Assembly: GCA_039028615.1 (NCBI GenBank)
Contig: JBCCHT010000071.1
Span: 1-36,517 of the forward strand
Reading direction: 5' to 3'
Length of the DNA: 36,517 bases
Origin: Myxococcota bacterium
GTDB taxonomy: Bacteria > Myxococcota_A > Polyangia > Nannocystales > Nannocystaceae
Part shown: positions 1 to 36,517 of the stretch, piece by piece
How the letters are laid out: every line of letters begins with the position of its first letter
Numbering within the stretch: position 1 is the stretch's first letter
Notes under the pieces: generated by a model
Told to the model about the DNA's origin: nothing
The model's input: the letters and a program-made list of their open reading frames with translations, nothing else
Database searches by the model: none
Translations under genes and position numbers: made by a program

Positions 1-10
1 GCACTACCTG

Positions 11-1705
11 ATGTCGGTGCCGGCCATGACCCGGCAGACCGTGCTGCGCCCCAACGACGGGGGCCGGGCCGACACCCTGCTGTCTCAGCTGCCTCGCAAC
101 GAACGGGACCTCGTCCGCATCCTCCCGCTGCGGCCGCCCCGATACTCGCCCGGGTACCAGGTTCCCGGGCACGACTACGAGCTGATCAGCCTGCTGGGGC
201 AGGGAGGCTTCGGCGAAGTATGGCGAGCCCGAGACGTCAACCGCCCCTCGTCGCCGGACGTCGCGCTCAAGTTCTGTCTCGACGACAGCGTGGCCGGCCT
301 GCTCAAAAACGAGGTGCGCAACCTCGACCACCTGCAGGGCAGCAACCCCAGCCCCTATGTGGTCCGACTGCTCGGCAATGCCCTGGCTGCCACGCCGCCC
401 TTTCTCATCTTCGAGCTCATCGGCGGCGGCGACCTCACCTCGTGGCTCGCCACCTTCGATGGCCGCCCCGCGCCCGCCAAAGAGGTCATCCGCATCCTCA
501 CCATGACCTGCCGGGGTCTCGCGCACGCCCATCGCCGCGACGTCGCCCATCGAGACCTGAAGCCGGCCAATCTGCTGGTCACCGCGGAAGGGGTGGTCAA
601 GATCGCCGACTTCGGCATCGGGCACAAAGTGCAGAAGTTCGGCGGCAACGCCAAGGGCACCCACTCTCGCCTGGCCACCGAGCTGCGCGGGGCCATGACC
701 CCGAACTACACCGACGAGGCCGGCACCGAGAAGCAGCGCGACATCTATGCGCTGGGGGTCATCGCGTATCAGCTGCTCGCGGGGAACATCGCCCGGCCCA
801 TGCCGCCGGGGTGGCGCAGCGAGCTGGAGGAGTCGGGGGCCAGCAGCACCCTGATGCAGTTCATCGGCAAGTGTGTGGCGTCGCCGACCCGGCGCTTTCC
901 CGATGCGATGGCCGCCCTCGCGGTGCTCGAGACGATGGATCGCGGGCGACCGGCCCCCGCGGCATCGACTTCGACTTCCGCCGAGGACGACGACTTGGAC
1001 CCCGAGTCGTTCATGAAGTCGCCGCTGCGCCAGGGCCTGGCCTATGTGGTCGCGGCGAGCGTGGCCGCGATTGGCCTGTACGCGCTCAACGCCGTCTCGA
1101 CCTCGAAAGCCACCACGCCCAAGCCCGCGAACGAAGGCCAGATCATCGTTCCCCGCAACAAGCTCGACGTGGGGGATGGCGGTCAACCCGAACCCGAACC
1201 CGAACCCGAACCCGAGCCGGAACCCGAACCCGCTCCACGGCCTACCTGCGACGTCGGCAAACGAGACAAGATCCTGAGCAGGAACGCCAGCCGGAGACGC
1301 ACGGCGTCCAACCTCTACAACGACGGATACGTTCTCCTCAACGCCGACTGCTTCGAGGATGGGCGTCGGATCTTCAACTTCGCACAGCTGCGCTTCCCCG
1401 ACGATCCGAGACCCTACAACGGCCTCGGCAATATCGCGTGGGAAGCTGACCACGACCCGATTCGAGCCGAGCAGCACTATCGGAACTCGTTCGAGCGTAT
1501 CGACAATCTCCCGAGGTCCTCTCGGTGGCCCCGCTCATCGCCGTCGTTCAATCTCGGCAAGATGCTCCAGAGTCAGAGCCGATGCGTCGAGGCCAGGGGT
1601 TGGTACGAAATCGCCGTCGAGGCCAATCCCGATTCGAACGCCCGGAAGATGCTCGACGCCATGACCAGGGTCAACGGTACCTGGTACTGCGACCCCAACG
1701 TTTGA
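11..1705 (+). CDS. Hanks-type Ser/Thr protein kinase with TM helix, PE-repeat linker and C-terminal TPR-like domain (5' end may lie outside the window)
   Basis: Motifs GQGGFGEVW, VALKFC, HRDLKPAN, DFG; hydrophobic segment GLAYVVAASVAAIGLYAL; (PE)n linker; TPR-like YNGLGNI and FNLGKML. The frame is open upstream of position 11. Confidence 0.88.
   Translation: MSVPAMTRQTVLRPNDGGRADTLLSQLPRNERDLVRILPLRPPRYSPGYQVPGHDYELISLLGQGGFGEVWRARDVNRPSSPDVALKFCLDDSVAGLLKNEVRNLDHLQGSNPSPYVVRLLGNALAATPPFLIFELIGGGDLTSWLATFDGRPAPAKEVIRILTMTCRGLAHAHRRDVAHRDLKPANLLVTAEGVVKIADFGIGHKVQKFGGNAKGTHSRLATELRGAMTPNYTDEAGTEKQRDIYALGVIAYQLLAGNIARPMPPGWRSELEESGASSTLMQFIGKCVASPTRRFPDAMAALAVLETMDRGRPAPAASTSTSAEDDDLDPESFMKSPLRQGLAYVVAASVAAIGLYALNAVSTSKATTPKPANEGQIIVPRNKLDVGDGGQPEPEPEPEPEPEPEPAPRPTCDVGKRDKILSRNASRRRTASNLYNDGYVLLNADCFEDGRRIFNFAQLRFPDDPRPYNGLGNIAWEADHDPIRAEQHYRNSFERIDNLPRSSRWPRSSPSFNLGKMLQSQSRCVEARGWYEIAVEANPDSNARKMLDAMTRVNGTWYCDPNV
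1185..1232 (+). repeat. Hexanucleotide tandem repeat (AACCCG)x8 with one variant unit, encoding a poly-PE linker
   Basis: Read directly; translates as QPEPEPEPEPEPEPAP. Confidence 0.9.
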
Positions 1706-1753
1706 GCGTGCCCGCGGCGAGCGAAGCGGACCAGGTTGCACACCATGCGCAAG

Positions 1754-1787
1754 CGCGGCCCCGCGTCCCCCTCGACGCGGGACCGCG
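1754..1787. terminator. GC-rich hairpin between convergent genes, probable bidirectional terminator
   Basis: Arms CGCGGCCCCGCGTC and GACGCGGGACCGCG (14 bp, one mismatch) with a 6-nt loop; no U-tract. Confidence 0.55.
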
Positions 1788-1791
1788 ATGC

Positions 1792-3366
1792 TCAGAACCC
1801 CTCTTCTTGATCCCCGAGACAGTTCAGCTCGAGCAGGCGCTTCACCTCGTCCTGCTCGCTCTTGTTCAGCCAATGAAACGTGTAGTCCCACGCGTTGCGG
1901 CCATCCGCGTCGTCGTAGTCGCCCGAGGACGACGAGCGCCGGGGCTCGTCCTTCTGGCGGTTATTGAAGCCGGCCGGGAACACGTCCCACACCAGCCGCA
2001 TCGTGGTCCGCGACGCCGAGATGCCTTCGGTCCCCCGCGTGTCGTACAGGTCCCAGAAAAAGCGCGCCGTGTTGCCTTCGACCGCTTCCGGGATCACCGA
2101 TTTCCCCACCGCCGGGTCGCGCACACAGGCGTACCGCCGCGGCCGGCCCGACGCGTCCAGCTCCGGGGTCCAGGCGCGGTTCCAGGTCCTCCCGTCGAGG
2201 ATCTGCTTGGTGAGCTGATGCTCGCCCTTGTCGTCGTTATAGCGGCACTGCCGACGACACTGGGGCGCCGTCGCCTCGGTCTCACAGTCGCAGACCGGGG
2301 CCGCACCGTCGTCGCACTCGTCCCCGCAGAACTTGTAGTAGGGGCGGCGAGCCGAGGGCTCGAAGTAGGTGGCGGCGGCGAAGAAGTCCGCCCAGCCCTC
2401 CGAGGTCGCACAGGTCTCGCTGTGATCGTTGTTCGTGCCGAGGCTCTTGGTCCAGTGCCACGAGTGCCCCTCGCACCACGTCGGATTCGAGAGACTCCCG
2501 TTGCCCACGTCCATCGCCCGGCGGTGGTACAGGTGCCCGAACTCGTGCGCCGTGCCGTGGTTGCGATCCCAGTGGTCCTCGGCGATGTGGATCTCGTCGC
2601 GGTTGGCCCCCGACGAGTCCTCGGGATCGGGGTAGAGGATGGTGACCTCGTCGTAGACGTCGTGCTTGAGGTACCCCCAGCGCTCGTAGACATCGATGGC
2701 GCTCTTGTAGAGGTTGGCCAGCTTGTGGCTCTTGCCGGTATCGGGCGTGTCGCAGCTGCCGTCCCAGGTCGCACGGCAGCTCACGTTGAGCGAGCGCGTC
2801 AGCCGGTTGTTCACGAACTCCGAGGAGTTGGTCGACATGTAGCCGACGGCGGGGATCCACGTGGAGTACACGGTGCCGTCCGGCTTCTCCATGTCGTGAA
2901 ACACCCAGTTGCCCGGCTTGCTGCGAAAGCGAACCCCCATCTTGAACTCGGGGTTGCTGCAGATGTTGGTGAACGTGTGCGAAAACCACCCGCTCTTCGA
3001 CGCATGCTCGAGCGCGCTCTTGTACGTCGTGCTGCCGCAGCGCGCATGCACCCGGTACTCCACGTAGCTCATCTGCGCATCGGGGCCGCTGTCGTTGCCC
3101 ATCGTTCGCAGCAGGCTCCCTTCGCCCGTCGAGTAGTGGTAGCGAGCGTTGTGAAAATTGATGCGACCACGGATCGTCCGGGTGGCCGCCTGCGCCAGCT
3201 CGGGCACCAGGAACGCGACCAGCAGGGCGAACAGGGTCAGCGGTCCGCACCGTGATCGCAGGACACTTCGAGCGGGCAACGTGACGACATCGGCCGGCGA
3301 ACGAGATTCAGGGCGCGGGCCATCGGCCGGTCGCGACGGGATTGCTTGGGGGCAGGCAGGTTCCAT
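1792..3366 (-). CDS. Secreted zinc metalloprotease, gluzincin-like (start uncertain)
   Basis: Signal peptide LTLFALLVAFLVPELAQA-A; HExxH motif AHEFGH; downstream SEGWADF supplies a candidate third Zn ligand; Cys-rich segment. ATG at 3366 chosen over the longer ORF start at 3480. Confidence 0.75.
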   Translation of the reverse strand: MEPACPQAIPSRPADGPRPESRSPADVVTLPARSVLRSRCGPLTLFALLVAFLVPELAQAATRTIRGRINFHNARYHYSTGEGSLLRTMGNDSGPDAQMSYVEYRVHARCGSTTYKSALEHASKSGWFSHTFTNICSNPEFKMGVRFRSKPGNWVFHDMEKPDGTVYSTWIPAVGYMSTNSSEFVNNRLTRSLNVSCRATWDGSCDTPDTGKSHKLANLYKSAIDVYERWGYLKHDVYDEVTILYPDPEDSSGANRDEIHIAEDHWDRNHGTAHEFGHLYHRRAMDVGNGSLSNPTWCEGHSWHWTKSLGTNNDHSETCATSEGWADFFAAATYFEPSARRPYYKFCGDECDDGAAPVCDCETEATAPQCRRQCRYNDDKGEHQLTKQILDGRTWNRAWTPELDASGRPRRYACVRDPAVGKSVIPEAVEGNTARFFWDLYDTRGTEGISASRTTMRLVWDVFPAGFNNRQKDEPRRSSSSGDYDDADGRNAWDYTFHWLNKSEQDEVKRLLELNCLGDQEEGF

Positions 3367-3406
3367 CGCGGCGGTAGTGGATCGACCGCCGCGGATGATC
3401 CCGAGC

Positions 3407-3426
3407 CTGCGAGATTTTTTTCGCAG
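3407..3426. promoter_or_regulatory. Palindrome CTGCGA-N8-TCGCAG in a divergent intergenic region, candidate operator
   Basis: Perfect 6-bp inverted repeat around a T-rich spacer, between the protease and hydrolase genes. Confidence 0.4.
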
Positions 3427-3599
3427 TGCATCGCCGCCCGGCGCACGACTCGACCTCGGCCTGCGGATCGACTGGTGCACCCGTTCGGAAACCTGGCGTA
3501 GCGGGCGCGCGGCGTCGCCCGGCTCGTGAATCGGCCGCGAGAGGCGAGGTCACGGGTGGTTTGGGCTGCTTTGCGCCGCCCCGGGTGAACGGCGAGCGT

Positions 3600-5360
3600 A
3601 TGATCCGAGCAACGGACGCCCTCGTGACGCACCATCGACTGCCTTCGACTCGCCGACCTTCTCTTCGTACCGGGCTCGTTCCTTGCTCGTTGTGGCTCGC
3701 CGTCTCTGCGTGCAACGACGGCGGCGACATGCAGCCCGCCGACGAGACGAGCTCCACGGGCACCACCGCCGCGGTCGACAGCTCGACCTCGGCTCCGAGC
3801 GACCTCGACACCACCGCGGGCGAGGACCCGTCGACCTCGAGCAGCTCCAGCGGCGAGCCGGCAGATCCGCCGCCCCCACCGCTGCCGTGGACCGACGACT
3901 GCACGTACATCAACAGCGACCTGTCGCGGCTCAACGAGCGCCTCGAGTGTGCGGGCGTCACCGTGCCCCTGGACCACGACGATCCCGAGGGCGAGTCCAT
4001 CACCATCGCTGCCTACAAGATCCCCACCACCATGGCGCCGCGCCGAGGCCAGTTCTGGTTGCTCGCGGGCGGCCCGGGCAGCAGCGGCCTGTCCTTCCTC
4101 AGCAACGCCGAGCTCACCGATGCCCTCAACGACGCGGGCTGGGACGTGCTCGTACCCTCGCATCGCGGCACGCTCAGCCCGCCGCTGGATTGCGACAACC
4201 CCGACTTCAGCAGCTGCCGCGACGGCCTCGAGGACAGCTGGGGCGATGGCCTGCGTCACTTCAACAGCACCCAGGCCGGCCACGACATCGCGGTCCTCGC
4301 CGAGCGCGAGCAGCAGGACCTCGACGACGCGATCGTCGTCTATGGCGTCTCGTACGGCACGATGTGGGCGATGCACTACGGCTCGCTGCACCCCGAGCAG
4401 GCCGACGCCCTGGTGCTCGACAGCGTCCTGCCCTCGGAGGTCGACGTGCTCACCCAAGAGGCGCAGCAGCAGGTCTCCGTCGAGGAAATCCTGCAGCGCT
4501 GCGTCGACGATCCCCTCTGCGGCCCCACCCTGCCCTACGCCAGCGGCACCGAGTTCTCCAACGCCGTGACCGCGGCCATCACCGACGGGGAGTGCGGACC
4601 GCAAGACCCCGGCACCTGGCAGCAGACCGACTACCGCACCGAGCTCGGCACCCTGCTCAACGGTGGTTCTCGGGACTACGTGCCGCTCATGGCCGCCCTG
4701 CTCGCCGCCTGCACCCCCGAGACCAGCGAGATCTACGAGATGGCCCTGCCGGGGTTGTTCTCCGCCTCGTTCGCCATGGCCCCTCCGAGCCCGGGTCCGC
4801 TGCTCGAGCTTCCGCGCTACGACGTCGACTCCGACCTGTTCTTCTACCGCGCGCTGCAATACGTCGTCATGGGCACCACCGTGCTGCGCAACGAGACCGA
4901 CCCCACCCCCATCACCGAAGAGGCCGAGGGCAACCTCGTCGGCCTGGGTTTCGCCAACCTCTTCCATACCGTCCACGACGTCTGGACCACCTTGCCCGAC
5001 GTCGACCCGCTGCCGCCCTATCCCACCGAGCTGCCCACGCTGATCTTGTCTGGGGCCTTCGACCTCCAGACCCCGCTCGGTTGGGCCATCGATACCGCGG
5101 CCGACTTCGGCCCCGATGCCCAGCACTTCCTCGTCTTCGACTCGGCCCGGCACGGTGTCGCCACCAGCGGCGTGACCTTCGACGACCAGCCCTGTGCGCG
5201 CGACATCATGCTCGCTTTCTCCGCCGACCCGCTCGCGAAGCTGGACATCTCGTGCATGGACGACACCCCGCCCGTCGACACCACCCTGCAGCGACCCGAC
5301 CTGCAACAGACCTCGGCCGAGGTCTTCGGCATCGACGACCCCTGGACCCTCGTGCCCTAG
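3600..5360 (+). CDS. Alpha/beta-hydrolase lipoprotein (TAP/tripeptidyl-aminopeptidase-like)
   Basis: Lipobox LAVSAC; S/T-rich linker; VPLDH, GGPGSSG, nucleophile motif GVSYG, LDS, ILSGAFDLQTP and a C-terminal catalytic-type His (ARHGV). Confidence 0.88.
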   Translation: MIRATDALVTHHRLPSTRRPSLRTGLVPCSLWLAVSACNDGGDMQPADETSSTGTTAAVDSSTSAPSDLDTTAGEDPSTSSSSSGEPADPPPPPLPWTDDCTYINSDLSRLNERLECAGVTVPLDHDDPEGESITIAAYKIPTTMAPRRGQFWLLAGGPGSSGLSFLSNAELTDALNDAGWDVLVPSHRGTLSPPLDCDNPDFSSCRDGLEDSWGDGLRHFNSTQAGHDIAVLAEREQQDLDDAIVVYGVSYGTMWAMHYGSLHPEQADALVLDSVLPSEVDVLTQEAQQQVSVEEILQRCVDDPLCGPTLPYASGTEFSNAVTAAITDGECGPQDPGTWQQTDYRTELGTLLNGGSRDYVPLMAALLAACTPETSEIYEMALPGLFSASFAMAPPSPGPLLELPRYDVDSDLFFYRALQYVVMGTTVLRNETDPTPITEEAEGNLVGLGFANLFHTVHDVWTTLPDVDPLPPYPTELPTLILSGAFDLQTPLGWAIDTAADFGPDAQHFLVFDSARHGVATSGVTFDDQPCARDIMLAFSADPLAKLDISCMDDTPPVDTTLQRPDLQQTSAEVFGIDDPWTLVP

Positions 5361-5408
5361 GGGCCGCCATTGTCGACGACGGTGGGCATTTCCACGAATG
5401 CCTGTGAA

Positions 5409-5846
5409 CTAGTCGTCCTGCGTGTCCATCTTGCGAACCGCCCCCGCGAAGTCGAGCACCGCCTTCGCCAAGGCCGCAACCGTCGTGGGATTCGGTGCCG
5501 CTGCCAGAGCGATGACGGCACCGGCAAGCACGACGAAACTCGCGAGTCCAGACGCAACTTTCGTTGCCTTCGCTAGGCGCTGCCGAACACTGATGAGTTC
5601 ATCGGTCGCCTGCTTGAGCCGCGGCAGGTGAGAATCGAGGGCCGAACCGAGTTGTTCATGCGCGATATCCTCGACACGCGATGCGCCAAGGACCAGCTGC
5701 CTGTGGTGGCCTCGAATCTCTCGCCACTGCTCCTCCGTCATTTCCCCCGCATCAAAGTCCCTCTTCGCGCGGAACAGGAAGTCTCGGGCCAGATCATCAA
5801 CCGCGTCCGCGGCTGCGAACAGAACTTGTGCACGCTGAATCGACAT
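5409..5846 (-). CDS. Hypothetical 145-aa helical protein with a C-terminal hydrophobic hairpin
   Basis: ATG directly abuts the upstream TAG (TAGATG); amphipathic helices followed by LASFVVLAGAVIALAAAPNPTTVAALAKAVL. Confidence 0.75.
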   Translation of the reverse strand: MSIQRAQVLFAAADAVDDLARDFLFRAKRDFDAGEMTEEQWREIRGHHRQLVLGASRVEDIAHEQLGSALDSHLPRLKQATDELISVRQRLAKATKVASGLASFVVLAGAVIALAAAPNPTTVAALAKAVLDFAGAVRKMDTQDD

Positions 5847-6854
5847 CTACTTCGTCTCCTCGGTTACCGCAGAACAAGGCGGCAATGTCGTCACGACTCG
5901 GCTCATCCCTACCGCGGGATCCCTCTCAGGTTTGGGCAGGCTGTTCGCGGTCAGGCGCTCCGAGAGCACTTCACGATGGGGTTTACACTCATCCAAGAGC
6001 CTCTTGTCCCACGCCGCGCACTCGAGCGCCTTGCCAACGGTTCCTGCCAGCTTCTTGTCGTCCTTGAACTCGGCTTCCTTGCGTGCCCACTTGCCCAGAT
6101 AGGCAGTCGCAAGCAGTAACCCGTAGAGCCGGGTCTCGAGCCGTGCGACGAACTGGCGGCGCTCATGAACCTGCATCCGCACCAAGTTGGCGCCCATCGG
6201 CCAGCCGAAGCGCTGTTCCGCGAGCGACCCATTGGCACGCAGCTCGTCCAAGTCCTTGGCAGACGCTTCCATCGTCTTGCAGACTTCCTCGTCGGCCTTC
6301 CGCGCGTCAGCGAGCGCCTCTCGAGCAAACACGAGTTCCGCCAGCGCAACGCTCATGATCGTGCGCTCGTAGTTTTTCACGTTGCTGCGGACCTCGGCTC
6401 GTGTCCATCCTCGGGCAACGAGCTTCACGAATTCATCCGTACCAGTTGCAATGAGGTCCGTGTAGTCGTCGAGCCCATCCGGCTCGACCACCTCCAGAAC
6501 GGCCTTGGCCAGGGCCTTTCCCTCGGGACCAGATGCCGTCGCGAGCTTGTCGAGTTGCTTGCCATACGCTGCCAGCAGCTTGATGCCCTTTTCGTGGTCG
6601 TCGGCACGCGACCTCAGACCTTGGCAGACATCTTCCACCGATAGCCCCTTCGCGAGTCCTTCCAGCTCGCACAGCTCCAGAGCTCCTCCGACGGCGGCAA
6701 CGTCGTTCGCCAACCCCGATGCATGCGTGCCCGTCTTTGACGCCGTTTTCATCGAGCAGCCGAACGTGGCGGATACGATTGAAAGAGCGAGGAACAGGCC
6801 CACTCGACGCCCTGGGTGGACTCTCTTGCCATTCTCTTTGCGCGATCTATGCAT
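5847..6854 (-). CDS. Hypothetical all-helical lipoprotein
   Basis: Basic N-region and lipobox LFLALSIVSATFGC; GGAG RBS upstream; natural amino-acid composition; coupled to the downstream ORF. Confidence 0.78.
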   Translation of the reverse strand: MHRSRKENGKRVHPGRRVGLFLALSIVSATFGCSMKTASKTGTHASGLANDVAAVGGALELCELEGLAKGLSVEDVCQGLRSRADDHEKGIKLLAAYGKQLDKLATASGPEGKALAKAVLEVVEPDGLDDYTDLIATGTDEFVKLVARGWTRAEVRSNVKNYERTIMSVALAELVFAREALADARKADEEVCKTMEASAKDLDELRANGSLAEQRFGWPMGANLVRMQVHERRQFVARLETRLYGLLLATAYLGKWARKEAEFKDDKKLAGTVGKALECAAWDKRLLDECKPHREVLSERLTANSLPKPERDPAVGMSRVVTTLPPCSAVTEETK

Positions 6855-7068
6855 GGATCAACTCCGTCTCGAGCGCTTGGCCATCGCCAGCCGGGTGGTA
6901 GTGAAGAAACCCAGGAACTCCGTCACAAAAATCCCGCACCGGTCCTCGACCGGCCGTAGTTCCCGGTTCCCATGCGGTACACGGACAGCAACGTTCGTTT
7001 CGAGGAATCAGAACCCTCGGCCGTGCGGAACTTTCGTACCACTGAACAGGCACTGAGCCAGCCTGGGC

Positions 7069-7662
7069 TCAGGATTCGGAGACCAGGGCTTCGAGGCGGG
7101 CGAGGGTGGAGTCGCGGAGGGCAGGGTCGTCGGTCAGCTCGCCGACGCGGTCTTTGAGCATCGCACGAGCGCGAGAGATTCGGCTGCGTACGGTGTGAGG
7201 CGAGATGCTCAGGACCTCGGCCAACGAGGCGCCGTCGAGGCCTTCCCAGTAGAACAGCTCGAGGGTGATCTGAAAGTCGGCGGGCAGGTGCCGAAGGGCG
7301 CGGAGCAGCAACCGGTGCTGCTCCGAGCGGGCGATGACGCTGCCCACCGACTGCCCCATGTCGGCCACCGATGTGGTCAGCGAATCGAACTGCCGTCGAC
7401 CGCGGCGGCGTAGGTGCCCGAGCAGCACGTTGCGAGCGATGGCGAACACGTAGGTCCGAAAGGTCGAGCGCTGCTCGAAGCGGTCGCGCCCTTCGACGCA
7501 GGCCAGGAAGGTCTCTTGAACGAGGTCTTCGGTGTTGCCGTCGACCTTGTTCTTGAAAAACCGCGACACGGCGCCCAGGTGGCCGTCGAAGAGCCGCCCT
7601 CCGGCCTCGCGGTCTCCCCGCCTCCAGGCCTCGAGCAGCTCGAAGTCGGGATCGGCCGCCAT
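7069..7662 (-). CDS. ECF-type RNA polymerase sigma-70 factor
   Basis: Region 2 EDLVQETFL...FRTYVFAIARN; region 4 LRHLP...LELFYWEGL...LAEVLSISPHTVRSRISRAR. Confidence 0.95.
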   Translation of the reverse strand: MAADPDFELLEAWRRGDREAGGRLFDGHLGAVSRFFKNKVDGNTEDLVQETFLACVEGRDRFEQRSTFRTYVFAIARNVLLGHLRRRGRRQFDSLTTSVADMGQSVGSVIARSEQHRLLLRALRHLPADFQITLELFYWEGLDGASLAEVLSISPHTVRSRISRARAMLKDRVGELTDDPALRDSTLARLEALVSES

Positions 7663-7670
7663 CGATCACG

Positions 7671-7676
7671 ATGATA
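7671..7676 (-). promoter_or_regulatory. Putative sigma70-type -10 element (TATCAT) for a leaderless or near-leaderless ECF sigma transcript
   Basis: TATCAT lies 8 nt upstream of the ATG at 7662; no Shine-Dalgarno in between. Confidence 0.45.
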
Positions 7677-7696
7677 CCGTCTCGCTACATCGGACG

Positions 7697-10381
7697 ATGG
7701 ACGAACAGACGGATCTCGACCTCGCCGCCGCTCGACCGGGCGAGGACCTCGAAGACGATCGCGTTCGCTCGCTGGTCGCGTCACGCCTGTTGGGGCGGAC
7801 CGAGCACGCGACGGTGGGTCGATTTCGCATCGAGAAACGACTCGGCGCGGGCGCGATGGGCATCGTCTACTCGGCGTACGACCCGCGGCTCGACCGTCGC
7901 ATCGCGCTGAAGGTGTTGCCGCAGCAGGCCAATCCCGACCGGCACTCCCACGTCCTCCGCGAGGCCCGAGCGGCGGCCCGCATCCACCACCCACACGTGA
8001 TGTCGGTCTTCGACTCGGGGGAGCACGAGGGCCAGGTGTGGATCGCGATGGAGCTGGTGGACGGCTGCACGCTGCGGCAGTGGTGGCAGGCCGAGACGCG
8101 GAGCTGGCGAGAGATCCTCCGGGTGTTCATGCAGTGCGCCGAGGCGCTGGCCGAAGCCCATCGCCTCGACGTGGTGCACCGTGACTTCAAGCCCAACAAC
8201 GTGCTGGTCGAGACCCGGCCTGGGACCGAGGTGCAGGCGCGCGTGGTCGACTTCGGGATCGCAGCGGACCTGCGCGACCGCGGCCGCGGGACGCTCGGCG
8301 GCGGAGGCACGCCCGCGTATATGGCCCCCGAGCAGCGCCGCGCCGTCTCGGTCGACGGGCGTGCGGACCAGTTCTCGCTGTCCGTCGCGCTATACGAGGC
8401 GCTGCACCGCGAGCTGCCCTTCCCCACGACCTCGCGCGAGGAACTCGCCGAGGCGGTCGCGGCCGGAGAGGTCCGCCCCTTCGACGCCCGCTTGCCGCGA
8501 TGGCTGCGTCGCATCATCACCCGCGGGCTCCAACCCGATCCGATCGATCGCTTCGAGACCATGTCCGCGTGGATCGAGCAGGCGCAGCGCGGCCTCGGCC
8601 GACGGCAGCGCGTGTTCGGCCTCGGGGCGCTCGTGGTGGTGGGCGCGGCGAGTGCCATGCTCGCGGCCGGACCCACCGAGTTCCGAGAGACCTGCGACCA
8701 AGCGGGGTCGGCCGCGCTCGAGGTCTGGTCGACGGAGCGTCAACAACGAGTGCGGGCGTGGTTCGGCGACGGCGATGCCCGCCCCTTCGAGGACGGCATC
8801 GATGCCTGGACCGAGCGATGGCGACAGGCGCGGCATGACGCCTGCACCGCGAGCGAGGTGCGGGGCCACGAATCGGCGCGTGCTCGGGCGCTACGGGACA
8901 GCTGCCTCGACCATCGCCTGACCACCCTCGACGGCTACCTGGAGGAGCTGCTCGAGCGCGAGCCGACCGCCATGCTCCGGGCCCAGGCCACCCGCTCCGT
9001 TCGTGGTCTGCCGGCCCTCGAGAGCTGTGCCGATGCGGCCGCCTTGCTCCGCGAGGTCGACATCGAGGGCGACCCCGAGCGTGTACGGGACATTCGCGAG
9101 CACCAGCAGCGCGTGGCCTACCTTCAAGGCCGGCAGCAGCTCCTGCCCTTGCCCGAAGCGGAGACGCTGACCCGGGCTGCGGTCGATCGCGCCCGCACGC
9201 TGGAGCATCCTCCGCTCACCGCCTCCGCCATGCGGCTATCCGCCATCAACCTCGATGCGCAGGGCCGCTACGACGAGGCGGCGGAGATGGCCAGCCAGGC
9301 TTACCTCATGGCCATCGCGGGGCGGGCCGACCAGGCCGCGACCGACAACGCGCTGCTCGCCGCGCTGGTGCACGCCCGCGGCACCCGGGACTTTCCGCGC
9401 TCGTCGCAGTGGCTCGCGCGCGCCGATGCGTGGATCCAGAGCCAGCGCGAGCCCGTGCTTCCGCGCGCCTACTGGCACGACTACGCCGGAATCCTGGCGG
9501 CCGAGCGGGGCGAGTACGAGGCGGCGGCCGGTCACCATCGCGACGCGCTGGCGCTGCGGCGCTCGAGCGCGCAGACCGAGGACACCGCCTACACGTCGCT
9601 CAGCGAGCTCGCCCGAGCGGAGCGCCTGCTCGGCCACAACGAGACCGCCCTCGCCCACCTCGACGAAGCGCGTACCGAACTCGAGCGAACCCTCGGCCCC
9701 GACCACCCCGACGTCGCGCGCATCTTCAACAACCTCGGCTCCATCGCTCAGGCCTTGGGGAGACTCGCGGATGCTCGCCGCTACCTGGAACGCGCCCTCG
9801 AGCTCAAGCGCAGCCGCCTCGGCCCCGACCACCCCGAGATCGGCTCGACCCTGGTCAACCTCTCCAATGTCGCCTGGGAGCTCGACGAGCGCGACCACGC
9901 CATCGAGCTGCTCACCGAGTCGATCGCGCTGCGCGAGCGAGCCCACGGGGCCGAGCACCCCTCACTGGTCATTCCGCTGTCCAACCTCGCGCTGTCGCTG
10001 CTGCAGATGAAGCGCTACGCCCAGGCCGATCGCCACTACGCCCGCGCGCTGGGCATCGGCGAGAACGCGCTCGGCCGGCTCCATCCCGCCACCGTGCCCG
10101 CGCTCGTGGGCTGGGCCCAGACCCACTACGCCGAAGGTCGCTTCGCCGACGCCCGTCCGCTGCTCGCTCGCGCCCGGGCCATCGTCACCGAGCACCCCAT
10201 CCCCCCGGTCGAACAAGCCGAGATCGACTACGAGCTGGCCCGCACGCTGAAGGCGCTCGGCGAGCCCGCGTCGACGGTCGCCCCCCTGGCCCGACGGGCA
10301 CGGGAGCACTGCGAACCGAGCCCCTCCAGTGCGCCGTGCGAGGACATCGACCTCCTGCTGGCATCGCTGGAGGCCGATTGA
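7697..10381 (+). CDS. Ser/Thr protein kinase with TM helix and C-terminal TPR repeats
   Basis: GAGAMGIVY, IALKVL, HRDFKPNN, DFG, GTPAYMAPE; TM segment VFGLGALVVVGAASAMLAA; kinesin-light-chain-like TPRs (LGPDHPDVA..NNLG). Start set at ATG 7697 to avoid overlap with the sigma gene. Confidence 0.93.
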   Translation: MDEQTDLDLAAARPGEDLEDDRVRSLVASRLLGRTEHATVGRFRIEKRLGAGAMGIVYSAYDPRLDRRIALKVLPQQANPDRHSHVLREARAAARIHHPHVMSVFDSGEHEGQVWIAMELVDGCTLRQWWQAETRSWREILRVFMQCAEALAEAHRLDVVHRDFKPNNVLVETRPGTEVQARVVDFGIAADLRDRGRGTLGGGGTPAYMAPEQRRAVSVDGRADQFSLSVALYEALHRELPFPTTSREELAEAVAAGEVRPFDARLPRWLRRIITRGLQPDPIDRFETMSAWIEQAQRGLGRRQRVFGLGALVVVGAASAMLAAGPTEFRETCDQAGSAALEVWSTERQQRVRAWFGDGDARPFEDGIDAWTERWRQARHDACTASEVRGHESARARALRDSCLDHRLTTLDGYLEELLEREPTAMLRAQATRSVRGLPALESCADAAALLREVDIEGDPERVRDIREHQQRVAYLQGRQQLLPLPEAETLTRAAVDRARTLEHPPLTASAMRLSAINLDAQGRYDEAAEMASQAYLMAIAGRADQAATDNALLAALVHARGTRDFPRSSQWLARADAWIQSQREPVLPRAYWHDYAGILAAERGEYEAAAGHHRDALALRRSSAQTEDTAYTSLSELARAERLLGHNETALAHLDEARTELERTLGPDHPDVARIFNNLGSIAQALGRLADARRYLERALELKRSRLGPDHPEIGSTLVNLSNVAWELDERDHAIELLTESIALRERAHGAEHPSLVIPLSNLALSLLQMKRYAQADRHYARALGIGENALGRLHPATVPALVGWAQTHYAEGRFADARPLLARARAIVTEHPIPPVEQAEIDYELARTLKALGEPASTVAPLARRAREHCEPSPSSAPCEDIDLLLASLEAD

Positions 10382-10399
10382 GCGACGCCCCCGGGGCGG

Positions 10400-11683
10400 T
10401 CACGGGTTGGAGAGGATCAACCCGATGTTGTTCGAGAGCTGGTTGGCGATGGCGAGGTCGGGCACGCCGTCCTCGTTGAAGTCGCCGGCCGCGATGCCCG
10501 AGGGCTGCTCGCCGACCACATAGACCCCGCGCCGCTCGAAGCTCCCCGTGCCGCGACCGACCGAGAGGGTCACGTCGTTCGAGCCCGAAGCCAAGACCGC
10601 GGCGTCGAGGCGACCGTCTTGGTCGTAGTCGGCGATCGCGGTGTCCCGCGGCCCTTCGCCCGCGGAGATCTGGCTGACCTCGGTGAAGCCGCCGAAGCCA
10701 TCGCCTCGCATCACGCTGACGCCCACCGCATGGGCGAAGAGCAGGTCGATGGAGCCGTCCTGATCGATGTCGGCATCGGCGATGCCGTAGGTCGACGAGG
10801 GCATGTCCAGCCGCCCCATCTGCTCGAAGCGCCCCTCCCCGTCTCCGCGGAACAACACCACCGCGGCCTCGCTGACGCGCGACACCACCATGTCCAGCGC
10901 CTCGTCGTGGGTGATGTCGACCAAGCGAACCTCCCACTGCTGCCCCGACAGCGGGTAGCTCACCGGGGGGTCGAAGCGCCCGTCGCCCCGCCCCAGCGAG
11001 ACGCGGACCTCGTCGGTGGCCGACACCGCGACGTCGAGGATGCCGTCGCCGTTGATGTCGCCCAGGTCGGAAATGATCGGCACCTCGCCGCCCGACATGC
11101 GGCCGCCGTCGAAGACCTCTCGGCCGCCCCCGTTGAGCATCACGCTGAGCGTCCCCGTGTCGGAGTTCGCCACGATGAAGTCGAGCCACCCGTTGTTGTC
11201 GATGTCTCCGACGCGAACGCCGACGGGAATGTCGTCGCCGCTCTCATAGGCCACGGGCTCGCTCAGGACGCCCTGGCCGTTGCCGTAGAGCACCGAGGTG
11301 TAGTTGTTGGGCGACTCGGCGTGCTCGAAGTCGGAGTTCGGCGTGACCACGTCGAGGTGCCCGTCGCCATCGATGTCGCCGATGTCGATCGCACACGGGT
11401 CGATCCGCGACCAGAAGACGATCTGCGGCAGCAGGCACAGCTCCCCGGGATCGATGATGCCGTTACCGCAGGTCGGGTCCTGCGGCGGCGCGGGATCGAT
11501 GGGTTCGTCGTCGACGAAGCCCACCGAGTCATCGGGCTCTTCCGGGAGCTCGCCCGCGTCGAGACCACCGTCGGCGACCTCCTCGTCGGTGAAGGGTCCG
11601 AGCCCCGTCCGACCGCAGCCGAGCAGCAGCAGGCTGGCCGCGACGGCGATCGAAAACGCATGGCGGATGGTCTGGTCGTGCAT
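10400..11683 (-). CDS. FG-GAP/VCBS repeat beta-propeller lipoprotein with one myxobacterial Cys-rich repeat
   Basis: Lipobox LLLLGC; TCGNGIIDPGELC; about seven DxDxDG-type repeats (DIDGDGHLD, DINGDGILD, DFNEDGVPD); AAGGGAG RBS before ATG 11683. Confidence 0.88.
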   Translation of the reverse strand: MHDQTIRHAFSIAVAASLLLLGCGRTGLGPFTDEEVADGGLDAGELPEEPDDSVGFVDDEPIDPAPPQDPTCGNGIIDPGELCLLPQIVFWSRIDPCAIDIGDIDGDGHLDVVTPNSDFEHAESPNNYTSVLYGNGQGVLSEPVAYESGDDIPVGVRVGDIDNNGWLDFIVANSDTGTLSVMLNGGGREVFDGGRMSGGEVPIISDLGDINGDGILDVAVSATDEVRVSLGRGDGRFDPPVSYPLSGQQWEVRLVDITHDEALDMVVSRVSEAAVVLFRGDGEGRFEQMGRLDMPSSTYGIADADIDQDGSIDLLFAHAVGVSVMRGDGFGGFTEVSQISAGEGPRDTAIADYDQDGRLDAAVLASGSNDVTLSVGRGTGSFERRGVYVVGEQPSGIAAGDFNEDGVPDLAIANQLSNNIGLILSNP

Positions 11684-11697
11684 GGTCTCGTCTCCCT

Positions 11698-12693
11698 TCA
11701 CATCAATCGCAGGAACAACCCCGCTCGCCAGGACATGCCGTGGAGCGAGAGCTCTCCGAGCGGGGACGTGGTGGCCTCGAGCGGATCATCGCCTTGGGAC
11801 AAGGTCGGCCGCACGTCGATGGCCCCGCGCCAGGTGTAGCCCACGCCGAGCTGGAGCCCGGCGGTGATGCGACCGGCCTGCTTGCGGGGCAGCCAGGCCT
11901 TGGGCAGGTACAGGCTGAGCCCGCCGTGCCCTTCGACCCGCGGGATCACGGCGCGCTGGCTCGCCGACTCGATGCTGTCGAAGGACAGATCGACGATCGA
12001 AGGACCGACCCCTACGCGAGCGAAGGCGTCCAGGCCTTCGATGGCCATCACGCTCACCCGACCGCGAACCTCGGGCTCGTGCATGTCGATGCTGGTGAAC
12101 ACGTCGGCGCCGTAGGCATCACCTTCTCGCCCCAGGATCTGATGGGCCACGCCACCCCCCAAGAACACGCGGCCCTCGGCGAGGCGGAAGTCGAACAGCG
12201 CGGAGAACGAGCCGTCGATCAGCACGCGTCCCTCGGAGAACGCTCGGTAGCCCTGGTCGCCCACCAGCGTCCCTCCCCCCGCGATCCCGAGATCGAGCCG
12301 CCAGCGGATCGGTCGAGGGGGCGGCGGCGGAGCGGGCTGAGGAGGTGCCGCGGGAGCGGGCTGAGCCGCCAGGGGTGCTCCCGAAGCCGGCGACTGAGAA
12401 CCGGGCTGGGCCGTGCTCTCGTTCCACGACGGGTCGGCCTCACCGGGCGCAGCCGCGGGAGCCGTACCCTCCGCCGGGCCAGCCGCATCGGCCACCGGGG
12501 CCTCGGCCTCGGCCGTCGCCGCAGCCTCCGTCGCGGCCGGAGTCTCCGTCGCATCGGCCGGAGGAGCGGCCTCGGAGGCATCGGCGGTGGGTGTCGTCAC
12601 CCCGTCCGTGGGATCGACGGTGGTCGTCGATTCGGGCGTCTCAGCTGGCCCCCACAGGGTCGCAGCCACCAAGATAGTCGAAACGTAAGTCAT
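11698..12693 (-). CDS. Putative outer-membrane beta-barrel protein with a Pro/Ala/Thr-rich N-terminal linker
   Basis: Signal-like N-terminus, long low-complexity linker, then alternating beta-strands (WRLDLGIAGG, VFLGGGV, AFARVGVG, LQLGVGYTW, WRAGLFLRL). Confidence 0.7.
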   Translation of the reverse strand: MTYVSTILVAATLWGPAETPESTTTVDPTDGVTTPTADASEAAPPADATETPAATEAAATAEAEAPVADAAGPAEGTAPAAAPGEADPSWNESTAQPGSQSPASGAPLAAQPAPAAPPQPAPPPPPRPIRWRLDLGIAGGGTLVGDQGYRAFSEGRVLIDGSFSALFDFRLAEGRVFLGGGVAHQILGREGDAYGADVFTSIDMHEPEVRGRVSVMAIEGLDAFARVGVGPSIVDLSFDSIESASQRAVIPRVEGHGGLSLYLPKAWLPRKQAGRITAGLQLGVGYTWRGAIDVRPTLSQGDDPLEATTSPLGELSLHGMSWRAGLFLRLM

Positions 12694-12708
12694 GATGAAC
12701 ACCGCAGC

Positions 12709-14256
12709 CTAGGGGTCGAGGAGACCATCGAGCAGGTAGCCCCACGCGACATAGCTGGACGAGCGAGAGGGATTGAGCGCGTCGGCAACCGTCATGTGAC
12801 CGACCCGATCGTCGTGGGTCAGCACCAGCTTGTTGACGCCGGGGAGGTAGTGAAAGCGGTCGATGGGGTCGTCCAAGACCATCGACTCCGGGTTGAGCGT
12901 GAGCAGGTCGACCGTGCTCACGAACTGCTGACCGGGGGTCCCGAGCAGCAACCGGTCACCTTCGAGCGCGGAGCTCTGCGCGTCGTAGGGGGACATCGAG
13001 CTGAGCGGTGTCACCTGCTCGAGCGGGATGTCCACGACATACAGATTGAGGCCCGAGCTGACGAGCACCCGATCGTTGTCGAGCACCACCAGCTCCTCGA
13101 TGCCGGTCTCGATGTTCAACACTCGCGGCGTGCGACCGATGGTCTCCTCGATGGCGTCGAGGTCGAGGGTGAACAGGGCGTTGCCGCCCGGAGCCCAGGC
13201 CACCGCCTGCCGGATGGTGCTGCCCCCCACCGTCTGGGCGTCGCGCATGAACAGGCGCTGCGCCAGCCCGCCCGTACCCACCGAGAAGCTCTCCTGGGTG
13301 CGGATGTCGGTGAAGATCATCGCCCCCCCGTCGGTGGTCACCAGGTAGGGCGCCTCCGCTCCGTTGTAGGTCGACAGATCGGTCGCGCCGTTGCCCACCG
13401 GGATCAGGCTGACCTGCGCGGAAAAGCCGGGCGCGCCCGTGGCCGGATCGGGCTTGTCGACCAGCGTCAGCATGGCCACGTCGGCCCCGACGTCCGAGCG
13501 CAGGAAGAGCGCGGGGCGATCGAAGACGTCGTCGCCGGGTCGCAGCAGGGTCTCGACCGGCGAGAAGTTCACCGCGTCCCCGAAGCGCACCGCGACCTGG
13601 TCGGCCTGAGCGTCGGCCATGTCGACGAGGACGACCTCGCCCTCGGCCAAGAATGCCGCGAGCTCGAGGCCTCGACCTCCGACGGCGACCGTGCCGTCGA
13701 TCCCGTCGACGGTGGGGAAGTCCACCGCCTGGAGCCGTCCGCCGAAGCCGTTGAGGGTGAGGTTGCGGACCTCGGTGCCCTGCAGGTCGACGACGGCGAC
13801 TTGGTTGGCGTTTTGCAGCGCGCCGCTGGAGACCCCGCCGCCGAAGTGCAGCACGGCTCGTTGTTCGTCGGGGGACAGGGAGACGCTGGTGAAGGGCGCG
13901 AGCACGTCGTAGACGCGACCTTGGTCTTCGCCATCGGCCGGCCACCAGTGCAGCTGCTCGCCGATGTCTTCCTCTTTGTCGGAGGCGGGCGCGGTCATGA
14001 CGATGACGCCGTCACCTCCGACCGTCGCGCGACTCCACAGCACGGTGCTGCGGTCGTCACCGACCGAGCGCCGCACCATGTCGAGGCGATCGTCCTGCGG
14101 CAGGGCGAAGACGAGCTCGTTGTTCGTCTTGTCGACGTAGGCGAGGCTGCGGTCGGTCGCGACCGGCGAGACGAAATCGAGAGACGACGCGTAGGGGTCG
14201 TCGGGCGCACAAGCCACGAGGGCCAGCGCCATGAATAGGGCGGAACGATGAGTCAT
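12709..14256 (-). CDS. Beta-propeller (YVTN/YncE-like) lipoprotein
   Basis: Lipobox LALVAC; blade-like motifs (LSPDEQRAV, VAVVDL, LYVVDI, VSTVDL); AAGGA upstream of ATG 14256. Confidence 0.75.
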   Translation of the reverse strand: MTHRSALFMALALVACAPDDPYASSLDFVSPVATDRSLAYVDKTNNELVFALPQDDRLDMVRRSVGDDRSTVLWSRATVGGDGVIVMTAPASDKEEDIGEQLHWWPADGEDQGRVYDVLAPFTSVSLSPDEQRAVLHFGGGVSSGALQNANQVAVVDLQGTEVRNLTLNGFGGRLQAVDFPTVDGIDGTVAVGGRGLELAAFLAEGEVVLVDMADAQADQVAVRFGDAVNFSPVETLLRPGDDVFDRPALFLRSDVGADVAMLTLVDKPDPATGAPGFSAQVSLIPVGNGATDLSTYNGAEAPYLVTTDGGAMIFTDIRTQESFSVGTGGLAQRLFMRDAQTVGGSTIRQAVAWAPGGNALFTLDLDAIEETIGRTPRVLNIETGIEELVVLDNDRVLVSSGLNLYVVDIPLEQVTPLSSMSPYDAQSSALEGDRLLLGTPGQQFVSTVDLLTLNPESMVLDDPIDRFHYLPGVNKLVLTHDDRVGHMTVADALNPSRSSSYVAWGYLLDGLLDP

Positions 14257-14263
14257 GTTAAGC

Positions 14264-16048
14264 CTAGTCCTTGACGGCATCGTTGAGGCGGAAACCGGTC
14301 ACCGTCTCGACCCCACTATCTCGGTCGAGGAAGGTGATGCGCCCCGTGGGATGCTCCTGCGATACGAAGATCTTGTCGGTGGCCTCGACGTAGCCCGCCC
14401 CTTCGGGGGGCGAGCCCAGGCTGAGTCCGTCGACGATGAAGGTGCGCAGGTCGACCAGGTCGACTCGTCGCACACCGCTGGTGTCGTCGCGTAGCAGCAC
14501 CACGGAGCGATCGCCCTCGGGGGTGAACACCACCGAGCGCGGCTCCGCTTCGACCATCTGGAGCTTCTTGACCGGGAAGTCCTTGCTCACGTCGAGCAGC
14601 GTGTACGACCACGGCGTGGCCCCTCCATCGGGCGAGGGCTCGTGCATGAGCATCGCGTTGTCGCCGTCCGGCGCCATCCCGACCGACGCGATGGGATAGT
14701 CCATGAACAACGTGATGCGCTCCGACCAGTCGCCTTCGCCCCGGCGCGCGATGGTGATGCGCTGTCGCGGGTCTTGATCGGGCGGCACCGCCCCCGAGTC
14801 GTCGCCACCTCCGTCGTCGCTCGAGTCGTCGTCACCCGTGGAGCTTCCGTCACCCGTGGAGCTGCCCCCGGTGTCGGTCCCGCTGGACGAGCCCTCTCCG
14901 CCTGCCATCGGGCCCAGGGGATCGGCCCAGCCGGGCTCGAGCGGGGACTCGCTGCCAAAGGGATTGACCGTCGTGTACAGCAGCATCGTCTCGCCGTCGG
15001 GCGACAGGTGAGCCAGGCCCACGTACTCCCCGTCGACGTCGTGGACCACGGGCTCGGCCGTCGGATCCACGGGCAACGCGATCTCCACGAAGCGGCTCCC
15101 CTGCGTCGACGGCACGGTCACGATCGCGAAGCTCCCGTCGGCCACGATGTCGACATCGGTCGCGGGTCCCGGCAAGGAGAGCTCGTTGAGTTCACCGCTG
15201 ACCAGGTCGGTCACGAACAGCCGAGTGTCTCCGGCGACCCGCGCCAGCGCGGTCCGCTGGTTGGCGGCCACCTGGATCTCGAGGTTCGCGGGATCGATGG
15301 CGGGGTCGTCGACCACGGGCAGCAGATCGGGCTTGCCCGTCATCGGGATCTCGTCGGTGATCACCACGTTGACCCCGTCGTCGGTCACCACGTAGGCCCG
15401 CTCGTTGGTCGACTCGAACACGATCTCGCGAGGGTGAGCCCCCACCGTCATCTCGTAGACCTGCTCGGTCGCGACGTCGATGGCGGTGAGTTCCTGATCG
15501 CTGCCCGGCCCCTGCTCCGTGGGCCCGTCGACGTCGTGATAGACGTAGACGAGCTGCTCGTCGGGCGAGATGGCCAGGTTGTTGGCCCCCGGCGAGCTGG
15601 GGACGATCTGCACCGTCGTCTCGCCGGCATCGTCGGTGCGGAGCAACGCTACGTCGTCGCTACCCTGGTCGAGCACCGCCACCACGCCTTCCGCGTTGAG
15701 CGGAGCAACCACCGTCGGGCCTCGCCCCACACCGACCACGTCGATGGCCAGGTTCGAAGAATCGATCACCGCGACCGAGTCGGTCGCCTCACTCGCGCTG
15801 TACACGAAGCGCCCGCTGGCCCGAGGGACGCGGAAATCACCCTCGTCCTCCATTTCGGGCGGCGGCTCGTCTCCATCGTCACCGGCTCCTCCGGTGGCCG
15901 CTCCGTCGCCTCCCGAGGTGCTGCCTGCACCCGGGAAACCGTCGCCACCCGCGAACCCGCTCGATTCATCGGCCGAGCACCCAGCGCCCAGCCCTACCAA
16001 CGCCAAGGTCGTCGATACGCACAACAAACGACGCACACTCATCATCAT
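14264..16048 (-). CDS. Beta-propeller (YVTN/YncE-like) lipoprotein
   Basis: Lipobox LGAGC; Gly-rich linker; SVAVIDS...VGVGRGP, ISPDEQ, VGAHP, LSPDGE, FTPEGDR blade motifs; AGGA RBS. Confidence 0.8.
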   Translation of the reverse strand: MMMSVRRLLCVSTTLALVGLGAGCSADESSGFAGGDGFPGAGSTSGGDGAATGGAGDDGDEPPPEMEDEGDFRVPRASGRFVYSASEATDSVAVIDSSNLAIDVVGVGRGPTVVAPLNAEGVVAVLDQGSDDVALLRTDDAGETTVQIVPSSPGANNLAISPDEQLVYVYHDVDGPTEQGPGSDQELTAIDVATEQVYEMTVGAHPREIVFESTNERAYVVTDDGVNVVITDEIPMTGKPDLLPVVDDPAIDPANLEIQVAANQRTALARVAGDTRLFVTDLVSGELNELSLPGPATDVDIVADGSFAIVTVPSTQGSRFVEIALPVDPTAEPVVHDVDGEYVGLAHLSPDGETMLLYTTVNPFGSESPLEPGWADPLGPMAGGEGSSSGTDTGGSSTGDGSSTGDDDSSDDGGGDDSGAVPPDQDPRQRITIARRGEGDWSERITLFMDYPIASVGMAPDGDNAMLMHEPSPDGGATPWSYTLLDVSKDFPVKKLQMVEAEPRSVVFTPEGDRSVVLLRDDTSGVRRVDLVDLRTFIVDGLSLGSPPEGAGYVEATDKIFVSQEHPTGRITFLDRDSGVETVTGFRLNDAVKD

Positions 16049-16269
16049 GTTCAAGTCCTAAGGTCTCGGTTGTCAGTGCCCACCACGAGGCAAACGATCA
16101 ACACGGAACAAGAATAGATGACGATGCGAGCGAGCGGATCCGGCTCACGGCAACGATCTGGGACGGCTGGGCCCTGACCCCAGCCCGAAAACCCTCGAAT
16201 TCGTCGATCCCGCGCACAATACGCGAGGCGAAGGGCCTCGGCGGAAGAAGCGCGGAGCCGCCCGATTCG

Positions 16270-19200
16270 GTGGCCGAGCCGGGTACCCTGGGAGTCGCAA
16301 GGAACCGTGCCGCGGGGGTGAAGCAGTCAGGGGACAATTCCGAAGCGACGCGCTCGACGACCGTGGGGTCGAACCGAGCGGGCCGCGGACTCGGCCCCCC
16401 TTCGAATCGGAGCGACGTCGAGACCCGCCCCATCGGGGGCTCGGACTCCGACAACCCACTGCCGCCGGGGGCCCTCGGTCACGCGCAGGAACCGTGGCCG
16501 GGCATCGGTGGCAACTTGGGTCGGTACCTCGTCATCGACGAGTGCGGACGCGGGGGCATGGGCGTGGTGTTGCGGGCCTACGATCCCAAGCTACAGCGCG
16601 AGGTCGCACTCAAGATCCTGTGGGGCGACCGGGCCGACGACGACGCCCAGGCCCGGATCATCCGCGAGGCCCGGGCGCTCGCCCAACTCTCGCACCCGCA
16701 CGTGGTCTCCGTGTACGACGTGGACCTCGAGGAAACGCAGGGACGCACCGTGGTCGCCATGGAGTACGTACCCGGCACCACGCTGCGAAAGTGGCTCCAA
16801 GAAGAGCCGTCGACCGCGGAGATCATCGAGGCCTTCGTGCAAGCAGGGCGGGGCTTGGAGGCGGCGCACGAAGTGGGCCTGCTGCACCGTGATTTCAAGC
16901 CGAGCAACGTGCTGCGAACGGAGCAGGGGCGCCTGAAGGTCACCGACTTCGGGCTCGCCAAGTGGGTCGAAGGAGCGCCCTCGGTCTCGCGCTCGTCGGT
17001 GTCTTCGGCGGCCATGCCCATCGGCGATGACGACGAACCGTTGACCCGAGGCGACGTCGTGGTGGGTACGCCGCGCTACATGGCGCCCGAGCAGCTGATG
17101 GGAGAGCCGCAGACGCCGGCCGTGGACCAGTACGCGTTCTGCATCGCGCTTTGGGAGGCGCTGGCGGGGAGACCTCCGTTCCCGACCGGCAACCACCAGA
17201 CCATGCTCAGCGCCAAGGTCTACGGTCCGCCGCCGTGGCCCGACTCGACTCCGGCCCCGCCCGGGCTCGTCGATGCGCTGCTCCGCGGCTTGGCACCGAA
17301 GCCGGACGAGCGCTGGCCCTCGATGACGGCCCTGCTCGACGCCCTGGATTCCGATCCACAGGGAAAACCGGGGCGCTGGTGGATGGTCGCCGGAGCCACT
17401 GCGGTCACGGCCGCCGCCATCGCGTGGGGCATGGCCCAGTCCCCGCCGGACGAGCGCTGCACGGGCGCACGAGCGCGTATCGACGAAGCCTGGCCGGCAC
17501 CGCGCCGGGCACAGGTCGACGAGGCGTTCACCGCCACCGAGCTCCCCTATGCCGCCGACAGCTTGGAGCGCACGCTCGAGGCCCTCGACGACTACGCCGA
17601 CGCCTGGGCCGAGCAACACACGCGCGCATGCGAGGCCACTACGGTTCGTGGGGAGCAGTCTTCGGCGATCCTCGACCTTCGCATGGCATGCCTCGAGCAA
17701 CGGTGGCGAAGCCTCGATGCCACCACCCGCGAGCTCGCCTCTGCCGACCGCCTCGCCGTAGAGAACGTGGACGCGCTGCTCGACTCGCTGCCGCACCTGG
17801 ACCCCTGCTCGGACGTGGACAGCCTTCTGCGCGACGTCGTGCCGCCCGAGCCGGGGCAGGCCGACGAGATCGAGCGCATCGAGCGAGCACTGGCCCCCGC
17901 GCTGGCCCGCCATCGCTCGGGGCACTACGAAGAGGCCGTCGAGATCCTCGAGCCCCTCGAAGCGGCCGCAGCGAGGCTCGGCTACGGGCCTCTGCTCGCC
18001 CGGCTCCAGTACCACCTCGGTGACGCGCAGGTACGAGCCGGACGAGCGCAGCGTGGGCGTGAAATTCTGTCCGAGGGTCTCGCATCGGCCCTCGCGGCGC
18101 GACGCTGGGCTCAAGCCCGAGACACGGCCTTGCAGCTCACGCACGTGGTCGGGGGCGACCTCGCCAAGACCGACGAAGGCCGGGTCTACGCCGACGTGGT
18201 CCGGGGGTTGCTCGCCGCCGCGCCCGACCTCCGAAGCGAGGTGGAGCTGCGACGCACGCTCGCGATGATGGCTCGCACGGACGGCCGCCTCGAGGAGACG
18301 GAGCGCCTGCTACGCGACAACCTCGAGCAGCTGCAGGACGATGCCGGACCCTCGTTCGATGCGCGAGCCAGCCTGCTCTCCGATCTGGCCAACGTGCTGC
18401 AAGACCGTGGTGACTACGCCGGCGCCGAGCAGACCTATCGCGAGGCCCTCGCCCTCCAGCGGCAGCTCCGTGGCGACCAGCACCCGAGCGTCGCGCGGGC
18501 CCACGCCAACCTCGGACGCGCGCTCGAGCACCGCGGCCGCTACGAAGAATCCGAGCGCGAGATCCGTCGGGCGCTGTCCATCTCGGTGGCCATCCTCGGC
18601 GAGCGCCACACCGACCTCATCACGATCCGAACGAACCTCGGCAACGCGCTCTACGTGCAGAACGAGCTCGAAGAGGCCGAGGCCGAGCATCGCAAGTCCT
18701 TGTCGATCGCCCAGGAAAACTACGAGCCGACCCATCCCCGCGTCGCCTTCGCCCGCAACAACCTCGCGCTGGTGCTGATCCCGCTCGATCGCGCCGAAGA
18801 GGCCCGCCAGGAGCTGCGTACGGCCATCGATGCGTGGATGAGCACCAACGAGCCCGGCCACCCCTACGTGGCGGCGCTCCACTACAACCTGGGCCTGGCG
18901 TGGACCGAGGACGAGCACCACGCCGAAGCCGAGGCCGAGTATCGCATCGCGCTGGAGGTCGGCGAACGAGCCCTCGGAGCGGACCATCCCCGGCTGCTGA
19001 CCGTGCGGGCCGACCTCGCCGACGCCCTGCTGGCCCAGGAGCGAAACCTCGACGAAGCTCGGACCCTCGCGGAGTCAGCGTGGGCCACAGCGGAGACGAC
19101 CGAGCTGACCGACGAAGACCGGGGCAAGATCGCCTGGGTGGTCGCGCAGCTACGGGCGCGGGACACCACCGAGTTCAGCGAGGCGCTCGAGCTGGCCCGG

Positions 19201-19293
19201 ACCGCCCGCGACGCATTCGAGCGCGCCGGAGCTCCCTACGCATCGACGCGAGAGACCATCGACGCCTGGATGGCCGAACGCCAGCCGCAGTAA
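16270..19293 (+). CDS. Ser/Thr protein kinase with TM helix and C-terminal TPR repeats (start uncertain)
   Basis: GRGGMGVVL, VALKIL, HRDFKPSN, DFG, GTPRYMAPE; TM segment WWMVAGATAVTAAAIAWGMA; TPRs (HPSVARAHANLG, HPRVAFARNNLA). Confidence 0.93.
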   Translation: MAEPGTLGVARNRAAGVKQSGDNSEATRSTTVGSNRAGRGLGPPSNRSDVETRPIGGSDSDNPLPPGALGHAQEPWPGIGGNLGRYLVIDECGRGGMGVVLRAYDPKLQREVALKILWGDRADDDAQARIIREARALAQLSHPHVVSVYDVDLEETQGRTVVAMEYVPGTTLRKWLQEEPSTAEIIEAFVQAGRGLEAAHEVGLLHRDFKPSNVLRTEQGRLKVTDFGLAKWVEGAPSVSRSSVSSAAMPIGDDDEPLTRGDVVVGTPRYMAPEQLMGEPQTPAVDQYAFCIALWEALAGRPPFPTGNHQTMLSAKVYGPPPWPDSTPAPPGLVDALLRGLAPKPDERWPSMTALLDALDSDPQGKPGRWWMVAGATAVTAAAIAWGMAQSPPDERCTGARARIDEAWPAPRRAQVDEAFTATELPYAADSLERTLEALDDYADAWAEQHTRACEATTVRGEQSSAILDLRMACLEQRWRSLDATTRELASADRLAVENVDALLDSLPHLDPCSDVDSLLRDVVPPEPGQADEIERIERALAPALARHRSGHYEEAVEILEPLEAAAARLGYGPLLARLQYHLGDAQVRAGRAQRGREILSEGLASALAARRWAQARDTALQLTHVVGGDLAKTDEGRVYADVVRGLLAAAPDLRSEVELRRTLAMMARTDGRLEETERLLRDNLEQLQDDAGPSFDARASLLSDLANVLQDRGDYAGAEQTYREALALQRQLRGDQHPSVARAHANLGRALEHRGRYEESEREIRRALSISVAILGERHTDLITIRTNLGNALYVQNELEEAEAEHRKSLSIAQENYEPTHPRVAFARNNLALVLIPLDRAEEARQELRTAIDAWMSTNEPGHPYVAALHYNLGLAWTEDEHHAEAEAEYRIALEVGERALGADHPRLLTVRADLADALLAQERNLDEARTLAESAWATAETTELTDEDRGKIAWVVAQLRARDTTEFSEALELARTARDAFERAGAPYASTRETIDAWMAERQPQ

Positions 19294-19306
19294 TCGGCCC
19301 CGCTCG

Positions 19307-20248
19307 TCAGGACGCGCGAGCCGAGACCGCGACGGGGGCTGGATCGGCGCTCGGTAGGCCGCGATGCAGCACGGCCGGCGGCAAGATCCCCCGGCTACGG
19401 AACGCCGCGAACACCCGTAGGTTCACGTCGGTCTGAAAGCTCTTCTCGTGCTTCGTATCGAGCACGTACGCCTTGAGCGTCAGCCGCATGGTCACGTAGC
19501 TGTCGTGGATCATCTGCCCCACGTGCACCACGATGGGCTTGGGCAGGTGCACGAAGCGGCTGGAGACCGCGGCTTCGGTGACGATCTCGCGGGCCTCGGC
19601 CAGGTCTTGGTCGACCCCGATGTCGAAGGTCATCGCCACCTGCATGTCGAGCGCCCCGTAGTTGCCGTTGGAGGTGATCTCGCTGAGGAACTTGTTGTTG
19701 GGAATGGTGACCGTGTTGTCGTCGAGGGTCTGCAAGCGGACCGAGCGCAGGCCGATGGAGGTGATGTCACCGTACTCGCCCCCGAAGGACACCCGGTCCC
19801 CCACCTGGAAGGGTCGATCGAGCATGATCATGATGCCCGCGATGAACGAGGCCACCAGGTCCTTGATGGCAAAACCGACCGACACGGCAATGGTGCCGCC
19901 GATGACCGCGAGCACGCGCTCGTCGATGCGGAAGCTGAGCATGATCACCGTCATGCCCGTGCCCACGTAGATGATGAACTGGGTGACGGTCGCGAGCTTC
20001 TGCAGCAGCAAGCGCCGCGTGGCGAACTGAGCGGAGATGCGGTCGACGAAGTCGTTCATCAGCCGCAGCACGATCCACGAGCTGAGGATGACGAACGCCG
20101 AGGTGAACACGCCGCCCCAGCGAATCATGCGGGCGAACTGCGAGACCGCGTCGGGCTCGATCATCTCCTCGACGGGCTCGGCCCCCAGCGCCAGTGTCGG
20201 TGCGAAGGCAGCCAGGGCCACGAGGACGGGTAGCAAAATGCGGAGCAT
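19307..20248 (-). CDS. Small-conductance mechanosensitive channel, MscS family
   Basis: TM helices followed by VGFAIKDLVASFIAGIMIMLDRPFQVGDRV...GDITSIGLRSVRLQTLDDNTVTIPN, the MscS core signature; GAGGA RBS. Confidence 0.93.
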   Translation of the reverse strand: MLRILLPVLVALAAFAPTLALGAEPVEEMIEPDAVSQFARMIRWGGVFTSAFVILSSWIVLRLMNDFVDRISAQFATRRLLLQKLATVTQFIIYVGTGMTVIMLSFRIDERVLAVIGGTIAVSVGFAIKDLVASFIAGIMIMLDRPFQVGDRVSFGGEYGDITSIGLRSVRLQTLDDNTVTIPNNKFLSEITSNGNYGALDMQVAMTFDIGVDQDLAEAREIVTEAAVSSRFVHLPKPIVVHVGQMIHDSYVTMRLTLKAYVLDTKHEKSFQTDVNLRVFAAFRSRGILPPAVLHRGLPSADPAPVAVSARAS

Positions 20249-20263
20249 GGTGTTCCTCGCGGG

Positions 20264-23200
20264 TCAGGCCGCCAACAGGTGCTGACGTTGGAGCATGCGG
20301 GTGATGGCGCGATACCAAGGCCAGGTGATGGAAAAGACGCCGTGCTCCTGCACGACATAGCCGCGCCCCAGGGCAAAGCGCAGGGCATCCTCGGCCTCGG
20401 CCAGCGGCATGCGGATCGCGGCCGAGACTTCGGGCTTGGTCGCCGTCTCGAGCTGTACCAGCGAGCGCAGCACAAACCGCAAGGTCAGCGGCAATGCATC
20501 GAGCTCGGCCGCGGGGGGCTCTCGGAACAGCCGCACCACCAGGCGCCCCGAGCGATCGCGAAACAGTGACTGCGCCCAGAAGAAGCTGGCCACGTGCGGG
20601 TTACCGGCCGCGTAGTCCCACAGGATGCGGTAGTAGCCGATCTCGCTGCGCCGCTCCTGCTCGAGCTCGTCGTCGTCGTACTGGCGAGGGATCACCAGGC
20701 CGTCGAAGGACGGCTCGACGTCGAGTCGCTCGCTGCGGCGCCGCATCAGCGCACAGATATCGTCCTCGTTCCACGGGCCCAGGGTGATCACGTCGTCGAA
20801 GTGCAACCGCTCGCCCCGCGCCCGGCTGACGTACTGCCACGCTGCCGCCCCGATGGTGGCGATCCACGAGACCTGCTCCCCCGACAGCCGGGCCAGCCGC
20901 CCCAGGTCGTCCAGGCCCCGCATGCCGCCGATGGTGGGCTGCACCAGGCGCTGGATGTCGTCGAGCGTGACCAGGCGAGGGCCTCCATCACGCAGGCCTC
21001 GACCGACCTCCTCGAGCGTCGCGGTGTCTTCGAGACCGAGGGCCCTGGCCAGGTCGGCGACGAGCCCCTTGACCCCCGACGCCGGGCAAGAGAGCGCCAG
21101 CGTGGGTCCCTCGTGCTGCTCGGCCACCCGGGCCAAGAGCGTGGACTTGCCCAGACCGCGCTCGCCCACCACCAACGAGAAGGTCGCGCCCGAGCGGCCG
21201 ACCGTGTCTCGAAGGCGGGTCATCGCACTACCCGCGACCTCGGGTAGCTGGTCGTCGCTGCGCACCGGCTCGATGAAGCGCGCCTGCAGCTCGGGCTCGG
21301 CCGGGCTCACCGACTCGGAGTGCTCGGTGGCTTCCGCCTGGCGAGCGACCTCGCGGCGAAACAGGTAGGCGAGCACCTTGCGGGTGCCTTCGAATCGCGC
21401 CGCCCGACGCACCAGCCATCGCCACGAGCCGCGAGCGAGCAGCACGATGCCGCCCACCATGGCCGCCGGATAGCTCGCCCAGCCCTCCGTACGCGCGCGC
21501 ACCCAGTCCGCCAGGCGCCCCTCGGGCTCCGCTTCGTAGGCCGCGAAGATCTCGTCCTTCCACCAGCGCGTCAGCAGCAGGGAGATGGGGATCGCGAGCA
21601 GCCAGCACGTGCCCAAGACCCAGGAGTAGATGGCACCGCGACCGACCAACGCATTGGCCAGCGACAGCACGAGCCCGGTGTACGCGATGGACAGGCCGAT
21701 CAGGCGCAGCGAACGAATGCGAACGTCCGCCGTCGCGCTGGGGCCCCCCTGCCGTCGGTGCTCGCGGGCCGCGATGGCATCGACGAACAGGATCGTGGCC
21801 GACCCGAGCAAGAGCCACTGCACCACCAGCCACAACAGCTCGAGCTCCGGGAACAGCTCGAAGGTCGAGGTGCCATGGAAGACGAACGCCGCGACCACCA
21901 GCCACTCCAGCGGCTTGCGAACACGGGCCAGGTACCAGGCGAACGACGCGATCCAGCCTGCGCGACGGGGCCGAGATCGACCAGGGGCCGGCTCGGGCGG
22001 ACGCTGAGCATCGGCCAGAATGTCGGGCGCACGCCTGCGCCACCACCGAAACACGAACACCAGCGCCAGCAGCTGCAGCAGGCCGATGATGAGCGGCACG
22101 GGTGAGGTCCGTAGATCGGTCCACACCGCCCGCAGCTGACGGGGCAACGACAGCCCGCGGTAGCGCAGCTCCAGGGCAATCTGAGAGGCCTCTTCGCTCA
22201 CTTGTCGTACGCCGGCCGGGCCGAAGCCCGTGACCTGGCTGCGCAGCGCGGGCGACAGGACTTTCAGCAGGCTCAACCGGGCGGCCTCGAGCCGAGTGAT
22301 GTCCTCGCGATATCCATCGGCCGCCGTCCACTGGAGCTGTTGCTCCCGCAGGCTCAGTTGCTCGCCTGCGGTCACGAGCTCCCGGTGGAGCTGGCGGATC
22401 TCGGTGGAATCGACCTCGTCGCCGAGCTCGAGCAACGCCCCCGGCTGCGGCACATCGCTATGGCCTTCGGCCACGTCGGCGAGCACTTGATCGAGGCCCT
22501 CGCGGGCGCTCGACAGCTGCTCTCGAAGCAGAGGATAGAGCGAGTCGGGATCTTCGGCCGGCTCGGCGAACGCCGCGATGGCACCGACCACATCCGCGCT
22601 GCGTTGCTCCCACCCGTCCACCGCCTCGTGGCGCTGCGACGACGCCAGCCGATGCTCCGCGAGCTCCAGTTCGAAGTGCGCCTGGGCTTCCTTCACGCCG
22701 AGCAATCGCGCGAGTTCTTCAGCGAGAGCGCGGCGAGCTTCAGTCTGTGCGGCCCGGGCTTCGGCGAGCGCACGCTCCTTTTCCCGGGCGACCGCCATCG
22801 CGGCCTCCTCTGCCTCGGCCACCGCCGCCTCGGGCTCGACCTCCTCGGCCTCCGCGGGTACATCCGCCTCGACCGGGTCCGCCTCGGGCTCGACCTCGGG
22901 CTCTCGCGCCGCCACCTGCCGGGCGCGATGGGCCTCCACCAGCGCACGGCGCTCCTCGGCCGGTCGCTCGAGCAACGATCGCTGAGCCTGATGCAACGCC
23001 AGCTCGGCCTGCTCCACCTCGGATGCGAGCGCATCGGCCTCGGTCGCCCCGGCCGTGCCGAGCCCCTCCGACAAGCTGATGCGCAGCACGGCGTCGGGCT
23101 CGACGTCGGTGTCGAGCGTCCCGGCCACCAGCGCTTCGAGCTGCGTGCGTCGGGTCCGAGCCTGCTCGAGGCGGGCCTTCAGCGCGGCGCGCCGCAGCTG

Positions 23201-23758
23201 CTCCGCGACCGATGCATCGCGATGCGCCCCGAGCCGCTCCGCCCGAAGCTCGGGCTCCAAGCGCAGCCAGTCGGCCAAGGTCGCGATGAACCGAGACCGT
23301 GCTTCGGCCTCGGTGGCCGAGTCGGGATCGGGCTGCGGCTTGGGTCTGCGTCGCGACGGCCGAGCGCGTTCCGTCGGCTCTTCCAGGGCCGTGCGGAGCG
23401 CGACGAGATCGGCGGCGCTCAACAGCGCGTCACCCGATAGTTCGATCGACAGCAGCGCGTCGACATCGACGCCGGGCTCGAGCTCGCCGCGGATCAACGC
23501 CCGGACCGATCGCCGGCGCTCGTCCAGCGTACGCAGGCGCTCGGCCGATGCCGATGCCGATGCCGATGCCGATGCCGATGGTGGCTCGGTAGGCTCTGCC
23601 TCCTCGGACTCGGCGCCCGCCGCCTCCACCGCCACCTCGGGCTCGGGCGCAGGCGATGCTGCCGGCTGAGCCAACACCGATGCGGGCCCCAGAAACAGCG
23701 CGAGCGACAGGCACGGCCCGATGCGGGCATCGATTCGAGCGTTCCATCCCAGCGCCAT
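20264..23758 (-). CDS. Large membrane protein: signal peptide, periplasmic coiled-coil, about 6 TM helices, cytoplasmic P-loop (AAA+/STAND-like) ATPase and probable winged helix
   Basis: Signal LSLALFLGPASVLA-Q; long helical region; hydrophobic segments; Walker A GERGLGKST; Walker B LVTLDD; C-terminal wHTH-like segment. ATG 23758 has a GGGGG RBS-like run. Confidence 0.82.
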   Translation of the reverse strand: MALGWNARIDARIGPCLSLALFLGPASVLAQPAASPAPEPEVAVEAAGAESEEAEPTEPPSASASASASASAERLRTLDERRRSVRALIRGELEPGVDVDALLSIELSGDALLSAADLVALRTALEEPTERARPSRRRPKPQPDPDSATEAEARSRFIATLADWLRLEPELRAERLGAHRDASVAEQLRRAALKARLEQARTRRTQLEALVAGTLDTDVEPDAVLRISLSEGLGTAGATEADALASEVEQAELALHQAQRSLLERPAEERRALVEAHRARQVAAREPEVEPEADPVEADVPAEAEEVEPEAAVAEAEEAAMAVAREKERALAEARAAQTEARRALAEELARLLGVKEAQAHFELELAEHRLASSQRHEAVDGWEQRSADVVGAIAAFAEPAEDPDSLYPLLREQLSSAREGLDQVLADVAEGHSDVPQPGALLELGDEVDSTEIRQLHRELVTAGEQLSLREQQLQWTAADGYREDITRLEAARLSLLKVLSPALRSQVTGFGPAGVRQVSEEASQIALELRYRGLSLPRQLRAVWTDLRTSPVPLIIGLLQLLALVFVFRWWRRRAPDILADAQRPPEPAPGRSRPRRAGWIASFAWYLARVRKPLEWLVVAAFVFHGTSTFELFPELELLWLVVQWLLLGSATILFVDAIAAREHRRQGGPSATADVRIRSLRLIGLSIAYTGLVLSLANALVGRGAIYSWVLGTCWLLAIPISLLLTRWWKDEIFAAYEAEPEGRLADWVRARTEGWASYPAAMVGGIVLLARGSWRWLVRRAARFEGTRKVLAYLFRREVARQAEATEHSESVSPAEPELQARFIEPVRSDDQLPEVAGSAMTRLRDTVGRSGATFSLVVGERGLGKSTLLARVAEQHEGPTLALSCPASGVKGLVADLARALGLEDTATLEEVGRGLRDGGPRLVTLDDIQRLVQPTIGGMRGLDDLGRLARLSGEQVSWIATIGAAAWQYVSRARGERLHFDDVITLGPWNEDDICALMRRRSERLDVEPSFDGLVIPRQYDDDELEQERRSEIGYYRILWDYAAGNPHVASFFWAQSLFRDRSGRLVVRLFREPPAAELDALPLTLRFVLRSLVQLETATKPEVSAAIRMPLAEAEDALRFALGRGYVVQEHGVFSITWPWYRAITRMLQRQHLLAA
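23544..23579 (+). repeat. Perfect hexanucleotide repeat (GCCGAT)x6 encoding (SA)6 in the ATPase N-terminal linker
   Basis: Read directly. Confidence 0.9.
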
Positions 23759-23971
23759 CGACCCCCACCGCTGCAGAATTCGGACCGGGCTGCAAAGGGC
23801 CGAAACGACGCGCGGAGACATCCTTTCCGACCAATGCGCGGCACTTTCCCACGGTGTTCCATTGTGCCCCGCCCCAGCGTGAACAGGCGCTACGGCCGGA
23901 ACTCGACATTGGGACACCCACCGACGACGCGCGGCTCGCCGGTCTCCGATCCGCCGAGGGAGCGCGGTCGA

Positions 23972-25300
23972 TCAACGCAGGGGTGCACGCACGACGAGCT
24001 TCTCGTCCCGCAGGGCCACCGGCTCCTCGCGTCGCGACGCGCGATAGCCCCGGCGGAGGTTGTGGCTGAACAGCGGCAAGATCGGCGCCAGCGCGACTCG
24101 GCTGACCGCGGTGAGGAACTTGCCCGCCAGCTGCGGCGAGCCGACACCGAACAGCGGCGTCGGGCTGTACTCGAGCGCATGACGCTCGACGTGGGCGGCC
24201 GCCCCCTCGCCGTAGAGGTCGCGAATCACCATCAGCGCCGCTTCGTAGGAGCCGATCGCGGGCCCCGCCGAGTAGTACTTGTCGGACGAAGCGAGCTCGC
24301 GGTTCGCCGGGGTCGCCCCGCAGCGCTCGAGCATGTGCGTCATGTGGAAATTGCTGGTCGCGACGTGGCCATCGAGCAGCCCCGCGGCGCCCACGATCAG
24401 ACTCCCAGCACAGACGCAGATCACCGCCTTGGCGGCCGAGGCCTGGCGCTGCATGAAGCTCAGCACGTCGGGGTCCGAGCACAACGCGGGCATGTTGGCG
24501 CCCAAGATGATGACGTCGGCCTGCGGACACTCTTCGAGGGTCGTATCGGGGACCACCGTCGGACCCAAGGTGCAGCGCACCGGCTTCGTCTTCTTCCACA
24601 CGTAGCGAAAGCGAAGGTTCGGCAGCGCCCCCAGGGTATCGGCCGCGCCGATCACATCCGGCAAGTACGTCCCCGGGGCGGTGAGCACCGCGACCTCCAG
24701 CCCACGCTCGTCGGGCGTGCTCGGCTCGACGCCTTCGAAGTGGCGCTCGGGGTTGTACTCCAAGGTCAGCTCCGCGAGCTTGGTGACGAAGTCTCCGGTC
24801 AGCGCCTTCATCACCGCGAACGCGGCTTCGATCCCGCCCGTGGACGGGCCCGCGGTGAAGAAACGTTCGTCACGGACGAAGGTCGGAGACTCGACCGCGG
24901 TGACACGGTGTGCCTGGAGGCGGCGCAGCGTGTCGACGTCGGCCGTCACCCGCTTGCCTTCGAGTACCCCCGCGTTCGCCAACAGCTGCACCCCGTTCGA
25001 GATGCCGATCACGAACGAAGCCTGCGCGGCCGCCCGCTTCACGAACGCGAGGGTGGCTGCGTCGTCGAGCGTCTCGGGCGATTGCTCGCCGACCACGAAC
25101 ACCGCGAGCTTGGGGCAGTCCGCGAAGGTCGCGTGCGGCACCAGCTCGAGCCCCAAGCGGCCCCGCACACGCGCCGAGGACTCGGCGACGTAGAGGGTGC
25201 GATGCGTCAGCGCATTCGCCCCCAACACCGCCTCGACGCCGACCAAGTCGGAGAGGCGACATCCGGGCGTGGCGAGCAGGCCGATTTTCTTCACCAACAT
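23972..25300 (-). CDS. Tandem-domain DJ-1/PfpI family protein, isocyanide-hydratase-like
   Basis: Two DJ-1 domains (ELVPHATFADCP and TVVPDTTLEECPQADV); ICVCAGS in domain 2; LEYNP and LEYSPTPLFGVGSP motifs resembling the isocyanide hydratase C-terminus. Confidence 0.85.
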   Translation of the reverse strand: MLVKKIGLLATPGCRLSDLVGVEAVLGANALTHRTLYVAESSARVRGRLGLELVPHATFADCPKLAVFVVGEQSPETLDDAATLAFVKRAAAQASFVIGISNGVQLLANAGVLEGKRVTADVDTLRRLQAHRVTAVESPTFVRDERFFTAGPSTGGIEAAFAVMKALTGDFVTKLAELTLEYNPERHFEGVEPSTPDERGLEVAVLTAPGTYLPDVIGAADTLGALPNLRFRYVWKKTKPVRCTLGPTVVPDTTLEECPQADVIILGANMPALCSDPDVLSFMQRQASAAKAVICVCAGSLIVGAAGLLDGHVATSNFHMTHMLERCGATPANRELASSDKYYSAGPAIGSYEAALMVIRDLYGEGAAAHVERHALEYSPTPLFGVGSPQLAGKFLTAVSRVALAPILPLFSHNLRRGYRASRREEPVALRDEKLVVRAPLR

Positions 25301-25411
25301 GGGGACTGCAGGTTCGCGAATTTCCCCGCGCAACGGCAGGGGGTGAGACCGCATGACGCAGTTTTTTTGAGCACGGAATAGGCCGGCCGCCGAGTGCGCT
25401 CGGGTCCCCCC

Positions 25412-26326
25412 TTACTCGTTCAGGCAAAACCCACTGAAGCCGTTGCTCAGGCAAAACCCGTTGCAGCAATCGGAAGCGACCGTGCAGGGTTCCCCTCCCC
25501 GCACGCAGCAATCGGTCGTATCGAAGTTCAGGCAGCCGGCATTGCAGGTGACGGTGCCGCCGCCGAACCCCAGCGTCACGCAGTTCACCCCGTCGAGCTC
25601 GGAGCCGTCGCAGACCTCGGACCCTTCGATGGTCCCGTTCCCGCAGCGTTGAATCGCGCACCCCGACGTGTCGATCTCGCAGCCGATGCAGCCCAGCGTG
25701 CCGCCGTCGAAGCCCTGACTCAGGCAGGTCTCGCCGCCGAAGTCGATCCCGTCGCACTGCTCCTCGCCCTCGCGGACCGCGTTGCCGCAGCGGGTGCACG
25801 ACGACGTGTCGAAGGTGCAGTCTTCGGCGCACGCCAGAGAGCCCGCGTCGAAGTCCGGCCGGTCCATGCAGGTCTCGCCGCCGAGGTCGGAGCCATCGCA
25901 GTCCTCCGCTCCTTCCCGCCGCCCGTCGCCGCAGAAGCTGCAGCCGCTCACGTCGATCTCGCAGGCATCGGTGCACGCAAGCATCCCGGACGCCGAAGCG
26001 TCCACGGGAGCAAAGTCGTCGCAGCTCAGGCCGCCGAAGTCACCCGACTCACACTGCTCGCCCGCACCGAGGATCCCGTCGCCGCACACGCTTTCCGCCG
26101 AGCCGTGCGTACCGTCTCCCGGCTCGCCCGTCTCCGTGGACGCTGAAGCACGAGTGTCCTCGCCGCCCGAGGTCGACCCCGACGCCCCAACGCCCGTCGA
26201 GGTCTCGCCGCGTCCCGACGCCCCGACGGGGGCCGAGTCGGGACAGCCCGACAGCGCGAGCAAGAACGCACAAGCGACCCTCCGCGGAACAGGAACGACG
26301 AACATCGGCAGCGCGGAGGAGACCAC
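25412..26326 (-). CDS. Cys-rich repeat lipoprotein (myxobacterial CGNG/CGDG repeats)
   Basis: Lipobox LALSGC; S/T/G linker; four repeats of CG(D/N)x...E.C(D/E)..D.GG..C...G.L.C...C..D.S.C; C-terminal CC knot. Confidence 0.85.
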   Translation of the reverse strand: MVSSALPMFVVPVPRRVACAFLLALSGCPDSAPVGASGRGETSTGVGASGSTSGGEDTRASASTETGEPGDGTHGSAESVCGDGILGAGEQCESGDFGGLSCDDFAPVDASASGMLACTDACEIDVSGCSFCGDGRREGAEDCDGSDLGGETCMDRPDFDAGSLACAEDCTFDTSSCTRCGNAVREGEEQCDGIDFGGETCLSQGFDGGTLGCIGCEIDTSGCAIQRCGNGTIEGSEVCDGSELDGVNCVTLGFGGGTVTCNAGCLNFDTTDCCVRGGEPCTVASDCCNGFCLSNGFSGFCLNE

Positions 26327-26447
26327 CCCTTCGCGCTCGCTGCCAAGGCCCCCAGACCGATCGCATTGCCCTGCACGTATGAACCCACAGCAGCGCTTGC
26401 TCGGATTCGAACACCGGGACGTTGCGGCGCGATATGGTCAACGTCCC

Positions 26448-28658
26448 GTGCGTCGCCACGAGTCAGCCTCGGTCCCCCTTCTGTTGCTCGTCGGCTCTCT
26501 ACTCGCGCTGGGTACGACGGCGGGATGTCGCCCGCAGACCTCGTCGACCCCCAGTTCGTCGCAATCCGGCGAGACGGAGGCCGAGACCGCGACCGAAACG
26601 ACGGCCGTGCCCAGCCCGCGGGCGCTCACCGCCCCCGCGACGTTCTTTGGACACCCGGAGTTCGCGGTGGCCGTGAGCGCATGGGGGTGGTTGCCCGACT
26701 CCGAGAAACTGGTGGCGGCCTACGCCGATGGCACGGTTCGAGTGTGGGACCCGGACACCGAGACCGCGACGCCCCGCCTCTCGGTGCACTCTCCCCAACG
26801 CATCGTCGATCTGTGCATCAGCGCCCACGGAGTGGTGACCCGAGACACCGAGGGGCGAGTGCGCCGTACGAGCTTCGACGGCACGGCGATCACGGGCAAG
26901 CTCGAAGGCCCATGGTGTGGGCCCGAGGCCGACGAAGAGTGCCGTCTCCGGGACCTTCAGTGCTCCCCCGAGTCCGACCTACTCGCGCTCCGAAGCGATG
27001 ACCGCCTCACGATCGTGGAGAGCATCGACGAGCCCGAGTCCCCCCGCGTGCTCGAGTCGATCGTCGACGTCACGGTCTCCCCCGATGGCGAGAAACTCGT
27101 GATGCAGCGGGGCCAGAGCTCCGAAGCGAAGTTCTCCGTGCTTCGAGATCCGTTCGCGGCCAGCTCCGCCGAGATCCCGCTGCCCTGCGATGTCCGGGGA
27201 AACTTCGGACCGAGTGCCGTCTTTTCGCCGACCTCCGACACGGTGGCGCTGTACTTCGGCGACGCCTCTTTACCCTACGAGATCTGCGCGTGGTCGCTGA
27301 GCGGGCCCTCGCCCACCGACGTCTCGCTGAAGGTCGTGAAACGCAAGCGCTCTCCGGTCGAATCCGACGACGACGTGTCGGCGATCAACATGAGCGGCCG
27401 CTTCGACTCTCCGACCCGTTTCACCGCCGATGTCGCCTTCGGCTGGATCGGGGAGGGTTTCTATGACGTGTATGACGACTTCATCACGTGGGACACCCGC
27501 TCGGGTGCGATCGTCCGTCGCAGTCTCGAGCCGAAGAAGGCCAAGCCGACGACCCGAGTCGCGACCGAGGGCCCCGTGATCCACGTGGATCGCCCCGGTT
27601 CGTCGCGCAAGAGCCTGCCCCCGTGGACCGAAGAAGACCGAAACCTCACCGCGGCGATCACCACCATCGACGTGGCCTCCGACGGCAGCCGGCTCCACCT
27701 GCTACGTCGCGGCTCGATCTTGATGACGCACGACACCAGCACTGGCGCCGCCCTCGAGGCCCACACGGTGAGCTGGCCATCGGTCGGGCCCGTGATGAGC
27801 ATCGCCGTCTCCGACGACTCCCAACGCCTGTTGGTCGGCTACGACGCGACCTTCCCCGAGGAAAACGAGGAGTGCGGCGAGCTCGATGACGGAGGCCCGG
27901 GCGGTTTGTTGCGCGTGGACCTCGACGACGGGACGCGGACCGAGCTCGCCGAGCATGACCGCCGCCGCTTCGTGCCGCTGAGCTTCTTACCCGGCACCCA
28001 CACCGCCCTGGTGTGCAACGAAGACTACAGCTCTCCCGACTATTTCTTCGAATGTGGGGAGCCCTCCGGGCCTGGCCCCGACGGAACCCTCGAGCGCCTC
28101 GATCTCGACACGGGCGAGGCGGTGCGACTCCCCGTGAAGGTCGATGCATGCCCGAGCCGCAACGCCATTGGGCTCGCCGCAGAGCGAGTCGCCGTGCTGC
28201 GCGCTCCGGCCGACCGCAAGCCCGGCCTATGGGGCGACGCGGCCTACGACGAGGAACCCTTCTTCGACGTGGAAGTCGCGTCGTGGTCGACGGGAGCGTC
28301 GGTCTTTCGCACGGAGAAATCCCGGCCCGTGCTCCACTACGCGCTGTCGGACGATGGCTCTCGGCTCGCGCTCGCCATACCCGACGCGGTGGAGCTCATC
28401 GGGTTGGACGGCGTGGGCATCGAGCGGCGCTTCGCCCTGCCCTCGTCGGCGACCCCGACGAGCATGGCGCTCTCCCCCGATGGCGCCATGCTCGTCGTGG
28501 GTTTCGAAGATGGAACGGTTCGCTACTGGTCTGAAGGAAACAACGGGCTGGCGGCGCCGCCCCAGGTGAATCGCGATGAGATTTTCGAGCTCCGCTTCGA
28601 TTCGACGGGCTCGCTGTTCACCGTGAGCGACGACGACACGGCCTTCCGCTGGCCGTGA
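26448..28658 (+). CDS. WD40/beta-propeller lipoprotein (alternative start ATG 26379)
   Basis: Lipobox LALGTTAGC; WD-like motifs YADGTVRVWD, VSPDGEKL, LSPDGAMLVVGFEDGTVRYW, SDDDTAFRW. Confidence 0.78.
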   Translation: MRRHESASVPLLLLVGSLLALGTTAGCRPQTSSTPSSSQSGETEAETATETTAVPSPRALTAPATFFGHPEFAVAVSAWGWLPDSEKLVAAYADGTVRVWDPDTETATPRLSVHSPQRIVDLCISAHGVVTRDTEGRVRRTSFDGTAITGKLEGPWCGPEADEECRLRDLQCSPESDLLALRSDDRLTIVESIDEPESPRVLESIVDVTVSPDGEKLVMQRGQSSEAKFSVLRDPFAASSAEIPLPCDVRGNFGPSAVFSPTSDTVALYFGDASLPYEICAWSLSGPSPTDVSLKVVKRKRSPVESDDDVSAINMSGRFDSPTRFTADVAFGWIGEGFYDVYDDFITWDTRSGAIVRRSLEPKKAKPTTRVATEGPVIHVDRPGSSRKSLPPWTEEDRNLTAAITTIDVASDGSRLHLLRRGSILMTHDTSTGAALEAHTVSWPSVGPVMSIAVSDDSQRLLVGYDATFPEENEECGELDDGGPGGLLRVDLDDGTRTELAEHDRRRFVPLSFLPGTHTALVCNEDYSSPDYFFECGEPSGPGPDGTLERLDLDTGEAVRLPVKVDACPSRNAIGLAAERVAVLRAPADRKPGLWGDAAYDEEPFFDVEVASWSTGASVFRTEKSRPVLHYALSDDGSRLALAIPDAVELIGLDGVGIERRFALPSSATPTSMALSPDGAMLVVGFEDGTVRYWSEGNNGLAAPPQVNRDEIFELRFDSTGSLFTVSDDDTAFRWP

Positions 28659-28680
28659 ACGAGAACGCAGGCCGCCGCGC

Positions 28681-30024
28681 TCAACGCAGGCCGTAGCGCT
28701 TGAGCTTGTCGTAGAGCGTGCGCACGCCGATCCCGAGCTGCTCCGCCGCGCGACGACGGTTGCCCTCGCAGTGCACCAGCGCGGCCTCGATGGCCTCGCG
28801 CTCGAGCTCGGACAGGGTCCGCGGCGTCGACGTCGATACGGCAGGAGGAACCTGCTGCGCCACCGGAGCCGCAACACCGGGCACCACCAAGTGCTCAGGG
28901 CCGATGCGATCGTCGTCGGTCAAGATCCCCGCGCGCTCCAGCGTATTGGCCAGCTCGCGCACATTGCCCGGCCACGGCGAAGCCTGGAGGGCCGTCACCG
29001 CCTGCGGGTCGAGGTGCAGGCGGGGGCGACCGAGGCTGGCCGCGACGCGATGCAACAAGACCTCGGCCAGGGCCGGGATGTCCTCGGTGCGCTCGCGCAA
29101 GGGAGGCAGTCGCACGGGGAAGACGGCGAGGCGATGATAGAGATCTTCGCGGAAGCTGCCCTCGCGCACCATCTGCGCCAAGTCCCGGTTGGTGGCCGCG
29201 ACCCAGCGAACGTCGGCCTTGAGGGTCTGGGTGCCGCCGACCCGCTCGAAGCAGCGCTCCTGAATCACGCGCAGCAGCTTGGCCTGCAGCGTCGGCGCGA
29301 GCTCGCCGACCTCGTCGAGGAAGAAGGTGCCGCCTCCGGCCAGCTCGATGCGACCACGCCGTCGCGCGCTCGCCCCCGTGAACGCGCCCTTCTCGTGGCC
29401 GAACAGCTCGCTCTCGAGCAGGCTCTCGGACAACGCCGCGCAGTTGATGGCGACGAAGGGTCCGTCGTCGCGCTGGCTCCACTCGTGCACGGCCCGCGCC
29501 GCGACTTCCTTGCCCGTGCCGCTCTCGCCCAGCAGCAGCACGGTGGCCTCGGTGGGCGCCACCTTGCGCAGCGCCGACTCGACGGTGGCCATGGCGGCGG
29601 AGCCATGACTGAGCCGGAGGCCCTCCTCGCGACGCGAGGCCTCGGCCATGGCCCGCAAGCGGAAGCGCTCGGCGGCCCGCGCCACCAAGAGCCGCAGCTC
29701 GGCCGGGCTCGAGACCGGCTTTTGCAGGTAGTCGAAGGCACCCAGGCGCATGGCCTCGAGGGCGGTGTCCACCGTGCCGTGCGCAGTGAGCATGATGACC
29801 TCGACTTCCGGCTGGGATTCCTTGAGCCGCCGCAGCAGGCTCATGCCGTCGAGCCGCGGCATCTTGAGGTCGGAGATGACGACCTGGAAGCCGCGCTCCG
29901 ACAAGATCTGCCACGCCTCTTCGCCATCCGCTGCTTGCTTGACGTCGTGCCCTTCGTCGAGCAGCGCTTCGGCGAGGAAGCTGCGAATGCCCTCTTCGTC
30001 ATCGACGACCAAAATACTGGCCAT
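28681..30024 (-). CDS. Sigma54-dependent response regulator (NtrC/AtoC/ZraR family)
   Basis: Receiver ILVVDDE...SDLKMP; AAA+ [38 protein letters not shown]; Fis-type [24 protein letters not shown]. Confidence 0.96.
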
Positions 30025-30098
30025 GTTCGTATCCTGAGGTGCCTGCCTGGGCTGGGTGGAGGGGGGTGGATTGAGCCTACCGTTATCGGGCCATGGTT

Positions 30099-31466
30099 TC
30101 ATGATGTTCCATCCTTCGGCAGCATCACGACGAAGCTTGCTCCGCCCCCCGGAGCGTCGACTACGTCGATGGTGCCGCCATGCTGTTCGATGATTCGGCG
30201 GGAAACCGCCAAACCGAGGCCCGTGCCACGGGTCCTCGTAGTGTGAAAGGGTTCGAAAATCCGATTGCGATCTTCCTCGGGGACCCCGGGCCCGTGGTCG
30301 CGTACTTCAAAGACCAACATGCCGCGCTCCACCGCTACGCGGGCCTGGCAGGGCTCGTCGGGCGCAGCCTGCCAGGCGTTGTCGATCAAATTGCGCAAGA
30401 CTTGCTCGAGCTTCCCGCCGTCGAAGCTCCAGCGCTCGGGCGCGCCTTCGAGCTCGAGCTCCACCACCCCCGAGCACGCTTCGGCACAGCGCCGCAGGAG
30501 TGCGACCGGGTCGACCGGCTCGACCTTGAGCTTGGTCGTCCGAGCAAAGTCCAACAGTCCGTTGGTCAGGTGCTCCAGTCGCTGCGTCTCGTCGAGGATC
30601 CGCACCGCCTTGCGCTCGAGCGGGGGATCCCCAATGACCTTCTCGGCCAACAGCTGGGCGTGCCCCTTGAGCGAAGCCAAGGGGTTGCGAATCTCGTGGG
30701 CCAATACGGCCGACATCTCGCCCAGCGCCGCCAGGTGCCGCTGTGCAGCCAGGCGCGCCTCCGCGGCCTGGGCCCGTCGCGACATCCTCCAGAACACGGT
30801 GGCGCCCAGCATCAAGGCGACGGCCACCGTCACGCCCACCCCCAAGTCCCGCTGCGCTCGCGCCCGCAGGGCCAGCGCCGCCTCGGGCACGAACTCGATG
30901 ACCACGATGGGAGGACGCCGCGGGCCTCCCTTGCCCCGCAGGTGCGGCGGCAGCTTGCCATCGAAGTGCGGACCCTTGCGATCGTGAGGTGGGCCCTTGC
31001 GATCGTGGGGCGGACCCTTGCGCTCGTGAGGCGGAGGACCCTTGCCCTCGCGGGGTGGTCCCCGCAGGGCAAAGGCGACCTGGGCCAGGTCGCCGCGGAC
31101 CTTGATCTCGCCGGGTTCCATCAGCGGCAAGGGGTCTCCCGAGCCCGCCTCGGCGATGAGGCCTCGGCGCGGACCGGTGATGGCGACCTTGCGTACCCCG
31201 GTGGCCGCGTGCTCGTCGACGAACGCCTCGAGGGTCTCGCTGCGAGGCGGGCCGAAGAACCCCTGCTGCTCGATGTCCTTGTATAGCTCGCGGTGCAGGG
31301 CCTGGGCCTGCCCCCGAATGACGGTGTTGGTGATCGTCGTCGCTCCGAGATAGCTCGTGATCGACGACACCAACAATGCGGTGCCCAGCACCAGGGCGAC
31401 GACGAAGAACCCCCAACGGGCGATTTCTCCCGAGAAGGGAGATGAAGGCTGCTCTTGTTCCGACAC
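30099..31466 (-). CDS. Membrane sensor histidine kinase (start uncertain; longer ORF start at 31526)
   Basis: Two TM helices; H-box [10 protein letters not shown]-box NLIDNA; DHGPG; IFEPF; GTGLGL. Confidence 0.94.
30970..31047 (-). repeat. 21-nt tandem repeat (three copies plus a partial) encoding KGPPH(D/E)R in the kinase sensor domain
   Basis: Plus-strand units GGACCCTTGCGATCGTGAGGT, GGGCCCTTGCGATCGTGGGGC, GGACCCTTGCGCTCGTGAGGC. Confidence 0.85.
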
Positions 31467-31491
31467 GGTGGATTTCCAATCGCCTTCGACG

Positions 31492-32277
31492 TTAGGGGTC
31501 CACCGAGGTCGCGTCGAGCGAAACATCGGCCATGAGGTTGAGCAGGAGCTGTCGCTCGATCTGCGCCTGAGAGTCGAACGACCATTCGATGCCGTTCAGG
31601 AGCGTGTCGAGGCGTCGGTGCAGCGTGACCGCCATCGAGCCATCGATCGCCAGCGAAGATGGCAGGTCCACGAAGACGCCGTTGGCCAACGAGGTGTCGA
31701 CCGAGATGTCGGTCCACTCGGCGGCCCCGGGTGCTCGCGCCCGCCCTTCGAGCAGCAGCGTGCTGCCCTGGGCGTCCGCGGGAGCGGTCCCCCGGGCGCC
31801 CTCGGGCGCGGCGGCGCTCAGCAGGTGTACCCGGCAGTACCGCGCCGCGGGATGCTCCACCGTGCCCAGGGTCGTGACCTGGGGCGCGGAGAAGTCGTCG
31901 ACGAAGGCCTGGTCCATCGCGGAGGGATCGAGGTCTCCGCCGTGGCCTGCATGGGCAGCGGGCAGCAGCCAGCGACCGAGCGCGGCGAAGGGCTCGTCCT
32001 CGACGGGCTCGGGACAGGGCACCAGCGCGACGGTGTAGGTGGTGAGCCAGGCCAGCTCGACCTCGACCTCGTAGCCGAGATCGGTCGTGAGCAGGAACCC
32101 CTCTTCGGTCAGGTCGACCGCGGACTCGTCCCAGACCCAGTCTTGGGCATAGGTCACGCGCTCGACCCACAGGCCCTCGAGCGACTCGTCTGCCGGGTCG
32201 GGCTCGGCGGGGGCACAGGCGACCGCGGCCAGCGTGGCCATCGAGATCAGCGAACGTGCAGCGACGACGCGGATCAT
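31492..32277 (-). CDS. Hypothetical lipoprotein with an AHAGH motif, possibly metal-binding
   Basis: Lipobox LAAVAC; LVPCP, PAAHAGHG, RYCRVH; ATGA overlap with the upstream gene. Confidence 0.75.
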   Translation of the reverse strand: MIRVVAARSLISMATLAAVACAPAEPDPADESLEGLWVERVTYAQDWVWDESAVDLTEEGFLLTTDLGYEVEVELAWLTTYTVALVPCPEPVEDEPFAALGRWLLPAAHAGHGGDLDPSAMDQAFVDDFSAPQVTTLGTVEHPAARYCRVHLLSAAAPEGARGTAPADAQGSTLLLEGRARAPGAAEWTDISVDTSLANGVFVDLPSSLAIDGSMAVTLHRRLDTLLNGIEWSFDSQAQIERQLLLNLMADVSLDATSVDP

Positions 32278-33095
32278 CCGTGCACGCTCCGGTTCGGATC
32301 GGGCGACTCGCCGTGCAGCAGGTCGCGGAGGGTGGCGAGCTGGTCGTCATCGACGATCGAGACGAGGGCGGCCACGAGCTCGACCTCGAAGGTCGCCTCG
32401 AAGGTGCCGTTGCGACGATGCGCGTCCTCGATGCCCAGCTGGTTGGCATCGAAGTCGTCTCGCACGAAGACCAGCAGCTCGGGCCAGTGCGGCGGCATCG
32501 GCCGCGGCGGGCGACCGAGAGCATTTCGCAGGGCGCGATGCTGCTGTCGATCGAGCTCCAGCGTGTCGATCAGGCCGTTGGCGTGCCGCGGGGGCGGGGG
32601 TGGATGGTGCCGCCCCTCGGCGTCGGGCTCCGCCGGGCGCTGGTGCTGCAACGCATCGACGACCGCCTGGCGCGTGGCCGGAGCGAGTAGACCGTGGGCC
32701 ACGTTGAGCGCATGGACGAGCGCAGTCGCTTCGCCATGAGCGTTCGCGGCCACGGCCGAGATTCGCTTGGCGAATGCTTCGGCCCGCACGTCTCGCGAGT
32801 TCACGGCCTCGGCCAGCTCGCGTCGAAGGGCAGCCCGGCAGCGGCGGCTGAGGTCGTGAGCCTCTTGGACTTGGTCCAGCGCCGCTTGCATCTGTGCGTC
32901 TTCGAGCAGGTCGCCCTCGCGCATGGCGTGGCGCAGCAGCACCACGGGAGGAGGCTCCTGTTCGTGCATGCGATGGGCACGGTTGACGGCGTGCCGAACC
33001 TGGATCTCGTCGCCGAGCTCCAAGGTCTGGTCCAGGCCGCAGGCCGCCGACGAGCAGGTCAGCAACGCGAGGGTGAGTAGCGTCGAGACCTTCAT
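32274..33095 (-). CDS. His-rich exported protein with duplicated Spy/CpxP (LTxxQ-like) helical units
   Basis: Signal/lipobox LLTCSSAAC; LEDAQMQAAL, LAPATRQAV, LELDRQQHRAL, VDDDQLATL; numerous His residues. Confidence 0.68.
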   Translation of the reverse strand: MKVSTLLTLALLTCSSAACGLDQTLELGDEIQVRHAVNRAHRMHEQEPPPVVLLRHAMREGDLLEDAQMQAALDQVQEAHDLSRRCRAALRRELAEAVNSRDVRAEAFAKRISAVAANAHGEATALVHALNVAHGLLAPATRQAVVDALQHQRPAEPDAEGRHHPPPPPRHANGLIDTLELDRQQHRALRNALGRPPRPMPPHWPELLVFVRDDFDANQLGIEDAHRRNGTFEATFEVELVAALVSIVDDDQLATLRDLLHGESPDPNRSVHG

Positions 33096-33208
33096 CGCGA
33101 CTCACTCCCGACCGATGGCTGGGGATGGGCGTCCCCGAGGCATCCGGCCGAGACCAGGGTGAACGTGACCGGGGCGGCGGGCACGTGGGTTGGGCGGAAC
33201 AAAGACAT
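33092..33208 (-). CDS. Putative 38-aa small ORF with lipobox-like motif (mini-lipoprotein or gene remnant)
   Basis: MSLFRPTHVPAAPVTFTLVSAGCLGDAHPQPSVGSESR; GGAG 12 nt upstream; stop overlaps the next ATG (ATGA). Confidence 0.35.
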   Translation of the reverse strand: MSLFRPTHVPAAPVTFTLVSAGCLGDAHPQPSVGSESR

Positions 33209-33258
33209 CGTTGGGCGAGACTCCGGCAAGAGCGTTTCGGCGGTGACGCCCTGATTCC

Positions 33259-33274
33259 TGCACATGCCGTACCC
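33259..33274 (-). promoter_or_regulatory. Putative sigma54 (-24/-12) promoter of the Spy-like/lipoprotein/HK/RR operon
   Basis: GGGTACG-GCAT-GTGCA versus consensus TGGCACG-N4-TTGCW, with exact GG-N10-GC spacing; the operon encodes a sigma54 activator. Confidence 0.6.
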
Positions 33275-33430
33275 CTCCCCGGCTCGCCCCGATTCCAACG
33301 AGATCAAGCAGCTGAGGCCTCTGTGGGACCTGCAGGTCCCGCACTGGCGCTGGACTCGCCGTGCCAGATCCGCAGGACGAACTCGGCCGAAGACCGGCGA
33401 AACGCGCCTCGTCCGCTCCGATCTGCCCGG

Positions 33431-33476
33431 GACAATGACCCCGTAGCACGTTTAATTGTCCAATATCAGTGACAAT
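33431..33476. promoter_or_regulatory. Probable LysR binding sites
   Basis: ATTGTC-N10-GACAAT inverted repeat (33455-33476) plus an extra GACAAT at 33431, in an AT-rich patch overlapping the lysR start. Confidence 0.6.
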
Positions 33477-34413
33477 GGAGAGCCCCGTTCGCATCGACGA
33501 CATGCGCCTGTTCGCCAGCGTGGCGGATGCGGGCAGCTTCACCGCCGCGGCCGAGCGTCTGCGCCTGCCGAAGCAAACGGTGAGCCGAAGACTGGCCGAG
33601 CTCGAGGCGGCGCTCGGCGTTCAGCTCGCCACGCGAACGACCCGAACCCTGCGGCTGACCGACGTGGGGCGAGCCTATGCCGAGCGTTGTCGCGAGGTGG
33701 TGCGGCTGGCCGACGACGCCAACCGAGCCGCGGCGGAGACCGGCGACCAACCTCGCGGCATCGTCCGCATCACCGCCGACCCGACCTTCGGCGAGGCCTT
33801 CTTGCCGAGCCTGTGCGCCGAGTATCTCGAGCGGCATCCGCAGGTGAAGCTCGAGGTCGTGCTGACCCCCCGCAGCGTCGACTTGGTGGACGAAGGCTTC
33901 GACCTCGCGTTTCGAGTGGGGCACCTCCAAGACTCGAGCCTGGTCGCACGCCGGCTGGGGTCGGCCCGCATGCTCTACTGCGCCGCGCCGTCGTACCTGG
34001 AGGCCCGTGGCCGACCCACCGTGCCCGATCAACTCCGGGAGCACGACTGCATCGAGCTGTCGCCGCGTCGGCAAGGCGTGCGCTGGCCCTTCCGCGGGGC
34101 GGACGGAGGCGTGGACACGGTGGACGTCGCGGGGCGCATTCGCGTCAACTCTCTGCCCATGGCCCGCGAGATCGCCCTGGCCGGGCTGGGCATCGCCAAC
34201 CTGCCCGCGTTCTCGTGCGTGCGCGACCTGGCCACCGGACGGCTGTGCACGGTGCTCGACGACTGGGTGATCGAGGTCGGTGGCGTCTCGGTGGTCTTTC
34301 CCCCCTCGCGCTTCCTCTCCGTCGCCGTGCGGCGCTTCGTGGACCTGGCGGTGGAGCGCTTCAGCGGCGAGCAACGACAGCGCCTCGAAGGCGAAGAAGC
34401 GCCGTCCGAGTGA
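33475..34413 (+). CDS. LysR-family transcriptional regulator (CrgA/DmlR-like)
   Basis: GSFTAAAERLRLPKQTVSRRLAELEAALGVQLATRTTRTLRLTDVG; VDLVDEGFDLAFRVG. Confidence 0.96.
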   Translation: MESPVRIDDMRLFASVADAGSFTAAAERLRLPKQTVSRRLAELEAALGVQLATRTTRTLRLTDVGRAYAERCREVVRLADDANRAAAETGDQPRGIVRITADPTFGEAFLPSLCAEYLERHPQVKLEVVLTPRSVDLVDEGFDLAFRVGHLQDSSLVARRLGSARMLYCAAPSYLEARGRPTVPDQLREHDCIELSPRRQGVRWPFRGADGGVDTVDVAGRIRVNSLPMAREIALAGLGIANLPAFSCVRDLATGRLCTVLDDWVIEVGGVSVVFPPSRFLSVAVRRFVDLAVERFSGEQRQRLEGEEAPSE

Positions 34414-34416
34414 GCG

Positions 34417-35886
34417 CTACCCGGCGTCATCACGCGCCCGGAGGAGTCGCAGGGTCTCGCGCTCGTGCCACAGCACCCCGGCCAGGCCGAGCCCGATGAG
34501 GCCTGTCGTGACCGGCACGATGACCAGCAACGATGGCGACGCGGGCAGCAGCTGGGCGGCGCCCCACGCCATGAGCCCGGCCGGCAACGGCAACCAGGCC
34601 CCCGCCACCAGCACTCGCAGTACCGTCCGCCGCGGCAGCGCCATCGCCCGGGCCACCAGCGACAGCGCCACGAAGCCGACGACGGGAAAGACCAGCAGCC
34701 AGGCCAAGGCCACGCCCATCACCCCGTACCACCAGGCACCGAGCACGAAGGCCAGCGGCATGATCACCGCCCCGGACAGCGAGTACACGAAGCCGTCGCG
34801 GGCCCGCCCGAGGGCATAGAGCACCTGCGGCAACAGTGGGCTGACGCTGTGCAGCATGGCCAGCCCGGCGAAGATCCACACCAGCGGCAGCGCGGGGAGC
34901 CAGCGCTCGTAGCCAGCGGCGGTCATCAAGCCTTCGGCCATGATCGCGCAGACCACCAACATCACACCGATGCCTCCCGCGCAGATCCTGGCGAACGCCC
35001 CCAGGTATCGCCGCAGTCGCTCCGGCTCGTCTTGGAGTCGCGAGAAGGTCGGGTACGCCACACGAACCACCACGTTGGTGAGCCCGCGAGTCGGGTCGAG
35101 CACGATCCGATAGGCGAAGGCGTAGAGCCCGAGCTGCTCCCCCGAGACGATGGCTCCCACCACCAGGTAATCGGCGTTGATGTACAGGTGATGAAGCAGC
35201 CGCGAGCCGCTGGCGAACAGACCAAAGCGCAGCAGCGGCCACACGGAAGCGCCCCGGCCGAGACCGCGGGGTCGGTACGGGGCGGCGATCCACAGCCCCA
35301 GGGTCTGGGTGCTGCGATTGACCAGCTCCGCCCCCACGAACGCCCAGACGCCGTAGCCCTGCCACGCCATCACCACCAGGGTCACCGCCCCCGCGATCGT
35401 GCCGATGTTGTCGGCCAGCGCCAGTCGGCCCATCGCCAGATCGCGCTCGAGCCATGCCCGCGGCACCATGCCCAGCGAGCCCGCCACCAGCACCGCCGCC
35501 TGGATCCGCAGCGGTGAGACGAGTTCAGGGGTCGACAGCAGCGAAGCCAACAGCGGAGCTGAACCGGCGACGATCCCCCAGGCCAACAACGCGGCCGCCA
35601 ACGAGCGCCAGAACAACGCGTCGATCTCGTCGGGCTCGATCGTGGGGACCTGGACCAGGGCGCCGCCGAGGCTGAGCTCCGCCGTGGCGCGCAGCACCGC
35701 GGTGATCGCCAAGATCAAGCTGGCCAGGCCCAAGTCGGCCACCGAGACCCACCGCAGCGCGAGCAACAACGCCCCCAGGCTCAACACCCGGGCGCTCACG
35801 CTGCCCGCCGCCGCCAACAGCAACGAACGCGCTACGCGACGAGCGAAGCCCGGGCCCGAACCCGGCTCGGCAGTTGCATCGGGCAC
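34417..35886 (-). CDS. Polysaccharide/oligosaccharide flippase (Wzx, WzxC-like)
   Basis: 12-14 hydrophobic segments; GYGVWAFV, LLRFG, NADYLVVG...LGLYAFAYR, VAYPTFSRLQDE. Confidence 0.88.
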   Translation of the reverse strand: MPDATAEPGSGPGFARRVARSLLLAAAGSVSARVLSLGALLLALRWVSVADLGLASLILAITAVLRATAELSLGGALVQVPTIEPDEIDALFWRSLAAALLAWGIVAGSAPLLASLLSTPELVSPLRIQAAVLVAGSLGMVPRAWLERDLAMGRLALADNIGTIAGAVTLVVMAWQGYGVWAFVGAELVNRSTQTLGLWIAAPYRPRGLGRGASVWPLLRFGLFASGSRLLHHLYINADYLVVGAIVSGEQLGLYAFAYRIVLDPTRGLTNVVVRVAYPTFSRLQDEPERLRRYLGAFARICAGGIGVMLVVCAIMAEGLMTAAGYERWLPALPLVWIFAGLAMLHSVSPLLPQVLYALGRARDGFVYSLSGAVIMPLAFVLGAWWYGVMGVALAWLLVFPVVGFVALSLVARAMALPRRTVLRVLVAGAWLPLPAGLMAWGAAQLLPASPSLLVIVPVTTGLIGLGLAGVLWHERETLRLLRARDDAG

Positions 35887-35951
35887 CGCCCGCAGGGTCC
35901 CGCGTTTGGCCAGTCACGACCAGGACAAAGCCGGCCGACGCCGCGTGTCGC

Positions 35952-36517
35952 TCAGGACTTGCCCTTGGGAATCTGGGCTCGCACGTCCTCGGCCCAGGTC
36001 TGGATGCCCATCATCGTGGACTGCGTCAGCGCGGGGTCGTCGCTCAGCTCCTTGATCTTGGCGTTGAGCCGTTCCTTGCCGCGACTTTGGTTGGTGTACA
36101 CCGTCGACAGAGGCACCGAGAGCAGCTCGGAGATCTGCGGGCCGGTCATCTCCTCGAAGAACTGCAGCTCGAGCACGATCTGGAACTTGAGCGGGATTCG
36201 CCGGAGCGCCCGCACCAGCAATCGCGTCTCGGCCTGACGCACGAGCATGCCGCTGGGTGAGCCCCCGTCGCCCTCGCCGACGCAGACCTCGTCGAAGTCT
36301 TCGATCTCGCGCTGGCGCTTGTACTTGCGACGCAGGTACTTACGCAGCACGTTCATCGCCACGCCGAACATGAAGGGGCGAAACTGCTTGCGGTTTTCCA
36401 CCCGCGGGATCGCCCCGACGCACGCCAGCATGGTCTCGGACACGAGCTCGCTGCCGTCCTCGCTGTCGCGGACCTTGTTGCGGAAGAACCGCAGCAACAA
36501 GCCCGAGTAGCGCTCCA
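35952..36517 (-). CDS. ECF-type RNA polymerase sigma-70 factor (5' end beyond the window)
   Basis: RFFRNKV...ELVSETMLAC...FRPFMFGVAMN; region 4 ALRRIPLKFQIVLELQFFEEMTGPQISELL..PLSTV; clear paralog of the sigma at 7069-7662. Confidence 0.9.
   Translation of the reverse strand, partial: ERYSGLLLRFFRNKVRDSEDGSELVSETMLACVGAIPRVENRKQFRPFMFGVAMNVLRKYLRRKYKRQREIEDFDEVCVGEGDGGSPSGMLVRQAETRLLVRALRRIPLKFQIVLELQFFEEMTGPQISELLSVPLSTVYTNQSRGKERLNAKIKELSDDPALTQSTMMGIQTWAEDVRAQIPKGKS

Follow-up and report, generated by a model that had tools for sequence, protein, structure and literature searches.

Does an MscS channel encoded directly behind a large membrane ATPase have a dedicated partner and, if so, what does that partner do? 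Bacterial mechanosensitive channels are a model of how lipid tension by itself can gate a channel, and MscS and MscL are described as activated without accessory proteins (PMC13591265). We addressed this question for a locus within a 36,517-nucleotide stretch of a Myxococcota contig (hereafter the window, meaning the whole stretch of DNA that was analysed), in which the gene for the ATPase protein P0001 lies upstream of the MscS gene, P0002. A first-pass annotation had read the pair as a split MscK-like channel whose accessory module had gained an AAA+/STAND-type NTPase. The features of the locus are collected in Table 1.

Table 1 Features of the ATPase and MscS genes in the window, with the evidence for each.
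Feature	Position	Strand	Evidence
P0001 gene, membrane-anchored AAA+/winged-helix protein, 1164 aa	20264..23758	-	ORF, Pfam, model
Signal-peptide-like N-terminus, ~aa 1-29, putative cleavage	23672..23758	-	hydrophobic segment, 80/99 vs 1/98
Probable periplasmic all-helical domain, aa 65-551	22106..23566	-	model; location from signal peptide and positive-inside pattern
Five-helix TM bundle, aa 553-730, possible remote relative of MscK TM1-5	21569..22102	-	topology, Foldseek, hhalign
Cytoplasmic juxtamembrane helices, aa 731-811, including a re-entrant or interfacial hydrophobic helix	21326..21568	-	model, K/R pattern
AAA+ core and lid, aa 820-1081, Cdc6/ORC1-, TnsC- and MuB-like	20516..21301	-	Pfam, fold matches
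Walker A GERGLGKST, aa 865-873	21140..21166	-	sequence
Walker B LVTLDD, aa 929-934	20957..20974	-	sequence
C-terminal winged helix, aa 1082-1164, conserved terminal LxRxHLL motif	20267..20515	-	model, fold matches
Shine-Dalgarno-like GAGGA in the 15-nt gap	20254..20258	-	sequence
P0002 gene, partner MscS, 313 aa	19307..20248	-	ORF, Pfam, alignment to solved MscS
Pore gate V122...F126, aligned with MscK V921/F925	19871..19885	-	alignment; column counts

The gene arrangement was as first described: the large protein stops 15 nt before the gene for MscS, which has its own ribosome-binding site, with GAGGA positioned 5 nt ahead of the ATG. An in-frame ATG at 23818 offers an alternative start for P0001, and the start at 23758 fits the signal peptide and the codon pattern better. 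Neither a sigma-70 promoter for the pair nor a terminator 3' of it was found at the locus, and its G+C content (0.694) equals that of the window (0.686). Pfam assigned P0001 to a single family, AAA_22 (residues 856-955, E 1.2e-10), and NCBIfam assigned it to none. Its homologues with a named organism came mostly from Myxococcota, and also from Aliivibrio, Vibrio casei, Caulobacter and Novosphingobium.

Conservation of the gene order was surveyed in several sets. In the GTDB set, the best 80 of 241 loci, MscS lay directly downstream of the ATPase gene at 79, and in the metagenome set it did so at 77 of 78 loci. In the two misses the sequence ends 35 nt and 108 nt past the stop codon, respectively, and both are contig edges. 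The same order was found in 40/40 genome regions drawn from two score tiers, close and middle, a few contigs of which repeat from the GTDB set, and in both of the annotated alphaproteobacterial plasmid regions that were opened, out of three hits. The gap between the two genes ranged from -14 to +39 nt. For the reverse test, the same 301 genomes were searched with the ATPase and the MscS profiles, and we used 111 of the 150 ATPase matches listed (109 at E < 1e-26 and two weaker rows chosen because they adjoin an MscS; a further 50 matches lay outside the listing). The MscS side comprised every match at E 1e-35, 111 in number. Of these partner-type MscS genes, 102 immediately followed an ATPase match; leaving out the two chosen rows lowers the count to 100 of 111. 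The exceptions were three tandem second copies, two loci with an inserted PhoX gene, one split at contig ends, one with a divergent ATPase upstream, one genome (G297) in which the two genes were on separate contigs, and G042, the sole partner-type MscS of the 111 without an ATPase match upstream. Counted from the other gene, a partner-type MscS lay directly behind 98 of the 104 ATPase matches that reached E 1e-30. Whichever gene is taken as the starting point, the pairing is near-obligate, and the objection that homologues of the ATPase might not be syntenic with MscS fails on the GTDB, metagenome and reverse counts alike.

The two proteins also diverged together, as shown by the correlation of their tree distances over 132 pairs (r 0.79, to which shared descent contributes, compared with at most 0.15 over 200 permutations; four short rows were dropped). 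No third gene was shared across the loci: the largest neighbour cluster occurred at 28 of 200 loci, and its representative was another MscS-family gene. Neighbours seen repeatedly were CorA and MscS-family genes, joined in the distant relatives by TrkH and antiporters. Gene linkage of this kind indicates shared function, not contact. The two-gene unit of an MscS and a dedicated AAA+ membrane protein is real, widespread and not found in print; the titles and abstract openings searched did not describe an MscS/AAA+ pairing, experimental work on a family member was likewise not encountered, and supplementary gene-neighbourhood tables of comparative papers could mention it. A candidate for a family member that has been studied is VC1751, deleted as 'mscS' according to PMC11167432, and PMC3691451 lists MscS homologues of 569 aa and 291 aa.

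The structure model of P0001, built from 60 sequences (pLDDT 87.7), was all-helical over residues 65-811 and formed an AAA+ core, lid and winged helix over residues 820-1164. A signal-like hydrophobic 12-mer was present within the first 50 residues of 80 of 99 full-length homologues, whereas each of three internal control windows had one in only 1 of 98, and the signal peptide proposed earlier was upheld in the form of a signal-like N-terminus. The long helical region proposed to follow it was likewise recovered in the model, with residues 65-551 probably in the periplasm. The outer half of this domain is variable and is missing from the ~784-aa Vibrionaceae forms. About six TM helices had been claimed for the large protein; we found five that span the membrane (residues 553-730). 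Loops 1, 3 and 5, and the stretch that follows the hydrophobic helix 761-777, were rich in basic residues, which were scarce in loops 2 and 4. Across 111 rows, the two outer loops of the bundle had means of 0.5 and 0.7 K/R, and the loops flanking helix 761-777 had means of 6.1 and 7.6. Because basic loops flank this helix on both sides, we read it as re-entrant or interfacial, and a helix that does not span would leave the ATPase in the cytoplasm. The juxtamembrane stretch that contains it (residues 731-811) carries a conserved LAYLFRR motif. The topology that we infer from this sequence pattern has a domain in the periplasm, five helices crossing the membrane, a sixth that is re-entrant or interfacial, and the ATPase in the cytoplasm.

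A fold search with the AAA+/winged-helix part returned Cdc6/ORC1, TnsC, MuB and the archaeal ATPases PAB2304 and SSO1545 (Z 12.7-16.1; for example 7jgr_G, Z 16.1, rmsd 3.6, 239 residues aligned). The top folds, Cdc6/ORC1, TnsC and MuB (Z 14.4-16.1), were tied within about 1-2, with no single winner. The wHTH-like tail noted in the first-pass annotation proved to be a winged helix in both the model and the fold matches; it matched MarR-type winged helices at Z about 12, was as conserved as the ATPase core (0.51 vs 0.46) and had one conserved arginine (R1127) in its presumed recognition helix. Both Walker motifs were intact in P0001, as claimed. With rows gapped within a motif skipped, the Walker A lysine was present in 88/89 close loci and 25/30 middle-tier loci, with arginine instead in 5/30 of the latter, and the Walker B DD was kept in 79/89 close loci. 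R981, a candidate arginine finger by its position at the end of the helix that follows strand 963-970, was found in 89/89 close loci and 13/30 middle-tier loci. The intact Walker motifs and invariant R981 of the close family would also fit an active ATPase. In the Vibrionaceae-type metagenome loci the Walker A lysine was present in 0/20 (T, A or S in its place) and Walker B read DN, and these loci still retained MscS. Because the lysine was lost in 20/20 of them, an 'ATP-gated' reading of the pair needs tempering, and a nucleotide switch or scaffold is favoured over a motor.

We also compared the domain with the two NTPase classes that had been named for it. A sensor-2 arginine in the lid is a feature of Cdc6/ORC1-like AAA+ proteins, and STAND NTPases have a GxP motif in the helical domain, an arginine ending strand 4 and C-terminal sensor repeats. 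In the family of P0001, a GNP motif at 1052-1054 was nearly invariant (G1052 120/120, P1054 117/120). The sensor-2 arginine was absent from P0001, which reads GNPH; close loci had mainly GNPA or GNPG, none of their five commonest forms had an arginine after GNP, and GNPR was found in 12/30 middle-tier loci. Strand 963-970 of P0001 ends without an arginine, and the chain terminates at the winged helix without sensor repeats. The proposed AAA+/STAND-type NTPase thus stood as regards the AAA+ core, lid, winged helix and GxP, and did not stand as regards the strand-4 arginine and the sensor repeats of STAND proteins.

The partner channel matched Pfam MS_channel_2nd (E 3.5e-19) and MS_channel_3rd (E 9e-5), both above cut-off, and aligned over its full length with solved MscS proteins (profile match E 7e-19 to 5e-15). 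In NCBIfam it fell under every cut-off (e.g. 51.7 vs 500 bits, and 61.6 vs 991 bits for MscK). Its layout comprises an N-terminal hydrophobic segment, three TM helices, and beta and alpha-beta cage domains. The gate residues V921/F925 of MscK and L105/L109 of EcMscS are taken from PMC9653487, and P0002 V122/F126 fall on the latter pair as well as on the former. In the close family the pore and gate columns were strongly kept (G125 111/111, F126 105/111, G118 106/111, V122 83/111), and D130, at the TM3 kink, was invariant in 111 partner MscS rows. From its sequence, the pore of P0002 looks like that of a working channel. Conservation was higher in the beta (0.82) and alpha-beta (0.68) domains than in TM1 (0.50) and TM2 (0.47); greater conservation of cage than of paddle may be usual among MscS proteins in general. 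In a quick tree that sampled a quarter of loci L001-L080, the close and middle-tier partner MscS proteins formed one branch (SH-aLRT 97), outside which fell six other MscS of the window's genome. That genome has at least eight MscS paralogues. The distant partner MscS had long branches in the same tree.

Is the pair then a split MscK? The single-chain layout of MscK and MscM was not found here, pore and periphery being two ORFs, and none of 80 ATPase-family members matched Pfam MscS_TM or MscS_porin at E 0.1. With the submodel of P0001 residues 305-815 (pLDDT 94.5), Foldseek placed MscK structures at ranks 1-2 (E 0.042/0.067, probability 0.82/0.93; next row 0.11), and nothing reached E 0.001. 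Structural realignment of P0001 348-729 with MscK 286-682 was colinear and weak (Z 6.3, rmsd 12.9, 284 aligned, rank 27). A wide fold search with residues 305-815 gave generic helical matches (best Z 8.9), and MscK was absent among the 50 matches listed. AtMSL1 (Z 8.2) and Flycatcher1 (Z 7.6) also appeared, both within noise. Profile-profile comparison aligned P0001 ~560-727 with MscK ~504-675 nearly ungapped, TM1-5 on TM1-5 in every run, with probabilities of 26%, 56% and 94.5%, and of 9% and 70% when the query was subsampled. Controls were lower, at 0.3-8% for reversed templates and <=0.7% for other membrane profiles, and 0/40 block shuffles reached the score in either set-up, the TM-only margin being narrow (27.4 vs 26.0). 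Profile-to-sequence searches against MscK were not significant and had their best hits off register, and single-sequence hhalign gave 0.6% for E. coli MscK and 0.4% for MscM. The periplasmic domains scored 1.6%, compared with 0.3% for the reversed control. In summary, the 'split MscK-like' description retains a suggestive TM1-5 register that is below significance, and it gained no support for the periplasmic domain. The chances that the TM bundle of P0001 shares ancestry with MscK TM1-5 are about even.

More distant relatives showed which part of P0001 travels with the channel. Among 1.84 billion representatives, the ATPase profile matched 3,608 clusters at a cut-off of E 0.001 and 1,178 at 1e-30. 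In 20 distant regions, MscS was directly downstream in 17 (the exceptions being L128, L129 and L133) and TrkH preceded in 7; of the 18 scanned, nine had Pfam Na_H_Exchanger, and one AA_permease and one SLC12 were also found. Some distant ATPase relatives had no TM segment. The helical stalk of the transporter-fused relatives did not match the periplasmic/TM part of P0001 (hhalign 0.1-0.4%). A search for stand-alone ATPases (174-587 aa) yielded 7 proteins, mostly on short contigs, one of them a fragment of a 1336-aa protein. The Atlas also contained look-alikes of 343-398 aa. In two single-genome sequences, L149 and L152, ATPase parts were fused in frame to the cage part of MscS only. Since the same domain precedes MscS in transporter-fused or TM-less relatives, the ATPase-winged-helix domain is the conserved partner of MscS. 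The conserved unit is the ATPase-winged-helix domain plus MscS, and the membrane module varies.

We propose that P0001 serves its own MscS as a dedicated accessory subunit, docking on the channel cage and acting as a switch or scaffold and not as a motor, a proposal to which we give an equal chance of being right or wrong. The AAA+/winged-helix domain would sit on the MscS heptamer, at its cytoplasmic cage, as a scaffold or a switch that binds nucleotide, and might there alter the tension at which the channel opens or control whether the cage portals are open or shut. Input could come through the five-helix bundle and the domain in the periplasm, in an MscK-like placement; the signal may be stress on the envelope, tension or a ligand in the periplasm. 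Relatives with a fused transporter would use this docking unit to link ion transport with the channel, and the likely role of the pair would be in ion and turgor control. A complex prediction for P0001 545-1164 and P0002 36-300 with ATP and Mg (score 0.19, mark 0.32) counts neither way. Precedents for control at the level of the cage are MscM, in which the alpha-beta subdomain is moved, and the portals are opened, by a TM7 extension within the one chain, and the bCNG channels (PMC13591265). The broader idea of a class of heteromeric mechanosensitive channels, in which AAA+ subunits on the MscS cage gate according to nucleotide state and are grafted onto sensor, antiporter or SLC12 modules, is tentative, and we think it has roughly one chance in three.

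Other readings of the pair were weighed against this one. P0001 could be a membrane-anchored signal transducer, its winged helix binding DNA or a cytoplasmic target, with MscS an ungated co-sensor or a member of the same pathway. The CadC-LysP system provides a model for such logic, and the nearest folds of the domain are those of DNA-binding ATPases, with a MarR-type tail whose winged helix is conserved like the ATPase core. However, the loci have no common third gene, R1127 is the one conserved arginine of the presumed recognition helix, and the domain ends antiporter/SLC12 fusions, an odd setting for a transcription factor, so that we consider a transducer unlikely, if the best placed of the alternatives. 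Next comes an assembly scaffold, in which an MscS-like heptamer with little or no conduction mainly templates or localises the large protein and, in relatives, ion transporters. This would accommodate the persistence of the pairing where the ATPase decays in several lineages, the long branches of the distant partner MscS, and the joining of ATPase parts to the cage alone in L149 and L152, but it sits poorly with the pore and gate columns kept in the close family, and is in our judgement less probable than the transducer.

An ATP-driven machine, in which an oligomeric AAA+ motor opens the channel, resets its inactivation or exports a solute or polymer, ranks lower again and is improbable. The lysine, Walker B DD and R981 of the close loci are what such a machine would be expected to keep; against it stand the loss of the lysine in all 20 Vibrionaceae-type loci, its replacement by arginine in part of the middle tier, and the lack of an arginine after GNP in the commonest close-locus forms. 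Genes for a substrate, a synthase or outer-membrane components were not common neighbours, and the suggestion that the pair might be an exporter was left unsupported. Very improbable is an anti-phage or conflict system in which a STAND-like sensor opens the channel and kills the infected cell, for although the GxP motif is that of STAND proteins, NLR and Avs structures were among the fold matches (Z 12-13.6) and Pfam nSTAND_NTPase5 matched weakly in 7/49 members (best E 9e-6), at E 0.01 PADLOC recognised none of P0001, P0002 and P0102, the C-terminal sensor repeats are absent, the recurrent neighbours are MscS-family genes, CorA, TrkH and antiporters, and the G+C content does not depart from that of the window.

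A dedicated AAA+ partner kept across Myxococcota, Vibrionaceae and Alphaproteobacteria would add protein- and nucleotide-controlled gating to a picture based on tension only. If the broader idea of a heteromeric channel class is true, the docking unit would give transporters and sensors of the envelope a direct connection to the turgor valve. The pair also offers a direct test of why bacteria retain many MscS paralogues, and a lead on how prokaryotic SLC12-type and antiporter fusions connect to turgor.

Compared with the MscS proteins of E. coli and T. tengcongensis, P0002 shares the three-TM core and the beta and alpha-beta cage and differs in its invariant D130, its own branch and its fixed ATPase neighbour. 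MscK (KefA) and MscM (YjeP) resemble the pair in that a peripheral TM bundle, preceded by a helical domain in the periplasm, accompanies an MscS core, and MscK has the same V/F gate as P0002. However, MscK and MscM are one chain with 11 TM helices and no NTPase, whereas P0001 and P0002 are two genes with a five-TM bundle followed by an AAA+/winged-helix domain. That domain is like Cdc6/ORC1, TnsC, MuB, PAB2304 and SSO1545 in its AAA+ core, lid and winged helix; those proteins are soluble and handle DNA, whereas P0001 is membrane-anchored and linked to a channel, is 10-19% identical to them and belongs to a close family without the sensor-2 arginine. In KefC-KefF and animal K-ATP channels (Kir6-SUR) an ion pathway is under the control of a nucleotide-binding partner, a likeness of logic only, as their folds (KTN/RCK, ABC) and pores are unrelated to those of P0001 and P0002. 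The bCNG channels (PMC13591265) likewise combine an MscS-like channel with a nucleotide-binding module, but theirs is a cyclic-nucleotide domain fused to the channel, whereas the AAA+ domain of P0001 comes from a separate gene.

The genome of the window (G000) carries a second ATPase-MscS pair of this type, with identities of 39% and 69%, together with a distant operon comprising TrkH, an antiporter-ATPase fusion and MscS. MscS genes were also found directly behind ATPase relatives without a predicted transmembrane segment (L125, L131, L147 and L151). In two genomes a PhoX-family gene was inserted between the ATPase and MscS genes, and at L086, L153, G256:C117 and G206:C8 the ATPase was followed by two MscS genes in tandem, an arrangement from which mixed heptamers could arise.

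At two further loci, L149 and L152, shortened parts of the ATPase were joined in one open frame to the cage part of MscS, with the pore helices absent. Because both loci come from fragmented assemblies, real fusion, decay and mis-assembly are all possible origins of these joined frames.

We also examined the genes surrounding the pair. Among 200 loci (L001-L120 and L153-L232), an additional distant MscS-family match lay within a few kb at up to 37; some of these matches are partner-gene fragments at the ends of contigs. A neighbour cluster containing CorA was present at 22 of the loci. The tandem DJ-1/PfpI gene of the window was absent from the annotated recurrent neighbours of ATPase-MscS loci, and searches of Pfam and NCBIfam with the cysteine-rich repeat protein gave zero matches. 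Within the ATPase gene itself, the stretch for the disordered N-terminal linker contains a hexamer repeat, which is translated into a run of Ser and Ala.

Features of the window and of related ATPase-MscS loci
Feature	Location	Strand	Remark
Ser/Thr kinase-TPR gene	window 16270-19293	+	convergent with MscS gene, stop codons 13 nt apart
Hexamer repeat	window about 23545-23580
Tandem DJ-1/PfpI gene	window 23972-25354	-	same strand as pair, 213 nt upstream
Cysteine-rich repeat protein	window 25412-26326	-	lipoprotein-like N-terminus
Second pair	L150, G000:C18:45081-48424
TrkH operon	L140, G000:C12 about 50750-57300
Inserted PhoX-family gene	L141:3173-5512
Inserted PhoX-family gene	L142:6893-8992
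ATPase-cage frame	L149:1753-4254	-
ATPase-cage frame	L152:412-1845	-

In the Vibrionaceae-type loci (L155-L178), which encode a shorter ATPase, the partner MscS is 290-299 aa long. A V. cholerae MscS homologue, NP_232581, is described in PMC3691451 as a distant, 21%-identical protein of 291 aa; this length agrees with that of the partners, and by size NP_232581 may be a candidate Vibrionaceae-type partner MscS.
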